Below, in pieces: positions 1 through 64,000 of a stretch of DNA of 64,000 bases. The position numbers were made by a program, and so were the translations under genes. The notes beneath the pieces were generated by a model. The model was not told the origin of the DNA, did no database searches, and saw only the letters and a list, made by a program, of their open reading frames with translations. Numbering within the stretch: position 1 is the stretch's first letter; each line of letters opens with the position of its first letter. Source of the stretch: Rubrivivax sp. GTDB lineage: Bacteria > Pseudomonadota > Gammaproteobacteria > Burkholderiales > Burkholderiaceae_C. Where the stretch lies: assembly GCA_046087245.1 (NCBI GenBank), contig JBJTZN010000091.1, positions 2,842 to 66,841 on the forward strand, given 5' to 3'.

Positions 1-574
1 TCTTCTCGACCCCGGCTTTCACCAGAAAGGCCTTGACGGCCTCTGCACGTGCGATCGACAGCTTCTGGTTGTAGCCATCGCTGCCCACGGAGTCGGTGTG
101 ACCCACGGCAATGATGACCTCCAGGTTTACGCTCTTGGTCTTGGAGACCAGGTCCGTCAACTTCGCCTGCGCCTCGGGCTTCAGCACCGACTTGCCGAAA
201 TCAAAGAAGGCGTCAGCCGCGAAAGTCACCTTCTCAGCGACCGGCGCGGGAGGCGGCGCGGGAGGAGGCGGCGGCGGCGGGGGCGGCGGAGGGGGCGGCG
301 GAGGGGGAGGAGGAGGAGGCGGCGGCGGGGGTGGCGGGGGCGCCACACGCGGAGCCGGTGCGGGAGCGGGCGGCTGCAGCGCGCCGTCGCAGGAGGCATC
401 TGCCGTGGCGGGCGTCCACACACCGTCACGCCAGCACAGGTTCGTGCTGTTTCTCCAGGTGGTGCCGTCGGAAGCGCGCCAGTTGTCGTTGCTCCTGGCC
501 TGGGCAAAGGCGGCCATGGGCACGGCAAGCGCAACCGATGCAAAAAGCACGGCCACCTTGTTCAGTTTCTTCAT
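1..574 (-). CDS. OmpA-family protein with C-terminal OmpA_C peptidoglycan-binding domain (partial; 3' end runs off the window start)
   Basis: Own translation of the minus strand from ATG at 574. It is absent from the ORF track because the frame has no stop inside the window. The product reads MKKLNKVAVLFASVALAVPMAAFA (signal peptide), a small Cys-containing domain, a Pro-rich linker, then FDFGKSVLKPEAQAKL...AVGHTDSVGSDGYNQKLSIARAEAVKAFL (OmpA_C hallmark). Confidence 0.85.
   Translation of the reverse strand, partial: MKKLNKVAVLFASVALAVPMAAFAQARSNDNWRASDGTTWRNSTNLCWRDGVWTPATADASCDGALQPPAPAPAPRVAPPPPPPPPPPPPPPPPPPPPPPPPPPPAPPPAPVAEKVTFAADAFFDFGKSVLKPEAQAKLTDLVSKTKSVNLEVIIAVGHTDSVGSDGYNQKLSIARAEAVKAFLVKAGVEK
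260..340. repeat. (CCN)27 homocodon tract encoding 27 consecutive prolines in the OmpA-like linker (GGN run on the + strand)
   Basis: Codon-by-codon reading of 260..340 in the frame set by ATG 574 gives 27 uninterrupted CCN codons. The tract is flanked by APAPAPRVA and APPPAPV. Confidence 0.9.
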
Positions 575-918
575 GTTTCTCCTCTCGAGGAAAGCCGCAG
601 TCGCCTGCGAAACGTCCAAATCGGAAGCCCATTGTGATGGGCCGAGCCCAACCACGCGGCGGGTATTTACCCCGACCCAATTGATTGTGCCATAGGGGTA
701 CGGGCACTTTGGTTGCGGTCCGCCCAGACGGGCCCCGTGCCGGGGTGTATCAAGGTCTATGTTGCGCCATCGCGACACACCCTGGCCGCTTAGAATCCGC
801 GGCTCACCGTCTCGGTGGAATGGCCTTTGGGACGATGCGGGCGACGTCCCTGGGCGCCATCCCTTCGCGTGGTCGCCCCTCCCCTTCCTGCTCCCCCCTC
901 AGCCCCAGGCCGGCCCGC

Positions 919-3548
<2,630 letters not shown>

Positions 3549-3549
<1 letters not shown>

Positions 3550-4634
3550 TGAGCCCCGCGCTGCTGGCGCTGCGCGAGCAGATCGACGCCGTTGACCGGG
3601 AGTTGCTGACCCTGCTGAACCGCCGCGCCGGCCTGGCGCTGGAGGTGGGCGAGATCAAGAAGCGTGAAGGCTCGCCCGTGTTCAGGCCCGAGCGCGAGGC
3701 GCAGGTGATCGAGGGCCTCAAGCGTGCCAACCCCGGCCCGCTGAAGCACGACAGCATTGCGCCCATCTGGCGCGAGGTGATGTCGGCCTGCCGCTCGCTG
3801 GAGAGTGCCTCCCGCGTGGCGTACCTGGGGCCCGCAGGCACCTTCAGCGAGCAAGCCGCCCTGGGTTACTTTGGTTCGTCCATCGAACGCGTGCCCTGCG
3901 CCAGCATCGACGAGGTGTTCCGCGCGGCCAGTGCTGGTGCGGCCGAATTCGGCGTGGTGCCGGTGGAGAACTCCACCGAGGGCGTGGTCGCACGCTCGCT
4001 GGACCTGTTCCTGCACACGCCGCTGTCCATCGTGGGCGAGACCAGCCTGCTGGTGCGCCACAACCTGATGCGCCGGACGGCTTCGCGTGAAGGTATCACC
4101 GCGGTGCTGGCCCACCCCCAGGCGCTGGCGCAGTGCCAGGCCTGGCTCTCGCTGCACCTGCCTCAAGCCGAGCGCCGGCCTGTGGCCAGCAACGCCGAGG
4201 GCGCGCGTCTGGCGGCACTGGACGATGCCCTGGCGGCTATCGCCAGTGAGCGTGCCGCTACGGAATTCGGCCTGCACGTGGTGGCCCCTGCCATTCAGGA
4301 TGATGCGCACAACCGCACGCGCTTCGCGATCGTGGCGCTGCCCCAGCAGGTGCCGGCGCCCGGCGCCAGCGGCCATGACTGCACCAGCCTGGTGGTGTCC
4401 GTGCCCAACCGTCCGGGTGCCGTGCACGACATGCTGGTGCCGCTGAAGGCGCATGGTGTGTCGATGACACGATTCGAGTCGCGGCCTGCGCGCTCGGGCC
4501 AGTGGGAGTACTACTTCTACATCGACATCGCTGGCCACCCCGATGACCCGCGCGTGGCCACAGCCCTGGCAGAGTTGCGTGGCACCTGCGCCTTCTTCAA
4601 GGTGCTGGGCACCTACCCGGTCGACACCCACTGA
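3549..4634 (+). CDS. pheA: bifunctional chorismate mutase / prephenate dehydratase (P-protein)
   Basis: ORF 3549..4634. It has a CM_2-type N-terminus (LLALREQIDAVDRELLTLLNRR), a PDT domain and an ACT region (SMTRFESRPAR). Its ATG overlaps the gyrA TGA (TGATG). Confidence 0.93.
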
Positions 4635-4636
4635 AC

Positions 4637-5560
4637 ATGATCGAGCGGCTGAGCATCATCGGCTGCGGGCTGATGGGGGGTAGCGTTGCGCTGGCCCTGC
4701 GGCGCGCGGGGCTGGTGCGGCACATCGCCGGCCATTCACGCTCTCCGGCCTCCAGTCGGCGGGCGCTGGAACTCGGCGTCATCGACGAGGCCTGTGACAG
4801 CGCCGCCGATGCCGTCCGTGGGGCTGAGATCGTCTTGCTGTCGGTCCCAGTGGCCTCGACATTTGACGTGCTCGCGAGTCTGCGCACGGCGCTGGCGCCG
4901 CAAGCCCTTTGCATGGACGTGGGCAGCACCAAGCGGGATGTGGTGGCCGCTGCCCGCGCAGCCCTGGGGCCGGACGTCGCTGCGTTCGTGCCTGCTCACC
5001 CGATCGCTGGCAAGGAGCGCGCGGGCGTGGACGCCTCGGATGCCGACCTGTACCGTGACCGCCGCGTGATCCTGACGCCGCTGGAGGAAACCGACCCCGA
5101 TCGGACCCGCCGGGCGCGCGCCCTGTGGCAGGCCATGGGCGCCGTGGTGAGCGACATGAGCCCCGAAGACCACGACCGCACGTTCGCGGCAGTGAGCCAC
5201 CTGCCGCACCTGCTGGCCTTTGCCTACGTGGCCGCCGTGGCGCGCCAGCCGCAGGGCGAACGCATGCTGCAGCTCGCCGGGCCGGGCTTCAGGGACTTCA
5301 CGCGCATCGCAGGGGGCGAGCCCGCGATGTGGCGCGACATCTTGCTGGCCAACCGTGACGAGGTGCTGGCGCAGGCAGCAGGCTTTCGCCACGTGCTGGG
5401 GGAGATCGAGCGCGCCATGCTCGCCAGTGATGCCCAGGGCCTGATGGATCAGATTGCCCAGCCATCCGCCCTGCGCAGCCGGTGGGAGATGGGAGCTGCG
5501 ATGGGTGCAGTTGCCGGCGGCGCCGCATCCAGACCTGCCGCCGCCGACGAGGCGCCCTGA
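4637..5560 (+). CDS. tyrA: prephenate dehydrogenase
   Basis: ORF 4637..5560. It has a Rossmann motif IIGCGLMGGS and the PAHPIAGKERAG core. The ATG lies 2 nt after the pheA stop. Confidence 0.85.
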   Translation: MIERLSIIGCGLMGGSVALALRRAGLVRHIAGHSRSPASSRRALELGVIDEACDSAADAVRGAEIVLLSVPVASTFDVLASLRTALAPQALCMDVGSTKRDVVAAARAALGPDVAAFVPAHPIAGKERAGVDASDADLYRDRRVILTPLEETDPDRTRRARALWQAMGAVVSDMSPEDHDRTFAAVSHLPHLLAFAYVAAVARQPQGERMLQLAGPGFRDFTRIAGGEPAMWRDILLANRDEVLAQAAGFRHVLGEIERAMLASDAQGLMDQIAQPSALRSRWEMGAAMGAVAGGAASRPAAADEAP

Positions 5561-5614
5561 GCGGCTGTTCCGCACCCGCACCTCAGGAGGCGGCCGTGAA
5601 CGGCTGAAACCACG

Positions 5615-7639
5615 ATGTACGCGATCCCTTTCCTCGATCTGCCCCCCCTGAAGTCCGCCGCCGGCACGGTGCGGCTGCCCGGCTCCAAGAGCATCTCCAA
5701 CCGCGTGTTGCTCCTGGCCGGTCTGGCCGAAGGCACCACGGTCATCCACGACCTGCTGGCGTCGGACGACACCCGGGTGATGCTGGAGGCCTTGCGGGCC
5801 CTGGGCTGCGGTGTCGAATCCCGTGGCGCACAGTGGCATGTCACGGGCCTGGGCGGGCGGCTGAAGGTTCACCAGGCCACGCTGTTCCTGGGCAACGCCG
5901 GCACCGCGATGAGGCCTTTGACGGCGGCGCTGGCGGTGCTGGCCGCCACGCAGGGCGGGGACTTCCGGTTGTCGGGCGTCGCGCGCATGCACGAGCGCCC
6001 CATCGGCGATCTGGTGCAGGCGCTGCGCCCGCTCGGTTGCGAGGTCACGTGCGAGGCTCATGAGGGCTACCCGCCCCTGCGGCTGCAGGGCCGCGCCGGT
6101 GGCCGCCTGAACCTGTCGCAACCAATCCGGGTGCGCGGCGACGTCTCCAGCCAGTTTCTCACCGCGCTGCTGCTGGCGCTGCCGCTGGTGGCTGCAGATG
6201 CGGCCGTGGTGATCGAGGTCGAGGGCGAATTGATCTCTAAGCCCTACATCGAGATCACGCTGAACATGCTGGCGCAGTTCGGCATCGCGGTGCAGCGCGA
6301 CGGCTTCCAGCGCTTCACCCTGCCTGCGGGCAGCGCCTACCGCACGCCGGGCGATGTGCATGTGGAAGGCGACGCCTCGTCCGCCTCGTACTTCATCGCG
6401 CTGGGCGCCCTGGCCGCCCAGCCCGGTGCGCCCGTGCGCATCGAGGGCGTGGGGGCTGCCTCGATCCAGGGCGACATCCGCTTCGTCGAGGCCGCGCAAG
6501 CCATGGGCGCCACCGTGCGCAGCGGCGCCAACTGGCTGGAAGTCGAGCGGGGCACCTGGCCGCTGAAGGCGCTTCAGCTCGACTGCAACCACATCCCCGA
6601 CGCGGCCATGACGCTGGCCGTGATGGCGCTCTACGCCGACGGTCCGACGCGCCTGACCAACATCGCGAGCTGGCGCGTGAAGGAGACCGACCGGATCGCT
6701 GCCATGGCCGCCGAACTGCGCAAGACGGGCGCCCGCGTGATCGAGGGCCCTGACTTCATCGAGGTGACCCCCCCAGTGCAGTGGCAGGCCGCAGCGGTCC
6801 ACACCTACGACGACCACCGCATGGCGATGTGTCTGTCCCTGGCGGCGTTCAACCCCCTGGCCCTGGCGTCAACGCCAGGTGCGGCGGTGCCCGTGCGCAT
6901 TCTGGAGCCGGCGTGCGTGGCCAAGACCTTTCCCGACTACTTCGAGGCCCTGTTCAGCCTGGCGCGCGCAGACGCCGCTGCGGTGCCGGTGATCGCCGTG
7001 GACGGGCCCTCGGCTTCAGGCAAGGGCACGCTGGCGGGGCGATTGGCCTTGAGCCTGGGCTATCACCTGCTGGACTCCGGCGCGATCTACCGCGCCGCCG
7101 GCGTGGCGGCGCAGCGTGCAGGCGTGGACCTGACGAACAGTGCCGCGGTGGCAGAGGTCTGCCGTGGCCTGGATCTGCGCTTCGAGGGCGATCGCGTGCT
7201 GCTGGACGGCGTGGACCGCACCGATGAAGTGCGCAGCGAGGCCGGCGGTCTGCTCGCTTCGCAGGTCTCGGCCCACCCCGCCGTGCGCGAGGCGCTGCAC
7301 GAGTTGCAACTGTCGTTTCGGCGCCTGCCCGGGCTGGTGGCCGATGGCCGGGACATGGGCACGGTGGTCTTTCCCGATGCTGCACTCAAGGTGTTTCTCA
7401 CGGCGAGTGCCGCCCGCAGGGCCGACAGGCGCCATAAGCAATTGATTTCAAAGGGTATTCAGGCTAAACTCGCAGACCTTCGCGCAGACCTTGAGCGGCG
7501 TGACGAGCAGGACAGAGTCCGCAGCGCGTCGCCTCTGAAGCCCGCCGAAGATGCGTTGGCTCTGGACAACTCCGACATGGGCATCGACGAGTCCGTCGAT
7601 CTCGTGCGGGAGTGGTGGAGCCAGCGCAGGCCCTTCTGA
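5615..7639 (+). CDS. aroA: fused 3-phosphoshikimate 1-carboxyvinyltransferase (EPSP synthase) / cytidylate kinase
   Basis: A single 674-aa frame. The N-terminal ~450 aa carry [20 protein letters not shown] and WRVKETDRI (AroA). From about nt 6986 the sequence reads [14 protein letters not shown] (Cmk P-loop) through to the end. There is no stop between the domains. Confidence 0.9.
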
Positions 7640-7640
7640 C

Positions 7641-7670
7641 GAAGGGCCGGTGCGCAGGCGCCGGCCCTTC
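7641..7670 (+). other. GC-rich stem-loop directly after the aroA-cmk stop (no U-tract)
   Basis: gaagggccgg-tgcgcaggcg-ccggcccttc has perfect 10-bp arms. An alternative 5' arm, ggcccttc at 7629-7636, can pair with the same gaagggcc. Confidence 0.35.
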
Positions 7671-7815
7671 CCGGCAGGGCCCACCGCCCACCGGGCTCCC
7701 CTTCCGGCCGTCAGGCCACCGGGCCCGGTGATCGTCACCATCGCAACCCCCGCAACATCTGTTGCACACACTGCCGGCTTTCACCATTCCTGATCGGGCC
7801 GGCGCAGGAAACCAC

Positions 7816-9528
7816 ATGTCCCAAGTTCAAGCCGCCGCAGGCGGAGAGTCTTTTGCCGCCCTCTTCGAGGAATCCCTGCAGCGCAGCGAAATGCGCGCGG
7901 GCGAGGTCATCACCGCCGAGGTGGTGCGCATCGACTTCAACCACGTCGTGGTCAACGCAGGCCTCAAGAGCGAGTCCTACGTGCCCATCGAGGAATTCAA
8001 GAACGACCAGGGTGAACTCGAAGTCCAGGTGGGCGACTACGTCTCCGTGGCCATCGACGCGGTCGAGAACGGCTACGGCGACACCATCCTGTCGCGTGAC
8101 AAGGCCAAGCGCCTGGCGTCCTGGCTGTCGCTGGAGACGGCGCTGGAGTCCGGCGATTTCGTCACCGGCACGGTCAGCGGCAAGGTCAAGGGTGGCCTGA
8201 CGGTGCTGGTCAACGGCATCCGCGCCTTCCTGCCGGGCTCGCTGCTCGACACCCGCCCCGTGAAGGATATGTCGCCCTTCGAGGGCAAGACCATGGAATT
8301 CAAGGTCATCAAGCTCGACCGCAAGCGCAACAACGTGGTGCTGTCGCGCCGCGCCGTGGTCGAGGCCTCCATGGGTGAAGAGCGCGCCAAGCTGCTGGAA
8401 ACCCTGCAGGAAGGCGCCATCGTGCACGGCGTGGTCAAGAACATCACCGAGTACGGCGCGTTCGTGGATCTGGGCGGCATCGACGGTCTGCTGCACATCA
8501 CCGACATGGCCTGGCGCCGCGTGCGTCACCCCAGCGAGGTGGTGCAGGTGGGCCAGGAGCTCAGCGCCAAGGTGCTGAAGTTCGACGCCGAGAAGAACCG
8601 TGTCAGCCTGGGCATCAAGCAACTGGGCGACGACCCCTGGCACGGCGTGGCCCGCCGCTACCCCACGGGCACGCGGCTGTTCGGCAAGGTCACCAACATC
8701 GCCGACTATGGTGCGTTCGTCGAGATCGAGCCCGGCATCGAGGGCCTGGTGCATGTGTCCGAGATGGACTGGACCAACAAGAACGTGGCGCCTTCCAAGG
8801 TGGTGTCGCTGGGCGACGAGACCGAGGTCATGGTGCTCGAGATCGACGAGGACAAGCGTCGCATCAGCCTGGGCATGAAGCAGTGCAAGGCCAACCCCTG
8901 GGAGGAGTTCAGCTCCACCGTCAAGCGTGGCGACCGCGTCAAGGGCCCCGTCAAGTCCATCACCGACTTCGGCGTGTTCATCGGCCTGGCACAGGGCATC
9001 GACGGCCTGGTGCACCTGTCCGACCTGTCCTGGAACGAGCCGGGCGAATCGGCAGTGCGCAACTACAAGAAGGGCCAGGAAGTCGACGCCATCGTGCTGG
9101 CCATCGATGTGGAGCGCGAGCGCATCTCCCTGGGCGTCAAGCAGCTCGACACCGACCCGTTCACCACCTTCACCACGATCAACGACCGCGGGGCCTTGGT
9201 CAACGGCAAGGTGAAGACCGTGGATCCTCGTGGCGCCGAGGTGCAGCTCGCTGACGATGTGACCGGCTACCTGCGTGCCAGCGAGATCAGCCGCGACCGT
9301 GTCGAGGATGCCCGCAACGTGCTCAAGGAGGGCGATGATGTATCGGTCATGATCATCAACGTGGACCGCAAGGCGCGTTCGATCCAGCTGTCGATCAAGG
9401 CCAAGGACGTGGCCGACCAGCAGGAGGCCATGCAGCGTCTGTCGCAGAGCAACGAGCGCGAGAACGCCGGCACCACCAGCCTGGGGGCCCTGCTGCGCGC
9501 CAAGCTCGACAACAGCGGCAACGAGTAA
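7816..9528 (+). CDS. rpsA: 30S ribosomal protein S1
   Basis: ORF 7762..9528. The S1 N-terminus starts at ATG 7816 ([21 protein letters not shown]). Repeated S1 domains are present, e.g. [21 protein letters not shown]. Confidence 0.97.
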
Positions 9529-9533
9529 GGCCC

Positions 9534-9869
9534 ATGACCCGATCGGATCTCGTGCTTCGTCTGGCCGAGCGGTTCGCGCAGCTCACGCAGCGCGACACCG
9601 AGTTTGCCGTCAAGACGATGCTCGATGCGATGACCGACGCCCTGGCGCGCGGTCACCGCATCGAGATCCGCGGGTTTGGCAGCTTCTCCATCAGCCGCCG
9701 GCCGCCGCGCGTGGGGCGCAATCCCCGCAGCGGCGCGCAGGTGACCATTCCCGAGAAGCTGGTGCCGCACTTCAAGCCCGGCAAGGCGCTGCGCGAGTCG
9801 GTGGACGCGCTGCCCATGCCGCCCGAGCCGCCGCTGGCCGAACACAAGGCGCCCGCCCGGGCCGCCTGA
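9534..9869 (+). CDS. ihfB: integration host factor subunit beta
   Basis: ORF 9534..9869. It shows the IHF/HU fold with [29 protein letters not shown]. The start is 5 nt after the rpsA stop. Confidence 0.93.
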
Positions 9870-9887
9870 GGCCACGTTCTGGTGCAC

Positions 9888-9910
9888 AGCCGCCCTCGGG
9901 CGGCTTTTTC
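9888..9910 (+). terminator. rho-independent terminator after ihfB (possibly bidirectional with convergent ureC)
   Basis: agccgcc-ctcg-ggcggct is a 7-bp GC stem followed by ttttc. It sits between the ihfB stop (9869) and the ureC stop (9921). Confidence 0.7.
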
Positions 9911-9920
9911 GTTTCTGGGG

Positions 9921-11651
9921 CTAGAACAGGAAGTAGCGCTGCGCCATCGGCAGCGACAGCGCCGGCTCGCAGGTCAGCAACTGGCCGTCGGCGCGCACCG
10001 CGTAGGTCTGTGCATCGATGTCCATCACCGGCAGGTAGCCGTTGTGCACCATGTCGGGCTTGCGCACCGTTCGGCAGCCCTTCACGGCCGACAGCGTCTT
10101 GCGCAGTCCCAGGCCCGCCGCGGCGCCGTTGGCCAGTGACGCCTGGCTGACGAAGGTGATGGAACCGTTCGCCAGGGCCCCTCCGAAGCTGCCGAACATC
10201 GGCCGGTAGTGCACCGGCTGAGGCGTCGGGATGCTGGCGTTGGGGTCGCCCATGGCCGCCGCGGCGATAAAGCCCCCCTTGAGGATCAGCGCCGGCTTGA
10301 CGCCAAAGAACGCCGGCTTCCACAGCACCAGATCGGCCCACTTGCCCACTTCGATGCTCCCCACCTCGTGCGCGATGCCGTTGGCCAACGCCGGGTTGAG
10401 GGTGTACTTGGCCACGTAGCGCTTGACGCGGAAGTTGTCGTTGCGCTCACTGTCCTGGGGCAGTGCGCCGCGCTGCGCCTTCATCTTGTGCGCGGTCTGC
10501 CAAGTGCGGATGATGACCTCGCCCACGCGGCCCATGGCCTGGCTGTCGCTGCTCATCATGCTGATGGCGCCCAGGTCGTGCAGCACGTCCTCGGCGGCGA
10601 TGGTTTCGCGTCGGATGCGGCTTTCGGCAAAGGCCAGGTCCTCGGCGATGGCGGCGTCCAGGTGGTGGCACACCATCAGCATGTCCAGATGCTCGTCCAC
10701 CGTGTTGGTGGTGTAGGGCATGGTGGGGTTGGTGCTGCTGGGCAGGAAGTTGGCCTCGCCCACCACCTTCATGATGTCCGGCGCATGCCCGCCGCCCGCG
10801 CCCTCGGTGTGGAAGGCGCACAGCGTGCGGCCCTTGGTCGCGGCAATGGTGTCCTCCACGAAGCCCGACTCGTTGAGCGTGTCGGAGTGGATGGAGACCT
10901 GGGTGTCGGTGGCGTCGGCCACGCTCAGGCAGCAGTCGATGGCACTGGGCGTGGTGCCCCAGTCCTCGTGAAGCTTCATCCCGATGGCCCCCACCTGTAT
11001 CTGCTGCACCAGGGCCTCGGGCCGGCTGGCATTGCCCTTGCCGAGGAAACCCAGGTTCATCGGGAAGGCCTCGGCCGCCTGCAGCATGCGGGCGATGTTC
11101 GCCGGCCCAGGGGTGCAGGTGGTGGCGAAAGTGCCGGTGGCCGGTCCGGTGCCGCCGCCGAGCATGGTGGTCACGCCCGACATCAAGGCTTCCTCGATCT
11201 GCTGCGGACAGATGAAGTGAATGTGGCTGTCAATGCCCCCTGCAGTGAGGATCATCCCTTCGCCAGCGATGATCTCGGTGCCCGGGCCGATGACGATGTC
11301 CACGCCGGGCTGCACATCCGGGTTGCCGGCCTTGCCGATGCCGCAGATGCGCTGGCCGCGCAGGCCGATGTCGGCCTTCACGATGCCCCAGTGGTCGATG
11401 ATCAGCGCGTTGGTGATCACGCAGTCCACCGCGTCACCCGCTCCGGGGCCGTTGCGGCGCTGGCTCTGGCCCATGCCGTCGCGGATGGTCTTGCCGCCGC
11501 CGAACTTGACTTCCTCGCCGTAGCCGCCCGAGCGCAAGGTCAGGTCCTGTTCCACCTCGACCACCAGGCCCGTGTCGGCCAGGCGGACACGGTCGCCCAC
11601 GGTGGGGCCGTACATCTCGGCGTAGGCGCGCCTGCCCACCGTCGCCATCAC
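9921..11651 (-). CDS. ureC: urease subunit alpha
   Basis: ORF 9921..11651. It reads [29 protein letters not shown], with HFICPQQ and MVCHHLD motifs. Its ATG overlaps the ureB stop (ATGA). Confidence 0.97.
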
Positions 11652-11953
11652 AGGGCTCCCTGCACGAGGCCGCGGAACCCCCAGACCTGCCGATCCCCGG
11701 CGTAGTCCACGAGCTCCACCGTGCGTTGCTGGCCCGGCTCGAAGCGTACGGCGGTGCCCGAGGCGATGTTCAAGCGCATGCCATGCGCGGCCTCTCGATC
11801 AAAGCGAAGGGCCCGGTTGGTCTCGCAGAAGTGGTAATGCGAGCCGACCTGGATGGGGCGGTCGGCAGTGTTCTCCACCACCAGGCTGCGCGTGCGGCGG
11901 CCGGGGTTGAGCTCGAATTCGCCGTCATCGGTGAGCAGTTCGCCTGGCGTCAT
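11648..11953 (-). CDS. ureB: urease subunit beta
   Basis: These are the last 101 codons of ORF 11648..12649, starting at ATG 11953: [46 protein letters not shown]. Confidence 0.95.
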
Positions 11954-12117
11954 CACTTCCTCCCGCGCCACCACAGCACGGCGGCCACAACCACCGCACC
12001 GATCAGGAAGCCGGCCACATCGGTGGGGTGCCAGTGGTTGCCCGTCAGGCCGTGGCCGTCGTGAGCCCGGGATGCCGCTGTACAAAATACGGCGCCCAGC
12101 AGCAGGAGATGCTTCAT
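11953..12117 (-). CDS. small (54 aa) His-rich protein with signal peptide and one C-terminal TM helix, between ureA and ureB
   Basis: Internal ATG 12117 of ORF 11953..12192 gives [18 protein letters not shown] / [15 protein letters not shown] / [17 protein letters not shown] / RGRK. Third-position G+C is about 80% by hand count. The TGA overlaps the ureB ATG by 1 nt (TGATG). No clear SD was seen. Confidence 0.55.
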
Positions 12118-12198
12118 GTGGGTGCGATTCCGGTAAGGAGACAGGCCTGTGGCGATGCTTGTCGCGTGTGCTGAGGCGCGGGGATATTTCACAAGCTA

Positions 12199-12501
<303 letters not shown>

Positions 12502-12540
12502 GGCAAGACCTTGAAGCAGGTTCAGTGCCATGGTAATGCG

Positions 12541-12577
12541 CCTGACCCGCCATGCCTGACCCGCCATGCCTGACCGG
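12541..12577. repeat. 14-bp tandem direct repeat (2.6 copies) in the ureA / ABC-transporter divergent intergenic region
   Basis: The sequence reads cctgacccgccatg cctgacccgccatg cctgaccgg directly in the window. Confidence 0.85.
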
Positions 12578-12657
12578 AGGCCCGGACCCTGGGCGTCCTG
12601 GGGCCAGGGCAGCCCGGCCACAATGCAGGGGTTGATGGTCCCTGCCCACCGGCCCCC

Positions 12658-13416
12658 ATGCTCGAACCCGCCGATCTGTTGCAGATTCACGACCTGCGCT
12701 ACGCGTGGCCAGGCACGTCTGCCGATGTGCTGAACCTGCAAGCCTTGCACCTGCGCGCCGGGCGCAGCTATTTCCTGCACGGCCCCAGTGGCTGCGGCAA
12801 GAGCACCCTGCTGGGCCTGATGGCGGGCGTGCTGCTGCCCCGGCAGGGGCATGTCGCCCTGCTCGGCCGGGACTGGGCCGCCCTGCCGCCCGGGCGCCGG
12901 GACCGGTTCAGGGCGCAGCACGTCGGCGTCATCTTCCAGCAGTTCAATCTGCTGTCGTACCTGTCATGCCTGGACAACGTGCTGCTGCCTTGTTGGCTGT
13001 CGCCCGTGCGCGCCGAGCGATGCGTCGGCTCGGCGCAGGACGAAGCCCGACGGCTGCTGCAGCGCATGGAGTTGCCGTCAGAACTGTGGCAGCGCAGCGC
13101 CGGCACCCTGTCCATCGGCCAGCAGCAGCGCGTGGCGGCGGCCCGCGCACTGATCGGTCGACCGGCACTGGTGATCGCAGACGAGCCCACGTCCGCCCTG
13201 GATGAGCCGCTGCGGGAGTCCTTCATGGCCCTGTTGATGGGCGAGTGTCGTGAGGGCGGCAGCACCCTGGTGTTCGTCAGCCATGACGAGCGACTCGCGG
13301 CCCACTTCGATGAGCGCCTTTCCCTGCGCGCCTTGCAGGCCCTGCAGCCGGATCGGCCCCTGCAGCCCCTGCAGCCCCTTCGGCCACTCCCGCCCGAGAA
13401 GGTGTCTGTGCCATGA
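12658..13416 (+). CDS. ABC transporter ATP-binding protein (MacB/LolD-like)
   Basis: ORF 12658..13416. It has Walker [10 protein letters not shown], signature LSIGQQQRV and Walker [13 protein letters not shown]. Confidence 0.9.
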
Positions 13417-14687
13417 CCTTTCTCCTGCGGCTGGCCACGCACAGTGCCTGGAACCGGCGTGGCACCCTCGCCCTGGTGCTGGCCTCGATCGCGCTCGCCA
13501 CCGCCCTGCTCTGGGCGCTCGAAGGCTTGCGACGCGACCTGCGCAGCAGTTTTTCGAATGCCGTCAGCGGCACCGATCTGGTCGTGGGCGCCCGCAGCGG
13601 GCCAGTGCAGTTGATGCTGTATGCCGTGTTTCGCGTGGGCGGGGCCACCAACAGCATTTCCATGGACAGCGTGCGCGCGGTGTCCACCCACCGGGCCGTG
13701 GCGTGGACGGTACCGATCGCACTGGGCGACTCGTACCGCGGCTTCCCGGTCATGGGCGCCACCACGGGCTACTTCCAGCACTTCGCCTATGGGGACCGGC
13801 AGCCATTGGCCCTGGAGGCGGGCCGTCCCTTCAGCGGGACCCTGGACGGCCTGTACGAGGCTGTGCTGGGCGCGGAGGTGGCGCAGCGGCTGGGTCACCG
13901 CCTGGGCGACCGCATCACCCTGACCCATGGCATGAGTGCGGCTGCAGGCACCGAGCATGCCGACAAGGCCTTCGTGATCACCGGCATCCTGCAGCGCACC
14001 GGCACGCCGGTGGACCGCACCGTGCATGTGAGCCTGCAGGCCCTGGAGGCGCTGCACCTGGACTGGGTGGGCGGCGCCCCGATGCCGGGGTTGCGCATCT
14101 CCGCCGAGGATGCGCGCAAGTTCGACCTGGAACCCAAGCAGGTGACGGCCGCCTTGGTGGGGCTGAAGAGCCGGGCGGCGGTGTTCAACGTGCAGCGCTT
14201 CGTGGCCGAGTACCCAGGAGAGCCGCTGCTGGGCGTGCTGCCGGGCGTGGCCCTCGACGAACTGTGGGACGCCGTTGGCCTGGGCGAGCGGGCCCTGCAG
14301 CTGGTGTCCGCGCTGGTGGCGGTGGTCAGCCTGGCGGGGCTGGTGGCCACGGTCCTGGCGGGCCTGAACGAGCGCCGAAGGGAGTTGGCGGTGCTGCGCG
14401 CCGTGGGTGCGGGTCCGCGCGACGTGCTGTGGTTGCTGGTGCTGGAGGGCGCGGTGGTCACTGCGGCTGGCGCCTTGCTGGGCGTGCTCACGGCCCTGGC
14501 CGCCCAGGCCCTGGCCGCGCCACTGCTGCAGCGGCGGCTGGGCATCACCTTGCAGATGGGCGCGCCCGAGGTCACGCAGTGGGCGGTGCTGGCTGCCGTG
14601 CTGATCGCGGGTATGCTGGCCAGCCTGCTGCCGGCTTGGCGCGCCTACAGCCTGTCCCTGGCCGATGGCCTCTCGCCACGGCTATGA
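13413..14687 (+). CDS. ABC transporter permease, FtsX/MacB-like
   Basis: ORF 13413..14687 (424 aa). It has an N-terminal TM, a large periplasmic region and a C-terminal FtsX-type TM bundle (NERRRELAVLRAVGAGPRDVLWLLVLEG). Its ATG overlaps the ATPase stop. Confidence 0.85.
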   Translation: MTFLLRLATHSAWNRRGTLALVLASIALATALLWALEGLRRDLRSSFSNAVSGTDLVVGARSGPVQLMLYAVFRVGGATNSISMDSVRAVSTHRAVAWTVPIALGDSYRGFPVMGATTGYFQHFAYGDRQPLALEAGRPFSGTLDGLYEAVLGAEVAQRLGHRLGDRITLTHGMSAAAGTEHADKAFVITGILQRTGTPVDRTVHVSLQALEALHLDWVGGAPMPGLRISAEDARKFDLEPKQVTAALVGLKSRAAVFNVQRFVAEYPGEPLLGVLPGVALDELWDAVGLGERALQLVSALVAVVSLAGLVATVLAGLNERRRELAVLRAVGAGPRDVLWLLVLEGAVVTAAGALLGVLTALAAQALAAPLLQRRLGITLQMGAPEVTQWAVLAAVLIAGMLASLLPAWRAYSLSLADGLSPRL

Positions 14688-15367
14688 ACCGCTTCGCGAC
14701 CCCTTCTGTGCGACCCGCCATGCCCAGTTTCCCCGTTCAGCGGCCCGGGCTCTGCGCCCTGGCCATCGTTTTCGCGGTGGCCGCACTGGTGCCCCTGGGG
14801 CGGGTGCTGGCCCAGCCGGTTCCCGGCGTGCCCACCATGGCCCCGCCCATCGCGCCGACGCCCCCGGGTGGCGGCAGAACGGCCCCGGCCGCTCCCGCCG
14901 GGGCCCCGCGCACCATCGGCTGGGAGGCACTGGTGCCTGCGGACTGGGATCCGATGAAGGACCTCAAGGGTCTGAACCTGTCCATCCTCAGCGACGCCGA
15001 CCCGCGGGCCATCACGGCCCTGTCCAAGCTGCGCGAGGCCTGGGACAACGCGCCCATCAATCCGGCCATGGTGGGCCAACTGGTGCGCCTGCCGGGCTAC
15101 CTGGTACCGCTGGAGGAGACCAAGGACGGGCTGAAGGAGTTCCTGCTCGTACCCTACTTCGGCGCCTGCATCCACAGCCCGCCGCCGCCGGCCAACCAGA
15201 TCGTCCACGTGCTGCCCAAGGCTGCGGCCAAGGGCTTCCGCTCGATGGATACCGTCTGGGTCACCGGCGTGCTCACGGGCGCCCGCACCGACTCGTACAT
15301 GGGAATGTCGGGCTACCGCATCGAGGCCACCCAGGTCACTCCCTACGCCGAGCGTGCCCCGCGTTGA
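14684..15367 (+). CDS. periplasmic DUF3299-like protein
   Basis: In-frame ATG 14684 of ORF 13250..15367 overlaps the permease TGA (ATGA). It has a signal peptide (LCALAIVFAVAALVPLGRVLA) and the motif LVPYFGACIHSPPPPANQIVHV, which I recall as characteristic of DUF3299. Confidence 0.7.
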   Translation: MNRFATPSVRPAMPSFPVQRPGLCALAIVFAVAALVPLGRVLAQPVPGVPTMAPPIAPTPPGGGRTAPAAPAGAPRTIGWEALVPADWDPMKDLKGLNLSILSDADPRAITALSKLREAWDNAPINPAMVGQLVRLPGYLVPLEETKDGLKEFLLVPYFGACIHSPPPPANQIVHVLPKAAAKGFRSMDTVWVTGVLTGARTDSYMGMSGYRIEATQVTPYAERAPR

Positions 15368-15382
15368 GGGCGCCGGGGGCGG

Positions 15383-17245
15383 TCAGAACGAGATCCCGAC
15401 GCTGAAGTGCAGCCGGGTCTTGCGCACGGCCTCGCCGTAGGCCAGATCCAGACGCAGCGGACCGACGGGACTGCGCCAGCGCAAGCCGACGCCAGCGCCC
15501 ACCACGGGACGCAGGTCCGAGAAGCGATCGGCGGCCTGTCCCGCGTCAACGAACACGGCGCCCCAGAACTGCGGCAGGCTGTCGCTCAGGGGACGGGCGA
15601 GCTCCATGCTGGTGGTCAGGACGGCCTTGCCGCTGTCCACCGTGCCGTTGCGGGTCGGACCCAGCGAGCGGTAGGCGTAGCCGCGTACCGAGTCGTCGCC
15701 CCCGGCCCGAAAGCGCAGTGTGTCCGGCACGTCCAGCCCGGCAGGGGAGACCACCTGGCCGGCCTCCACCCGAGCCTGGGCGTACCACTGCGCCCCCAGC
15801 GGCAGGTAGCCGGTGACGCGGCCCCACACCCGCCCGAAGGCGCCGTCTATCCCGGAACTGTCACGCGCCTGGCCCAGGCCCGTCTGCAGGCTGGCCGTCA
15901 GCCCCCGGGTCGGCAGCACCGGGTTGTCCACGTCGCGCCACGACCAGTGGTGATTGGCCGACAGGGCGACAGAGACGCTCTTGTCGATGGCCGTGCGTCG
16001 GGCTGACCGGTCCACCTCGACGAACTGGAAGCGCTCGATCCTGGGCGAGTCCTGGATGCGGCCGGCGCGCAGGCGCTGGGCCAGTACCACGTCGGTGTCG
16101 GACTTCAGTCGCTCGACAGTGCCGCCAGCCAGCCAGCGGTACAACTGCGGCCCGGGGTGGGTGCTGATCTCGCCATCCCAGGCCTGCCGCGCGAGGCCCC
16201 ACTCGGCCTTGTTGCGAGAGGTGGCCGCCTGGCCGAACAGCCGCCGGTCGATGTGCTCCACCGTGGCCCGCGGCCCCGTGTTGGCGCTCACGCCCACGCC
16301 CAGCACGAGCTGCTGCCGAGGGGATTCCTCGACCTGCACCGCCACTGGCGCGGCTGCGGCCTGATCGGGCGCAGGCTCCACCGCCACCGTGGCCCGCTGG
16401 AACAGGCCGGACTTCTGCAGGCGGTCCTGAAAGTCCAGCACCAGGGTCTCGGTCAAGGGCGTGCCGGGCCCGAAGTTGGCCAGGTGGCTCACGGTCTGAA
16501 GGTCGTGCAGCCGCAGACCTTCCACCCGCAACTCACCGCTGAGGAACAGCGGCCCGGGGTCGGCGGACAGCCGCAGCCAGGCCTGGTGCTCAGCAGGATC
16601 GATGTCGGCCTCGGTTCGGCCCCAGGCGGCCGCCAGGTGTCCCGCCGCCCGCAGCCGCGCCAGGCTGGCGGTCTTGGCATCGGCCCAGGTCTGGTTGCGA
16701 AACGGCGCGCCGGTCTTCAGCGTCCAGTGGTCCCGCAGGCCCTGCAGGGTCTGCACGGCATCCGGGCGGCCGGCCTTCACCGCCTCGGCCCAGCTGCCTT
16801 CGAACTCCAGATCCACCCGGGCGACCAGTGTGCGGGGGCCGGGCTTCAACTGCAGCACCACGAGGGGCGGTCCGTCAGGGCTTGCGGCGGGACGCCGCCG
16901 GATCTGGACCACGGGCTCGAAGTAGCCTTCGGTCTGCAGCAACTCTCGCGTCTGTGCCGGTGCGGCGTCGATCAGGCGCGAGAGTTCGCCTTCGGTCAGC
17001 CGCTCACCGCGTGCCACCGTGGCCAGGCGCGCCAGGTCCAGGTGACGCCCCAGCAAGAGACGCAGATCCGGCGGCGCGTCGATCTCGAGGTCCAGGGCGG
17101 CGGGCCCTGGCGCGGGGGCGGACTCTGGTGCGGACGCGCTCACCGATGCACCGGGTCTTGCCCCCAGCAAAGCGCAACCACTGCCCGCCAGGGCCGCGAC
17201 GGCCAGCAGCACGCGGCCCAGCCAGCGCCGGGCACACGGGCTCAT
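15383..17245 (-). CDS. Omp85-family outer-membrane protein, TamA-like (620 aa)
   Basis: In-frame ATG 17245 of the 1092-aa ORF 15383..18661 overlaps the upstream gene's TGA (ATGA). The N-terminus is MSPCARRWLGRVLLAVAALAGSGC. The N-half is POTRA-like, and a beta-barrel C-half ends ...RLHFSVGISF (terminal Phe). Confidence 0.8.
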   Translation of the reverse strand: MSPCARRWLGRVLLAVAALAGSGCALLGARPGASVSASAPESAPAPGPAALDLEIDAPPDLRLLLGRHLDLARLATVARGERLTEGELSRLIDAAPAQTRELLQTEGYFEPVVQIRRRPAASPDGPPLVVLQLKPGPRTLVARVDLEFEGSWAEAVKAGRPDAVQTLQGLRDHWTLKTGAPFRNQTWADAKTASLARLRAAGHLAAAWGRTEADIDPAEHQAWLRLSADPGPLFLSGELRVEGLRLHDLQTVSHLANFGPGTPLTETLVLDFQDRLQKSGLFQRATVAVEPAPDQAAAAPVAVQVEESPRQQLVLGVGVSANTGPRATVEHIDRRLFGQAATSRNKAEWGLARQAWDGEISTHPGPQLYRWLAGGTVERLKSDTDVVLAQRLRAGRIQDSPRIERFQFVEVDRSARRTAIDKSVSVALSANHHWSWRDVDNPVLPTRGLTASLQTGLGQARDSSGIDGAFGRVWGRVTGYLPLGAQWYAQARVEAGQVVSPAGLDVPDTLRFRAGGDDSVRGYAYRSLGPTRNGTVDSGKAVLTTSMELARPLSDSLPQFWGAVFVDAGQAADRFSDLRPVVGAGVGLRWRSPVGPLRLDLAYGEAVRKTRLHFSVGISF

Positions 17246-18426
17246 TTGGTCAGCAACCGCATCGCCGCCTCCAGCCCGGCCAGCGTGAGCGGGAACATGC
17301 GCTGGCTCATGAGTTGCTGCATGACGGCGATGCTCTGGCGGTATTGCCACACGCCCTGGGGCTCCGGGTTGATCCAGGCGAACTTCGGGAAGGCGTGGGT
17401 CAGGCGCTGCAGCCATTCGGCCCCGGGCTCCTCGTTGTTGTACTCCACGCTGCCACCGGGCTGCAGGATCTCGTAGGGGCTCATGGTGGCGTCGCCCACG
17501 AAGATCAGCTTGTAGTCCCGGTTGTACTTGCGGATCACGTCCCAGGTCGGGAACTTCTCGCTGAAGCGGCGGCGGTTGTTCTTCCACATGAAGTCGTAGA
17601 CGCAGTTGTGGAAGTAATAGAACTCCAGGTGCTTGAATTCGGTCTTGGCGGCGCTGAACAACTCTTCCACGCGGTGGATATGCTCGTCCATGGTGCCGCC
17701 CACATCCATGAGCAAGAGCACTTTGACGCGGTTGTGGCGTTCGGGCACGAGCTTGATGTCCAGCATGCCGGCATTGGCCGCCGTGCTGTGGATGGTGTCG
17801 TCGAGATCGAGTTCCTCGGCGGCGCCTTCGCGCGCGAAGCGCCGCAGCCGGCGCAGCGCCACCTTGATGTTGCGCGTGCCCAGCTCCTTGGTGTCGTCGT
17901 AGTCCTTGTAGGCGCGCTGGTCCCACACCTTCACCGCACTGCGGTTGCGGCCCTTGTCCTGGCCGATGCGTATGCCCTGCGGGTTGTAGCCGTAGGCGCC
18001 AAAGGGGCTGGTGCCGCCCGTGCCGATCATGCGGTTGCCGCCCTCGTGGCGCTCCTTCTGCTCCTCGAAGCGCTTCTTCAGGGTCTCCATCAGCTCGTCC
18101 CAGCCCATCTTCTCGATGGCCGCCTTCTCCTCGGGCGACAGCTCCAGTTCCAGCGCCTTGCGCAGCCACTCCAGCGGCACGTCCTGCGTGTAGTCCGTCA
18201 GCAGTTCCACCCCCTTGAAGTAGGCGGAAAAGGCCCGGTCGAACTTGTCGAAGTTCACCTCGTCCTTGACCAGGGTGGTGCGTGACAGGAAGTAGAACTT
18301 GTCCACGCTCGGACCGCCTTCGTCGTCGATCACCCCGGCCTTGAGCGCTTCCAGCAAGGTCAGGTACTCCTTCACCGACACCGGCAGCCTGGCCGCGCGC
18401 AGCGTGTAGAAGAAGTTGATCAGCAT
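17242..18426 (-). CDS. VWA-domain protein of the type paired with MoxR ATPases (CoxE/COG3825-like)
   Basis: ATG 18426 in ORF 17242..18873 gives MLINFFYTLRAARLPVSVKEYLTLLEAL... The C-terminal VWA-like segment is VKVLLLMDVGGTMDEH. The start is 2 nt after the peptidase stop. Confidence 0.8.
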   Translation of the reverse strand: MLINFFYTLRAARLPVSVKEYLTLLEALKAGVIDDEGGPSVDKFYFLSRTTLVKDEVNFDKFDRAFSAYFKGVELLTDYTQDVPLEWLRKALELELSPEEKAAIEKMGWDELMETLKKRFEEQKERHEGGNRMIGTGGTSPFGAYGYNPQGIRIGQDKGRNRSAVKVWDQRAYKDYDDTKELGTRNIKVALRRLRRFAREGAAEELDLDDTIHSTAANAGMLDIKLVPERHNRVKVLLLMDVGGTMDEHIHRVEELFSAAKTEFKHLEFYYFHNCVYDFMWKNNRRRFSEKFPTWDVIRKYNRDYKLIFVGDATMSPYEILQPGGSVEYNNEEPGAEWLQRLTHAFPKFAWINPEPQGVWQYRQSIAVMQQLMSQRMFPLTLAGLEAAMRLLTK

Positions 18427-18428
18427 GC

Positions 18429-20528
18429 TCAGCCCCGCTTCCTGCCGGCCCGGCCGGGCACCTTGCGCCCCGCCGCATGGGCCGGATCGTGGGCCCGCAG
18501 CCAGTCGAAGAACTCGCCATACCACTGGCGGCTGTTGCGGGGCTTGAGGATCCAGTGGTTCTCGTCGGGGAACCACAGAAGTCGTGCGTCCACGCCACGG
18601 GCCTTGAGCGTGTTGTAGTACGCCAGGCCCTGCGCGTCGGGCACCCGGTAGTCCAGGGCACCGTGGATCACCAGCGTGGGCGTTCGCATGCCCGCGGCAT
18701 GGGCATGGGGGCTCTGGCGATGGACCTGGGCCATGTCGTCCCAGTACCAGGCGCCCAGCTCCTTGGCATGCCAGTGGTAGGCATCGTCGGCAAACATGCC
18801 CGCCCAGTCGAAGCAGCCGGCGTGACAGATGTAGGCCCGGTATCGGCCGGGCTTCACATGCGCGTTCATCCACGCCACCATGTAGCCGCCGTAGCTGCCG
18901 CCAGCGGCGAAGACGCGCTGGCGGTCGACCCAGGGCTTCTTCAGCAGCGCGTCAGTGGCTGCCTCGATATCCAGCAGCTCCAGTTCGCCCCGGCGGTGGG
19001 TGATGCTGTCCAGGAAGGCGTGACCGAAGCTCGACGAGCCGTGGTAGTTCACGCTGGCCACCACGTAGCCCTGGGCCGCAAACAGGTGGGTGTTCCAACG
19101 GTAGTGCCAGGTGTCGCCCGCCGCAGTGTGCGGCCCGCCATGGATGTTGTGCATCAGCGGGTGCTTGCGCTGCCGGTCAAAGTCGGGCGGGAAGGTCAGC
19201 CAGACCTGCACCCGTTCGCCCAGCGCACCGGTGATCCAGGTTTCCTCGGTGCGGCCGAAGTCCAGGGTGGACAGCAGCTTGTCGTTGAATTGTTCAAGGC
19301 GTCGGGCCGGCACGGGCGGGCCGGTTTGCAGGCTGTGCGCGTGTACACGCCCCGGGTGCTGGGCGCAGTCCGCCAGCGTGACGAGCCGGCCGGCAGCCAG
19401 GTCGAAGGCGTGAACGCAGCCGCCCGCAACCACCACCTCGGCCTGCCGGGCTTCAAGGTCGAAGCGCCAGAGGTGGCGCCGGCCCTCGTGCTCGGCGCAC
19501 AGCAGAACCGCATCGGCCGCAGCGACCGCATCGTCCCAACGCAGCGGCGCATGCACCTCATGGTCCCAGTCGGCGCTGATGACGTCCCAGCGGCCCCCCT
19601 GGCGCTTCCATACGGCCAACTGACCTGGCATCGTGTGTTTCAGGCCCTGGTGGCTGGCGACGAAGGCGATGCGTTGACCGTCCGGGCTGTAGCTGGGCGC
19701 GCTGAAATCCCAGGCCGCATTCTGGGCAATGACCTGGATGCGTCCGGTCTTCAGATCGATCTCGGCCAGCGCGAATCGGCCATCGCCCCGCTTTTGCGGC
19801 GCGGGGTCGAAGGCGAAGACCAGACGCCGCCCATCGGGCGAGACATCGAAGCACTGGCCATCGGGCTCGGCGCGTTCGAGCTCGTAAGCCGTACCTTCGA
19901 AGAGGTCGCGCGCGCGGCCCGTGGCCAGGTCCATCAGGTGCAGGCGGGCCACCCGGCCCATGGGCATGTGGTGGTCCCAGTGGCGGTTCTGTGCCTGGCT
20001 GGTGGCGTAGCCGCTTTCCTTGCGCTTGCCGAACTCGGCATGGCGTCTGGCCTGTGCCGCCGAGCCCTTGAGCTCGGGCCAGACCCAGGACACGAAGACC
20101 ACCTGACGCCCGTTCGGGCACCAGCGGAAGGCCTCCACGCCCGTGGCCACATCGCCCGCACGCTGCGCCTCGCCGCCGTCCACCGGGATCAGGTACAGCT
20201 GCGGCGTCTCGTCCTTGTGGCCCTCCTGCTCGCGCTTGGCGATGAAGCCGATGCGGTCCCCGGCCGGGCTGAAGCGCGGCTGCCCGTCCTTCTCGCCGCA
20301 GGAGGTCAGGCGGCGAGGCTGGCCGCCCAGGGTGGACAGCAGCCACAAGCTGCTGGAGGCTTTGTTGTCCTCCATGGCGTATGAGGTCACCGCCACCGCG
20401 GCCTGCGCCCCGTCCGGCGACAGGCTGGGGGCGCCCAGACGGTCGAGCTGCCACAGGTGCTCGATGGCGAAAGGTGTCTTCTTTCGGGCGCGGGCCTTGC
20501 CCCTGGATCGGGCGTCTTGGGCGTTCAT
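18429..20528 (-). CDS. S9 family serine peptidase (prolyl oligopeptidase / acylaminoacyl-peptidase type), no signal peptide
   Basis: ORF 18429..20528. It has a beta-propeller-like N-half and a C-terminal alpha/beta hydrolase domain with the GGSYGGYM nucleophile elbow. The N-terminus MNAQDARSRGKARARKK is not signal-like. Confidence 0.88.
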   Translation of the reverse strand: MNAQDARSRGKARARKKTPFAIEHLWQLDRLGAPSLSPDGAQAAVAVTSYAMEDNKASSSLWLLSTLGGQPRRLTSCGEKDGQPRFSPAGDRIGFIAKREQEGHKDETPQLYLIPVDGGEAQRAGDVATGVEAFRWCPNGRQVVFVSWVWPELKGSAAQARRHAEFGKRKESGYATSQAQNRHWDHHMPMGRVARLHLMDLATGRARDLFEGTAYELERAEPDGQCFDVSPDGRRLVFAFDPAPQKRGDGRFALAEIDLKTGRIQVIAQNAAWDFSAPSYSPDGQRIAFVASHQGLKHTMPGQLAVWKRQGGRWDVISADWDHEVHAPLRWDDAVAAADAVLLCAEHEGRRHLWRFDLEARQAEVVVAGGCVHAFDLAAGRLVTLADCAQHPGRVHAHSLQTGPPVPARRLEQFNDKLLSTLDFGRTEETWITGALGERVQVWLTFPPDFDRQRKHPLMHNIHGGPHTAAGDTWHYRWNTHLFAAQGYVVASVNYHGSSSFGHAFLDSITHRRGELELLDIEAATDALLKKPWVDRQRVFAAGGSYGGYMVAWMNAHVKPGRYRAYICHAGCFDWAGMFADDAYHWHAKELGAWYWDDMAQVHRQSPHAHAAGMRTPTLVIHGALDYRVPDAQGLAYYNTLKARGVDARLLWFPDENHWILKPRNSRQWYGEFFDWLRAHDPAHAAGRKVPGRAGRKRG

Positions 20529-20531
20529 GTG

Positions 20532-21140
20532 TCAGCGGCTGCGGGCAAGCTGGAAGTCGAGGTGCGTCTTGACCACCGGCCACTCCGCCGCGGTGATGCT
20601 GTAGACCGCGGTGTCGCGCAAGGTGCCGCCGTGTCCGATCTGGTGCGCGCGCAGGATGCCGTCCAGTTGCGCGCCCAGGCGCTCGATGGCGCGGCGGCTC
20701 TGGGTGTTCAGGCGGTGCGTGCGGAACTCCACGGCGATGCACTGCAGGCTCTCGAAGGCGTGGCCCAGCAGCATGCGCTTGCATTCGGTGTTCAGCGCCG
20801 AGCGCTGCGTGCTCTGCGCATACCAGGTGCTGCCGATCTCCACGCGCCGGTTGGCGGCATCGACGTTCATGTAGGTCGTCATGCCCACGATGCGGCCGGC
20901 GGCATCGACGACGGTGAAGGGCAGCATCAGGCCTTGGGCCTGCAGCTTCAGGCGCCGCTCGATCTCGGCCTTCATGCCTTCAGGTGTCGGCACGGCGGTG
21001 TACCAGAGCTTCCAGAGCTCGCCGTCCCTGACGGCATCGCACAAGGCCGCTTCGTGCTCCCACGCCAAGGGCAGCAACTGCGCATGCCCGCCGGCCATCA
21101 CCAGGGGTTCGATCCAGGGGCTGCTCATCTCAGCGCTCAT
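20532..21140 (-). CDS. GNAT family N-acetyltransferase (RimJ/RimL-like)
   Basis: These are the last 202 codons of ORF 20532..21812. ATG 21140 overlaps the MoxR stop (ATGA). The region VEIGSTWYAQSTQRSALNTECKRMLLGHAFE...AIERLGAQLDGILR is typical of Acetyltransf_3-type GNATs. An alternative ATG lies at 21128. Confidence 0.8.
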   Translation of the reverse strand: MSAEMSSPWIEPLVMAGGHAQLLPLAWEHEAALCDAVRDGELWKLWYTAVPTPEGMKAEIERRLKLQAQGLMLPFTVVDAAGRIVGMTTYMNVDAANRRVEIGSTWYAQSTQRSALNTECKRMLLGHAFESLQCIAVEFRTHRLNTQSRRAIERLGAQLDGILRAHQIGHGGTLRDTAVYSITAAEWPVVKTHLDFQLARSR

Positions 21141-21979
21141 CGGTGGTTGCGCTGCATGAAGACCAACTTCTCGAACAGCGTGACGTCCTGCTCGTTCTTC
21201 AGCAAGGCGCCCACCAGGGGGGGTACCGCCACCTTGTCGTCCTTGCTCTGCAGCACCTCCAGCGGGATGTCCTCGGCCACCAGCAGCTTCAGCCAGTCCA
21301 GCAGCTCGGAAGTGCTGGGCTTCTTCTTCAGGCCGGGCAGGTTGCGCACCTCGTAGAAGGTCTTCAGGGCCGCGCCCAGCAACTCTTTCTTGAGCCCGGG
21401 GAAATGCACGTCCACGATAGCCTGCATGGTGGGCGCGTCGGGGAACTTGATGTAGTGGAAGAAGCAGCGGCGCAGGAAGGCGTCGGGCAACTCCTTCTCG
21501 TTGTTGGAGGTGATGAACACCAGCGGCCGGTGCCGCGCCTTGATGAGCTCGCGCGTCTCGTAGACGTAGAACTCCATGCGGTCGATCTCGCGCAGCAGAT
21601 CGTTCGGGAACTCGATGTCGGCCTTGTCGATCTCGTCGATCAGCAGGGCCACCGGTTGCTCGGCAGTGAAGGCCTGCCACAGCACGCCGCGCACGATGTA
21701 GTTCTGGATGTCCTTGACCTTCTCGTCGCCGAGCTGGCTGTCGCGCAGGCGGCTGACGGCGTCGTACTCGTACAGGCCCTGCTGGGCCTTGGTGGTGCTT
21801 TTCACATGCCATTGCAGCAAGGGCATGTTCAGCGCCTGCGCCACCTCCTCGGCCAGCATGGTCTTGCCGGTGCCCGGCTCGCCCTTGACCAGCAGCGGGC
21901 GCTTGAGCGTGAGGGCCGCGTTGACGGCCAGCATCAGGTCGTCAGTGGCAACGTAGTGGTCGGAACCCTTGAACTTCAT
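21137..21979 (-). CDS. MoxR-family AAA+ ATPase
   Basis: ATG 21979 in ORF 21137..22135 gives MKFKGSDHYVATDD... It has Walker A GEPGTGKT and Walker B LLIDEIDKA. Confidence 0.88.
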   Translation of the reverse strand: MKFKGSDHYVATDDLMLAVNAALTLKRPLLVKGEPGTGKTMLAEEVAQALNMPLLQWHVKSTTKAQQGLYEYDAVSRLRDSQLGDEKVKDIQNYIVRGVLWQAFTAEQPVALLIDEIDKADIEFPNDLLREIDRMEFYVYETRELIKARHRPLVFITSNNEKELPDAFLRRCFFHYIKFPDAPTMQAIVDVHFPGLKKELLGAALKTFYEVRNLPGLKKKPSTSELLDWLKLLVAEDIPLEVLQSKDDKVAVPPLVGALLKNEQDVTLFEKLVFMQRNHR

Positions 21980-22267
21980 GTTGGCGCGAGCCCTGGGAAG
22001 GGTGGTGGCAAGGTGGGTGGATGCAGCAGCCCCTGCCTCGGCGAGCTGGGCGCCAGGCCTGCGTACCGCAGACGCTTGCGCCGCAGCCGCCGCATGGGGA
22101 CAAGAGCGTGCAGCAGGGCCTTGTCCACGAGGCAAACCAGTATAAAGGCCGCCCTATAATTCAGGGTGGAGCAAGCTTGCGGGTGCAGCGCCGTGGCGTC
22201 CGCTGACAGAGTGCACATCCGCCGCAGGGCTGCGGTGAGCAGGCCAAGAGATTCCGAGGGAAGTTCG

Positions 22268-22912
22268 ATGATCAGAGCGTTGACTGTGTTGCTGGCGCTG
22301 GCCGGCGTGTCCCTGACCGCAGCGGCTCAGGATGCCAAGGCCGGCGAGAAGCTGGCGGCCATGTGCATAGGCTGCCACGGCATCCCCGGCTACCAGGCCA
22401 GCTTTCCCGAGGTGCACCGGGTCCCGATGATTTCCGGCCAGAACGCGAGTTACATCGTCGCCTCTCTGCTGGCCTACCAGAAGGGCGAGCGCAAGCATCC
22501 CACGATGAAGGGCATTGCCTGGTCCCTGACCGAGCAGCAGATGGCTGACCTGGGCGCCTTCTACGAGCAGCACGGCAGAAGCAGCGTCGTCAGCGTCGCG
22601 CAAACTGTCCGGGCGCCCTCTGAACAGGTCAAGGCTTTGCTGGACAAGGGGGCCTGCGCCTCCTGCCACGGCGTGGACTACAACAAGCCTATCAATCCCG
22701 CCTACCCGAAGCTGGCCGGCCAGCACGCGGACTACCTCTACGTGGCGCTGAAGTCCTACAAGACCGAAGGGCTGGCCACGCTGGGTCGCGGCAACGCCAT
22801 CATGGCCGCGCAGGTCAAGGCCTTCAAGCCCAGCGAACTCAAGGCCATGGCCGACTACATCGGCTCGCTGCCGGGCGATCTCAAGACCGTGGCGCAGCCC
22901 AGGTTCCGCTGA
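22268..22912 (+). CDS. dihaem cytochrome c4
   Basis: ATG 22268 in ORF 22166..22912. It has a signal peptide [21 protein letters not shown] and two haem motifs, CIGCH and CASCH. Confidence 0.88.
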
Positions 22913-25217
22913 CCGGCAGCGCCTTGGGTCGCCAGCGCCGCAGGGTCAGGGCGTTGGTGATCACGCTGACGCTGGACAGCGCCATGGCTGCACCCGCCAG
23001 CACCGGGCTGAGCAGCCCCAGGGCAGCCAACGGCAGGCCCACCACGTTGTAGGCAAAGGCCCAGGAGAGGTTCTGGCGCAGCTTGCGCCGGATGGCCCAG
23101 GACAGCTCCCATGCCTCCACCACCGCGTTCGGGTCGCCCCGCAGCAGGGTCAGACCGGCGGTCTGCATGGCCACATCGGTTCCCGCACCCTGCGCGGCCA
23201 TGGCCAGGCCCACGTCAGCGGCGGCCAGCGCAGGGGCGTCGTTGACCCCGTCGCCCACCATTGCCACGCCTTCTCCCGCCGTCAGTTCGGCCTTCAACTC
23301 GCCCACGACCCGCGCCTTGTCGCCTGGCAGCACCTCGGCGCGCACTTCATCAATGCCCAGCGTGCGTGCCATGGACTGCGCGGCGCCCTGGTTGTCGCCG
23401 CTGAGCATCACCACCCGCAGCCCCTGCGCCCGCAGCCGGGCGATGGCCTGCGCCGCGCCGTCCTTGGCCTGGTCGCCGAAGGTCAGCAGCCCCAGCACCC
23501 GGGCGTGGCCCGCATCTGAAGCCGCCGGCTCGAACAGCCAGGACACCGTCTGGCCCGCTGACGCGGCCTGCGATGCCAGGACCTGCTGCGGTCCGGGGTC
23601 CAGGCCGCATTCCTGCAGCCAGCGCGTGCTGCCCAGGCGCAGTTCGCGGCCGTCCACCTGGGCTTGCACGCCCCGGCCCGCCACGAGCTGCACGGCGCGC
23701 ACCCGGGCGCCTGCGCCAGCACCTGTGCCGGCACTGTCTCCGGCGCTTGCCTCAGCGCTGGATCCGGTGGCCGGCGCCGCCATGGCGGCGGGCGCCTGCG
23801 CGCTGGCGGCGGCCTGCAGCACCGCGCGTGCCAACGGGTGGTCGTTGCCGGCCTGCAAGGCGGCGGCCAGGCGAAGCACTTCGGCGTCGTCCTCCGCCGT
23901 GCCCGCCATCGAGGTACAGGCGATCAGGCGTGGCTGGCCCTGGGTGAGCGTGCCGGTCTTGTCGAAGGCGACGATCCGCACCGTGCGCAGCGTCTCCAGT
24001 GCCTGAGCGTCGCGCACCAGGATGCCATGGCGCGCGGCCAGGCCGGTGCCCACCATCAGCGTGGCCGGCGTGGCCAGGCCCAGGGCGCAGGGGCAGGCGA
24101 TGACCAGCACCGAAACGGCGTTCAGGATGGCGGCCACGGCGTCGCCCTTCAGCATCCACCACGCCAGGCCCGTGACCAGCGCGATGACGATGACTGTGGG
24201 CACGAACACCGCACTGACCTTGTCCACCAGTTGCTGGATGGGCGCCTTGCGGGCCTGGGCCGACTCCACCAGCCGCACGATGCGGGCCAGTTGCGTCTCG
24301 GCCCCGATGGCGGTGGTGCGCACCACGATCAGGCCCTCGAGGTTGAGGGCGCCGCCGGTGACCGGTTGTCCGACCTCCCGTGCCACGGGCAGGCTTTCGC
24401 CCGTGAGCAGCGACTCGTCCAGGTGACTTCGGCCCTCGATGATCAAGCCATCCGTGGGCAGGCGCTCGCCCGGGTGCACCACCACCTCGGAGCCCACGCG
24501 CAGCGCCGACAGCGGCACTTCGGTCTGCACCCCCTGCCGGCGGATGCGGGCGGTCTCGGGGCGCAGCCCGCGCAGCGACTGCAGCGTAGCCAGCGTCTGG
24601 TGCTTGGCGCGGGACTCCATCCACTTGCCGAGCATGACCAGGGTGATGACCACGGCGGCGCTCTCGAAGTACAGGTGCGGCGCATGCCCGGCAGGCGCCT
24701 GCCACCACAGCGCGAGACTCAGGCCGAAGGCCGCGGTGGTGCCGATGGCCACCAGCAGATCCATGTTGCCGGCCCGGGCCTTCACGGCGGCCCAGCCCGC
24801 GCGGTAGAAGCGCGCGCCCAGCCAGAACTGCACGGGTGCGGCCAGCAGGGCCTGCACGCCGGCCGGCCACATCCAATCCCGACCCAGCAGGTCACCCACC
24901 ATGGGCAGCATCAGCGGCAGCGACAGGCCCGCGGCCACGACCACCTTCCAGCCCTCGTCATGGCGGCGGTGCGCCGGCTCGGCCAGCCCATCGGCATCGG
25001 CTTGCACCAGGCTGGCTTCGTAGCCGGCGCGCTGGATGGCCGCCAGCAGCAGCAGGGGATCGGTCTCCCCCTGGGCGCTGACCTGCGCCTGTTCCGTGGC
25101 CAGGTTGACGCTGGCGGACTGCACGCCCGGCACCCGGGCCAGGGCCTTCTCCACCCGCGACACGCAACTGGCGCAGGTCATGCCGTCGATGTTCAGAGTG
25201 TGCTCGGCCATGCGCAT
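22881..25217 (-). CDS. copA: copper-translocating P1B-type ATPase
   Basis: ORF 22881..25217. It has an N-terminal HMA motif GMTCASC, plus CPC (IACPCALG), DKTGTLT and GDGVNDAP. Confidence 0.92.
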
Positions 25218-25272
25218 ACTCTAAGCTTGCGCCCGCAATGCCAGCAGCATCCGCCTTGACAAGGAACAAGAC

Positions 25273-25467
25273 ATGACGATCGAATTCACCCTGCCTGACA
25301 TGACCTGCGGCCACTGCGTCCGGACCGTCACCGCCACCGTGCAGCAGGTCGACCCGGCGGCGCAGTTGTCCATCGACCTGCCCACCCGCAAGTTGGTGAT
25401 CGAGTCCGGCCAACCTGCACAGGCTTTCGCTGCGGCCTTGACCGAAGAGGGTTATCCCCCTGACTGA
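25273..25467 (+). CDS. copZ: heavy-metal-associated (HMA) domain copper chaperone
   Basis: ORF 25273..25467 (64 aa) with an MTCGHC motif. It is divergent from copA. Confidence 0.8.
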   Translation: MTIEFTLPDMTCGHCVRTVTATVQQVDPAAQLSIDLPTRKLVIESGQPAQAFAAALTEEGYPPD

Positions 25468-25527
25468 GCGCCTCGCAACTGTGTCATCGTGCGGGGCACC
25501 ATCTCTTGCACCTCGCGGAGCGCGCTC

Positions 25528-27111
25528 ATGAAGACTCTTGTGTGCCTGATGACCCTGGCCGTCAGCCTGGCTGTTCCCTGGGCCGCTTCCGTGCAGGCCC
25601 AGACCCTGCGCTGGGCCAGTCAGGGCGACGCCCAGACCATGGATCCGCACTCGCAGAACGAGGGTCTGACCAACATGATCAACGGTCAGGTCTATGAGTA
25701 CCTCATCCGGCGTGACCGGCAGCTCAGTTTCGTGCCCGCCCTGGCCACCGAGTGGGTGCAGACCGGGCCGTTGACCTGGCGATTCAAACTGCGTCCGGGG
25801 GTCAGGTTCCACGATGGTTCGCCCTTTGCCGCCGAGGATGTGGTCTTCTCGGTGAACCGCGCCAAGGAAACCACCTCCCAGATCAACGTCTATGCCAACG
25901 CGGTGGGCACACCCGTGGCGGTCGACCCGCTGACGGTCGAGTTCCGCATGGACAAGGTCAACCCGGTGTTCCTGCAGCACCTGGGTTCGCTGTGGATCAT
26001 GAGCAAGTCCTGGGCCGAGCGGCACCGGGTGCTCAAGCCCCTGGACTTCAAGAACAAGGAGGAAAGCCACGCCAGCTTCAACACCAACGGCACCGGCCCC
26101 TTCATGCTGGTGAGCCGCCAGCCGGGCATCAGGACCACCTACAAGCGCAACCCCAACTGGTGGGGCCGCTTCGAAGGCAACGTGCAGGAGATCGTCTACA
26201 CCCCCATCAGCAACGACGCCACCCGGCTGGCCGCGCTGGTGTCGGGTGAGATCGATTTCGTGCTCGATCCCGCCCCGCGTGACGTGGCACGCCTGCGCAA
26301 TACCGCCGGGGTCAAGGTGGTCGACGGGCCGGAGAACCGGGTGGTGTTCATCGGCATGGATCAGCACCGCGACGAACTGCTGTACGGCAGCGTCAAGAAC
26401 CGCAACCCGTTCAAGGACGTGCGGGTGCGCCGCGCACTGTTCCACGCCGTGGACATCGAGACCATGAAGACCAAGCTGATGAACGGCCAGAGCGTGCCTA
26501 CGGGCGGCATGACGCCCTCGCCGCTGGCCTACTTCAACGATCCGGAGATCGACCGGCGTGCACCCTTCGATCTGGCGCTGGCGCGCCGCCTCATGGCCGA
26601 GGCCGGCTACCCGGACGGCTTCGAAGTCACGCTGGACTGCCCCAACAACCGCTACGTCAATGACGAGGAGATCTGCATCGCGCTGGCCGGCATGTGGGCG
26701 CAGATCAAGGTCCGGATCAAGGTCAATGCCATGCCTCGGGCCACCTACTTTCCCAAGCTCGAGAAGCACGACACCAGCCTGTACATGCTGGGCTGGGGTG
26801 GCGCGGTCACCGATGCCGAGACCACCTTGACCCCCGTCATGCGCAACCTGGGCGACAAGGGCGTGGGCCTGTACAACTACGGCCGCTCACGCAACGACCG
26901 CTTCGACGCGCTGGCCGCGCAGTCCAGCGTGGAGGCCGACCCGAAGAAGCGCGAGGAACTCATCAAGGCCGCGCTGCGCGAGTGGAAGGACCAGGTCCAC
27001 ACCATCCCGCTGCACCGTCAGGTCATTCCCTGGGCGGCACGCAGCAACGTGACGGTGGTGCACCGCGCCGACAACTGGCTGGAGGTGCCCTGGGTCACGG
27101 TCGCGAAGTAG
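25528..27111 (+). CDS. ABC transporter substrate-binding protein, family 5 (peptide/nickel type), orphan
   Basis: ATG 25528 in ORF 25489..27111. It has a signal peptide MKTLVCLMTLAVSLAVPWAASVQA and an SBP_bac_5-like body. No cognate permease or ATPase is adjacent. Confidence 0.85.
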   Translation: MKTLVCLMTLAVSLAVPWAASVQAQTLRWASQGDAQTMDPHSQNEGLTNMINGQVYEYLIRRDRQLSFVPALATEWVQTGPLTWRFKLRPGVRFHDGSPFAAEDVVFSVNRAKETTSQINVYANAVGTPVAVDPLTVEFRMDKVNPVFLQHLGSLWIMSKSWAERHRVLKPLDFKNKEESHASFNTNGTGPFMLVSRQPGIRTTYKRNPNWWGRFEGNVQEIVYTPISNDATRLAALVSGEIDFVLDPAPRDVARLRNTAGVKVVDGPENRVVFIGMDQHRDELLYGSVKNRNPFKDVRVRRALFHAVDIETMKTKLMNGQSVPTGGMTPSPLAYFNDPEIDRRAPFDLALARRLMAEAGYPDGFEVTLDCPNNRYVNDEEICIALAGMWAQIKVRIKVNAMPRATYFPKLEKHDTSLYMLGWGGAVTDAETTLTPVMRNLGDKGVGLYNYGRSRNDRFDALAAQSSVEADPKKREELIKAALREWKDQVHTIPLHRQVIPWAARSNVTVVHRADNWLEVPWVTVAK

Positions 27112-27532
27112 CGCGGCGCCGCACGGCCTCCAGGTAGGCCACGCCGTCGGGGGGCAGTCCGCTGCGCTGCGAGGCCCAGACCATCTCCCCCAGGCACTCC
27201 ATCACCTGGTGGTGCGCCTCGTGCAGCGAGCCCAGGCGGCGGGCCAGCAGGTCGACGGCCTGGCGGATGCCTCCGGGCTGGTCGATGGACACCTGCTCGG
27301 CGATGCTCAGGTGCATGCTCAGGTGCAGGAAAGGGTTGGCCCGGCCGTCCTCTACGGTGTAGGTGGCCGCCAGAGCGGCCTCCACGTCGCGCAGCTCGGC
27401 GGCGTACTCGGGGTGATCGGCCACCCACGGGGCGGCCTGGGACTCCATCGCGTCCAGCGGCAGGCCTGCGGTGTGCTTGCGCCACACCTCGCAGAAGAAG
27501 CGTCGCACGTCGTGCTGGGATGGCTGGTACAC
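27095..27532 (-). CDS. DUF1841 family protein
   Basis: This is the C-terminal part of ORF 27095..27988. From an in-frame GTG at 27532 the sequence reads MYQPSQHDVRRFFCEVWRKHTAGLPLDAMESQ..., which matches my memory of DUF1841 N-termini. An alternative GTG lies at 27547. The upstream part of the ORF is W/R/S/C-rich junk. Confidence 0.65.
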   Translation of the reverse strand: MYQPSQHDVRRFFCEVWRKHTAGLPLDAMESQAAPWVADHPEYAAELRDVEAALAATYTVEDGRANPFLHLSMHLSIAEQVSIDQPGGIRQAVDLLARRLGSLHEAHHQVMECLGEMVWASQRSGLPPDGVAYLEAVRRRATSRP

Positions 27533-27972
27533 ATCGGGATTGTCCACGCACGGCAGCGTCCCATCTTCGGCCCGGTGCGGTGCCGCGTACGGCCGGCCTG
27601 AGCCTGCCCTCGTCCGGTGGCGACCCCAGGAACGCCATCGGCTCATCGCCAGGTGCCTGCATCGCCACGTCGAGGGCTTCCTGGTCGGTCTTGAACTGAT
27701 CTTGCGGCACATCCCCCGCACCCACCGGTCTGGCGGACCACGCGGATGGGGCGTCACGGCTTCGACCCTGCGCGAGCAGGCCGCGGACCCGTCGATGCAC
27801 GAAGATCTGGTGGTCCGGCTCCAGGCCCGAAACGCCATGCCGGCCCAGCTGGCCGTGTTCCAGGCCGGCACCCGCGCCCAGGGCTCCTTGCTGGACGTGT
27901 TTGCCTGACTTTGCGGCAGCGGGGTGCGGCGCAGGGCCGACCGCTGACGCCGGCCTCCCATAATCCAGCCGC

Positions 27973-28671
27973 ATGAAGACCGCCTCATCCCACTTGCTGC
28001 GCACCTTCGTCACCGGCGCGTTGGCGGCGCTGCCGCTGGCCGCCACGGTGTTCGTGTTCTGGTGGGCGGTGAGCCTGCTGTGGCGCTGGCTGGGCCCGGG
28101 CAGCGCGGTGGGTTCGGTGCTGGGCGGCATCGGCCTGGGCGTGACCGGCTCCGAACTCGTGGGCTACCTGATCGGCCTGGGCATCGTGGCGCTGGCCATC
28201 TTGCTGCTGGGCGTGCTGATCGAACGCGCCATCGGCCGCAGCATGGCGCGGCTGGTGGACCGGCTGCTGCGCCGCATTCCGCTGGTGCGCACGGTGTGGG
28301 ATCTGGCGCAGCGCATGGTGGGCCTGCTGCAGCAGAACCCCGCTGGCGGCGCCGAGGGCGGTGCGCGTTCGCTCACGCCGGTGTGGTGCCACTTCGGCGG
28401 GCCGGGCGGCGCGTCGGTTCTCGGGCTGCTGTCGAGTTCCGAGCCCGTGGACGTGGCCGGCCGGGCCTGCCTGGCGGTGCTGGTGCCCACGGCGCCCGTG
28501 CCCATTGGCGGCGGCCTGCTGTTCGTGCCGCAGGAGTGGGTGAGCCCGGCCGAGGTGGGCGCCGAGGCGCTGACCAGCATCTATGTCTCGATGGGGGTGA
28601 CGGCGGCGCAGCACCTGCCGATGCCGGCCCCGGCCCCGGCTCCCGCACCGCCTCGGCCCGACGCTGCCTGA
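27973..28671 (+). CDS. DUF502 domain membrane protein
   Basis: ORF 27973..28671. It has two N-terminal TM helices (FVTGALAALPLAATVFVFWW; LIGLGIVALAILLLGVL) followed by RLLRRIPLVRTVW, typical of DUF502. Confidence 0.75.
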   Translation: MKTASSHLLRTFVTGALAALPLAATVFVFWWAVSLLWRWLGPGSAVGSVLGGIGLGVTGSELVGYLIGLGIVALAILLLGVLIERAIGRSMARLVDRLLRRIPLVRTVWDLAQRMVGLLQQNPAGGAEGGARSLTPVWCHFGGPGGASVLGLLSSSEPVDVAGRACLAVLVPTAPVPIGGGLLFVPQEWVSPAEVGAEALTSIYVSMGVTAAQHLPMPAPAPAPAPPRPDAA

Positions 28672-28677
28672 GCTCCG

Positions 28678-31452
28678 TCAGGAGATGCTTGGCAGGGCCT
28701 CCAAGGCCAGCACCACCCGGGTCGTGTCGGGTTCTTGCGCGTCGGGATCGACCTCAAAGCCCAGGTGCCGGGCCAGCTCCAGCATGCGCTCGTTTTCCTT
28801 GAGCACGTCGCCCACCAGGCGGCGGGTGCCGCGGCTGCGGAAGTGGGTGATGAGCTTGCGCATCAGCAGCTCGCCCAGGCCGCCGCCCTTGAGGTCGGAG
28901 CGCACGACGATGGCGAATTCGGCCTGCTCGTTGTCGGGGTCGGCCACGGCGCGGGCCACGCCCAGGGTTTCCTCCCGGCCCGCCGCGTCCGCGGCGGTGG
29001 CGATGAAGGCCATCTCGCGCTCGTAGTCGATCTGTGTCAGCCGCGCCATCTCGGCGGGGCCGATGCGGCGCCGGCTGTAGAAGAAGCGCAGGCGCATGTC
29101 CAGCGGGTCCAGGCGCTCGACGAAAGCGGCGTGCTGGGGTTCGTCCTCGGGCCGGATGGGGCGCAGCACCAGCGTCCGCCCCTGCCAGGCCACGGTCTCC
29201 ACCAGTTCCTGCGGGTAGGGCCGGATGGCAAAGCGCTGCGCGCCTCCGGGGGCCGTGGCGCTGACCCGCACCCGGGCGTCCAGTGCCAGGGCCCCCTGGG
29301 CGTCGCACAGCAGCGGGTTGATGTCGATCTCGGCGATGCGCGGCTCGCGCGCCAGCAGCTCGGAGACGGCCAGCAAGGTGCCCACCACGGCGTCGATGTC
29401 GGCGGGCGGCACATCGCGCCAGCCGTGCAGCAGCCGGGCCACGCGCGTGCGCTCGATCAGCGCGCGGGCCAGCGCGGCGTTCAGCGGTGGCAAGGCCACG
29501 GCCCGGTCGGCCAGCACCTCCACGGCGGTGCCGCCCTGGCCGAACAGCAGGACCGGGCCGAACTGGGGGTCGATGCTGCTGCCGATGATGAGCTCCAGCG
29601 CGCGCGGGCGGCGCACCATGGGCTGGACGGTGAAGCCCTCGATGACGGCGTCGGGCCGCCGTTGTGCAGCGCGCGCCAGGATGGCCTGGGCCGCGGCGGC
29701 CACCTCCTGCTCGGACTCTAGATTCAGCGTGACGCCGCCCACGTCGCTCTTGTGCGAGATCTGGGCCGACAGCACCTTCAGCACCACGGGAAAGCCCAGC
29801 GTGCGCGCGGCCTGCACGGCGGCCTGAGCTGTGGGCCCGGCGATGGTGGTGGCGACCACGGACACGCCGGCTGCGGCCAGCAGCGCCTTGGCCTCGGGCT
29901 CGGTGAGCATCTCGCGGCCTTCGGCCAGGGCGCGGTCGATGATGGTGCAGGGCGTGGCGGGGGCTGTGTGTGCGGCGTGTCCAGCGGGTGCGTCGGGCAC
30001 CCCAGGCGCATTTACGACGGCTTGTCGAAGAGGCGGGTGCAGCGGCGGCGTCTGCATCAGCTCGAACTGGTTGCGCCGGTAGGTGGCCAGCATGGAAAAG
30101 GCGCGCACCGCGTTCTCCGGCGTGTCATGGCAGGCGATGCCGGCGGCGTCGAAGATCTCGCGCGCCTGCTGCACCGCCTGTGCGCCCAGCCAGCAGGCCT
30201 GCAGCCGGCCGGGTGCTGCGCGCAGCTGCGGCCCGAGTCCGGCCACCAGGGCGCGGGCGATGTCGGCACTGGGCACGATGGCGGTGGGGGCGTGCATGAA
30301 GAGCACGGTGCCGCTGCCCGGCGCCTGCAGCAGGGTGCGCAGGGTGTGGACGTAGCGCGCCACGGGGGCGTCGCCGATGATGTCCACGGGGTTGGCGCGC
30401 GACCAGTTCGGTGGCAGGCCGGGCTCCAGCGCCGCCTGCAGGGCAGGCGTCAGCGGCGCCAGCGCCACGCCTTCGCGGGCGCAGGCATCGGCGGCCAGCA
30501 CGCCGGCCCCGCCGCCGTTGGTCACCAGCATCAGGGCGTCGGCGGCGGGCGCCTGCAGGGCCGCGTCGCTGACGATGGGGCCCTTGAAGTGCGACAGGGT
30601 CTCGGCGGCGTCGAACAGGTCTTGCAGCGTGTCCACGCGCAGCATGCCGGCGCGGCGGATGGCGGCGTCCAGCACCAAGTCGGAGGCGGCCAGCGCGCCC
30701 GTGTGCGAGGCTGCGGCCGCCTGTCCCTGGGCCGAGCGCCCGGCCTTGACGATCAGCACCGGCTTGTTACGCGCGGCGGCGCGCGCGGCCGACATGAACT
30801 TGCGCGCGCCCTCCACCGATTCCGCGTACAGCAGGATGGCGCGCGTGTGCGGGCATCCAGCCAGCCAGTCCAGCAGGTCACCGAAGTCCACGTCGGCGTG
30901 CTCACCCAGCGAGATGCAGTGCGAAAACCCGATGCCGCGCCCGGCCGCCCAGTCCAGCATGGCCGTGACGAGCGCGCCCGATTGCGACACGAAGGCCAGG
31001 GCGCCGGGGCGGGCGTCCACGTGCGCGAAGCTGGCGTTCAGGCCGATGTGCGGCGCCAGCAAGCCCAGGCAGTTGGGCCCCAGGATGCGCAGCAGGTGGC
31101 GCCCGGCGGCCTGGAGCATGGCCTCCTTGGTGGCCGCGTCCAGGCCGGCGGTCAACGCCACCGCGGCCCGCGTGCCGCGCTGGCCCAGCGCATCGATGAG
31201 GCCCGGCACGCTGGCTGGTGGGGTGCAGATCACGGCCAGGTCCGGCGCCTGGGGCAGCGAAGCCACGTCCGGGAAGCAGGCGTCATCCCCCAGGCGCTCG
31301 CGCTTCGGGTTCACCGGCCAGCGCGGGCCCGTGAAGGGCGCTTGCCGGATGTTGCGCCAGACGGTCGCCCCCACGCTGCCGGGGCGGTCGGAGGCGCCGA
31401 AGACGGCCACGCTGCGGGGCGTGAGAAGCTGGTCGAGATGACGGATGGTCAT
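28678..31452 (-). CDS. Pat/YfiQ-type protein acetyltransferase (ADP-forming acyl-CoA synthetase-like domains fused to C-terminal GNAT)
   Basis: ORF 28678..31452 (924 aa). It has a CoA-binding N-terminus (SVAVFGASDRPGSVG), succinyl-CoA-ligase-like and ATP-grasp regions, and a C-terminal GNAT (RSDLKGGGLGELLMRKLI). Confidence 0.88.
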   Translation of the reverse strand: MTIRHLDQLLTPRSVAVFGASDRPGSVGATVWRNIRQAPFTGPRWPVNPKRERLGDDACFPDVASLPQAPDLAVICTPPASVPGLIDALGQRGTRAAVALTAGLDAATKEAMLQAAGRHLLRILGPNCLGLLAPHIGLNASFAHVDARPGALAFVSQSGALVTAMLDWAAGRGIGFSHCISLGEHADVDFGDLLDWLAGCPHTRAILLYAESVEGARKFMSAARAAARNKPVLIVKAGRSAQGQAAAASHTGALAASDLVLDAAIRRAGMLRVDTLQDLFDAAETLSHFKGPIVSDAALQAPAADALMLVTNGGGAGVLAADACAREGVALAPLTPALQAALEPGLPPNWSRANPVDIIGDAPVARYVHTLRTLLQAPGSGTVLFMHAPTAIVPSADIARALVAGLGPQLRAAPGRLQACWLGAQAVQQAREIFDAAGIACHDTPENAVRAFSMLATYRRNQFELMQTPPLHPPLRQAVVNAPGVPDAPAGHAAHTAPATPCTIIDRALAEGREMLTEPEAKALLAAAGVSVVATTIAGPTAQAAVQAARTLGFPVVLKVLSAQISHKSDVGGVTLNLESEQEVAAAAQAILARAAQRRPDAVIEGFTVQPMVRRPRALELIIGSSIDPQFGPVLLFGQGGTAVEVLADRAVALPPLNAALARALIERTRVARLLHGWRDVPPADIDAVVGTLLAVSELLAREPRIAEIDINPLLCDAQGALALDARVRVSATAPGGAQRFAIRPYPQELVETVAWQGRTLVLRPIRPEDEPQHAAFVERLDPLDMRLRFFYSRRRIGPAEMARLTQIDYEREMAFIATAADAAGREETLGVARAVADPDNEQAEFAIVVRSDLKGGGLGELLMRKLITHFRSRGTRRLVGDVLKENERMLELARHLGFEVDPDAQEPDTTRVVLALEALPSIS

Positions 31453-31514
31453 GGGCTTGGGGCGCGGTTCGTCGTGAGGCTGAGACAGGGCAGGGCCGCC
31501 AGGGCGCGGCGCTG

Positions 31515-31553
31515 GAGTGTGCCGCCCGAGTGTGCGGCTTGAGTGTGCCTTTG
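31515..31553. repeat. three direct repeats of GAGTGTGC at 13-bp spacing in the pat / glgC divergent intergenic region
   Basis: The sequence reads gagtgtgccgccc gagtgtgcggctt gagtgtgcctttg directly (starts at 31515, 31528 and 31541). Confidence 0.85.
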
Positions 31554-31651
31554 CACGGCTTCACGAAGATGACGAGGGGCTGTCTTGCGCCTGGGCAATC
31601 CGGGCCCGTGCGCAGCCGCTACGGTGTGGGCTTCGCGCGCCCAGTCCATCG

Positions 31652-32959
31652 ATGCCCCATCTGCCCCGCAACCACCTGACCCAGCGCACCTATGCCATGG
31701 TGCTGGCCGGTGGCCGCGGCAGCCGCCTGCAGCACCTGACGCAGGGGCGGGCCAAGCCGGCGGTGCCTTTTGCGGGGCAGCTGAAGATCATCGACTTCAC
31801 GCTCAGCAACTGCGTGAACGCCGGCATCCGACGCATCGGCGTGCTCACGCAGTACAAGGCCCAGAGCCTGATCCGGCACATCGAGCGGGGCTGGAGCTTT
31901 CTGTCGCATTCCCTGGGCGAGTTCATCGACATCGCGCCGGCCCAGCAGCGCCACGGCGAGGGCTGGTACGACGGCACCGCGGACGCCGTGTGGCAGAACC
32001 AGGGCCTGATCCGCGAGGCGCGCCCGGACCACGTGCTGGTGCTGGGCGGCGACCATGTCTACAAGATGGACTACTCGTTGATGCTGCAGGAGCACGTGGA
32101 CCGCCGCGCCGAGCTGACCGTGGCCTGCATCGAGGTGCCGCTGGACGAGGCCTGCGCGCTGGGCGTGATGGCGGTGGACAAGGACGAACGCATCGTGGCC
32201 TTCGAGGAGAAGCCCGCCTGCCCCACGCCGCTGCCCTCGCGCCCCGGGGTGGCTTTGGCCAGCATGGGCGTGTACGTCTTCAATGCCGACGTGCTGTTTG
32301 CCGAGCTGGCGCGCGACGCGGCCGACCTCGCGTCCACCCATGATTTCGGGCACGACCTGATCCCGCACCTGATCGGGCAACGTCGCGTGTACGCCCACCG
32401 CTTCGCGCGCAGTTGCATCAACTCGGTAGACGGGCGGCCCTACTGGCGCGATGTGGGCACGGTGGACGCCTATTGGGAGGCCAACATGGACCTCACGCGT
32501 GTGCTGCCGGAGCTGAACCTCTACGACGACACCTGGCCCATCCTGAGCCAGATTCCGCAACTGCCGCCGGCCAAGTTCGTGTTCGACGAGGACGGCGGAC
32601 GCCGCGGCTACGCGGTGGACTCGCTGGTGGCCAGCGGCTGCATCGTCAGCGGCGCGGTGGTGCGGCGCTCGGTGCTGTTCTGCAAGGCGCGGGTGGACGA
32701 GGGCAGCGTGGTGGAGGATTCGCTGGTGTTGCCCGACACCCGCGTCGGCCGCGGCGTCACCCTGCGCCGCGCCATCGTGGACAAGCGCTGCCGCCTGCCC
32801 GATGGCTTCACGGCGGGTGTGGACCGGGCGGCCGACCTGGCGCGCGGTTTTCACGTCAGCCCGTCGGGCATCACCCTGGTGACGCAGGAGATGCTGGAAA
32901 GCGGGCTGGCCCAGGAGGGCGCCGGGGCCCCCGCAGGCCTCTGCGCAGCCCTCCCGTAG
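31652..32959 (+). CDS. glgC: glucose-1-phosphate adenylyltransferase
   Basis: ATG 31652 in ORF 31517..32959. It reads [28 protein letters not shown] with a left-handed beta-helix C-terminus. Confidence 0.93.
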
Positions 32960-33002
32960 CGCACAGGCCGCACCCGAGACACCGCCCAGGCATCATGCGG
33001 CC

Positions 33003-34760
33003 ATGCGCCGCTTTGCCGACCTGTTCCAGCAGCTGGATGCCAGCACGGCCACCACGGCCAAGGTGGCGGCCATGGTGGACTACTTCACCCAGGCGCCGCC
33101 CGAAGACGCGGCCTGGGCCGTGTACTTCCTGGCTGGCGGCAAGCCCCGCCAGGTGGTGCCCACGGCGCTGCTGCGCCAGACGGCCTGCGCTGTGGCCGGC
33201 ATCGACGAGTGGCTGTTCGAAGAGTGCTACCAGGCCGTGGGCGACCTGGCCGAAACCATCGCCCACGTGCTGCCGCCCGCGGCCGGCCCCAGCGACGCGG
33301 GCCTGGCCCATTGGGTGGAGCAGCGCCTGCTGCCGCTGAAGGGGCTGAGCGCGCAGGAGCAGGCAGCGCGCCTGCGCGCGGCCTTCGACGAGCTGGACGC
33401 GCAGGGTCGGTTCCTGCTGGTGAAACTGATCGGGGGCGGGTTCCGGGTCGGGGTGAGCAAGTTGCTGGTGCAGCGTGCGCTGGCGCAGGGCGCCGGTATC
33501 GACCCCAAGGCCGTGGCCCAGCGCATGATGGGCTACACCGACGCGCGGCAGGCGCCCAGCGCGCAGCGCTTCCAGGCCCTGGTGGCGCAGGACGGGGCCA
33601 CCACCCTGGACGCCGGCCATCCCTACCCCTTCTTCCTGGCGCACGCGCTGCCCCAGGCACCCACCGACGCCACCCTGGGCCCGGTGACCGACTGGCTGGT
33701 GGAGTGGAAATACGACGGCATCCGCGCCCAGGTGGTGCGCCGCGCCGGCCAGGTGTGGATCTGGTCGCGCGGGGAGGAACTGATGACCGAGCGCTTCCCC
33801 GAGCTCGAAACTGCGCTGCGCACGCTGCCCGAGGGCACGGTGCTGGACGGCGAGGTGCTGGCCTGGCTGCCGGGGCAGGACCAGCCCGCGCCTTTCGCCC
33901 TGCTGCAGCAGCGCATCGGCCGCAAGCAGTTGACGAAGAAGGTGCTGGCGCAGGCGCCGCTGCGCTTCGTGGCCTATGACCTGCTGGAGCAGGAGGGCCA
34001 GGATCTTCGCGGCTTGACGCAACAGCTGCGCCGCGAGCGCCTGTGCGCCTTGCTCGCGCGGGCCGACCTGCCGGCCCTGCCGGAGGGGACGCCGTGGACC
34101 GTGTCACCCGAGGTGGTGGTGGCCGACTGGGCGGCCGGCGCCGCGCTGCGCGAGAGTGCGCGCGGGCGCGGCGTGGAAGGCTTCATGCTCAAGCACCGCA
34201 GCGCGCGCTACGGCAGCGGCCGCACCAAGGCCGAGGGCACCTGGTGGAAGTGGAAGGTGGACCCGCTGAGCGTGGACGCTGTGCTGATCTATGCCCAGGC
34301 CGGCCACGGCCGGCGCGCCAGCGTCTACACCGACTACCTCTTCGCGGTCTGGAGCCGCCCGCCGGCGGATGCCGCCGAGGCCGCGGCCGTGGTGGAAGCC
34401 ATCCGCCGGCGTGAGCCGGCCCGGCCCGACGCCCTGCAGCTGGTGGCCTTCGCCAAGGCCTATTCCGGCCTGAGCGACGCCGAGTTCGCCCGCGTGGACA
34501 AGGTCATCCGCGCCACCACGCTGGAGAAGTTCGGCCCCGTGCGCAGCGTGGCCCCCAGCCTGGTGTTCGAGCTGGGCTTCGAGGGCCTGAACGCCAGCCC
34601 GCGCCACAAGAGCGGCATCGCGGTGCGCTTCCCGCGCATGCTGCGCATCCGCGACGACAAGCCCCTGCACGAGGCGGACACGCTGCAGACCTTGCGGGCG
34701 ATGCTGGCAGGCCCGCAGGCCGCCGAGGTGCACCCCGTGCCGCAGTCCTCGGCGGTGTGA
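33003..34760 (+). CDS. ATP-dependent DNA ligase (three-domain, DNA-binding + adenylation + OB)
   Basis: ORF 33003..34760 (585 aa) with the adenylation motif I VEWKYDGIRAQV. Confidence 0.88.
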   Translation: MRRFADLFQQLDASTATTAKVAAMVDYFTQAPPEDAAWAVYFLAGGKPRQVVPTALLRQTACAVAGIDEWLFEECYQAVGDLAETIAHVLPPAAGPSDAGLAHWVEQRLLPLKGLSAQEQAARLRAAFDELDAQGRFLLVKLIGGGFRVGVSKLLVQRALAQGAGIDPKAVAQRMMGYTDARQAPSAQRFQALVAQDGATTLDAGHPYPFFLAHALPQAPTDATLGPVTDWLVEWKYDGIRAQVVRRAGQVWIWSRGEELMTERFPELETALRTLPEGTVLDGEVLAWLPGQDQPAPFALLQQRIGRKQLTKKVLAQAPLRFVAYDLLEQEGQDLRGLTQQLRRERLCALLARADLPALPEGTPWTVSPEVVVADWAAGAALRESARGRGVEGFMLKHRSARYGSGRTKAEGTWWKWKVDPLSVDAVLIYAQAGHGRRASVYTDYLFAVWSRPPADAAEAAAVVEAIRRREPARPDALQLVAFAKAYSGLSDAEFARVDKVIRATTLEKFGPVRSVAPSLVFELGFEGLNASPRHKSGIAVRFPRMLRIRDDKPLHEADTLQTLRAMLAGPQAAEVHPVPQSSAV

Positions 34761-34781
34761 CACCACACCTGGGCGTGACGC

Positions 34782-35756
34782 CTAGCGTGCGAGCCACTGC
34801 GCGTACTGGTAGTACAGCGGCAGCCCCAGCAGCAGGTTGAAGGGCAGCGTGACGCCCAGCGAAGAGGTCAGGTAGATGCCGGGGTTGGCCTCGGGCAGCG
34901 AGGCGCGGCAGGCCGCGGGCGCATCGATGAACGAGGCGCTGGCGCAGATGGCGCCGAACACGAAGGCGCCGCCCACCGACAGCCCGGCGCCGTGCGCGAG
35001 CGTCACGCCCACGATGCCGTTCAGCAGGGGCATCAGCATGCCGAAGCCGGCCATGAACACACCCACCTGGCGGAAGGCCTTGATCTGGCGCGAGGCCGTG
35101 ATGCCCATCTCCAGCAGGAACAACATCAGCATGCCGCGGAACAGACCCTCATAGAAAGGCGAGATCTGCTGCCACTGCTTGTCGCTGGCGATGTAGCCGA
35201 TGGTCATGCCGCCCATCAGCAGCAGGATGCCCCGGCCCCGGATCACGCTCATGAACAATTCGCTGGCGTTGACGCGCGCGTTGCCCTTGCGGCCCATGGC
35301 CACCCGGGCGATGACCAGCGAGTAGATGACGCCGAACTCCATCAGCGCCACCATCGCGGCCATGTAGCCCTCCGCCGGCGTGCCCATCGCGGTGGCAAAG
35401 CTCATGGAGGCGAAGAAGGTCGCGGTCGAGACCGATCCGTAATGGGCGGCGATGGCGGCCGCATTGCTGATGTCCATGCGGCCCAGGCGCCGCGTGACGA
35501 TGTAGGCCAGCGTGGGGATGCCGAAGGTCATCAGCAGCGTGATGGCCAGCAGCGGCCAAAGAGCGGCCATGTCGGCCTTGGCGAGCTCGCGCCCGCCGGT
35601 CAATCCCAGCGAGAACAGCAGGTAGATCGCCAGTAGCTTGACCACGGCCTCGGGGAGCTCGAGCTCGCTCTTGACGGCGCCCGCCAGCGTGCCCAGCAGG
35701 AAGGCCAGCACGATGGGTTGCAGCAGGTTGGTCAGCAAAAGGTCCATGCCGGGCAT
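34782..35756 (-). CDS. SbtA-like / DUF897 sodium-dependent bicarbonate-transporter-family permease
   Basis: ORF 34782..35810. It is a polytopic membrane protein starting MPGMDLLLTNLLQPIVLAFLLGTLAG. ATG 35756 has GGAG 9 nt upstream. An alternative ATG lies at 35747. Confidence 0.7.
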   Translation of the reverse strand: MPGMDLLLTNLLQPIVLAFLLGTLAGAVKSELELPEAVVKLLAIYLLFSLGLTGGRELAKADMAALWPLLAITLLMTFGIPTLAYIVTRRLGRMDISNAAAIAAHYGSVSTATFFASMSFATAMGTPAEGYMAAMVALMEFGVIYSLVIARVAMGRKGNARVNASELFMSVIRGRGILLLMGGMTIGYIASDKQWQQISPFYEGLFRGMLMLFLLEMGITASRQIKAFRQVGVFMAGFGMLMPLLNGIVGVTLAHGAGLSVGGAFVFGAICASASFIDAPAACRASLPEANPGIYLTSSLGVTLPFNLLLGLPLYYQYAQWLAR

Positions 35757-35908
35757 GAGAGGTCTCCAGAGGGGGCCGGCGTCGGGCCGCCTGGAAGGAA
35801 CCCGCCACAAATCCAGGTTGAGCGATCAGCATCACTGTAGGCATCCAGTGCGCTGGAGTCCAATTCATCTTTCGACACTCATGGTTTGATAAAAGTTAAG
35901 CTTCCGAC

Positions 35909-36814
35909 ATGGCCGAGTTGAACTTCCATCATCTGCGTTACTTCTGGGTGGTGGCCCATCGCCGCCACCTGACCAAGGCGGCCGAGGCGCTGCACGTCTC
36001 GCCCTCGGCACTGTCGATCCAGTTGCGCCAACTGGAGGAACGCCTGGGGCACGCGCTGTTCGAGCGCAGGAACCGCCAGCTCGTGCTCACCGAGGCCGGC
36101 CGCGTGGCGCTGGCGCATGCCGACACCATCTTCCAGGCCGGCCAGGAGCTGCTGGGCGCACTGCGCGGCACGTCGACGCTGAAGCGCGCGGTGCTGCGGG
36201 TGGGGTCGGTGGCCACGCTGTCGCGCAACTTCCAGCTCGGCTGGCTGTCACCCCTGCTGCGTGACGAGCAGGTGCAGATCCGGCTGGTGTCGGGAACGCC
36301 TCGCGAACTGCTGGCGCAGTTGTCGGCGCACACGCTGGACGTGGTGCTGTCCAACGAGGCGGCGCCTCGCGACACCTCGGCCGGGTGGGTGAGCCGCCGC
36401 GTGGCGTCGCAGTCGCTCAGCCTGGTGTCGCGCCCGCCGGAACGTCTGCGCAAGGGTAGGGGCAAGCGGCCCGCCCGCCCGGCCTTTCGCTTCCCTCAGG
36501 ACCTGGACGGCCAGCCCTTGATCCTGCCCAGCGCAGACAGCGCCGTGCGCCCCGCCTTCGACCTGCTGCTGGAAGAGGCCGGCGTGCGCCCGGTGCTGCT
36601 GGCCGAGGTGGACGACATGGCCATGCTGCGCCTGCTGGCGCGCGAGACCGGCGCCCTGGCCCTGGTGCCGCCCGTGGTGGTGAGCGACGAGTTGCGCAAC
36701 GGCGTGCTGGTCGAGCGTTGCAGCATCCCGCAACTGCAGGAGCGCTTCTATGCCATCACCATGCGGCGCCGCTTCGCCCACCCGGTGCTGCGCGGGATGC
36801 TGGGCCTGGCTTGA
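35909..36814 (+). CDS. LysR family transcriptional regulator (divergent from the SbtA-like permease)
   Basis: ORF 35909..36814 with the HTH FHHLRYFWVVAHRRHLTKAAEALHVSPSALSIQLRQLE. Confidence 0.9.
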   Translation: MAELNFHHLRYFWVVAHRRHLTKAAEALHVSPSALSIQLRQLEERLGHALFERRNRQLVLTEAGRVALAHADTIFQAGQELLGALRGTSTLKRAVLRVGSVATLSRNFQLGWLSPLLRDEQVQIRLVSGTPRELLAQLSAHTLDVVLSNEAAPRDTSAGWVSRRVASQSLSLVSRPPERLRKGRGKRPARPAFRFPQDLDGQPLILPSADSAVRPAFDLLLEEAGVRPVLLAEVDDMAMLRLLARETGALALVPPVVVSDELRNGVLVERCSIPQLQERFYAITMRRRFAHPVLRGMLGLA

Positions 36815-36856
36815 TGCCTGGAGCGCGGGGCACCCGCGCCCGCGGCCGACGGGCCC

Positions 36857-39520
36857 TCAACCCCGCCGCCGGGCGATGTGCCCCAGCAAGGGCAGCAGGG
36901 CCACGCTGGTCAGCCCTGCCAGGCTCAAGATGAGTGCCGACGGCTCGGCAAAGCCGAACACGGAGCGCAGCGCAGGCACGGTCATCGTCAGGCCCAGCAG
37001 CAAGCCGCTGACCAGCAAGACCGTCCAGAGCGCCGGGTTCGGGCGCCGCAGAGAAACACCCAAGGCCACGCTGAAGCTGCGGTTGGCCAGCACCAGGGCT
37101 GCCACGCTGCCCACCAGGGCGGCGAACACCGCGGCGCGCACCTCTTCGACACCGCTGCCGGACCAGGTCACGGCTGCGTACAGCGCCGCCAGCACGGCCA
37201 GCACCGCGCCGCCCTGCCACAGGCCCAGGCGCACCAGGTCCGCCGAGACGATGGGGGCGGCGGGGTCGCGCGGCGCCCGGGCCATCACGTCGTCCTCGTC
37301 GCCCTCGGCCTCGAAGACGATGGCGCATACCGGGTCGATCACCAGTTCCAGGAAGGCGATGTGCACGGGCGTGAACAGCGGGGGCCAGCCCAGCAGCAGC
37401 GGCAGCAGCGCCAGGCCCGCGATGGGCACGTGCACGGCCAGCACGAACACCATGCCCTTGCGCACGTTGTCCAGGATGCGCCGACCCATGCGCAAGCCCT
37501 TCACGATGGCGCCGAAGTCGTCTTCCATCAGCACCAGGCTGGCGGCCTCACGCGCCACGTCGGTGCCGCGCCGGCCCATGGCGATGCCGATGTGCGCGGC
37601 CTTCAGCGCCGGGGCGTCGTTGACGCCGTCGCCCGTCATGGCCACGACCTCGCCACCGGCTTTCAGGGCCTGCACCAGCTTGAGCTTCTGCTGCGGCATC
37701 ACGCGGGCGAAGACGCTGGTGCGCAGCGCCCGCTCGCGCAGCGCGGCCTCGTCCAGCGCCTCGATGTCGGCGCCGGTGAGCACGCCCCCCGAGGTGTCGA
37801 TGCCGGCCTCGGCCGCGATGGCCAGCGCCGTGCCGGGGTGGTCGCCGGTGACCATGGCCACGCGCACGCCGGCCCGCCGGCACTCGGCCACGGCGGCAGG
37901 CACTTCGGGGCGCAGCGGGTCGGCCAGGGCGACCAGGCCCAGGAGCTGGAACTCGAAGCCGTGGGGGGTGGCGGGCCAGGGCGCGCCGGGATCGGTGGTC
38001 TGGGAGGGGGCCACGGCCCGCGCCACGGCCAGCACGCGCTTGCCGCTGGAGGTGAACTGCCGGGCCGCCTCCTGCCAGACGGCGGCCTGCGTCTCGCTCA
38101 GGCGGCACAGCAGCGCCATCGCCTCGGGCGCGCCCTTGGCCGAGATGGTGGGCGATTCCTGCCCAGGTGCTTGCCACGCATGCGACATCGCCAGCAGTTC
38201 AGGTGTCAGGCCCCAGGCGTGCACCAGTTCCCAGCCGTCATGGCCATGGGCCGGGTCCAGGTGTTCCTGGCCCAGGGCGTGGAAGGCGCGCTCCATGGGG
38301 TCGAAGGGTTCGGGCTGGCTGGCCAGCACCGCGGCTTCGAGCAGGGCATGGAAAGCTTCGGGCAGCGGGGCGGCCGGTCTGGCGCCGCCGGCTGTCCACA
38401 CCCGCAGGGCTGGCGGATCCGCAGCGGCCGGATCCCGAGCCACCGGGTTCTCCAGGTTCGCCACCGGCAGGCCCATCACCACCAGGTCGGTCACGGCCAT
38501 GCGGTTCCAGGTCAGCGTGCCGGTCTTGTCCGTGCACAGCACCGTGGCCGCGCCCAGCGCCTCGATGGCGGCCGGCCGGCGCGCCAGCACGCGCTCGTGC
38601 GACAGGCGCCATGCCCCCATGGCCATGAACACCGTCAGGATCAGCGAAAACTCTTCGGGCAGCAGCGACATGGCCAGCGTCACGCCACCCAGCAAGGCGG
38701 CCAGCCAGTCCCCTCTTGTGAGCCCGAAGGCCAGGATGAACAGCAGGCTGGCGGCCGCGCCGGCCATGGCGGCCAGACGCACGAGTCGGCGCGTCTGCAG
38801 CGTCAGGGGCGTGTCCGGGGTCTCGATGCTGCCCAGCGCGTGCCCGATGCGCCCCATGGCGCTGGCCGCGCCGGTGGCGGTGACCTGTGCGATACCCTGG
38901 CCCTTGACCACCACCGAGCCGGCCCAGACGAAGGGTTGTCCGTCACCGCCGGGCTGGGCACTGGCGGCGGCCGCGTCCGGTGCCTGCGCTGCCCCGTCGG
39001 GCCCGGGCGCAGCCGCGGTCTTGCGTACCGGTACGGACTCGCCCGTCAGCAGCGACTCGTCGGTCTCCAGCGCGTGGGCCGACCGCAGCACGCCGTCGGC
39101 GGCCACGCGGTCGCCCTCGCCGATCAGCAGCAGATCGCCCCGCACCACCTCGCGTCCGGGAATGCGCAGGCGCTCGCCGCCCCGCAGCACCAGGGCCCGG
39201 GGGCTGGCCAGGTCCCGCAGCGCCTCCAGCACACGCTCGGTGCGCTGCTGCTGCACCACTGACAGCCCGATGGTCACGAGCACGAACAGCCCCAGCAGCA
39301 GCGCCTCGTGCACGTCGCCCAGCAGCAGGTAGATCGCCACGCCGGCCAGCAGGAACTGCGACATCGGGTCGCGCGCGGCTTCCAGCACGATGCGCCCCAG
39401 CGTGCGCGGTCGGCGCCGCGGCAACTCGTTGGGCCCTTGGGCCTGCAGGCGTTGCCGGGCTTCCAGGGCGGACAGGCCTTGTGCCAGCGTGTGGGTCATC
39501 GGACCCGATCTTGCGCCCAT
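36857..39520 (-). CDS. cation-transporting P-type ATPase (P2, Ca2+/Mg2+-type)
   Basis: ORF 36857..39520. It has [20 protein letters not shown] and a GPNEL N-terminal motif. The start may instead be ATG 39499 (MTHTLAQGLSALEARQRLQAQGPNEL). Confidence 0.9.
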   Translation of the reverse strand: MGARSGPMTHTLAQGLSALEARQRLQAQGPNELPRRRPRTLGRIVLEAARDPMSQFLLAGVAIYLLLGDVHEALLLGLFVLVTIGLSVVQQQRTERVLEALRDLASPRALVLRGGERLRIPGREVVRGDLLLIGEGDRVAADGVLRSAHALETDESLLTGESVPVRKTAAAPGPDGAAQAPDAAAASAQPGGDGQPFVWAGSVVVKGQGIAQVTATGAASAMGRIGHALGSIETPDTPLTLQTRRLVRLAAMAGAAASLLFILAFGLTRGDWLAALLGGVTLAMSLLPEEFSLILTVFMAMGAWRLSHERVLARRPAAIEALGAATVLCTDKTGTLTWNRMAVTDLVVMGLPVANLENPVARDPAAADPPALRVWTAGGARPAAPLPEAFHALLEAAVLASQPEPFDPMERAFHALGQEHLDPAHGHDGWELVHAWGLTPELLAMSHAWQAPGQESPTISAKGAPEAMALLCRLSETQAAVWQEAARQFTSSGKRVLAVARAVAPSQTTDPGAPWPATPHGFEFQLLGLVALADPLRPEVPAAVAECRRAGVRVAMVTGDHPGTALAIAAEAGIDTSGGVLTGADIEALDEAALRERALRTSVFARVMPQQKLKLVQALKAGGEVVAMTGDGVNDAPALKAAHIGIAMGRRGTDVAREAASLVLMEDDFGAIVKGLRMGRRILDNVRKGMVFVLAVHVPIAGLALLPLLLGWPPLFTPVHIAFLELVIDPVCAIVFEAEGDEDDVMARAPRDPAAPIVSADLVRLGLWQGGAVLAVLAALYAAVTWSGSGVEEVRAAVFAALVGSVAALVLANRSFSVALGVSLRRPNPALWTVLLVSGLLLGLTMTVPALRSVFGFAEPSALILSLAGLTSVALLPLLGHIARRRG

Positions 39521-39596
39521 GCAGGCCCTGGGGGCCTGTCCTGGATCAAGGCTGCAGGGGCAGTCCAGGCCGCGCGGCCCGGATCAACCCTGGCGT

Positions 39597-40973
39597 TCAC
39601 CCAGCGCGGACGTGCTGTCCTGGGGCTTGCGGCATCCCCGTTTGAACCGTGCCGCGTCGTGCCGCCAACGCGCACCGTCCTGACGCGGCTGCGTGCGTTG
39701 CTCGGGCCCCATAGCGCTGCAGCGACAGGTCGTCGGTGCGGATGTCGGCGCGCCGGTCGGTGACGAGGTCGGCCACGACCCGGGCGCTGCCGCAGGCCAT
39801 GGTCCAGCCCAGGGTGCCGTGCCCCGTGTTGAGGAACAGCCCGTCCCAGCGGGTGGCCCCGATGACCGGTGTGCTGTCGGGCGTCATCGGCCGCAGGCCG
39901 GTCCAGAACTGCGCCTGCGGCAGATCGCCCCCGGGGAAGAGGTCCCGCGTCACCATCTCCAGCGTGGCACGGCGGCGCAGATCCAGCCGAAGGTCGAAAC
40001 CGCTCAGCTCGGCCATGCCGCCCACGCGGATGCGGTCGCCCAGGCGGGTCAGCGCGATCTTGTAAGTCTCGTCCAGCACGGTGGATTGCGGCGCGCGTGA
40101 GGCATCCAGCAGCGGAATCGTCAGCGAGTAGCCCTTGACGGGGTAGACCGGCAGGTCCAGGCCCAGCGGCTGCAGCAACTCTCGCGAGAAGCTGCCCAGC
40201 GCCAGCACCACGCGGTCGGCCGGCAGTACGGGCCCGGGGCCGCCGCCCGGGGTGGCCAACTGCACGCCCGTCACGGCCTGGCCGGCCGTCAGCAACCGCG
40301 TCACGGCGGTGTTGAAGCGGAACTCCACGCCCAGTCGCCGGGCCTCCTGCGCCAGTCGGCGGGTGAAGAGGTGGCAGTCGCCCGTCTCGTCGCCGGGCAG
40401 GCGCAGGCCGCCGCTCAGACGTTCACGGGCGTGCGCCAGGCCCGGCTCCACGCGCGCCAGACCGTCACGGTCCAGCACCTCGAAGTCCACACCGCAGTCC
40501 TGGAGTAAGGCGGTGTCGCGCCCCAAGGCATCCATCTGCGCCTGGGTGCGCATGAGCTGCAGGGTGCCGCCGGTGCGGTGGTCGTACTCGATGCCGATGT
40601 CCTGACGCAGTTGCTGCAGGCAGTCGCGGCTGTAGACGGCCACGCGCATCAGGCGCTCCTTGTTGATGGCGTAGTTCGCCGCGGTGCACTGGCGCAGCAT
40701 CTGCACCATCCAGCGCAGCTGGAACAGGCTGCCGTCCGGGCGCAGGGCCAGGGGGGCATGGCGCTGGAACATCCACTTCAGGGCCTTGAGCGGGATGCCC
40801 GGTGCAGCCCAAGGGGTGGAATAGCCCGGCGAGATCTGGCCGGCGTTGGCGAAGCTGGTCTCCAGGGCCGGCCCGGGCTGGCGCTCCAGCACGGTGACTT
40901 CCGCGCCTGCGCGGGCCAGGTAATAGGCGGTGGTGGTGCCGATGACGCCACTTCCCAGGACGATGACCTTCAT
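39597..40973 (-). CDS. dadA: D-amino-acid dehydrogenase
   Basis: ORF 39597..40973. It has the FAD fold [31 protein letters not shown] and a DadA-like body. It carries about 25-30 extra C-terminal residues compared with the DadA length I remember. Confidence 0.9.
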
Positions 40974-41023
40974 TCAAACCCCTCTTGAATCTCTGGTGAG
41001 ACACGAACTTGACCGTTTGAATG
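40971..41023 (-). promoter_or_regulatory. dadA leader with competing inverted repeats that include the start codon
   Basis: cattcaaac (40971-40979, contains the dadA ATG on the minus strand) is the perfect reverse complement of gtttgaatg (41015-41023). A second partner, cttgaat, lies at 40984-40990. The SD-like gagggg lies between them. The region is AT-rich and shared with divergent lrp. Confidence 0.3.
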
Positions 41024-41135
41024 TGAAGTTTATGGATTGGAGAGCAGCAAACTTTTTGGAATTTATGATGTAGAGCAGTAAAGTCAATCAAAGTCCGGCT
41101 CTGGTGCCTTCCTTCCCCCGAAACTTTTCCTGACC

Positions 41136-41603
41136 ATGGCTGAACTCGACCGTATCGACCGCCGCATCCTGGACATCCTGCAGCGCGAGGGGCGCATTTC
41201 CATGACCGAACTCGGCGAGCGCATCGGGCTGTCCACCTCGCCCTGCGCGGAGCGGGTGCGACGCATGGAGCGCCACGGCGTGATCACCGGCTACCACGCG
41301 CGCGTGGATCCCAAGGCCCTGGGACGCACGCTGCTGGTGTTCGTGGAAATCACCCTCTCGGCCAAGTCAGGCGAGGTGTTCGACGAAGTGCGCAAGGCCT
41401 TGCTGCACATGCCCGAGGTGATGGAGTGCCACCTGGTCTCGGGCAGCTTCGACTACCTGGTCAAGGCACGGATGTCGGAGATGGCCGAGTACCGCAACCT
41501 GCTGGGCGACATCCTCAAGCGCATCCCCGTGCCATGCCAGTCGCACAGCTACGTGGTGATGGAGGAGGTCAAGGAGACGACGGCCCTGGTGGTGCCAACC
41601 TGA
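41136..41603 (+). CDS. lrp: Lrp/AsnC family transcriptional regulator
   Basis: ORF 41136..41603 with LDRIDRRILDILQREGRISMTELGERIGLSTSPCAERVRRME. It is divergent from dadA, the classical arrangement. Confidence 0.9.
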   Translation: MAELDRIDRRILDILQREGRISMTELGERIGLSTSPCAERVRRMERHGVITGYHARVDPKALGRTLLVFVEITLSAKSGEVFDEVRKALLHMPEVMECHLVSGSFDYLVKARMSEMAEYRNLLGDILKRIPVPCQSHSYVVMEEVKETTALVVPT

Positions 41604-41973
41604 AGGGCGGCCGGGCCCGGGCCCGAGCCAGGCGACGCCAGCGCCAGGCGGCCACAGCGCCCGCGGCCAGGAAGCCCAGGGCCAGCGCACCGGCCACGCC
41701 TGCCCGCTGCCCCGGCTCGACTCCTAGCAGCACCCCCACCACGCCGAGCACGGCGCCGGTGAACAGCAGGAACAGCGTGACGGTGGCGCCGATCCACAAG
41801 TTCGCCACGCGCCGACGTTCCGCCTCGATCTCGAGTGCGAGCAACTCCAGGCGGGTCGTGGCGATGCCCGCCAGGCTGCCCAGCAGGCGGCGCATCAGGC
41901 CCGGCAGGACCATGCGCCCTCCCCCCGCCCAGGCCGCGAGGGCCAGGGCGCGCGCGACCCAGGGTGCGTGCAC
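41569..41973 (-). CDS. YqjE-like (DUF1469) inner-membrane protein
   Basis: ORF 41569..41973. It reads ...TTRLELLALEIEAERRRVANLW followed by two TM helices, and lies downstream of a DUF883 gene as in E. coli yqjD-yqjE. The start is uncertain (41973 or ATG 41913). The 3' end overlaps lrp by 35 nt. Confidence 0.6.
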   Translation of the reverse strand: MHAPWVARALALAAWAGGGRMVLPGLMRRLLGSLAGIATTRLELLALEIEAERRRVANLWIGATVTLFLLFTGAVLGVVGVLLGVEPGQRAGVAGALALGFLAAGAVAAWRWRRLARARARPPFRLAPPGPSSP

Positions 41974-42004
41974 GCGCCCCGCGCGGTACGTGCGGCCAAG
42001 CCGC

Positions 42005-42328
42005 TCAGCGCCGCGAGGCCAGAAAGCCGATCAGCAGACCTGTGGCTGCTGCAATGCCCATGGCGCTGTAGGGATGGGCTTGCACGGACTGGTCGGCCTG
42101 CTGGGCGGCGCGCTTGACCCGCTCCAGCGTCGCCTGGTTCAACTCGTCGAGCTGGGCGCGCATCTCGCGCACCTGCACCGAGAGCCGGTCGCGCACGGCA
42201 TTGAACTTCTGGTCGCCGCTGTCCGCGGCCGAGCGCAGGTAGGAGTCGATCTCGTCCACCATGTGGCGCAGTTGGTGGCTGCTGTTCTGGCTGCCGTCTG
42301 CAGACACGGTGCGGGTGTTGGCGTCCAT
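42005..42328 (-). CDS. DUF883 (ElaB/YqjD/YgaM family) membrane-anchored protein
   Basis: ORF 42005..42328 (107 aa). It has a coiled-coil body and a C-terminal anchor AMGIAAATGLLIGFLASRR. Confidence 0.8.
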   Translation of the reverse strand: MDANTRTVSADGSQNSSHQLRHMVDEIDSYLRSAADSGDQKFNAVRDRLSVQVREMRAQLDELNQATLERVKRAAQQADQSVQAHPYSAMGIAAATGLLIGFLASRR

Positions 42329-42502
42329 GAGAATTCCTTGCAGGGGTTGAAGAAGGGTGGCGAAGAGGTGTTGCGGCCTGTGGACCGCGCAGCCACAGCA
42401 TCTCTCTTCCGCCCCATGCAGGGTTTGCGAACGCGCAGCAAGCCACCGGGTTTTTGCGCCGCAGCCTTCTCGGCCAGCGGTCGTGCGGGAGCGCGGTTCC
42501 GC

Positions 42503-44029
42503 TCAGAGCATGCGCACCTTCACGCTGCGGCCCTTGACCTTGCCGGCGTTCAGGCGGCGCAGCACCTCGGGGGCGATGGCCCGCTCCACCGCGATGTAGG
42601 TGGACCACTCGTTGATGCTGATCTTGCCGATCTGCGCGCCGGCGAAACCCATGTCCTTGGTCAGCGCGCCCAGCACGTCGCCGGCGCGGATCTTCTCCTT
42701 GCGCCCGCCCAGCATCTGCAGCGTCGCCATGGGGGGCAGCAGCGGCCCGGGGTCAGTACCGCCCGCCTGCCCGGTGAGTTCGGACAGCGGGTGCCACTCG
42801 ACTTCGGCCCCTTGGGCGACCTCGATGCGCCCCACGCGGCCCATCTCCTCCAGGCTCGCCAGGCTGAAGGCCCAGCCTGGGGCCGGCGCAGCGGGCTGCA
42901 GCGCGCTGCGTGCGCCTTCGTTGCCGGCGCTGGCTGGGGCTGCGGTCTCTTGCGGCGCTTGCAGGGCCATCCGCCCCACCCGCCCGATGCGGTGCGTGTG
43001 CACGGCCACCTCAGGCGAGATGTCCACGTTGATGACAGCTTCGAGCTGGCTGATGTCCAGGCCACGGGCGGCCAGGTCGGTGGCCACCAGCACGCTGCAA
43101 CTGCGCTGCGCGAACTGCACCAGCACCTGGTCGCGGTCGCGCTGGTCCAGGTCGCCGTGCAGTTCCAGCGCCACCAGCCCCTGCGCCTGCAGCACGGCCA
43201 CCAGGTCGCGGCACTGCTGCTTGGTGTTGCAGAAGGCCAGCGTGGACACCGGCCGGTAGTGGTTCAGCAGCAAGCCCACCGCATGCAGACGTTCCTGCTC
43301 CTGCACCTGGTAGAAGCGCTGGCGTATGGTCTGCGCCGCGTGGCGCTCGGACAGCTTCACGGTCTGCGGCTCGCGCATGTACTTGGCGCCCAGCGCCATC
43401 ACGCCTTCGGGGTAGGTGGCCGAGAACAGCAGGGTCTGGCGGCTCGGTGGGCAGGCGCGCACCACCTGGGCGATGTCCTCGGCAAAACCCATGTCCAGCA
43501 TGCGGTCGGCCTCGTCCAGCACCAGGGTGTTGAGCGCACCCAGCGTGAGCGTCTGGCGCGCCAGGTGATCCAGGATGCGCCCTGGCGTGCCCACCACGAC
43601 ATGGGCGCCATGCTCCAGGCTGGCGATCTGCGGGCGCATCGTCGCGCCGCCACACAGCGTCAGCACCTTGAGGGAGTCCTCGGCGCGCGCCAGGCGGCGG
43701 ATCTCCTGCGTCACCTGCTCGGCCAGTTCGCGCGTGGGACACAGCACCAGGGCCTGCACGGCAAAGCGCCGCGGGTTGAGCTTGGCCAGCAGCGGCAGCG
43801 CGTAGGCGGCGGTCTTGCCACTGCCCGTGCGGGCCTGGGCGATCAGGTCGCGCCCGGCCAGGGCCTGCGGCAAGGTGGCCGCCTGGATCGGCGTCATCTG
43901 CAGATAGCCCAGGCGCTGCAGATTGGCCTGGACATGCGGGGCCAGGGGCAGGCGCGCGAAGTCCAGCTCGCCTGGGGGTGGAGCGGGAACGCAGGGGTCG
44001 GTCAGGTCAGCGGTCAGTTCAGCGGTCAT
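42503..44029 (-). CDS. dbpA: DEAD-box ATP-dependent RNA helicase, DbpA-like
   Basis: ORF 42503..44029. Helicase motifs AQARTGSGKT, VLDEADRM, SAT and HRIGRVGR are present. The C-terminal DbpA-type RNA-binding domain reads IRAGDVLGALT...YIAVERAIA. Confidence 0.85.
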   Translation of the reverse strand: MTAELTADLTDPCVPAPPPGELDFARLPLAPHVQANLQRLGYLQMTPIQAATLPQALAGRDLIAQARTGSGKTAAYALPLLAKLNPRRFAVQALVLCPTRELAEQVTQEIRRLARAEDSLKVLTLCGGATMRPQIASLEHGAHVVVGTPGRILDHLARQTLTLGALNTLVLDEADRMLDMGFAEDIAQVVRACPPSRQTLLFSATYPEGVMALGAKYMREPQTVKLSERHAAQTIRQRFYQVQEQERLHAVGLLLNHYRPVSTLAFCNTKQQCRDLVAVLQAQGLVALELHGDLDQRDRDQVLVQFAQRSCSVLVATDLAARGLDISQLEAVINVDISPEVAVHTHRIGRVGRMALQAPQETAAPASAGNEGARSALQPAAPAPGWAFSLASLEEMGRVGRIEVAQGAEVEWHPLSELTGQAGGTDPGPLLPPMATLQMLGGRKEKIRAGDVLGALTKDMGFAGAQIGKISINEWSTYIAVERAIAPEVLRRLNAGKVKGRSVKVRML

Positions 44030-45588
44030 GTGGGATCGGATCGTTCAGAAGGGATGGCCAGCGCCTCGCGCAGCTTGTCCTTGCGGCTCTTGCGCCGGCC
44101 TTTGAGGCCGCCGTGTGGGTCCAGGCCCTTGCGTGGGGCGTTGGCGTCGTCGGGCCCGGCAGGGGCCGTGCGGCGCTGGGGGGACGCAGCGGAGCCGCCC
44201 ACGCCGGGGCCCGCCGCCACGCCAGTGGCGGCGGGCTCGAAGCCCGGCACCTGCGCGCGTGCCACCCGCTGACCCTGGCGCTTCTCGATCAGGCGGAAGT
44301 GGGCCTCCTGGGCGGGGTCGTCGGCGGCGATGAAGCTCACGGCCACGCCCGCCGCGCCCTGCCGGGCGGTGCGTCCCACCCGGTGGATGTGCGTGGCCGG
44401 CGAGCGTGCGAGTTCGTAGTTCACCACGGCGGGCAATTGCTCGATGTGCAGCCCCCGCGAGGCCATGTCGGTGGCCACCAGCACGCACACGGCACCACTG
44501 CGAAAGTCCGCCAGCGCACCCGTGCGCGCGCCTTGGCTCAATTCGCCATGCAGGGCCGCGGCGCGCAAGCCCGCCGCGTTGAGCTTGGCCGCCACATGCT
44601 CGGTGGCGTAGCGCGTGGCCACGAACACCAGCACCCGCGTCCAGCCTTCGGTGCGGATCAGGTGGCGCAGCAAGGACGTGCGCCGGGCCGTGTCGACCTG
44701 CAGGGCGCGCTGCACCAGCGTGGGGGGCAGGGTGGGCGCAGGCGCTGGCGTGGCCTCTGCGGTCGGGCGGCCCGTGCGGGCGCTGCTGGCGGCGAAGCTC
44801 GATGCCGTGGCCGCCCCCTGCGCTTGCGTGGGGGCGTCGGACGTTTCGGGCGCGGCGCGCACGGCGGTCTGCCTGGATGCTGAGCTGACGGGATGTTCAT
44901 CCGGGGCTGCCGGCACCACGTCGATCTCCACCGGGTCGTGCAGCAGGTCCTGTGCCAGCGCCATCACTTCGGGGCCGAAGGTGGCCGAGAACAGCCACTG
45001 CTGCCGGCGCCGTGGTAGCAGGCCCAGCACGCGGCCGAGCTCGTCGGCAAAGCCGTCTTCCAGCAGCCGGTCGGCCTCGTCCAGCACCAATGTTTCCAGG
45101 CGGTCCAGGCGCAGGCCGCTGTGGGCCTGCTCGGGCCCTCGGGCGCGACGCCGGGCCACCAGGTCCAGCAGCCGGCCGGGGGTGGCCACCACCACGTCAG
45201 CGCCCCCGCGCAGTGCCATCAACTGCGGGTTGACCGAGACCCCGCCGACCAGGGTGACCACCTTCACGCGCAGTGCCAAGGCCTGGGTGTAGGCGACGAA
45301 GGTGTCGGTCACCTGAAGCGCCAGCTCGCGCGAGGGCACCAGCACCAGCGCGCGTGCCGGGCGCGGCGTCTCGGGCTCGGTGTGCCGCAGCAGGCTCTGC
45401 AGCAGGGGCAGCACGTAGGCCAGCGTCTTGCCCGATCCCGTGACCGCCGCGCCGATGAGGTCGCGGCCCGCCAGCGCGGCGGGAATGGCCGCCGACTGGA
45501 TGGGCGTGGGCCGCAAGTGGCCGCGCTGGGCCAGGGTGCGCAGCAGGTCAGGGTGCAGCCCCAGAGAGGCGAAGGAGGCAGAGGACAT
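44026..45588 (-). CDS. DEAD-box ATP-dependent RNA helicase, RhlE-like, with basic C-terminal tail
   Basis: ATG 45588 in ORF 44026..45645 (MSSASFASLGLHPDLLRTL). Helicase motifs AAVTGSGKT, VLDEADRLL, FSATF and HRVGRTARQG are present. Its TGA overlaps the dbpA-like ATG (ATGA). Confidence 0.85.
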   Translation of the reverse strand: MSSASFASLGLHPDLLRTLAQRGHLRPTPIQSAAIPAALAGRDLIGAAVTGSGKTLAYVLPLLQSLLRHTEPETPRPARALVLVPSRELALQVTDTFVAYTQALALRVKVVTLVGGVSVNPQLMALRGGADVVVATPGRLLDLVARRRARGPEQAHSGLRLDRLETLVLDEADRLLEDGFADELGRVLGLLPRRRQQWLFSATFGPEVMALAQDLLHDPVEIDVVPAAPDEHPVSSASRQTAVRAAPETSDAPTQAQGAATASSFAASSARTGRPTAEATPAPAPTLPPTLVQRALQVDTARRTSLLRHLIRTEGWTRVLVFVATRYATEHVAAKLNAAGLRAAALHGELSQGARTGALADFRSGAVCVLVATDMASRGLHIEQLPAVVNYELARSPATHIHRVGRTARQGAAGVAVSFIAADDPAQEAHFRLIEKRQGQRVARAQVPGFEPAATGVAAGPGVGGSAASPQRRTAPAGPDDANAPRKGLDPHGGLKGRRKSRKDKLREALAIPSERSDPT

Positions 45589-45737
45589 GGGGGATTGTGG
45601 CCGGGGCGTGTCCTCGCCCTGCAGCGCTGTCACGCCGACGGCCACACGCGGTCTGAAACCTCTGACTCTGCCCGAGCCTCAGCCGGCGGGCCTTCTGGGA
45701 AACGCAGGAGCGTTCTGCGGTGGCGGGCAACTCAACT

Positions 45738-45897
45738 CACAAGAAAACGCAGGGTCGCTCCCAGGTTTTCCAGCGCCCCCGCGGGGGGCCGGGCACCGCC
45801 CGGCCCTTGGGGGCGCACAAGAAAACGCCGGGCCGCTCCCAAGTTTTCTGGCGCCCCCGCGGGGGCCGGGCCGGGCACCGCCCGGCCCTTGGGGGCT
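45738..45897. repeat. two tandem copies (78 and 82 bp) of a palindrome-rich intergenic repeat
   Basis: Copy 1 is 45738-45815 and copy 2 is 45816-45897, both starting cacaagaaaacgc. Each contains gaaaac...gttttc arms, the palindrome cccccgcggggg and the hairpin gggccgggc-acc-gcccggccc. The copies differ by a few substitutions and one 5-nt insertion. Confidence 0.85.
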
Positions 45898-45982
45898 CAC
45901 CAATGGCCAGATTCAGCTCTGGCAGCACTGGCTTCGCTTCGTGACGACGTGGAGCTCGGGTGCGCTCATGGCCGGCTCTTCT

Positions 45983-47341
45983 CTAACGATCCGTCACACC
46001 ACCCACCCAGGTCTGGGCGAAGGCGGGCACGTCTGTGGCAAAGACGAGCGCATCCAGCAGGTTTTCGCGCGGCACACCGGCCAGCGCGTCGACCGTGGTG
46101 TCCATCACTAGGAAGTCCGCAGGCGCTCCGGGGACGAGGCCCACCTTCCGCCTGCCTGCGGCTGCGGCGCCGCCTTGCAGCAGAGCCTGGAACAGGCGCT
46201 GGGCTGTGGAAGGCTCGCCCGATTCGGGGGCGGCGGCGACATTGCGCCGCCGGTGCAGCAGCCGCTGGCCGTACTCCAGCAACTGCAACTCGCGCGGCCA
46301 CTGGCGGCTGACGTGGCTGTCGGAGCCGACGGACAGCGGCACGCCTGCGGCCAGCCATCGGGGCAGGTCGAACAGGCCGTCGCCCAGGTTGGCCTCGGTG
46401 GTGGGGCAGACCACGACCCCGGCCCCCGTGCGGGCCACGGCTTCGATCTCGGCGGCCGTGGCGTGCGTGGCGTGCACCAGGTGCCAGCGGGCGTCCAGCC
46501 GCACGTTCGCGCACAGCCATTCGATGGGGCGCCGGCCGGTGGCGGCCAGGCATTCCTCGACCTCGCGCGTCTGCTCGGCGATGTGCACATGCACTGGCCC
46601 GGGATCGTCGGCGCAGCGCCGGGCCAGCTCCGCGATGGACTCGGCCCGCGCGGCGCGCAGCGAGTGGACGGCCACACCCGCCTCCACGCCGGGCAGGCGC
46701 CAGGCGCGGACCTCGTCGCGCAGGGCGATCACCTCGTCCACCGTGGTGGCAAAGCGGCGCTGGTCGGCACGCAACTGGGGCTGCGTGAAGCCCGCCCGCT
46801 CGTACAGCACGGGCAGCAGGGTCAGGCCGATGCCCACCTGTTGCGCGGCCTGGGCCAGCGCGCGCGCCATGGCGCAGCGCTCGGGGTAGGGCTGGCCGTC
46901 CGGGGCGTGGTGCAGGTAGTGGAACTCGCAGACGTGGGTGTAGCCGCCGGCGCGCAGCTCGCGGTAGAGCGTGGTGGCCACGGCCTGCAGTTCGTCCGGC
47001 GTGATGCGCAGCGCCACACCGTACATGCGGTCGCGCCAGCTCCAGAAATCGTCGTGTGTGCCTTCGCGACGTTCGGCCAGGCCGGCGAAGGCGCGCTGGA
47101 AGGCGTGGCTGTGGGCATTGACCAGGCCGGGCAGCACGGGGCCGGGCAGGCGCTGCGCGTCGGCTGGCGGCGTCGTGACGCCCGGTGTGACCGCGTCCCA
47201 GCTGCCGTCAGGGGTAGTCTCCAGCAGCACCTCGGCCTGCCAGTGGCCCGCCACCCAGGCGTGGGGGGCGTGCAGTCGCTGCGGGGCGTGGCTGCCGGGG
47301 GCTGTCGCGCTTTGGAGTGGGGTGTGCATCACGCTCGTCAT
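45983..47341 (-). CDS. hutF: formimidoylglutamate deiminase
   Basis: ATG 47341 in ORF 45983..47665 overlaps the hutG stop (ATGA). It is an amidohydrolase with LVNAHSHAFQRAFAGLAE. Confidence 0.85.
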   Translation of the reverse strand: MTSVMHTPLQSATAPGSHAPQRLHAPHAWVAGHWQAEVLLETTPDGSWDAVTPGVTTPPADAQRLPGPVLPGLVNAHSHAFQRAFAGLAERREGTHDDFWSWRDRMYGVALRITPDELQAVATTLYRELRAGGYTHVCEFHYLHHAPDGQPYPERCAMARALAQAAQQVGIGLTLLPVLYERAGFTQPQLRADQRRFATTVDEVIALRDEVRAWRLPGVEAGVAVHSLRAARAESIAELARRCADDPGPVHVHIAEQTREVEECLAATGRRPIEWLCANVRLDARWHLVHATHATAAEIEAVARTGAGVVVCPTTEANLGDGLFDLPRWLAAGVPLSVGSDSHVSRQWPRELQLLEYGQRLLHRRRNVAAAPESGEPSTAQRLFQALLQGGAAAAGRRKVGLVPGAPADFLVMDTTVDALAGVPRENLLDALVFATDVPAFAQTWVGGVTDR

Positions 47342-48126
47342 GCCGGCCGCCAGTCGATCATCACCTGCACCAGCTCGCGCAGCAGCGGCGTGATGGCCGC
47401 GGCCTTCGCCTCGTGCCAGGCGTAGGGCGGGTGCTCGTCCATGTAGGCGCGCCAGGCCATCTCCAGTTGCACGGCGTGGACGCCGCCTTCCGGCCGTCCG
47501 AAGTGGCGGGTGATGTGCCCGCCCTTGAAACGACCATCCAGCACATGGCTGTAGGCGGTCTGCCGCTGGCAGACAGCGTAGACCGCCGCGCGCAGCGACA
47601 GGGCGCAACTGCGGCCCTCCACCGTGCCCAGGTTCAGGTCGGGCAGCGCGCCCTCGAACAGCCAAGGCAGCTCGCCCTTGATGCTGTGTGCGTCGAACAG
47701 CACAGCGTGGCCGTGCAGGACATGGAGGAGACGCAGTTCCTCGGCCAGGGTGTCGTGGTAGGGCTGCCAGTGCGTGGCGATGCGCTCACGCACTTCAGCC
47801 TCGTCAGGGGCGCAGCCTTCGCGGTAGATCGCGTCGCCCGTGAAGAAACGCGTGGGGCACAACTCGGTGTTGTTGCGGCCCGGGTACATGGGCTGGTTGT
47901 CGCTGCCCCGGTTCAGGTCGATGACGATACGGCTTTCCACGGGCACGATGAGGCTGGCGCCCAGGTCTTTCGCAAAGGCGTAAAGGCGTTCCAGGTGCCA
48001 GTCCGTGTCCTCCACCTGCAGCGCGCGCTCCACCAACCGCGGCTTCAGGTCCTCGGGCAGGTGGGTGCCCACGTGCGGCAGACTGATGAGCAGCGGCGTG
48101 TGGCCGCGGTGCAGGGTGAAGCTCAT
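47338..48126 (-). CDS. hutG: N-formylglutamate deformylase (amidohydrolase)
   Basis: ATG 48126 in ORF 47338..48216 overlaps the hutI stop (ATGA). It reads [26 protein letters not shown]. Confidence 0.88.
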
Positions 48127-49355
48127 GCAAGCCTTTCGATGCCGCCGAACACGGCACGGCGGCAGGGGTTGTGGCCGAAGCGGTAGGCCATTTCGCGCGG
48201 ATGCTCGGCATTCCACAGGGCCAGGTCAGCCCGCTGGCCCACGGCCAGGGTGCCCCGGTCGCGCAGGCCCAGGGCCCGCGCGGCGTTCAACGTGACGCCA
48301 CGCCAGGCCTCCTCAGGCGTCAGGCGGAAAAGGGTGCAGGCCATGTTCAGCATCAGCAGCAGTGACAGCGCGGGCGAGGAGCCGGGGTTGTGGTCGGTGG
48401 CGATGGCCATCGGCACGCCCGCTTCGCGCAGCGCGGCCACGGGCGGGAGTTTCGTCTCGCGCAGGAAGTAGTAGGCCCCGGGGAGCAGCACGGCCACGGT
48501 GCCGGCCTGCCGCATCGCCGCAATGCCGGCGGGCGACAGGTGCTCCAGGTGGTCGCAGCTCAGCGCCTCGTACTGCGCGGCCAATGCGGCGCCTTCCTGG
48601 TTGCTCAGCTGCTCGGCGTGCAGCTTCACGGGCAGGCCCAGTGCGCGCGCCGCGTCGAACACGCGCCGGGTCTGCGCCGGCGTGAAACCGATGGTGTCGC
48701 AGAACACATCCACGGCATCCACCAGGCCGGCGGCGTGCTGGCCGGGCAGCCAGGCGCAGACGGCGTCGATGTAGTCATCTGCCCGGCCGGCGAACTCCGG
48801 CGGCAGCGCGTGCGCGCCCAGCGAGGTGGTGCGCACCGTCAGCGGCAGCTCACGCCCCAGGCGCCGTGCCACCGCCAGGCAGCGCGCTTCCGTGCTCTCG
48901 TCCAGGCCGTAGCCGGACTTGATCTCCAGCGTGGTCACGCCTTCGGCCATCAGCGCTCGGGCGCGTGGCACGGCCAGCGCGAACAAGACCTCGTCGCGGG
49001 CCGCGCGCGTGGCCGCGACGGTGGAGCGGATGCCGCCACCGGCGCGGGCAATCTCCTCGTAGGTGGCGCCTTGCAGGCGCAACTCGAACTCTGCTGCGCG
49101 GTCGCCGCCGTAGACGAGGTGGGTGTGGGCGTCGATCAGCCCGGGCGTGAGCAGCGCGCCTTGCAGATCGTGCTCTTGCGTGTGATGGCCCGTCAGGTGG
49201 GCGAGGGCGCTGGGCAGTTGCGCATCCGGCCCCAGCCAGGCGATGCGGTCGCCTTCCGTCAGCAGGGCGCCGTCCTCGACCAGGCCCCAGCCCGAGGCCG
49301 TTGCCAGCGTGGCCAGGCGGGCGTGGCGCCAGAGGGTGGGCCTGCGGTTCGTCAT
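48123..49355 (-). CDS. hutI: imidazolonepropionase
   Basis: ATG 49355 in ORF 48123..49397 overlaps the hutD stop (ATGA). It has [12 protein letters not shown] and an amidohydrolase core. Confidence 0.93.
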
Positions 49356-50131
49356 GTGGGTTCTGCTTTCGGGTCGGTGGCCTGCAGACCCAGCCACCAG
49401 GCCTGGCGGCCCTCGACCAGGCGCCAGGGCGCCATCAGGCCAGCTTCAGGCGGGTGACCAGACCCGGCGTCAGACCACAGCAGCGTGCCGGGCTGCAGTT
49501 CGAGGCGGCCGCCGGGCGTGTCCACGCAAGCGGGACCATGTGTGTACAGGCCCTGCCACGCCCAGCCTTCTCCCTTCATCTGCGAGCCCAGGACTGGCGG
49601 GTGGAGGCGCTGCGCATCAGACGCTAGCTGAAGAGGTACGGGGGGCGGCCACGACTGCCCCGCCGCGGCTCGCTGCATCCAGGCCCGCCCGGCGCTGTGC
49701 CGCGCCATCAGGTTGAGGTCGAGCGTGGGCCCGTGGATCAGGCGGCAGCCGGGCGCCTGCGCGCCGTCAAACGCCAGCGGCTCGCTGGCGGGCGTCAAGT
49801 GCAGGTCCTTGCCGCGCAGCGTGAGCACCACCCCGTTGCCTTCCAGTACCGCAAAGCAGCGGTCGATGCCGGGGAAGGCGGAGAACGGCCCGTCCTGCGT
49901 GATGTCGGCCACGCTCACCCGTACGGCCCAATCGGCGGATGGGGTCTGGGGGCCTGCGGGCGTGTCAGCAAGGCGCGGCGTCGCCCAGGCCAGCAGCTCG
50001 CGCGTGACCCCGCGACCGTTGCGCCAGGGCTGGGCTGGCGCGTCGCGCAGGCGCGCGAGCTGCACGGGTTGAACCGCGTACAGAGCCTGGCTCGATGGCT
50101 TTGCTGCCGTGATGCCGCGCATCGTATTCAT
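49352..50131 (-). CDS. hutD: HutD-family protein
   Basis: ORF 49352..50140 with the motif [16 protein letters not shown] 50131 has GAGGG 8 nt upstream. ATG 50140 is also possible. Confidence 0.7.
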
Positions 50132-50174
50132 CGCCCACATCCCTCGAAAGGGCGGTACGCCGGACCGTGCCGAT

Positions 50175-51098
50175 TCACACAGCCTCCTGCCACAGCAACG
50201 GGAACAGCGGGTGCTCCATCGGCGCGCCTGCGGGCAGCACCTCGGCCAGGCCGGGGAACTCGGGCGAGGTCACCCAGGGCCGAGGGGCATGGCGCATGTC
50301 GTCGCCCAGGAACCTGACCGAGAACACGCGCCGGCGCCGGCCTGCCTCCACGCCCCCCGTGGCGTGCAGGGTCAGCATGTGGAAGGCCACCGCATCGCCC
50401 GGATTCAGGGCCCAGCCCAGGATGCGGTGCGTCGATGGGTCGGCCCGCCGGCCGGCCTCGATGTCGGGCAGGTCTGCCAGCGTGCCTTCGGGAAACCAGC
50501 GTGCCTCGTTCGTCATGAAGCTGCGCGGCATGAGCCAGGGGCCGCGGTGCGTGCCGGCAGCGAACTCCAGCGTGGCCGCGCGACTCACCGGGTCCACGGG
50601 GATCCAGAAGCTGACGTTCTGCGCGCCGTCCACGTTGTAGTAAGGCTGGTCCTGGTGCCAGGGCGTGGGCTGGCGCGTGCCCGGCTCCTTGGTCAGCATG
50701 TGGTCGTGGTGCAGGCGGGCGGTGTGGCTTTGCATCAGCCGGCTGGCCACGGCCGCCAGCGCGGAGCCGAAAATGAACTGGCGGTAGGCACTGTTGTGCT
50801 GCCAGTTGCAGAAGTCCTCGATGAAGAAGCCGGGGTCTTCGGGCCGGCTGGCCACTTTGGCGCGGGGGCTGGGCCAGGCCAGGTTCATGTCGATGCCCTC
50901 GCGCAGCAGCGCCACCTCGGCTGGCGTCAGCAGCCCGCGCAGCACCACGGCGCCGTCGGCGGCGAAGGCTTGCACCGAGGCCTCGTCCGCGATGGACAGG
51001 GCGCGCGCGGCAAGGCCTGGGGGCTGGTGGACGCGCAGTGCTTCGACGGGCCGGGTGTCTGCGGGCTTGAGTTGCGGGGACCGCGGAGCCAAGTTCAT
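50175..51098 (-). CDS. PhyH-family Fe(II)/2-oxoglutarate-dependent dioxygenase
   Basis: ATG 51098 in ORF 50175..51734 overlaps the hutC stop (ATGA). It carries the HxD...H triad candidates PWHQDQPYY and AFHMLTLHAT (307 aa). Confidence 0.8.
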   Translation of the reverse strand: MNLAPRSPQLKPADTRPVEALRVHQPPGLAARALSIADEASVQAFAADGAVVLRGLLTPAEVALLREGIDMNLAWPSPRAKVASRPEDPGFFIEDFCNWQHNSAYRQFIFGSALAAVASRLMQSHTARLHHDHMLTKEPGTRQPTPWHQDQPYYNVDGAQNVSFWIPVDPVSRAATLEFAAGTHRGPWLMPRSFMTNEARWFPEGTLADLPDIEAGRRADPSTHRILGWALNPGDAVAFHMLTLHATGGVEAGRRRRVFSVRFLGDDMRHAPRPWVTSPEFPGLAEVLPAGAPMEHPLFPLLWQEAV

Positions 51099-51832
51099 GG
51101 CGTGAATTCTCCCGAAAGCCGGTAGCGCGAACCGGGGTGCACCAGCCGGGCGATCGTGATGGCCGCATCTCGGGTGAAGGTGCGCCGCACCACCACCAGG
51201 CAGGGTTCGTCTGGCGCAATGCCCAGCAGCCGGGCCTCCTGGGCCGTGGCACGGGCTGACTCGATGGCGTACTGCGCGCGCCACAGGGCGGTTTGTTCGA
51301 ACAGGTAGCGCGTGGGCGTGGTCTGTGTGAAGTCCGCCCGCAGGTAGCCGGGGGCGCAGCCCGGATTGACGAAGCGGTCTTCGCACTGCAGCGGCAGGCC
51401 GTTTTCCTGGTGCACGATCAAGGTGTGGAAGACCTCCGCGCCCACCGCCACCCCCAACTGCGCTGCCAAGGGCTCGGGGGCCCGCTCGCTGCGCTGCAGA
51501 TGCACCACGGCGTGGTGCAAGTGCCCGCGGGCCTGGATCTCTTCCTGAAGATCGCGGATGGTGAGCGTGCTGGACACGGGGTGCAGCGGAGCGGCAAAAG
51601 TGCCCACCCCCTGCGAGCGCTGCACCAGGCCCTCGGCCTGCAACTCGCGCAACGCGCGGTTGACCGTCATGCGGCTGACGCCGAACAAGGCCACCAGCTC
51701 GGCCTCTGACGGCATCAAGGCGCCGGGGGGCCATCGGCCGGCGGCCAAGCTGTCCTTGAGGTGCTGCTTGATGCGGGCAAAGGGGGCGGTGGACGGCGCC
51801 GAGCCCGGTGCGGTGGTCTTGGTGGAAACCAT
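51095..51832 (-). CDS. hutC: histidine utilisation repressor (GntR/HutC family)
   Basis: ORF 51095..51832. It has the HTH PSEAELVALFGVSRMTVNRALRELQAEGLV and a UTRA-like C-terminal domain. Confidence 0.88.
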   Translation of the reverse strand: MVSTKTTAPGSAPSTAPFARIKQHLKDSLAAGRWPPGALMPSEAELVALFGVSRMTVNRALRELQAEGLVQRSQGVGTFAAPLHPVSSTLTIRDLQEEIQARGHLHHAVVHLQRSERAPEPLAAQLGVAVGAEVFHTLIVHQENGLPLQCEDRFVNPGCAPGYLRADFTQTTPTRYLFEQTALWRAQYAIESARATAQEARLLGIAPDEPCLVVVRRTFTRDAAITIARLVHPGSRYRLSGEFTP

Positions 51833-51855
51833 AGGTTCATGCTACTTGCCTAGGC

Positions 51856-51865
51856 CTGTCTAGAC
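51856..51865. promoter_or_regulatory. candidate HutC operator in the hutC / hutU divergent region
   Basis: This is the perfect 10-bp palindrome tgtctagaca. It fits the GT-n-TA-n-AC core known for HutC-subfamily GntR operators. It lies 24 nt from the hutC ATG and about 90 nt from the hutU ATG. Confidence 0.55.
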
Positions 51866-51956
51866 AACTAGAGTGCAACCCTAGTGGGCGCTGCCTTGGA
51901 TGACAGGGTGGACGCCTCTGCCAGCCTGCACCCTGCCTCCCGCCCAGGAGTCCGCC

Positions 51957-53663
<1,707 letters not shown>

Positions 53664-53687
53664 TCGTGCCGGGGCTGTGTTTCGCGG

Positions 53688-53792
53688 GCACGGGCGGCTG
53701 GGGCGCAGTGCTCCGCTCATGTCCCCCGCGACGGGCTGAAGCCCGTCGCTCCTCCTTTACTTCGCTGCGCACTGCGCCCCAACCGCCCGTGC
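53688..53792. repeat. hairpin repeat module 1 (23-bp outer stem A/A' enclosing 59-nt core B)
   Basis: A is 53688-53710 (gcacgggcggctggggcgcagtg). It pairs with A' at 53770-53792 (cactgcgccccaaccgcccgtgc) with one C:A mismatch. Core B at 53711-53769 contains the hairpin gcgacgggc-tgaa-gcccgtcgc. Confidence 0.85.
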
Positions 53793-53849
53793 TGGTAAGC
53801 ATTACGGTCCTCGTGGAGTTGTGGTCGAAGCGTTCTGTCGGGCCGGCAG

Positions 53850-53952
53850 GCTCGGGAGGTAAGGTAAGTCCCGCAGCGAAGTAAAGGAGGAGCATCGGGC
53901 GAGAGCCCGATGCGGGGGACATGAGCGGAGGGACTTGCCTTGCCTCCCGAGC
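53850..53952. repeat. hairpin repeat module 2, inverted relative to module 1 (22-bp outer stem C/C' enclosing core B')
   Basis: C is 53850-53871 (gctcgggaggtaaggtaagtcc). It pairs with C' at 53931-53952 (ggacttgccttgcctcccgagc) with two T:G positions. Core B' at 53872-53930 is the reverse complement of B except for the central hairpin (gcatcgggc-gaga-gcccgatgc). Confidence 0.85.
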
Positions 53953-53994
53953 TCGAAAGATCTCCAAACGCATAAGAATCGAGCAAACCAACTC

Positions 53995-55533
53995 ATGATC
54001 CTGAATCCCGGCCGCCTCACCCTTGACGCCTTGCAGGCCCTTCATGCCGGCGGCGTTCCGTTGGAGCTCGCCTCCACTGCATGGCCGGCCATCGAGGCCA
54101 GTGCGGCGGTGGTGCAGCGGGCCGCGGCCGGCGATACCCCGGTCTATGGCGTCAACACGGGCTTCGGCAAGCTGGCCAGCACGCGCATCGGGGCGGAGGA
54201 CCTGGCGGCCCTGCAGCGCAACCTGATCCGCTCGCACAGCGTGGGCGTGGGCGGGCCGATGGCCGCGCCCGTGGTGCGTCTCATCCTGGCGCTGAAGGCG
54301 GCCAGCCTGGCGCGCGCGCACTCGGGCGTGCGGCCGGTGGTGATCCACAAGCTGCTGGAGGTGTTCAACGCGGGCCTCGTGCCCCACATTCCTTCCCAGG
54401 GTTCCGTGGGCGCCTCGGGCGACCTGGCACCGCTGTCGCACATGACGCTGGCCTTGCTGGGCGAGGGGGAGTTCGTCGTCGACGGACAACGTCAGCCCGC
54501 CGCCGAGGTCTTGCGCGCTCACGCCATCGCGCCGCTGGAGCTGGCGGCCAAGGAAGGCCTGGCGCTGATCAACGGCACGCAGGTCTCCACCGCGCTCGCC
54601 CTGCACGCGCTGTTCAGCTTCGAGCCCGTGCTGGAGGCGGCGCTGGTCATCGGTGCGTTGACGGTGGACGCCGCGCGCGGCAGCGACGGCCCGTTCGATC
54701 CGCGCATCCATGAACTGCGGGGCCAGCCGGGGCAGATTGACGTGGCCCGCTACTACCGCGCGCTGCTGCAGGGCAGCGAGATCCGCTCCTCGCACCGCGA
54801 GGGTGACGACCGCGTGCAGGACCCGTACTGCCTGCGCTGCCAGCCCCAGGTGGTGGGCGCCTGCCTGGGCCAGCTGCGCCACGCCGCGCTGGTGCTGCTG
54901 CGCGAGGCCAATGCGGTGACGGACAACCCCTTGGTTTTTGCCGAGGACGGCCAGATGGTCTCCGGCGGCAATTTCCACGCCGAGCCCGTGGCCCTGGCCG
55001 CCGACGCCATGGCGGTGGCCATCGCCGAGGTCGGGGCCATCGCCGAGCGCCGCATCGCCATGCTGATCGATGCCAACGTCTCGCGCCTGCCGCCCTTCCT
55101 GTGCGCCGACCCGGGCCTGAACAGCGGCTTCATGATCGCGCACGTGACAGCCGCCGCCCTGGCCAGCGAGAACAAGTCGCTCGCGCACCCGGCCAGCGTC
55201 GATTCCCTGCCCACCAGCGCCAACCAGGAGGACCATGTCAGCATGGCCACCTTCGCGGCGCGGCGCCTGCAGCCCATGATCGCCAACGTGGCCCACATCC
55301 TGGGCATCGAGTGGCTGGCGGCGGCGCAGGGCGTGGAGTTCCTGCGGCCCCTGCGCAGCTCGGCCCCGCTGGAGGCGGCCCATGCGCTGTTGCGACAGAC
55401 CTGCCCCGCCATGATGCAGGACCGCTATCTCGCACCCGATATCGAGGCCGCTACGGCGGCCGTTCAGAAGGGCCAGGCGGCCGGCGTGCTGCGCCAGCTT
55501 GCGGGTTTGCCTGCCTTGTGGGTGGCCGCATGA
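53995..55533 (+). CDS. hutH: histidine ammonia-lyase
   Basis: ATG 53995 in ORF 53935..55533 ([20 protein letters not shown]). The MIO-forming motif [12 protein letters not shown] is present. Confidence 0.96.
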
Positions 55534-55599
55534 GGGGCTTGTGGTCCCTTTCTTCGGTCGCCGTTTATTGCCCAACCGTCACTTGATGAGGAGTCCCCT

Positions 55600-56562
55600 G
55601 TGAAGAAGTCCATGTTCGCCCTGGCCGCTTCGGCCGCTGTCTTGCTGGCCACCCTCGGCACCGCCGCCTCTGCCCAGGAGACCAAGGTCGCCATCGGCAT
55701 GTCCGGCTGGACCGGCTTCGCCCCGCTGACCCTGGCCAAGGAGGCGGGCATCTACAAGAAGCACGGTCTGGACGTCAGCATCAAGAAGATCCCCCAGAAA
55801 GACCGCCACCTGGCCATCGCCTCGGGCGACATCCAGTGCGCAGCCACCACGGTGGAGACCTGGGTGGTCTGGAACGCCAATGGCGTGGCCACCACGCAGA
55901 TCTTCCAGCTCGACAAGAGCTTCGGCGCCGACGGCATGGTGGTCAAGCCCGGCATCAACTCCATCAAGGACTTGAAGGGCAAGACCGTGGCCGCCAGCGC
56001 GCCCGGCACCGCGCCTTACTTCACGCTGGCCTGGATGCTGCGTGAGAACGGCCTGAGCATGAAGGACGTGAAGGTGGTCAATCTCGAGCCGCAGGCCGCC
56101 GCCAACGCCATGATCGCGGGCACCGCCGGCATCGACGCCGCCATGACCTACGAGCCCTTCCTCAGCGCGGTGCGTGCCAGGCCCGAGGCCGGCAAGATCC
56201 TCGCCACCACGCTGGACTACCCGATGATCATGGACACCTTCGGCTGCACGCCCAAGTTCCTCGCCGAGAACCCCCGGGCAGCGAAGGCCCTGACCGACGC
56301 CTACTTCGATGCCGTGGCCATGATCCGGGCCGAGCCGAAGAAGAGCTTCGAGATCATGGGCGCCGATGTCAAGCAGACGGGCGAGGCCTTCGAGAAGAGC
56401 CAGGCGTTCCTGCGCTGGCAGGACCGCGAGGCCAACGCCAGGTTCTTTGCTGGCGAGCATGCCGAGTTCAGCAAGAAGGCCGCCGAGATCCTGCTGGAGG
56501 CCGGCATCATCCGCTCGCTGCCGGACATGTCCAAGCTGGCCGACACCCGCTTCCTGAAGTGA
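55600..56562 (+). CDS. ABC transporter substrate-binding protein, NitT/TauT (NMT1-like) family
   Basis: ORF 55600..56562 (GTG start with GAGGAG upstream). It has a signal peptide MKKSMFALAASAAVLLATLGTAASA and an NMT1/SsuA-like body. Confidence 0.85.
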   Translation: MKKSMFALAASAAVLLATLGTAASAQETKVAIGMSGWTGFAPLTLAKEAGIYKKHGLDVSIKKIPQKDRHLAIASGDIQCAATTVETWVVWNANGVATTQIFQLDKSFGADGMVVKPGINSIKDLKGKTVAASAPGTAPYFTLAWMLRENGLSMKDVKVVNLEPQAAANAMIAGTAGIDAAMTYEPFLSAVRARPEAGKILATTLDYPMIMDTFGCTPKFLAENPRAAKALTDAYFDAVAMIRAEPKKSFEIMGADVKQTGEAFEKSQAFLRWQDREANARFFAGEHAEFSKKAAEILLEAGIIRSLPDMSKLADTRFLK

Positions 56563-56575
56563 CACGGCCTGCATC

Positions 56576-57349
56576 TTGAAGCCGCTGACTCCTGTGGCGC
56601 CCGGCACCCGCGTGGTGTTGGGCGTGGCCTTCTTCGTCGTCTTCGTGGCCGCCTGGGCGGTGGCCACCTTGGGTGGTTTCGTCAGCAAGACCTTCCTGGC
56701 CGATCCGATCACCATGGTGAAGTCGGGATGGGTGTTGCTCACGCAGATGGGTTTTGCCGAGGACATCGGCATGACCGTGTGGCGCGTGGTGGGCGGCTTT
56801 GTCATTGCCGCGGCCATCGCTCTGCCCCTGGGCGTGGCCATGGGCGCCTACAAGCCCATCGAGGCCTTCTTCGAGCCCTTCGTCAGCTTTGCCCGCTACC
56901 TGCCCGCCAGCGCCTTCATTCCGCTGCTCATCCTGTGGGCGGGCATCGGCGAGGCGCAGAAGCTCGCCGTCATCTTCATCGGCAGCTTCTTCCAATTGGT
57001 GCTGATGATTGCGGTGATCGTGGGCAACACGCGGCGTGATCTGGTGGAGGCCGCCTACACGCTGGGCGTGGGCGACCGGGGGCTCATCGGGCGCGTGCTG
57101 CTTCCCGGCGCTGCGCCCGAGATCGCCGAGACGCTGCGCATGGTGCTGGGCTGGGCCTGGACTTATGTGATCGTGGCCGAACTGATCGGTGCCTCCAGCG
57201 GCATCGGCCACATGATCACCGACAGCCAGGCGCTGCTGGCCACCGACCAGATCATCTTCGGCATCATCGTCATCGGCGTCATCGGCCTGGTCAGCGACCT
57301 GCTGTTCAAGGCCGCGAACCGGCGGCTGTTTCCCTGGGCCAGGCTTTGA
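56576..57349 (+). CDS. ABC transporter permease (BPD_transp_1)
   Basis: ORF 56576..57349 (TTG start in the track). It has six TM segments and the EAA-type loop LVEAAYTLGVGDRGLIGRVLLPGAAP. Confidence 0.85.
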   Translation: MKPLTPVAPGTRVVLGVAFFVVFVAAWAVATLGGFVSKTFLADPITMVKSGWVLLTQMGFAEDIGMTVWRVVGGFVIAAAIALPLGVAMGAYKPIEAFFEPFVSFARYLPASAFIPLLILWAGIGEAQKLAVIFIGSFFQLVLMIAVIVGNTRRDLVEAAYTLGVGDRGLIGRVLLPGAAPEIAETLRMVLGWAWTYVIVAELIGASSGIGHMITDSQALLATDQIIFGIIVIGVIGLVSDLLFKAANRRLFPWARL

Positions 57350-57440
57350 GCCCCCAAGCTCGCGTTCGCTTGCTACCCCCCGAGGGGGCCGTTCGCCGAC
57401 GGCCCGGCAGCGCCGGTTCCGTGGCGCCAGCTGGGCTGGA

Positions 57441-58232
57441 GTGTGTCCGTTGACCATCTTGAAGATCCGCGGCGTCGAGCGCCGCTTTGACGGTGCCGGG
57501 GGCGGCACGCTGGCCCTGCAGTCCACCGATCTGGACGTGGCCGAGAACGACTTCGTCACCATCCTCGGGCCGAGCGGCTGCGGCAAAAGCACGCTGCTGC
57601 GCATCGTGGCCGGGCTGGACCACCCCACGGCCGGTGAGGTGCAGCTGGATGGCCAACGCATCGAAGGCCCGGGCGCCGACCGCGGCATGGTGTTCCAGAG
57701 CTACACCCTGTTCCCCTGGCTGAACGTGCTGGACAACGTGTGTTTCGGCCTGCGCGAACGCGGGCTGCCGCGCGCGCAGCAACTCGACATCGCCCACGGC
57801 TTCATCGCCAAGGTCGGCTTGACGGGCTTCGAGCAGCACTACCCCAAGCAGCTTTCGGGTGGCATGCAGCAGCGCACCGCGATCGCCCGCGCGCTGGCCA
57901 ACGGGCCGCGCATCCTGCTGATGGACGAGCCCTTCGGCGCGCTGGACCACCAGACGCGCGAGCTGATGCAGGAGTTGCTGCTGTCCATCTGGGAGGCCGA
58001 GCGCAAGACCGTGCTCTTCGTCACCCACGACATCGACGAGGCCGTGTTCATGGCCAGCCGCACCGTGGTGATGAGCGCGCGACCCGGCCGCATCAAGCTC
58101 GACCGCCCCGTGGACCTGCCGCACCCGCGCCACTACTCGATGAAGACCACCCCGGCCTTCGCCGCGCTGAAGGAAGAGCTGACCGAGTGCGTGCGCGCCG
58201 AGGTGCTGGCGGCGCAGCGGCAGCAACGGTAG
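57441..58232 (+). CDS. ABC transporter ATP-binding protein
   Basis: ORF 57441..58232 with [26 protein letters not shown] and LLMDEPFGALD. Confidence 0.9.
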   Translation: MCPLTILKIRGVERRFDGAGGGTLALQSTDLDVAENDFVTILGPSGCGKSTLLRIVAGLDHPTAGEVQLDGQRIEGPGADRGMVFQSYTLFPWLNVLDNVCFGLRERGLPRAQQLDIAHGFIAKVGLTGFEQHYPKQLSGGMQQRTAIARALANGPRILLMDEPFGALDHQTRELMQELLLSIWEAERKTVLFVTHDIDEAVFMASRTVVMSARPGRIKLDRPVDLPHPRHYSMKTTPAFAALKEELTECVRAEVLAAQRQQR

Positions 58233-58358
58233 CCCGGTCTGCAATCTCGCGGCTTCCAGGCGCTCAAGAATGTACGGCGCCAGCCAGGCCCCGAACAGCA
58301 CCGCGTCCTGCCATCACGTCTCGCGGGTGCTGTCTTGAAGTGGTACACAATACGAATC

Positions 58359-59108
58359 ATGGGTGCAATCGGTCCGTTGTCGAGGTGGACGCTGGTGCGT
58401 GCTTCAAGGGGGTGTGCAGGCATGGCGCTTGTGCTGGCCACGGCTGCTTGTGGTGGGGGTGGTGGGGGTGCGGCACCGGTGGCACCGGTCACCCTGGTGG
58501 TGGACTTCGCCGCCCAGCCCGTGTGCTCGGGGGCCACGGCTGATTACACCGCCGCCACGGCCCCGCCCGACCCCATTTCGGCAAGCTCTCCTTTGCCCGC
58601 GCCTTTTCAGGGCCAGGGGTGGCGTCTGTCGGGTACCAACCGCAGCGACGACCTTTTCGTTTACGTCAAGTGCCGGCTGGCGGGGCTTGAACCGCAGCAA
58701 GCCTACAAGGTGGGCTTTGCGGTGAGCTTCGTCACGGATGCACCCGCAGGCTGCATCGGCGTCGGGGGTCCCCCTGGCGAGGGGGTGACGGTTCATGCGG
58801 GTGCGACGGCGCAGGAACCCCTGACCCAGCTCAAGGGCGATGGCTACTACCGGGTCAACCTCGACCGCGGCAACCAGTCGGTGGGGGGGGGGCAATCGCA
58901 GGCCTTGGGTCACATCGCAAACGCGGTGAGCACCTGCTCGCAGCGGCAATTCGCCGCCAAGACTCTGGGGCCTGCGCCCCTGCTCTTGACCCAGGCCGAT
59001 GCGCAGGGCGGCATCTGGCTGCATGTGGGCATCGATTCTGGTTTCGAGGCCTACAGTGAAGTCTACCTGCGCACCGTGGCACTCACGTTCTCACCTGCCA
59101 CGCCCTGA
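58359..59108 (+). CDS. hypothetical lipoprotein
   Basis: ATG 58359 in ORF 58335..59108. The N-terminus MGAIGPLSRWTLVRASRGCAGMALVLATAAC has a lipobox-like LATAAC followed by GGGGGG. I recognise no family. Confidence 0.55.
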   Translation: MGAIGPLSRWTLVRASRGCAGMALVLATAACGGGGGGAAPVAPVTLVVDFAAQPVCSGATADYTAATAPPDPISASSPLPAPFQGQGWRLSGTNRSDDLFVYVKCRLAGLEPQQAYKVGFAVSFVTDAPAGCIGVGGPPGEGVTVHAGATAQEPLTQLKGDGYYRVNLDRGNQSVGGGQSQALGHIANAVSTCSQRQFAAKTLGPAPLLLTQADAQGGIWLHVGIDSGFEAYSEVYLRTVALTFSPATP

Positions 59109-59311
59109 GGGCCCGCGAGGTGTTCCCGCAAACCCATTCGCGCGGTGGCGCCAGTTCATGCGCTGCAAGGTCTGCATGGGTGCGCTGCGCCCGGTGGGCA
59201 GCACGCTGCAAGCCTTGCTGGCCGGACGCAGGCCCCCGGTCAGGGCAGCGGGGCGAACAGGGCACCGTGTACCGTTTGGCAGTGTCGAGTAGAGCGTTGG
59301 TTCATCAGCCG

Positions 59312-59674
59312 ATGCTGAAGCGGCCGCAGCGCGGCCTCTCGCTGCTGGCGTTCGTCTTCTGGTTGGCCTGGGCAGGGGTTTGCTTGTATGCCAGCATGCT
59401 CTTCATCCCGGTGTTGAATGAGTACAACGCGGTGCAGCGCGCGGTGCGGAAGATTGCACTGTCGGGTGTCACCACGCGGTTTGAAGTGCAGTCCGCCTTT
59501 GATCGGCAAAGACAAATCGACCAGATCGAATCTATCAGTGGCAAGGATCTCAAGATCACCCAGGAAGACAACGAAGTGGTGATCGCTTTCAGCTACGACA
59601 GACCCGTCCTCAAGGTGGGTAAGGCAGTCCTGATGGTGCGCATCAGCGACTCTTCCCGCGGGCCCGGACGGTAG
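59312..59674 (+). CDS. DUF4845-like small membrane-anchored protein
   Basis: ATG 59312 in ORF 59120..59674. It reads MLKRPQRGLSLLAFVFWLAWAGVCLYASMLFIPVLNEYNAVQRAV, the N-terminal TM plus P..EY pattern I recall for DUF4845. G+C is clearly lower than the surroundings (hand counts 48-58% per 60 nt). Confidence 0.6.
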   Translation: MLKRPQRGLSLLAFVFWLAWAGVCLYASMLFIPVLNEYNAVQRAVRKIALSGVTTRFEVQSAFDRQRQIDQIESISGKDLKITQEDNEVVIAFSYDRPVLKVGKAVLMVRISDSSRGPGR

Positions 59675-59912
59675 TCGCGCGTCAACCATCTTGCAGCACC
59701 CGCCATCTCGCACGGGTGTGCCACGCCAGGCTGGCGTCACTGCGGTTCGGTGCGGCTGGCGCGCCACGGCCGCGCCGCCTTCGCGCGCCCGGCAGGCTCC
59801 GTGGGGCCTGATGCAGATGGCGTCCACACGGCGCGGCTGGCGCGAGATCTCCGATGATCGGGGCCGGCGTTTCGAAACATCCTTCAACCCTTGCAAGCGC
59901 TCAGCCGGTGGC

Positions 59913-60596
59913 TCAGCGGCTCAGCCGGTAGGGTTCGTCCTCGACCACGAACCGGTGCTCGGCCAGCGCCCCCGACATCCACTCGGCCACGGCGGGCAAG
60001 GCGCTGACGCGTTCGACGTAGCCGCGCACGGCCGCAGACACCGGCAGCGCGAAGGTGCGCAGCCGCATGCACACCGGGGCGTAGTAGGCATCGGCGATGG
60101 AGAACTCGCCAAAGAGCATCGGGCCGCCGTGCTGCAGCAGCAGGCTCTCCCACATGCTGTGCAGCCGGGCCACGTCGGCGCGAACCCCCGGCTTGTCGCG
60201 CCAGAGCAGGGCCCCGATCTCGGGCAGCGAGGCTTCGATGTTCATCGTGCAATGCGTCCGCAGGGCGGTGAAGCCCGCGTGCATCTCGGCGCAGATGCTG
60301 CGTGCCCGGGCCCGCGCTGCGGGGTCGGCGGGCCACAGCCGCTTCCCGGGGAAGCGCTCCGCCAGCGTCTCGGCAATCGCCAGCGAGTCCCACACCGCCA
60401 GGCTGCCGTCCAGGAGGATGGGCACCTTGCCCACGGGGCTGAGCGCCAGCACCCGTCGCTTGAAGTCGGAGCCCGGTTCCATGTCGTCGAAAGCCACCAT
60501 GACCTCTTCGAAGGCGATGCCGGCCTGGCGCATCAACACCCAGGGCCGCATGGACCAGGACGAGTAGTTCTTGTTCGCGATGACAAGTTGGAGCAT
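59913..60596 (-). CDS. glutathione S-transferase
   Basis: ATG 60596 in ORF 59913..60728. It reads MLQLVIANKNYSSWSMRPWVLMRQAGIAFEE...SPVGKVPILLDGSLAVWDSLAIAETL, a thioredoxin-like N-domain followed by a GST C-domain. Confidence 0.85.
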   Translation of the reverse strand: MLQLVIANKNYSSWSMRPWVLMRQAGIAFEEVMVAFDDMEPGSDFKRRVLALSPVGKVPILLDGSLAVWDSLAIAETLAERFPGKRLWPADPAARARARSICAEMHAGFTALRTHCTMNIEASLPEIGALLWRDKPGVRADVARLHSMWESLLLQHGGPMLFGEFSIADAYYAPVCMRLRTFALPVSAAVRGYVERVSALPAVAEWMSGALAEHRFVVEDEPYRLSR

Positions 60597-60633
60597 GGCG
60601 TGGGTACCCTCTGGTTGAACCGGCTGCAGGAAT

Positions 60634-61596
60634 TCACTGTACGGCAGCTTCGAGCAGCCGCAGCGTGCCCGCATCGGCATCGATCTCCGCAGTCGCGCCC
60701 AGCGGCAGGGTGAACTTGTGCTTGACATGGCCGAACTGCGCGCCGGCGTACACGGGCACCCCCAGGGGGCCGAAGTAGTCGTCGAACACCTCGTCCAACG
60801 TGAGTGAGCCGAAGCTTCCCTCGCTGGGCGGGCAATCGGTGAAGCCGCCCAGCACCACCCCGGCCACGCGCTCCAGCGCGCCGGTGAGCATCAGCGTGGA
60901 GAGCATGCGGTCGATGCGGTAGACGTACTCGTTGACGTCCTCCAGGAACAGGATGGCGCCGTCGAACGAAGGCCAGTAGGGCGTGCCGGCCAGCGAGCTC
61001 AGCACGGCCAGGTTGCCCCCCACCAGCGGGCCCTGCGCGATGCCCCCGCGAAGCGTGGTGATGCGGCCTTCCCGGGCCACCAGGTCATCGCCCGGCACCT
61101 CGGCGTTGCGCAGGGTGTGGGCTTGCGCGTCCATGGTCACAGCCTTGAAGTGCTCCACGCTGAAGGCATTCCACTGCGAGCGGCCCAGCGGGCTGTGGAA
61201 GGTGACCAGACCGGTCTTCACGTGCACGGCCGTGATGAGCGCGGTGAGGTCGGAGAAGCCGCCCAGGAACTTGGGGTGCCGTGCAATGAGGTCGTAGTCC
61301 AGCAGCGGCAGCACGCGGTTGGCGCCCGAGCCGCCCGTCATCGCCAGGATGCCGGCCACCTGGGTGTCCTGGAACAGGGCGTGGATGTCGTCGGCGCGCT
61401 GCTGCGGCGTGCCCGCCATGTGCCCGTACCTCGCGCGCAGGTGGGCGCCTTCCCGCACCCGAAAGCCCAGCGTCTTCAGCCGCTCGTGCGTGTGCTCATA
61501 CGCGGCGCGCTCGTAGACCGCGCCCGAGGGGTTGATCAGGCCGATGGTGTCACCGGGGCACAGTCGGGCGGGGCGGGTCAGGGCGGGGCGGGTCAT
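60634..61596 (-). CDS. ldcA: LD-carboxypeptidase (peptidase S66, muramoyltetrapeptide carboxypeptidase)
   Basis: ATG 61596 in ORF 60634..61695. The nucleophile motif GGFSDLTAL and the C-terminal FGHVKHKFTLPLG are present. Confidence 0.85.
   Translation of the reverse strand: MTRPALTRPARLCPGDTIGLINPSGAVYERAAYEHTHERLKTLGFRVREGAHLRARYGHMAGTPQQRADDIHALFQDTQVAGILAMTGGSGANRVLPLLDYDLIARHPKFLGGFSDLTALITAVHVKTGLVTFHSPLGRSQWNAFSVEHFKAVTMDAQAHTLRNAEVPGDDLVAREGRITTLRGGIAQGPLVGGNLAVLSSLAGTPYWPSFDGAILFLEDVNEYVYRIDRMLSTLMLTGALERVAGVVLGGFTDCPPSEGSFGSLTLDEVFDDYFGPLGVPVYAGAQFGHVKHKFTLPLGATAEIDADAGTLRLLEAAVQ
61566..61595. repeat. perfect 15-bp tandem duplication at the 5' end of ldcA
   Basis: gggcggggcgggtca occurs twice (61566-61580 and 61581-61595). 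It encodes M-TRPA-L-TRPA on the minus strand. Confidence 0.9.
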
Positions 61597-61655
61597 GGTG
61601 CTCGGGGCCTTGGGGTGGGTTTCGCAGCGGATCTTGCGGCGGGGGTGGGCCGGAC

Positions 61656-63470
61656 TCAGGGAGCAAGCGGCTCCAGGTCGACGGTGTCGAACCACTGGTT
61701 CCAGAACAGCGGGCGGCGGTAGCCCACCAGCCGGGGTTGCGACAGCGTGATCTGCACCAGGTGGCTGCGCAGCTTGTAGGGCATCCAGGCCACGGTCAGG
61801 CGCTTGGCCTCGTCGAAGGCGGCCTCACGCTCGGGGCCGTCGGGCAGTGCCAGCAGCCGTGCGATCAGGGCGTTCATCTCGGGGCGGTCGAAGCGCGCCA
61901 GGTTGATGCCGCCCGAGGCCGCGCCGTCGTAGCGCAGCAGCCCCTGCAGGCCGTCGGGCGAACTCGCACGCCCGCTGACCGACCACATCATGAGCTGGCC
62001 GGCACGCGCGGCCTTGTACTGCTCGGGCCACATCGCCGTCTGGAACTCCACGCGCAGACCCACGGCCCGCAGGTCGCGCCGCATCAGTTCGTCGAAGCGC
62101 CGCATCTCCTGCGTGGGCTGCGTGGCCATCTGCAGCACCAGCGGCCGGCCCTCGGGCGTCTCGCGCCAGCCGTCCCCGTCGCGGTCGCGCCAGCCGTACA
62201 ACTCCAGCAGGGCGCGCGCGCGGGGCGGGTCGTAGCTCGACATTTCGCTGCGCCAGGCGGCGTCGTAGCCGCTCAGGTGCGGGGTCACGGGAGATTGCGC
62301 CGCCACCCCCGAGCCATGGCGCAGCAGGCTGATTTCGCGCGGGACGTCGATGGCCAGACCGATGGCGCGCCGCAACGCCACCTGCGCCGGGGCGTAGCCG
62401 CCCACCAGCGGATCGTCCATGTTGAACATCGTGTAATAGGTGGAAGGCAACACCGTGCGCTCGGCCTGTATGCCCTTGCGCGCCAGGTGAGGCGCCAGCC
62501 GACCCCCGGGGTAGGCGCTGTCGGTGAAGACGTCGGGCAGCTCGATCCAATCGGTCTGGCCGTTCAGAAAGGCCAGCCAGATGGGTTGCTTCTCGTCGAT
62601 GATGGCGATCTCGACGCGGTCGACCATGGGCAGGCGCCGGCCTTTCAGGCGGGCGAGCACGGCCTGTCCCTGCGCATCGTCGGGAGCGGGCTGGGCGTCG
62701 TAGCGCACCTCGCGGTACAGGGGGTTGCGCTCCAGCACGATCTGCGACGAGCGCCGCCACAGTGCCAGGCGGAAGGCCCCGGTGCCCACAGGCCGCTCCA
62801 TCGTCTTGTCGCCGGCGGCCTCGATCACCTCGCGGGCCACCGCTCCCGTGGCCACCTCGGCCAGCCATTGGGGAAACCGCGGCCGTCCGGCATCGAGTTG
62901 GAAGCGCAGGGTGTAACGGTCCAGCACCTGCAGGCCCGGCACCGGGCGGTCGTAGTCGAAAGGCCGCTTGCGGTCGATCGCCTCGCGCCGCAGCGCGGCC
63001 AGGCCGCTGATGCCGGCCTGCTCCAGCGAACTCCAGCCCGGGCTCTTGTTGGCGGGATCGGCCAGCCGGCGCAGGGTGTAGGCGTAGTCGGCGGCCCCCA
63101 GCTCGCGCGGCCTGCCGCCGAAGGCCGGGTCGTCGGTGAAGAGGATGCCGGGGCGCAGCCGCACGGTCCAGGTGCGGAAGTCGGGCGAGGGTTCGGGCAG
63201 CGCCTGCGCCGTCAGCGGCTGCAGCCTGACCGGCCGGGCCAGCGGGTCGTAGCGCAGCAGTGGCTCGAAGATGTGGGCGATGACCCGAAAGGAGCGCGCG
63301 TCACCCACGCGGGCCGGATCGAAGCCGGTTTCGCTCTCGCTGGCGATGCGCAGCACCTTCGCGGCAGGCGCGGCGACCGGCGCCGCCGACGCCGGCAGCG
63401 CCAAGCCCGCGCACCACGCCGCCAGCGCCAAGGCCCAGGAGCACGCTGCAGTTCCACACCGGGTGACCAT
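61656..63470 (-). CDS. ABC transporter substrate-binding protein, family 5 (peptide type)
   Basis: ATG 63470 in ORF 61656..63596. It has a signal peptide MVTRCGTAACSWALALAAWCAGLALPASA and an SBP_bac_5-like body. It lies 59 nt upstream of ldcA on the same strand. Confidence 0.85.
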   Translation of the reverse strand: MVTRCGTAACSWALALAAWCAGLALPASAAPVAAPAAKVLRIASESETGFDPARVGDARSFRVIAHIFEPLLRYDPLARPVRLQPLTAQALPEPSPDFRTWTVRLRPGILFTDDPAFGGRPRELGAADYAYTLRRLADPANKSPGWSSLEQAGISGLAALRREAIDRKRPFDYDRPVPGLQVLDRYTLRFQLDAGRPRFPQWLAEVATGAVAREVIEAAGDKTMERPVGTGAFRLALWRRSSQIVLERNPLYREVRYDAQPAPDDAQGQAVLARLKGRRLPMVDRVEIAIIDEKQPIWLAFLNGQTDWIELPDVFTDSAYPGGRLAPHLARKGIQAERTVLPSTYYTMFNMDDPLVGGYAPAQVALRRAIGLAIDVPREISLLRHGSGVAAQSPVTPHLSGYDAAWRSEMSSYDPPRARALLELYGWRDRDGDGWRETPEGRPLVLQMATQPTQEMRRFDELMRRDLRAVGLRVEFQTAMWPEQYKAARAGQLMMWSVSGRASSPDGLQGLLRYDGAASGGINLARFDRPEMNALIARLLALPDGPEREAAFDEAKRLTVAWMPYKLRSHLVQITLSQPRLVGYRRPLFWNQWFDTVDLEPLAP

Positions 63471-63629
63471 GGCCGCTATTGGATCCCATCTTCCAGCCAC
63501 GGGACGGCGGTGCGCGCTCGCCGGAACACCGCGGCGCAAGCGCCCCAATTTGGTGAATTCGAAAACTTGAGACATATTTGCCCTGATTGACGCCAAGCCG
63601 ACTTGGTGATCCAGAAAGGGTGTCCCGGG

Positions 63630-64000
63630 TTGTTCTCGCTGAACACGAACCTCATGGCGCTCACGGCCCGCCGATCGTGGGCTGCGGCGGAGGCCGGCCT
63701 GGCGGTCACTTCGCTGCGGCTGGCCACCGGCCTGCGCATCAACAGCGCCCGTGATGATCCCGCCGGGCTGGTCATGTCCGAGCGTTTGCTGGCGCAGATC
63801 CGGGGCTCCGACACCGCGGTGCGCAACGCCAACGAAGCCATCTCCAGGGCTCAGGTCGGCGAGACCGCCACGGCCTCCGTGGTGACGAACCTCCAGCGCA
63901 TGCGTGAACTGGCCGTCCAGGCCGCCAACGGCTCGCTGACCCTCAGCGACCGTGCGTTGCTGGAGGTGGAGTTCGATCAGTTGCAGGCCGATGTCGCCAG
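63630..64000 (+). CDS. fliC: flagellin (N-terminal part; runs off the window end)
   Basis: Own translation; the frame is open from 63570 to the window end, so it is not in the ORF track. It reads (M)FSLNTNLMALTARRS...ATGLRINSARDDPAGLVMSERLLAQIRGSDTAVRNANEAISRAQVGE...NLQRMRELAVQAANGS, the flagellin N-domain signature. The start is most likely TTG 63630 (AAGGG 9 nt upstream). Alternatives are TTG 63603, GTG 63606 and ATG 63654. Confidence 0.8.
   Translation, partial: MFSLNTNLMALTARRSWAAAEAGLAVTSLRLATGLRINSARDDPAGLVMSERLLAQIRGSDTAVRNANEAISRAQVGETATASVVTNLQRMRELAVQAANGSLTLSDRALLEVEFDQLQADVA

Follow-up and report, generated by a model that had tools for sequence, protein, structure and literature searches.

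Five minus-strand genes of a 64,000-nt stretch of Rubrivivax sp. DNA (hereafter the window), encoding a MoxR ATPase, a GNAT acetyltransferase, an S9 peptidase, a VWA protein and an Omp85 barrel, most probably form the 5' part of an operon typical of their lineage, in which a MoxR/VWA pair and its inserts precede an ordinary tamA and from which tamB was later displaced. An earlier, sequence-only reading had suggested that the genes might be a module of their own, without TamB, in which remodelling, acetylation and proteolysis are tied to an Omp85 protein; the synteny in relatives and the presence of tamB elsewhere in the genome speak against it.

Organization of the gene cluster

According to the list of open reading frames and the sequence itself, all five genes lie on the minus strand, and their families, as named in the earlier reading, are recovered in Pfam and NCBIfam. 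The features of the region are:

22166-22912, plus strand: cytochrome c4-type gene with a cytochrome c match in Pfam, divergent from MoxR
21980..22165, no strand: 186-nt intergenic region separating the cytochrome c4-type gene from MoxR, with divergent flanks
21137..21979, minus strand: MoxR-type AAA+ ATPase, 280 aa, Pfam AAA_5 and AAA
20532..21140, minus strand: RimJ/RimL-type GNAT acetyltransferase, 202 aa, Pfam Acetyltransf_3
18429..20528, minus strand: S9 serine peptidase, 699 aa, Pfam Peptidase_S9 and PD40
17242..18426, minus strand: CoxE-type VWA protein, 394 aa, Pfam VWA_CoxE
15383..17245, minus strand: TamA ortholog (Omp85), 620 aa, Pfam Omp85, best NCBIfam model TamA
ending at 15367, plus strand: DUF3299 protein (Pfam), convergent; together with the next two genes it forms a trio spanning 12658..15367
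13413-14687, plus strand: FtsX/MacB-type permease (Pfam), convergent
12658-13416, plus strand: ABC ATPase (Pfam), convergent

The close spacing described earlier is confirmed by the coordinates, with junctions of -4, +3, +2 and -4 nt: the GNAT start overlaps the MoxR stop in an ATGA (21137-21140), GNAT and S9 are 3 nt apart, S9 and VWA 2 nt, and VWA and tamA share a second ATGA (17242-17245). The GNAT and S9 starts are the first possible ones, and apart from the closest genomes relatives do not align with them from the first residue, so that the two junctions concerned are a little less secure than the overlaps. Behind the barrel gene there is indeed a convergent DUF3299 gene and no tamB; the DUF3299 stop at 15367 is 15 nt from that of tamA, and the ABC/FtsX/DUF3299 trio takes the position which tamB holds in relatives.

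A consensus scan agrees with the view that internal promoters and terminators are lacking, in that it yielded 0 sigma-70-like promoters within the cluster and no terminator-like site on the minus strand; five terminator-like sites were found on the plus strand, with a mean of 3.7 in shuffled sequences. The scan found no sigma-70-like site in the 186-nt region between cytochrome c4 and MoxR. The divergent cytochrome c4 gene is kept beside MoxR in 51 of the 60 loci of the family, and the region between the two is likely to contain the promoter of the cluster, from which the five genes would probably be transcribed. The contigs found in metatranscriptome-labelled runs were all short.

Identity of the Omp85 barrel

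The initial description of the barrel protein as TamA-like is upheld by profile comparison with BamA, TamL and TpsB. Its Omp85 domain (PF01103, residues 396-620) is matched with an E-value of 1.5e-33 and 117.1 bits (cut-off 24). Among the NCBIfam models, TamA scores 188.7 bits, BamA 98.6 and TamL (NF052279) 21.8, the latter against a cut-off of 400, and no ShlB/TpsB family of Pfam matches at E<=0.01. Residues 80-617 align with the solved TamA 8us1_A (E 7e-35), whereas the best BamA reaches only E 3e-8. The TamA score is far under the equivalog cut-off of 625; in control genomes just one of 14 passes it, so that this model is narrow. The POTRA models of Pfam stay under their cut-offs (POTRA_TamA_1 with E 0.002, POTRA with E 0.003), and the alignment covers residues 31-556 of the 559 of the solved TamA. 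The 620 residues divide into a lipoprotein-type signal peptide, a linker rich in Ala and Pro, a putative POTRA region and the Omp85 barrel. As the genome has two Omp85 genes, bamA and the one in the window, the latter is its sole non-BamA Omp85.

The barrel is the ortholog of canonical TamA, the ordinary TamA of a Rubrivivax-like bacterium. With the TamA-TamB system of E. coli and other Proteobacteria (solved structures 8us1 and 4c00) it shares the Omp85 barrel, the TamA-type N-terminal region and an alignment of near full length; the genome also has one TamB with a C-terminal TamB/DUF490 domain, and orthologs of the window gene lie directly upstream of tamB. Unlike in that system, tamB is unlinked in this clade, behind ureD, and tamA closes a MoxR-GNAT-S9-VWA cluster, its start overlapping the VWA stop; the lipoprotein-type signal peptide and the score under the equivalog cut-off are further differences.

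Conservation in relatives and displacement of tamB

What can be learned from the relatives about this arrangement? The loci compared, chosen for long contigs and a spread of identity and not independent of each other, include 19 from the same genus, with TamA behind VWA in 18 and TamB behind TamA in 17. Among 31 named loci from Rubrivivax sp. and related metagenome-assembled genomes, TamB follows TamA in 23; seven lack it although 3.5 kb or more of sequence lies downstream, and the remaining locus is too short to judge. Across 60 genera of the family, aligned on VWA, MoxR is present in 58 and TamA stands behind VWA in 47, with TamB directly behind it in 46 of these 47, while in 12 genera VWA has no TamA downstream. 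The usual order in the family is cytochrome c4<>MoxR-(GNAT)-(S9)-VWA-TamA-TamB, and this synteny establishes the orthology of the genes. Beyond the family MoxR and VWA stand as a pair by themselves: among 38 VWA loci from about 20 other families of the order, of which 34 offer at least 2.5 kb of room, none is followed by TamA or TamB, and none of 20 loci in the class outside the order has TamA nearby. TamA loci of other families are accompanied by TamB in eight of eight cases, and by MoxR or VWA in none.

In many relatives the cluster is split by genes on the opposite strand, often GGDEF/EAL genes or toxin-antitoxin pairs (PIN/MazE), and is thus not an obligate single unit; VWA, TamA and TamB stay linked even where such genes part MoxR from VWA. 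The comparison of neighbourhoods that the earlier reading had proposed as a check was favourable in part: the genes are syntenic and co-directional in relatives, but GNAT and S9 are optional, the cluster is often cut and its tamB-less form is limited to one clade. Among the papers listed by a literature search, none connects MoxR with TamA or TamB, in agreement with the earlier reading, which knew of no function described for the combination.

A search of the genome for tamB and for a second tamA, also suggested at that time, gave one tamB, elsewhere, but no second Omp85 of the TamA type. The single tamB (one PF04357 match, 182.6 bits, in a frame of 1441 aa) lies on another contig (C71:21941-26266), behind ureD and ahead of a LigB-family gene, and the ureD-tamB junction is found in two further genomes (G009 and G018). 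TamA followed by convergent DUF3299-FtsX-ABC is seen only at loci L005, L006, L137, L138, L142, L143 and L145, L005 and L138 being one contig. The missing tamB at the locus is a rearrangement common only to the clade of the window and its nearest relatives. Since the genome is a draft metagenome-assembled genome of 196 contigs with an estimated contamination of 3.33%, one might suspect a chimeric contig; however, the TamA/DUF3299 junction recurs at these loci in independent assemblies, as does the ureD-tamB junction in G009 and G018, and an assembly artefact is hardly credible. A single inversion between the tamA/tamB and ureD/ABC-trio sites is unsupported, because in G012 and G013 ureD and the trio are on different contigs with other neighbours.

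The GNAT and S9 genes

The GNAT protein matches Acetyltransf_3 (E 7e-16); among solved chains it comes closest to protein N-acetyltransferases of the RimJ/RimL family (8gxk, E 1.6e-26). The S9 protein, with a beta-propeller, an alpha/beta-hydrolase domain and the serine motif GGSYGG in its translation, matches Peptidase_S9 (PF00326; E 1e-50, 172.5 bits) and PD40 (53.3 bits); the NCBIfam model Dpp5 gives 359.8 bits, under its cut-off of 900. The nearest solved chains here are the S9 family peptidase 8wt1 (E 2e-61) and the putative acyl-peptide hydrolase 5yzm, with acylamino-acid-releasing enzymes also among the best. The two proteins resemble RimJ/RimL N-acetyltransferases and S9C acyl-peptide hydrolases, respectively, as their best solved relatives, with no NCBIfam match at the equivalog level. 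They do split the MoxR/VWA pair, as had been observed, and no N-terminal hydrophobic signal is visible on the peptidase. Of the 60 family loci (one per genus), 49 carry GNAT, as do 10 of the 38 from the rest of the order; S9 is present in only 21 of the 60 family loci, being absent from 39 genera, and occurs without GNAT at four loci (L039, L043, L048 and L054). Both genes are optional and dispensable at the locus.

This distribution bears directly on the proposed TamB-independent module of five genes, in which the remodelling of a client by MoxR/VWA, its N-acetylation and its cleavage by S9 would feed an Omp85 insertase. The tight junctions of the five genes would suit such a module, and a GNAT like N-terminal acetyltransferases together with an S9 enzyme like acyl-peptide hydrolases makes a plausible enzymatic pairing. 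Yet the barrel is the TamA ortholog in a genome that has tamB, S9 and GNAT are absent from 39 and 11 of the 60 genera and part company at the four loci named above, and the five-gene form without tamB exists only in the clade of the window. We consider the module very improbable. The earlier reading had itself counted a canonical TamA, with a clearly co-regulated tamB elsewhere, against it; the TamA ortholog and the distant tamB are both found here, co-regulation being a point apart.

The MoxR/VWA pair

The MoxR protein matches AAA_5 (E 5e-12; 46.4 bits, cut-off 22) and AAA (E 6e-12), and its translation shows a Walker A (GEPGTGKT) and a Walker B motif (LLIDEID); the best NCBIfam model, MadB, scores 106 bits, far under the cut-off of 475. 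Within the family, at 58 of 60 loci, its identity is 82-93%; beyond the order it is 69-76%. The VWA protein matches VWA_CoxE with 33.1 bits against a cut-off of 26.4, and Atlas clusters carry the name 'VWA domain containing CoxE-like protein'; a search for solved relatives found none for the VWA protein, and the pair has no close one. As read from the translations, both proteins are without signal peptides. VWA occurs in 139 of 151 genomes of the family, 68 of 151 of the order and 32 of 201 of the class.

MoxR-type AAA+ ATPases and VWA proteins are known as chaperone pairs, such as CoxD-CoxE (CO dehydrogenase), NorQ-NorD, RavA-ViaA and CbbQ-CbbO. The ATPase of about 280 aa and AAA_5 type and the VWA_CoxE-domain protein found here are like these pairs. 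Unlike them, they have no client enzyme gene nearby and are split, with GNAT and S9 lying between MoxR and VWA. The two genes stand side by side in 20 of 38 loci from other families of the order and in 19 of 20 from outside it; these 19 have no GNAT, S9, TamA or TamB, and their neighbours vary. A cox (CO dehydrogenase) setting, as for CoxD/CoxE, was not seen: a Pfam scan found no CO dehydrogenase genes in the window flanks or beside 30 related pairs.

An evolutionary scenario

We envisage an ancestral unit that was a free-standing, cytoplasmic chaperone pair of two genes, one for an AAA+ ATPase (MoxR) and one for a VWA adaptor of the CoxE type. Within the Burkholderiales, a RimJ/RimL-type GNAT would have been inserted between them, to which an acyl-peptide-hydrolase-like S9 would have been added in some genera of the family. 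Also within the family, the tamA-tamB pair presumably came to sit directly behind the VWA gene. In the clade of the window, a later rearrangement took tamB to its site behind ureD, leaving tamA last in the cluster and facing the convergent ABC/FtsX/DUF3299 trio. The TamA so expressed, probably lipid-anchored, would form an ordinary TAM in the outer membrane together with the unlinked TamB, and would not be a TamB-independent machine driven by MoxR/VWA.

Overlap of VWA and tamA

Two features are notable beyond this reinterpretation, the family-wide start/stop overlap of VWA and tamA and the lipoprotein-type signal peptide of TamA. Of 91 adjacent pairs, 74 have a 4-nt overlap between the VWA stop and the first possible start of TamA; when one locus per genus is taken, 29 of 48 have it, and the overlap is kept across genera whose TamAs are only 40-55% identical. 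Through this ATGA, translation of TamA could be coupled to the VWA stop.

It is conceivable that MoxR/VWA is functionally tied to the TAM in this family, for instance by controlling the production or maturation of TamA/TamB or of a shared envelope client, with gene order and overlap under selection and GNAT/S9 as accessories. The frequency of TamA behind VWA and of TamB behind TamA among the genera, the recurrent overlap and the linkage of VWA-TamA-TamB across opposite-strand insertions would agree with this, and the mostly lipobox-bearing TamA makes the TAM of the family unusual in a second respect. However, the linkage has a single origin in one family, with none in the order and class loci outside it, and is missing in the 12 genera where VWA lacks TamA. 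Among five near-complete family genomes without a VWA match, four have no MoxR ortholog and four keep a TamA-like gene, so that TamA persists without the pair. Direct contact is not expected between MoxR and VWA, which have no signal peptides, and a TamA in the outer membrane; an overlap, once formed, would be held by selection on both genes with no need of a functional link; and tamB left the cluster in the clade of the window without visible consequence. We regard such a tie as rather unlikely. The conserved overlap and the VWA-TamA-TamB linkage are compatible with it, but the reading we prefer is a coupling of expression only.

A lipoprotein-type signal peptide on TamA

The N-terminus of TamA reads MSPCARRWLGRVLLAVAALAGSG followed by a cysteine, i.e. 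...AVAALAGSG-C24, with Cys24 at about 17174-17176, and suggests that the protein is probably lipid-anchored. By a PROSITE-like pattern, 74 of 94 loci of the family show a lipobox, as do 34 of 48 at the genus level. Ordinary signal peptides occur in a minority of this family and in the order's other families, so that the anchor seems to have been gained separately. The tie to MoxR/VWA could be extended accordingly, to a family TAM that is a dependent part of the MoxR/VWA operon: TamA would be coupled in translation to the VWA adaptor, its lipid anchor would be gained independently, like that of TamL, MoxR/VWA and the optional GNAT/S9 would control TAM supply or maturation or a shared envelope client, and TamB, though not TamA, would be separable. 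This extension appears doubtful to us, and we retain an ordinary TAM with coupled expression.

Bacteroidota and Chlorobi have TamL, a lipoprotein of the Omp85 type that resembles TamA (Heinz et al., 2015, PMC4494059; PMC12045153). The window protein is similar in that its TamA-like barrel has a predicted lipid anchor at the N-terminus and in being the sole TamA-type protein of its genome. It differs in its sequence, which is that of a TamA, as the low TamL model score indicates, and in its origin from a betaproteobacterial family.

Gene content and surroundings of the locus

What do the five genes encode, and what surrounds them? Judged by sequence, each of the five belongs to a known family, and the Pfam and NCBIfam assignments agree with the names that the sequence-only reading had given to all five open reading frames (ORFs). 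The ORF coordinates likewise reproduce the minus-strand layout described there, in which the first and last junctions are 4-nt overlaps and the two between them are gaps of 3 and then 2 nt, and Pfam searches of the flanks bear out that the gene after the barrel is a convergent DUF3299 gene and that no tamB follows in the window.

Features of the locus (window coordinates, Pfam families); the five minus-strand genes begin at their first possible starts
21979-21137, minus strand: MoxR AAA+ ATPase (AAA_5/AAA)
21140-20532, minus strand: GNAT acetyltransferase (Acetyltransf_3)
20528-18429, minus strand: S9 peptidase (Peptidase_S9 and PD40 repeats)
18426-17242, minus strand: VWA protein (VWA_CoxE, 33.1 bits against a cut-off of 26.4)
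17245-15383, minus strand: Omp85 barrel, TamA (Omp85)
12658-15367, plus strand: trio of ABC ATPase, FtsX permease and DUF3299 genes, convergent, downstream of tamA
22166-22912, plus strand: di-haem cytochrome c (c4-type), upstream of and divergent from MoxR

A urease beta subunit gene lies further downstream, beyond the trio, and a CopA-type ATPase gene upstream, on the cytochrome side (both by Pfam). The stops of the convergent tamA and DUF3299 genes are separated by 15 nt (15368-15382), so that any terminators must sit inside coding sequence. The adjacency of a CopA-type copper ATPase and the divergent cytochrome gene (22166-25217 in the window) recurs in relatives (loci L005, L006, L037, L054, L068, L137, L142, L149 and L162), and the divergent arrangement of cytochrome c4 and MoxR is also found in six other families of the order.

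The nearest solved relatives of the GNAT protein are of the RimJ/RimL type, and those of the S9 enzyme, whose top NCBIfam match is Dpp5 (359.8 bits, below the cut-off of 900), include acyl-peptide hydrolases. No solved structure related to the VWA protein was found, MoxR gave only weak matches to midasin AAA domains, and an Atlas search with the VWA protein returned only 'CoxE-like VWA' clusters. No signal peptide is visible in the translation of either MoxR or VWA. An NCBIfam 'MadB/MadC' identity was rejected, as the scores fell far below cut-off and the literature on those names yielded only an unrelated lantibiotic dehydratase. At residues about 238-245 of the VWA protein (about 17690-17715), which we take to be the usual place of the metal-site motif D-x-S-x-S, the sequence reads M-D-V-G-G-T-M-D (D-x-G-x-T).

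The barrel is TamA, and its tamB has moved

Had the sequence-only reading been right, a new Omp85 system independent of TamB would have followed. Classification by profile search places the barrel elsewhere: its NCBIfam scores are 188.7 bits for TamA, 98.6 for BamA and 21.8 for TamL, the TamA score being well below the equivalog cut-off of 625, which is a narrow one. A solved TamA chain aligns to residues 80-617 with an E value of 7e-35, while BamA chains reach only 3e-8. Searching the whole genome, a draft of 196 contigs at 98.4% completeness, we found exactly two Omp85 matches, namely the window barrel and a 788-aa BamA-type frame on contig C29, and a single TamB-domain match, a 1441-aa frame on contig C71 (21941-26266) with ureD and an ABC transporter before it and a LigB-family gene after it. 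The genome thus holds an unlinked tamB and no second tamA. By sequence and by its conserved position before tamB in relatives, the barrel is an ortholog of TamA and constitutes no new Omp85 class.

To place the separation of the two genes, the TamA matches of 26 relatives were taken with flanks of up to 9 kb at either end and the window proteins located in them by tblastn; TamA was matched in 27 of 31 genomes, G000 included. Within the same genus (19 loci from 18 genomes), TamA comes after VWA in 18 loci, the exception being a second TamA copy in genome G015, and TamB stands directly after TamA in 17. The commonest order is the divergent cytochrome c4 gene followed by MoxR-GNAT-S9-VWA-TamA-TamB. 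Among these genomes, the junction of TamA with a convergent DUF3299 gene is confined to G018 and G009, which are the closest to that of the window (TamA 79% identical) and in which tamB lies directly behind ureD, matching the window's genome. More widely, among Rubrivivax sp. and related metagenome-assembled genomes, tamB follows tamA in 23 of 31 loci, and the tamB-less junction reappears in L137, L142, L143 and L145 (L138 is the G018 contig again).

Could the missing tamB reflect an assembly artefact? This was ruled out, since the same junctions recur in independent assemblies. A single inversion, with breakpoints between tamA and tamB and between ureD and the ABC-FtsX-DUF3299 trio, would account for the move in one step, but it was rejected on genomes G012 and G013: these keep tamA-tamB together, yet carry ureD and the trio on different contigs with neighbours that differ from the window's, so that the two are not adjacent as the model demands. 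The absence of TamB at the window locus is a clade-specific relocation of tamB, and the interpretation as a TamB-independent system is not supported, the barrel being an ordinary TamA. As a rearrangement inside one genus can part tamA from tamB, the lack of an adjacent tamB is no evidence for a different system.

The new site of tamB in the window's clade is immediately behind the urease accessory gene ureD, with an NMT1-type binding protein and an ABC transporter encoded upstream (C71:21000-26300, equivalent to L004 7185-13267; locus L134 in G009). The order M20 peptidase-NMT1-ABC-permease-ureD is kept upstream of ureD in G012 and G013, where tamB sits elsewhere. In a second Rubrivivax-like group (L139, L163), the locus reads MoxR-VWA-TamA, without GNAT or S9 and with no tamB within 8 kb, and in another genus of the family (L037, genome G054) tamA also has no tamB downstream. 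From these three loci, separation of tamA and tamB has probably happened more than once.

Conservation of the cluster within and beyond the family

How much of the five-gene arrangement is shared by relatives? VWA is present in 139 of 151 genomes of the family containing Rubrivivax, one per genus and including one unpublished genome (G174), with most full-length matches 65-92% identical. From the 138 genera with a VWA match, 60 loci on long contigs were picked to spread over the identity range. TamA follows VWA in 47 of them, in 44 at a distance of at most 700 nt; in 12 it is absent from at least 2.5 kb downstream, and one further locus is too short to tell. Where TamA lies behind VWA, TamB comes next in 46 of the 47. 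MoxR occurs in 58 of the 60 loci, the divergent cytochrome c4 gene in 51, GNAT in 49 and S9 in only 21 (without GNAT in L039, L043, L048 and L054); MoxR directly adjoins VWA in four. The dedicated five-gene module proposed from the window is therefore not supported: the VWA-TamA link is kept, but GNAT and S9 are optional at the locus, and tamB is normally present.

The space from S9, GNAT or MoxR to VWA is an insertion hotspot in relatives. Among gaps exceeding 650 nt between cluster genes, the commonest cargo, usually on the opposite strand, is a diguanylate cyclase (GGDEF) gene (12 loci: L010, L012, L020, L022, L023, L032, L034, L035, L039, L040, L080, L084) or an EAL phosphodiesterase gene (six loci: L043, L048, L050, L051, L055, L084). 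Rarer are PIN or PIN/MazE toxin-antitoxin modules before VWA (four loci: L032, L041, L044, L046), an S41 peptidase, a thioesterase, an EamA transporter, an NlpC/P60 protein and hemerythrin. With opposite-strand cargo in many relatives, MoxR-GNAT-S9 and VWA-TamA-TamB cannot share one transcript there. GNAT and S9 behave as further insertions at this permissive site. The identity of the window GNAT (20532-21140) to its counterparts in L032-L091 is bimodal, at about 62-75% or about 43-51%, and does not track that of the flanking MoxR and VWA (in L034, GNAT is 51% and VWA 90% identical), a sequence pattern that suggests two GNAT lineages in the same slot.

Beyond the family, the order Burkholderiales has VWA orthologs in 68 of 151 genomes and the class in 32 of 201. 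About 20 other families of the order contributed 38 loci, 34 of them with at least 2.5 kb of room, and in none does TamA or TamB lie downstream of VWA; GNAT stands between MoxR and VWA in 10, and in 20 these two are immediate neighbours. Of 20 loci outside the order, 19 have MoxR and VWA side by side, and none of the 20 has GNAT, S9, TamA or TamB. Conversely, TamA loci from other families (n = 8) have TamB and no MoxR or VWA, and among five near-complete genomes within the family without a VWA match, a TamA-like gene is retained at full length in four and a MoxR ortholog is missing from four. The distributions of the pair and of TAM, the translocation and assembly module, are thus independent of each other, and TAM does not need the pair. 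As MoxR and VWA stand alone outside the order, the ancestral unit was a self-contained MoxR/VWA pair; GNAT was inserted within the order, and only within the one family was S9 added and the unit joined to tamAB. Genomic context gave no lead on the function of the pair, as the closest genes on the same strand differed from pair to pair in all 30 cases outside the family (BenE, NUDIX, PGK, LysR, SOD and others).

The VWA-tamA overlap and a predicted lipid anchor

Where VWA and TamA adjoin, the VWA stop and the first possible TamA start share 4 nt (ATGA or GTGA) in 74 of 91 pairs; with each genus represented by a single locus, the figure is 29 of 48. The starts used are the earliest candidates in frame and unproven, and loci from related organisms do not count as independent. 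Most TamA proteins of the family have an in-frame N-terminus ending in a lipobox with cysteine (LLAGC, LLSGC, LLGGC), which in the window reads ALAGSGC with Cys24 (N-terminus at 17174-17245). A PROSITE-like pattern is matched by 74 of 94 loci of the family, and by 34 of 48 with one locus per genus, although a few matches may be spurious because the whole in-frame upstream stretch was searched. Ordinary ends of the signal-peptidase-I type occur in a minority of the family and in TamA of other families (L024-L028 and L030, L027 being ambiguous). In the sections available of Heinz et al. (2015; PMC4494059), the lipid-anchored TamA-like protein TamL is described for Bacteroidetes and Chlorobi only, and the accessible parts of the TamL literature, including that paper and PMC12045153, contained no description of a lipidated proteobacterial TamA. 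The family's TamA resembles TamL of Bacteroidota in the predicted anchor that defines the latter, but by sequence it is TamA.

Functional implications and transcription

The family-wide association of a MoxR/VWA pair with tamAB, the conserved overlap and the lipobox-bearing TamA amount to a new variation on known systems, of modest interest. That the pair and TAM are truly tied in function in the family we regard as quite unlikely, and the parts of the literature available contained no paper on bacteria that mentions MoxR alongside TamA or TamB. The family as a whole keeps tamAB joined, through a conserved overlap of start and stop, to the widespread MoxR/CoxE-type VWA pair, and this linkage offers a testable handle on a chaperone pair without known client. 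In the window, the five genes are probably co-transcribed from the 186-nt spacer shared with the cytochrome c4 gene, with TamA translation probably coupled to VWA termination. TamA would be lipidated and form a normal TAM together with the distant TamB, MoxR and VWA would act on a client in the cytoplasm, and GNAT and the S9 enzyme would be accessory.

A scan for promoters and terminators returned no promoter-like and five terminator-like sites, all on the plus strand and no more than in shuffles, and is uninformative at 66-73% GC. The run search, which covered Logan contigs only, gave no run with half of the sampled words; the top share was 0.41, from a run that is probably DNA. In four runs (X1, X3, X5, X6), the matching contigs are 150-480 nt long and cover portions of each of the five genes. 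The VWA-TamA junction is crossed by two of them, from runs of one study (X3 at 17112-17299, X6 at 17150-17331), although a contig is no proof of a transcript and could stem from carried-over DNA. In the RNA-labelled run X3, one contig lacks 93 nt (31 codons) within VWA (17508-17602); its source may be a related organism whose VWA gene differs in length by whole codons.

Follow-up and report, generated by a model that had tools for sequence, protein, structure and literature searches.

A folded, head-to-head intergenic repeat of Burkholderiales in the hutU-hutH spacer of a Rubrivivax sp.

In the 64,000-nucleotide stretch of Rubrivivax sp. DNA analysed here (contig JBJTZN010000091.1 of assembly GCA_046087245.1; hereafter the window), hutU is separated from hutH by a 331-nt spacer that contains two long inverted modules, one of which carries an SD-like box and an ATG shortly before the hutH start. 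The question raised by this locus is whether the spacer is a translation signal of hutH or a sequence of another kind lodged between the two genes. A preliminary description had recognised two modules of ~105 nt placed head to head, and all of its coordinates were confirmed (Table 1). The inverted 59-nt cores are 88% complementary; the two copies match exactly over core flanks of 22 and 19 nt, each of which occurs only twice in the 64-kb window against approximately zero expected by chance.

Table 1. Features of the hut locus, with positions counted from the first nucleotide of the window.
Feature	Position	Strand	Remarks
hutU (urocanase) ORF	51900..53663	+	Stop TGA 53661-53663; from the ORF list; Pfam urocanase domains in orthologous genes
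Module 1 3' tail	53664..53687	-	- strand sequence ccgcgaaacacagccccggcacga; bounds the inserted segment on the left
Module 1	53688..53792	-	P1 arms 53688-53710 / 53770-53792; core 53711-53769; P2 hairpin 53728-53749
Doublet centre, separating the 5' ends of the two modules	53793..53849	.	Fast-evolving between orthologues
Module 2	53850..53952	+	P1 arms 53850-53871 / 53931-53952; core 53872-53930; P2 hairpin 53892-53913
25-codon ORF from the core ATG	53921..53998	+	Ends ATGA on the hutH start; judged incidental
Module 2 3' tail	53953..53994	+	Now the A/C-rich, SD-less hutH leader; missing from empty sites
hutH (histidine ammonia-lyase)	53995..55533	+	512-aa product; PF00221; homologues of the same length

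The outer stems pair with themselves (53688-53716 with 53764-53792, and 53850-53877 with 53925-53952; inverted repeats I2, I4 and I3), and between the 9-bp inner hairpins the substitutions come in pairs (gcGAcgggc in one, gcATcgggc in the other). The stem imperfections consist of two T:G positions on the + strand in module 2 and one C:A position on the + strand in module 1, which reads as G:T on the - strand. A covariance model (R1) built for the repeat recovers module 1 at 53676-53801 on the - strand with 116 bits and module 2 at 53840-53965 on the + strand with 111 bits (E ~1e-23), and finds no further copies in the 64-kb window. The hutH start is backed by 512-aa homologues; the gene has no SD, being preceded by aaccaactcATG. 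A scan of the hutU-hutH spacer returned neither sigma-70 promoters nor terminators, and a sigma-54 reading of the GGCACC..GGTGGC flank was dropped, as its spacing is not fixed but shifts by 3-5 nt in the manner of a small hairpin.

The modules belong to a family with many members. A scan with the exact core, in which the invariance of the 23 scanned bases partly reflects how the copies were found, gave at least 120 loci in the genome collection and at least 120 in the metagenome collection. Among the matches listed, the carriers are mostly Rubrivivax, Hydrogenophaga, Rhodoferax, Caldimonas, and Aquabacterium, with some Xanthomonadales; they include Hydrogenophaga pseudoflava, H. flava, H. taeniospiralis, Caldimonas mangrovi, Rivibacter subsaxonicus, Aquabacterium parvum, Sulfurisoma sediminicola, and Pseudoxanthomonas sp. 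NC8. No hits were obtained in plasmids (blastn) or viral contigs (scan). The spacer has no Rfam match at the gathering score, only spurious miRNA-precursor models far below their cut-offs appearing at E <=10; a literature search with the core sequences returned only unrelated primers, and a search for RAYT/REPIN in the host taxa returned only ecology papers. This two-hairpin repeat is widespread in Burkholderiales and apparently not catalogued.

Inverted doublets with fixed spacing make up ~70-80% of the copies listed. All 35 of the exact pairs among the loci listed are arranged - then +, with a core-to-core gap of ~112 nt (122 nt at hut); in the genome set, nhmmer resolved the copies into 90 doublets plus 42 singles, with ~18 of these singles at contig edges, and 72 doublets were counted in the metagenome set, again among the loci listed. 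One metagenome-assembled genome (JBDTIO01) carries at least four loci (L003, L012, L037, and L079) whose stems differ, and recent transposition is not evident because the copies within this genome differ strongly. The ~8 extra units found in ~1.7 Mb of flanking DNA suggest a copy number of tens per genome, not hundreds. Position profiles of the flanks contain no conserved terminal motif, and conservation fades ~34 nt past the core. Elsewhere in the family, the doublet centre is occupied by a TTCGAC(n)GTCGAA palindrome or by foreign insertions, namely a DinD-like Bro-N gene, a gene without a significant family match, a classical REPIN, and a palindromic element; neither of the two cargo proteins (Bro-N/DinD-like, and the one without a significant family match) is a transposase.

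What is conserved in the family is a fold. Each half-element, of ~125 nt, is predicted to fold on its own AAAGGAGG strand. The outer stem P1 (23 bp) is free to vary in sequence and continues into a non-canonical extension (G.A, N-N, A.G, G-C, C-G, and tandem G.A/A.G, then A-U), beyond which the helix gives way to an 11 x 8 internal loop that is rich in purines and includes an A.G pair; the cap, P2, is a variable hairpin closed most often by a C(GNA)G triloop (55% of 289 distinct P2 loops). Optional expansion hairpins all occur at one fixed position of the loop. The apparent core loop is itself structured, as judged from pairs that covary: C43-G105 becomes U-A in 10 modules, A46-U102 becomes G-C in 10 modules and C-G in one, A54.G96 is swapped to G.A in 11 modules, and the tandem G.A pairs are replaced by Watson-Crick pairs in 3-4 modules.

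In P1 and P2, the sequence varies freely while pairing is kept: 93.8% of cells are paired over 139 modules, with a covariation score of 0.768; the corresponding values are 64.0% and 0.198 for shuffles, and 36-38% and ~0.1 for slid partners. RNAalifold finds double compensatory changes in 25 of the 27 pairs. Read on the AAAGGAGG strand, mismatches are G:T rather than A:C in both P1 (301 versus 85) and P2 (42 versus 8). Accordingly oriented, module 1 has a predicted RNA fold of -80.3 kcal/mol on the - strand, against -73.5 on the +, and module 2 one of -70.4 kcal/mol on the + strand, against -57.6 on the -, with z-scores near -10. Covariation backs the predicted fold, which is strand-specific, and the suggestion of a structured repeat family constrained for the folding of one strand is borne out by massive covariation, by the wobble bias, and by compensatory changes in the hut orthologues. 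The preliminary description had held that many copies in random contexts, lacking covariation and strand bias, would reduce the element to a plain REP- or MITE-like palindrome; the copies are indeed many and their contexts unrelated, in the manner of REPs and MITEs, yet both covariation and strand bias are strong. Quasipalindrome correction during replication could mimic some of the compensatory change.

Comparison of orthologous loci shows that close relatives differ in whether the element lies between hutU and hutH. Relatives whose HutH is 94-95% identical have no spacer at all, the hutU stop overlapping the hutH start. Empty sites, reading cTTGATGATCC, were found at L124, L130, L131, L126, and L128, whereas the occupied sites are those of the window, of L058 and L132, and of L125, which retains a fused remnant. 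The module 1 3' tail, which resembles a weak family tail (yCGC..CAAC..GGCAC), is missing from the empty sites L124, L130, and L131, and the stretch ..GAATCGAsCArACCAACyc ATG is common to the occupied alleles of the window, L132, and L125. At the hut junction, TTGA(T)^...^(A)TGATCC, either TGA or TGATC is possible as a target repeat without being compelled, and no duplication is unambiguous. From this comparison, the hut spacer is a copy of the element inserted into a formerly overlapping gene junction. Occupied and empty alleles interleave in hutH distance, a pattern that could reflect strain-to-strain recombination just as well as an excision or a re-insertion. Orthologous cores are 0.95-1.00 identical, while the doublet centre is 0.81 and 0.54 identical and hutH third codon positions 0.78 and 0.84; these alignments show that conservation persists after insertion in the cores and, less strongly, in the stems.

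The sites occupied by the family are intergenic (155 of 156 copies among the matches listed), and copies adjoin gene 3' ends at unrelated places, the 202 flanking proteins of the loci listed falling into 147 clusters. Among 71 doublets at the loci listed, 50 lie in tandem, 20 in convergent, and 1 in divergent contexts, against a background of 431 tandem, 91 convergent, and 87 divergent adjacent gene pairs. In about 60% of modules, the gene that the module faces lies on the opposite strand. Relative to the nearest upstream gene, the proximal module and most singles have their folding strand in antisense; within operons, most singles are antisense to transcription (6 against 2, plus L125). At a convergent Hydrogenophaga locus, inward-facing intrinsic terminators stand between each gene and the doublet. 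No conserved promoter was found upstream of the modules, and the orientation of single modules is unbiased relative to local GC skew (17 to 17). In the ~1.7 Mb of DNA around the loci, neither a partner protein nor any gene flanked by modules in the manner of a RAYT was found, and the genes next to multiple modules (L036, L014, and L068) are ordinary genes, an IS21, and a tandem duplication, with no partner gene among them.

These properties place the element close to several known systems. With REP/BIME/REPIN sequences it shares an extragenic, palindromic, multi-copy nature, inverted doublets with fixed spacing, a position beside gene 3' ends that is rare between divergent genes, restriction to chromosomes, and an implied single-strand folding. 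However, REPs measure 20-40 nt and the present modules 105-125 nt; REPs conserve the stem or a 5' GTAG/GTGG, whereas these modules conserve a structured internal loop and have no terminal GTAG; a REPIN pairs with its partner, while each module here folds on itself; and REPs occur in hundreds of near-identical copies, the present element apparently in tens. No counterpart of the RAYT of REPIN systems was seen in the loci examined, and a classical GTAG-type REPIN lies within the doublet centre of L241, so the two systems are distinct. ERIC/IRU elements are imperfect palindromes of ~127 bp in transcribed enterobacterial intergenic regions, low in copy number, patchy between strains, and unusually conserved across genera with structure-preserving changes. 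The present element is likewise a palindromic, apparently low-copy intergenic sequence with patchy presence between strains, but it occurs in other taxa, is unrelated in sequence, and forms a head-to-head doublet of two different hairpins rather than a single palindrome; we know of no comparable non-canonical loop covariation in ERIC.

Correia/NEMIS elements of Neisseria and other MITEs are similar in size (~100-150 bp), inverted symmetry, intergenic location, co-transcription, and presence/absence polymorphism, the last of which is seen at the orthologous hut sites. MITEs have near-identical terminal inverted repeats and clear target duplications, in contrast to the unconserved termini, differing stems, and lack of a clear duplication here, and the conservation pattern of both MITEs and classical REPs is the reverse of a conserved loop within free stems. 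Integron attC sites resemble the modules in their variable sequence and conserved structure, in the recognition of one folded DNA strand, and in strand-specific imperfections; they were set aside, since attC has conserved outer R''/R' sites (GTTRRRY), extrahelical bases, and a direct orientation after cassettes, while the present modules conserve the centre and are inverted. Ends of IS200/IS605 or PATE elements were likewise rejected, as they require hairpins on the same strand and in the same orientation and these modules are always mutually inverted. The Burkholderiales-1 RNA motif is a multi-copy hairpin with 33 copies in Polaromonas sp. JS666, whose downstream genes usually lie on the opposite strand and which is without a terminator U-run; its authors doubted its RNA status (Weinberg et al. 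2010, PMC2864571). At ~55 nt (GGCGCCGCAGAACCGGCUUUGCCGGGCUGCCGGCGUCG...) it is much shorter than the present modules and different in sequence, with neither the AAAGGAGG / GGGGGACAUGAG core nor a described doublet architecture, and an assignment of the modules to it was discarded because the published sequences (PMC2864571) match neither core nor length.

We lean towards reading the spacer as a single inserted copy of a structured repeat family that is non-autonomous and organised in doublets, akin in kind to REP/BIME/REPIN or ERIC but a family in its own right. Two different halves stand head to head at a fixed spacing, each folding on its own strand. The invariant structured loop would be the docking site of a putative trans-acting, chromosome-encoded protein that would maintain the element or help it to spread, perhaps a RAYT-type nuclease/transposase specific for single strands or else a factor binding RNA or DNA. 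The hut insertion would be a passenger: it would have broken an ancestral TGATG stop/start overlap, given the hutU-hutH transcript two hairpins of -70 to -80 kcal/mol, and left the hutH start on the element's unstructured A/C-rich tail. Single-stranded DNA is, we infer, a likelier folded species than mRNA, given the C(GNA)G triloops, the lack of a conserved promoter, the antisense singles, the Hydrogenophaga terminators, and the lack of viral and plasmid copies. The C(GNA)G triloop belongs to the d(GCGAAGC) class, an exceptionally stable DNA mini-hairpin loop, and REPIN-RAYT systems are likewise known from chromosomes only. Counting against this explanation are the missing partner protein, the conserved loop within free stems, the strong differences among copies of one genome, the lack of a clear target duplication, the interleaving of occupied and empty hut alleles, the RNA-like non-canonical covariation, the possible contribution of quasipalindrome correction, and the absence of a skew bias.

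The principal alternative, possible though on the unlikely side, is a functional RNA motif whose purine-rich loop, when transcribed within 3' UTRs and intercistronic regions, would recruit a putative conserved RNA-binding protein or RNase, so that the motif would control mRNA decay, processing, or polarity, the doublet providing one sense copy whichever way transcription enters. The replacement of tandem G.A by Watson-Crick pairs and of A.G by G.A is a classic RNA-motif signature, and the tolerance of G:U-compatible mismatches, the optional expansion hairpins at a fixed loop position, the conservation of cores in situ, the great stability of the hairpins, and the exclusion from divergent, untranscribed promoter regions all agree with it, as does the fact that in 50 of 71 doublets, those in tandem contexts, the downstream, gene-proximal module has the sense of the operon transcript. 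Against these points stand the antisense orientation of the folding strand in the proximal module and most singles, the terminators that shield the doublet at the Hydrogenophaga locus, and P2 loops that are GNA triloops and not GNRA or UNCG tetraloops; the neighbouring genes are unrelated, and neither a conserved promoter nor an Rfam family match was found.

Rather speculatively, the element may represent a new class of folded single-strand recognition element, in which a 23-bp stem and a tandem-G.A helix are joined by an 11 x 8 loop made only of purines, GGAGG lying opposite GGGGG, and which would be read by a putative chromosome-encoded enzyme in a host-element partnership parallel to REPIN-RAYT. 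The all-purine loop could possibly form a purine-purine or G-quartet-like core. The doublet centre might serve as a landing pad for cargo, since the DinD-like Bro-N gene, the gene without a family match, the REPIN, and the palindromic element were found inside it.

Returning to the inserted, self-folding repeat, its two local hairpins could compete at hut with a long-range fold, also raised in the preliminary description, in which the complementary cores pair and the doublet becomes one giant REPIN-like hairpin. This giant hairpin is the minimum-energy structure of the full-length 331-nt + strand RNA (-191.7 kcal/mol, against ~-144 for two local hairpins), so the pairing stands as a thermodynamic optimum, but it is not evolutionarily kept: covariation favours the local P1 and P2, the P1 arms are less identical within a doublet (0.43) than between doublets (0.49), P2 identity between partner modules is 0.51, and the local hairpins would form first during synthesis. 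We regard it as very improbable that the long-range structure is the functional one.

Least credible of all is the proposal that SD-like box, hairpin, and AUG of the core make up a split ribosome-binding site, with a short ORF coupled to hutH through ATGA. Its basis is that AAAGGAGG would match CCUCCUUU, which we take to be the end of the 16S rRNA tail, that the folded P2 brings the SD-like box to ~8 nt from the AUG, and that in the window the TGA of the ORF (53996-53998) indeed overlaps the ATG of the SD-less hutH. The AUG is, however, part of a base-paired structure, its U and G being the partners in A46-U102 and A45.G103 within a hairpin of ~-70 kcal/mol, and it is replaced with compensation in at least 14 modules, by ACG with an A-to-G change of the partner in 10 and by AUU-type variants, with UC for GA restoring Watson-Crick pairing, in 3-4; the A54 of the SD-like box covaries with G96. 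Nor is the end of the ORF conserved: in the occupied orthologues it stops 20 nt before hutH (L132) or passes the start out of frame (L058), the core ATG is deleted in L125, and family-wide the ORF ends near a downstream start in 16 of 53 cases against 14 of 53 for a control frame, with no excess. The frequent opposition of modules to the strand of the facing gene speaks likewise against a translation start.

The element is a real structured repeat family of the REPIN/BIME/ERIC-like kind, and it adds a covariation-backed member to the few bacterial intergenic repeats that conserve structure rather than sequence. Its hosts are abundant, poorly studied Burkholderiales of freshwater and soil, some of which exist in culture. 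Free stems around a structured purine loop that is invariant across two orders point to a specific, putative protein partner. For annotation, the perfect SD-like box and ATG within the element call for caution, as they are structural and mark no start site. At hut, a repeat element splits a translationally coupled gene pair, and the importance of the locus lies in a new folded intergenic repeat family rather than in a translation signal of hutH.

The gap between hutU and hutH measures 331 bp and holds two oppositely oriented hairpin modules, in each of which a core is surrounded by its own pair of self-complementary arms of 22-29 nt. The two inverted modules of the preliminary description, with their core copies, identical flanks and paired inner-hairpin changes, are all present in this spacer: the core flanks of 22 nt and 19 nt show no difference between the copies and occur twice each in the 64-kb window (approximately 0 expected), and the differences between the inner 9-bp hairpins of modules 1 and 2 are paired changes. 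The imperfections are strand-consistent, as had been described: on the + strand, module 2 shows T:G and module 1 shows C:A, which corresponds to G:T on the - strand. RNA folding favours the AAAGGAGG strand, with -70.4 vs -57.6 kcal/mol for module 2 and -80.3 vs -73.5 kcal/mol for module 1. No Rfam family matches the spacer or its modules, and a literature search with the core strings returned no paper containing them; the element is apparently not previously described. Elsewhere in the window, the Rfam family 5_ureB_sRNA gives a match of 103.7 bits, which most likely stems from conservation of the coding sequence and not from an sRNA gene.

Positions of features in the window and at loci (L numbers) of the genome and metagenome collections
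Feature	Position	Strand	Remarks
hutU stop codon	53661-53663		
Module 1	53688-53792	-	
Core of module 1	53711-53769		Inverted copy of the other core, 88% complementary
Module 2	53850-53952	+	
Core of module 2	53872-53930		Inverted copy of the other core, 88% complementary
Core ATG opening the uORF	53921		25 codons
hutH start	53995		
5_ureB_sRNA match	11189-11487	+	Runs antisense to the urease alpha-subunit ORF, in its 5' part
Urease alpha-subunit ORF	9921-11651	-	
L132, palindrome within core	1184-1226		43 nt; orthologue of window module 1
L138, expanded doublet centre	415-1676		Lower-GC gene, 284-aa Bro-N/DinD-like product
L223, expanded doublet centre	355-1565		223-aa gene, no significant family match
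L143, expanded doublet centre	5398-5812		Long palindromic element
L241, expanded doublet centre	1982-2341		Classical GTAG-type REPIN
L068, tandem duplication	1000-2200		~504 bp, bearing a module and a degenerate partner
L014, istA/istB pair	3800-5462		IS21-like by sequence resemblance only; adjoins a doublet

The element is real, strongly structured and widespread. The exact pattern TAAAGGAGGAG-N10-30-GGGGGACATGAG matched at least 120 loci in species-representative genomes and at least 120 again in the metagenome collection. The hosts among the listed matches are mainly Burkholderiales (Rubrivivax, Hydrogenophaga, Rhodoferax, Caldimonas, Aquabacterium, Ideonella, Methylibium, Polaromonas, Rivibacter and Hylemonella), together with Sulfurisoma and two genera of Xanthomonadales, Luteimonas and Pseudoxanthomonas. 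The nearest relatives of its HutH mark the bacterium behind the window as Rubrivivax-like. All 35 loci with two exact cores share the geometry of the window, a - module followed by a + module, their 5' ends turned towards each other and their cores about 112 nt apart. When degenerate partners were recovered by relaxed matching, a covariance model and nhmmer, 90 such doublets were counted vs 42 singles, about 18 of which lie at contig edges, and the metagenome set added 72 doublets. The doublet is thus the unit of the element, and deletion can produce singles, as at the hut site of L125, where module 1 and the module 2 3' arm are fused. The two halves are “deliberately” dissimilar, with an arm identity of 0.43 within a doublet vs 0.49 between different doublets, and recurrent arm types (e.g. 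gatcagg... with gccaagg...) co-occur at unrelated loci in different genera, which indicates that doublets spread as units.

The DNA between the two 5' ends often has the palindrome TTCGAC(n)GTCGAA at its exact centre, and a weak mini-hairpin, GCCACC-NNN-GGTGCC, precedes each module (e.g. L097, L022, L118, L087). In four loci the centre is expanded by foreign DNA and may be an insertion hotspot. Many Sphaerotilaceae-type doublets carry GTCCGCAAnGGGCCGCAAGC, two small hairpin-like units, on both outer sides, 25-45 nt outside the outer stem (L083, L088, L005, L022, L017, L026, L047, L099, L006), and the repeated unit may therefore exceed the two modules.

The preliminary description had proposed selection for the folding of one strand, and an alignment of 139 non-redundant modules bears this out. 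RNAalifold recovered a 23-bp outer stem and the base of the inner hairpin, with double compensatory changes in 25 of 27 pairs. In a 30-pair structure, 93.8% of cells hold standard pairs, vs 64.0% in column shuffles and 36-38% with slid partners, and the covariation score is 0.768 vs 0.198 and ~0.1, respectively, values to be read with 23 scanned bases invariant by ascertainment and many aligned copies mutually related. The outer stem has 301 G:T vs 85 A:C mismatches and the inner hairpin 42 vs 8, a bias that identifies the AAAGGAGG strand as the folding strand.

The core was analysed in 38 partner modules that fail the exact pattern, sidestepping the ascertainment. Here, 10 modules have U-A in place of the column pair C43-G105. 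A46-U102 is replaced by G-C in 10 and by C-G in 1, partly independently of the former (L053, L086, L060, L064), and 11 modules have A54.G96 swapped to G.A. In 3-4 modules the tandem G44.A104 / A45.G103 has changed to G-C / A-U; N40-N108 covaries, and Xanthomonadales copies have G-C where others have flanking G.A pairs. U102 and G103, the last two bases of the “ATG”, and A54 within the SD-like box are all pairing partners, at least 14 modules lack the start codon, and the unpaired remainder is an all-purine loop, GUAAAGGAGGA opposite GGGGGACA. The core “loop” is itself structured, and its ATG and SD-like box are structural.

Comparison of orthologous hutU-hutH junctions (window, L124, L130, L131, L126, L128, L132, L058, L125) shows that the spacer element is an insertion. 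The spacer is absent from L124, L130 and L131, whose HutH is 94-95% identical, and from L126 and L128; in the empty junction, cTTGATGATCC, the hutU TGA overlaps the hutH ATG. The occupied sites are those of the window, L132 (94%), L058 and, as a remnant, L125 (91%), with the insert at TTGA(T)^...^(A)TGATCC, where no target duplication is compelling. By hutH distance, occupied alleles interleave with empty ones, so their history involves loss, re-insertion or allele exchange. After insertion, orthologous cores remained 0.95-1.00 identical, vs 0.81 / 0.54 for the centre, 0.71 / 0.57 for the right tail and 0.78 / 0.84 for hutH third codon positions. Changes in the orthologous stems are compensatory (C-G to A-T in L132, C-G to T-A in L058), and L058 has four extra wobble pairs, every one on the element strand. 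The wholesale replacement of one inner hairpin in L058 and the palindrome in the core of L132 suggest sequence exchange between copies. The latter was gained recently, since window module 1 lacks it. Such 43-75-nt palindromic inserts, GAGAG-CCCGGACACAAACAGTCC-AGTGG-ACTGTTTGTGCCTGG, at times followed by a second small hairpin, occur in modules of different genomes and loci, always at the core position GGGGGA^CATGAG (L132, L002, L021, L026, L039, L075), and represent a nested element with site specificity or, alternatively, an optional expansion hairpin that copies pass to one another by exchange.

According to a crude GC3-based gene finder with approximate start codons, nearly all cores (155 of 156) are intergenic, and the 202 flanking proteins fall into 147 clusters, so that the element is tied to no gene family. 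By the same gene finder, the median distances are 42 nt to a gene 3' end and 80 nt to a gene 5' end, and doublets lie in tandem, convergent and divergent contexts 50, 20 and 1 times, vs 431, 91 and 87 for background gene pairs. At one orthologous convergent locus of Hydrogenophaga and relatives (L007, L009, L062, L082, L096), terminators near-identical on both sides (gggagcc-tttg-gctccc, then T6) flank the doublet, and the order of module types relative to the flanking genes inverts between species (A-Y-X-B vs A-X-Y-B).

We lean towards single-stranded DNA rather than RNA as the working form. Promoter conservation is absent from the spacer scan and flank profiles, the first module that transcription from a flanking gene reaches is the antisense one, and among singles in operons antisense copies outnumber sense copies 6 to 2, with L125 in addition. 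At the Hydrogenophaga-type convergent locus, inward-facing intrinsic terminators separate the doublet from each gene in all five genomes. Of 289 distinct inner hairpins, 159 are capped by a C(GNA)G triloop, a signature of DNA mini-hairpins of very high stability; RNA hairpins prefer GNRA or UNCG tetraloops. Like REPIN-RAYT systems, the element is confined to chromosomes, the viral contigs scanned and the plasmids searched having given zero matches. When measured against local GC skew, singles split evenly in orientation (17 to 17). A folded RNA is less favoured, and is supported by the non-canonical covariation, classic for RNA motifs, by the avoidance of untranscribed divergent regions and by the gene-proximal downstream module in operons, which is sense to the transcript. 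Long-range pairing between the cores, also raised in the preliminary description, gives the lowest computed energy when the whole + strand RNA is folded (-191.7 kcal/mol), but is opposed by the covariation and the dissimilar partner arms. The uORF does end, as described, with a TGA overlapping the hutH ATG; its proposed translational coupling to hutH is not supported, in view of the drift of that end (20 nt upstream of hutH in L132, beyond the start and out of frame in L058), of the 53 modules facing a same-strand gene, in which an end close to the start occurs 16 times for frame 0 vs 14 for a control frame, and of the burial of the core ATG in a -70 kcal/mol hairpin.

The nearest kinds of element are REP/BIME/REPIN doublets, ERIC elements and the Burkholderiales-1 motif, which is multi-copy with downstream genes usually on the opposite strand (Weinberg et al. 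2010, PMC2864571). In sequence and size, the element lacks what defines each of them, and its conservation is reversed in comparison with them, its stems varying while the structured loop is invariant. The classical REPIN inside the L241 doublet centre shows that REPIN and element are separate systems. The element belongs with the structured intergenic repeats, as a family of its own among them, and both its putative partner protein and the RNA-or-DNA question are experimentally tractable.
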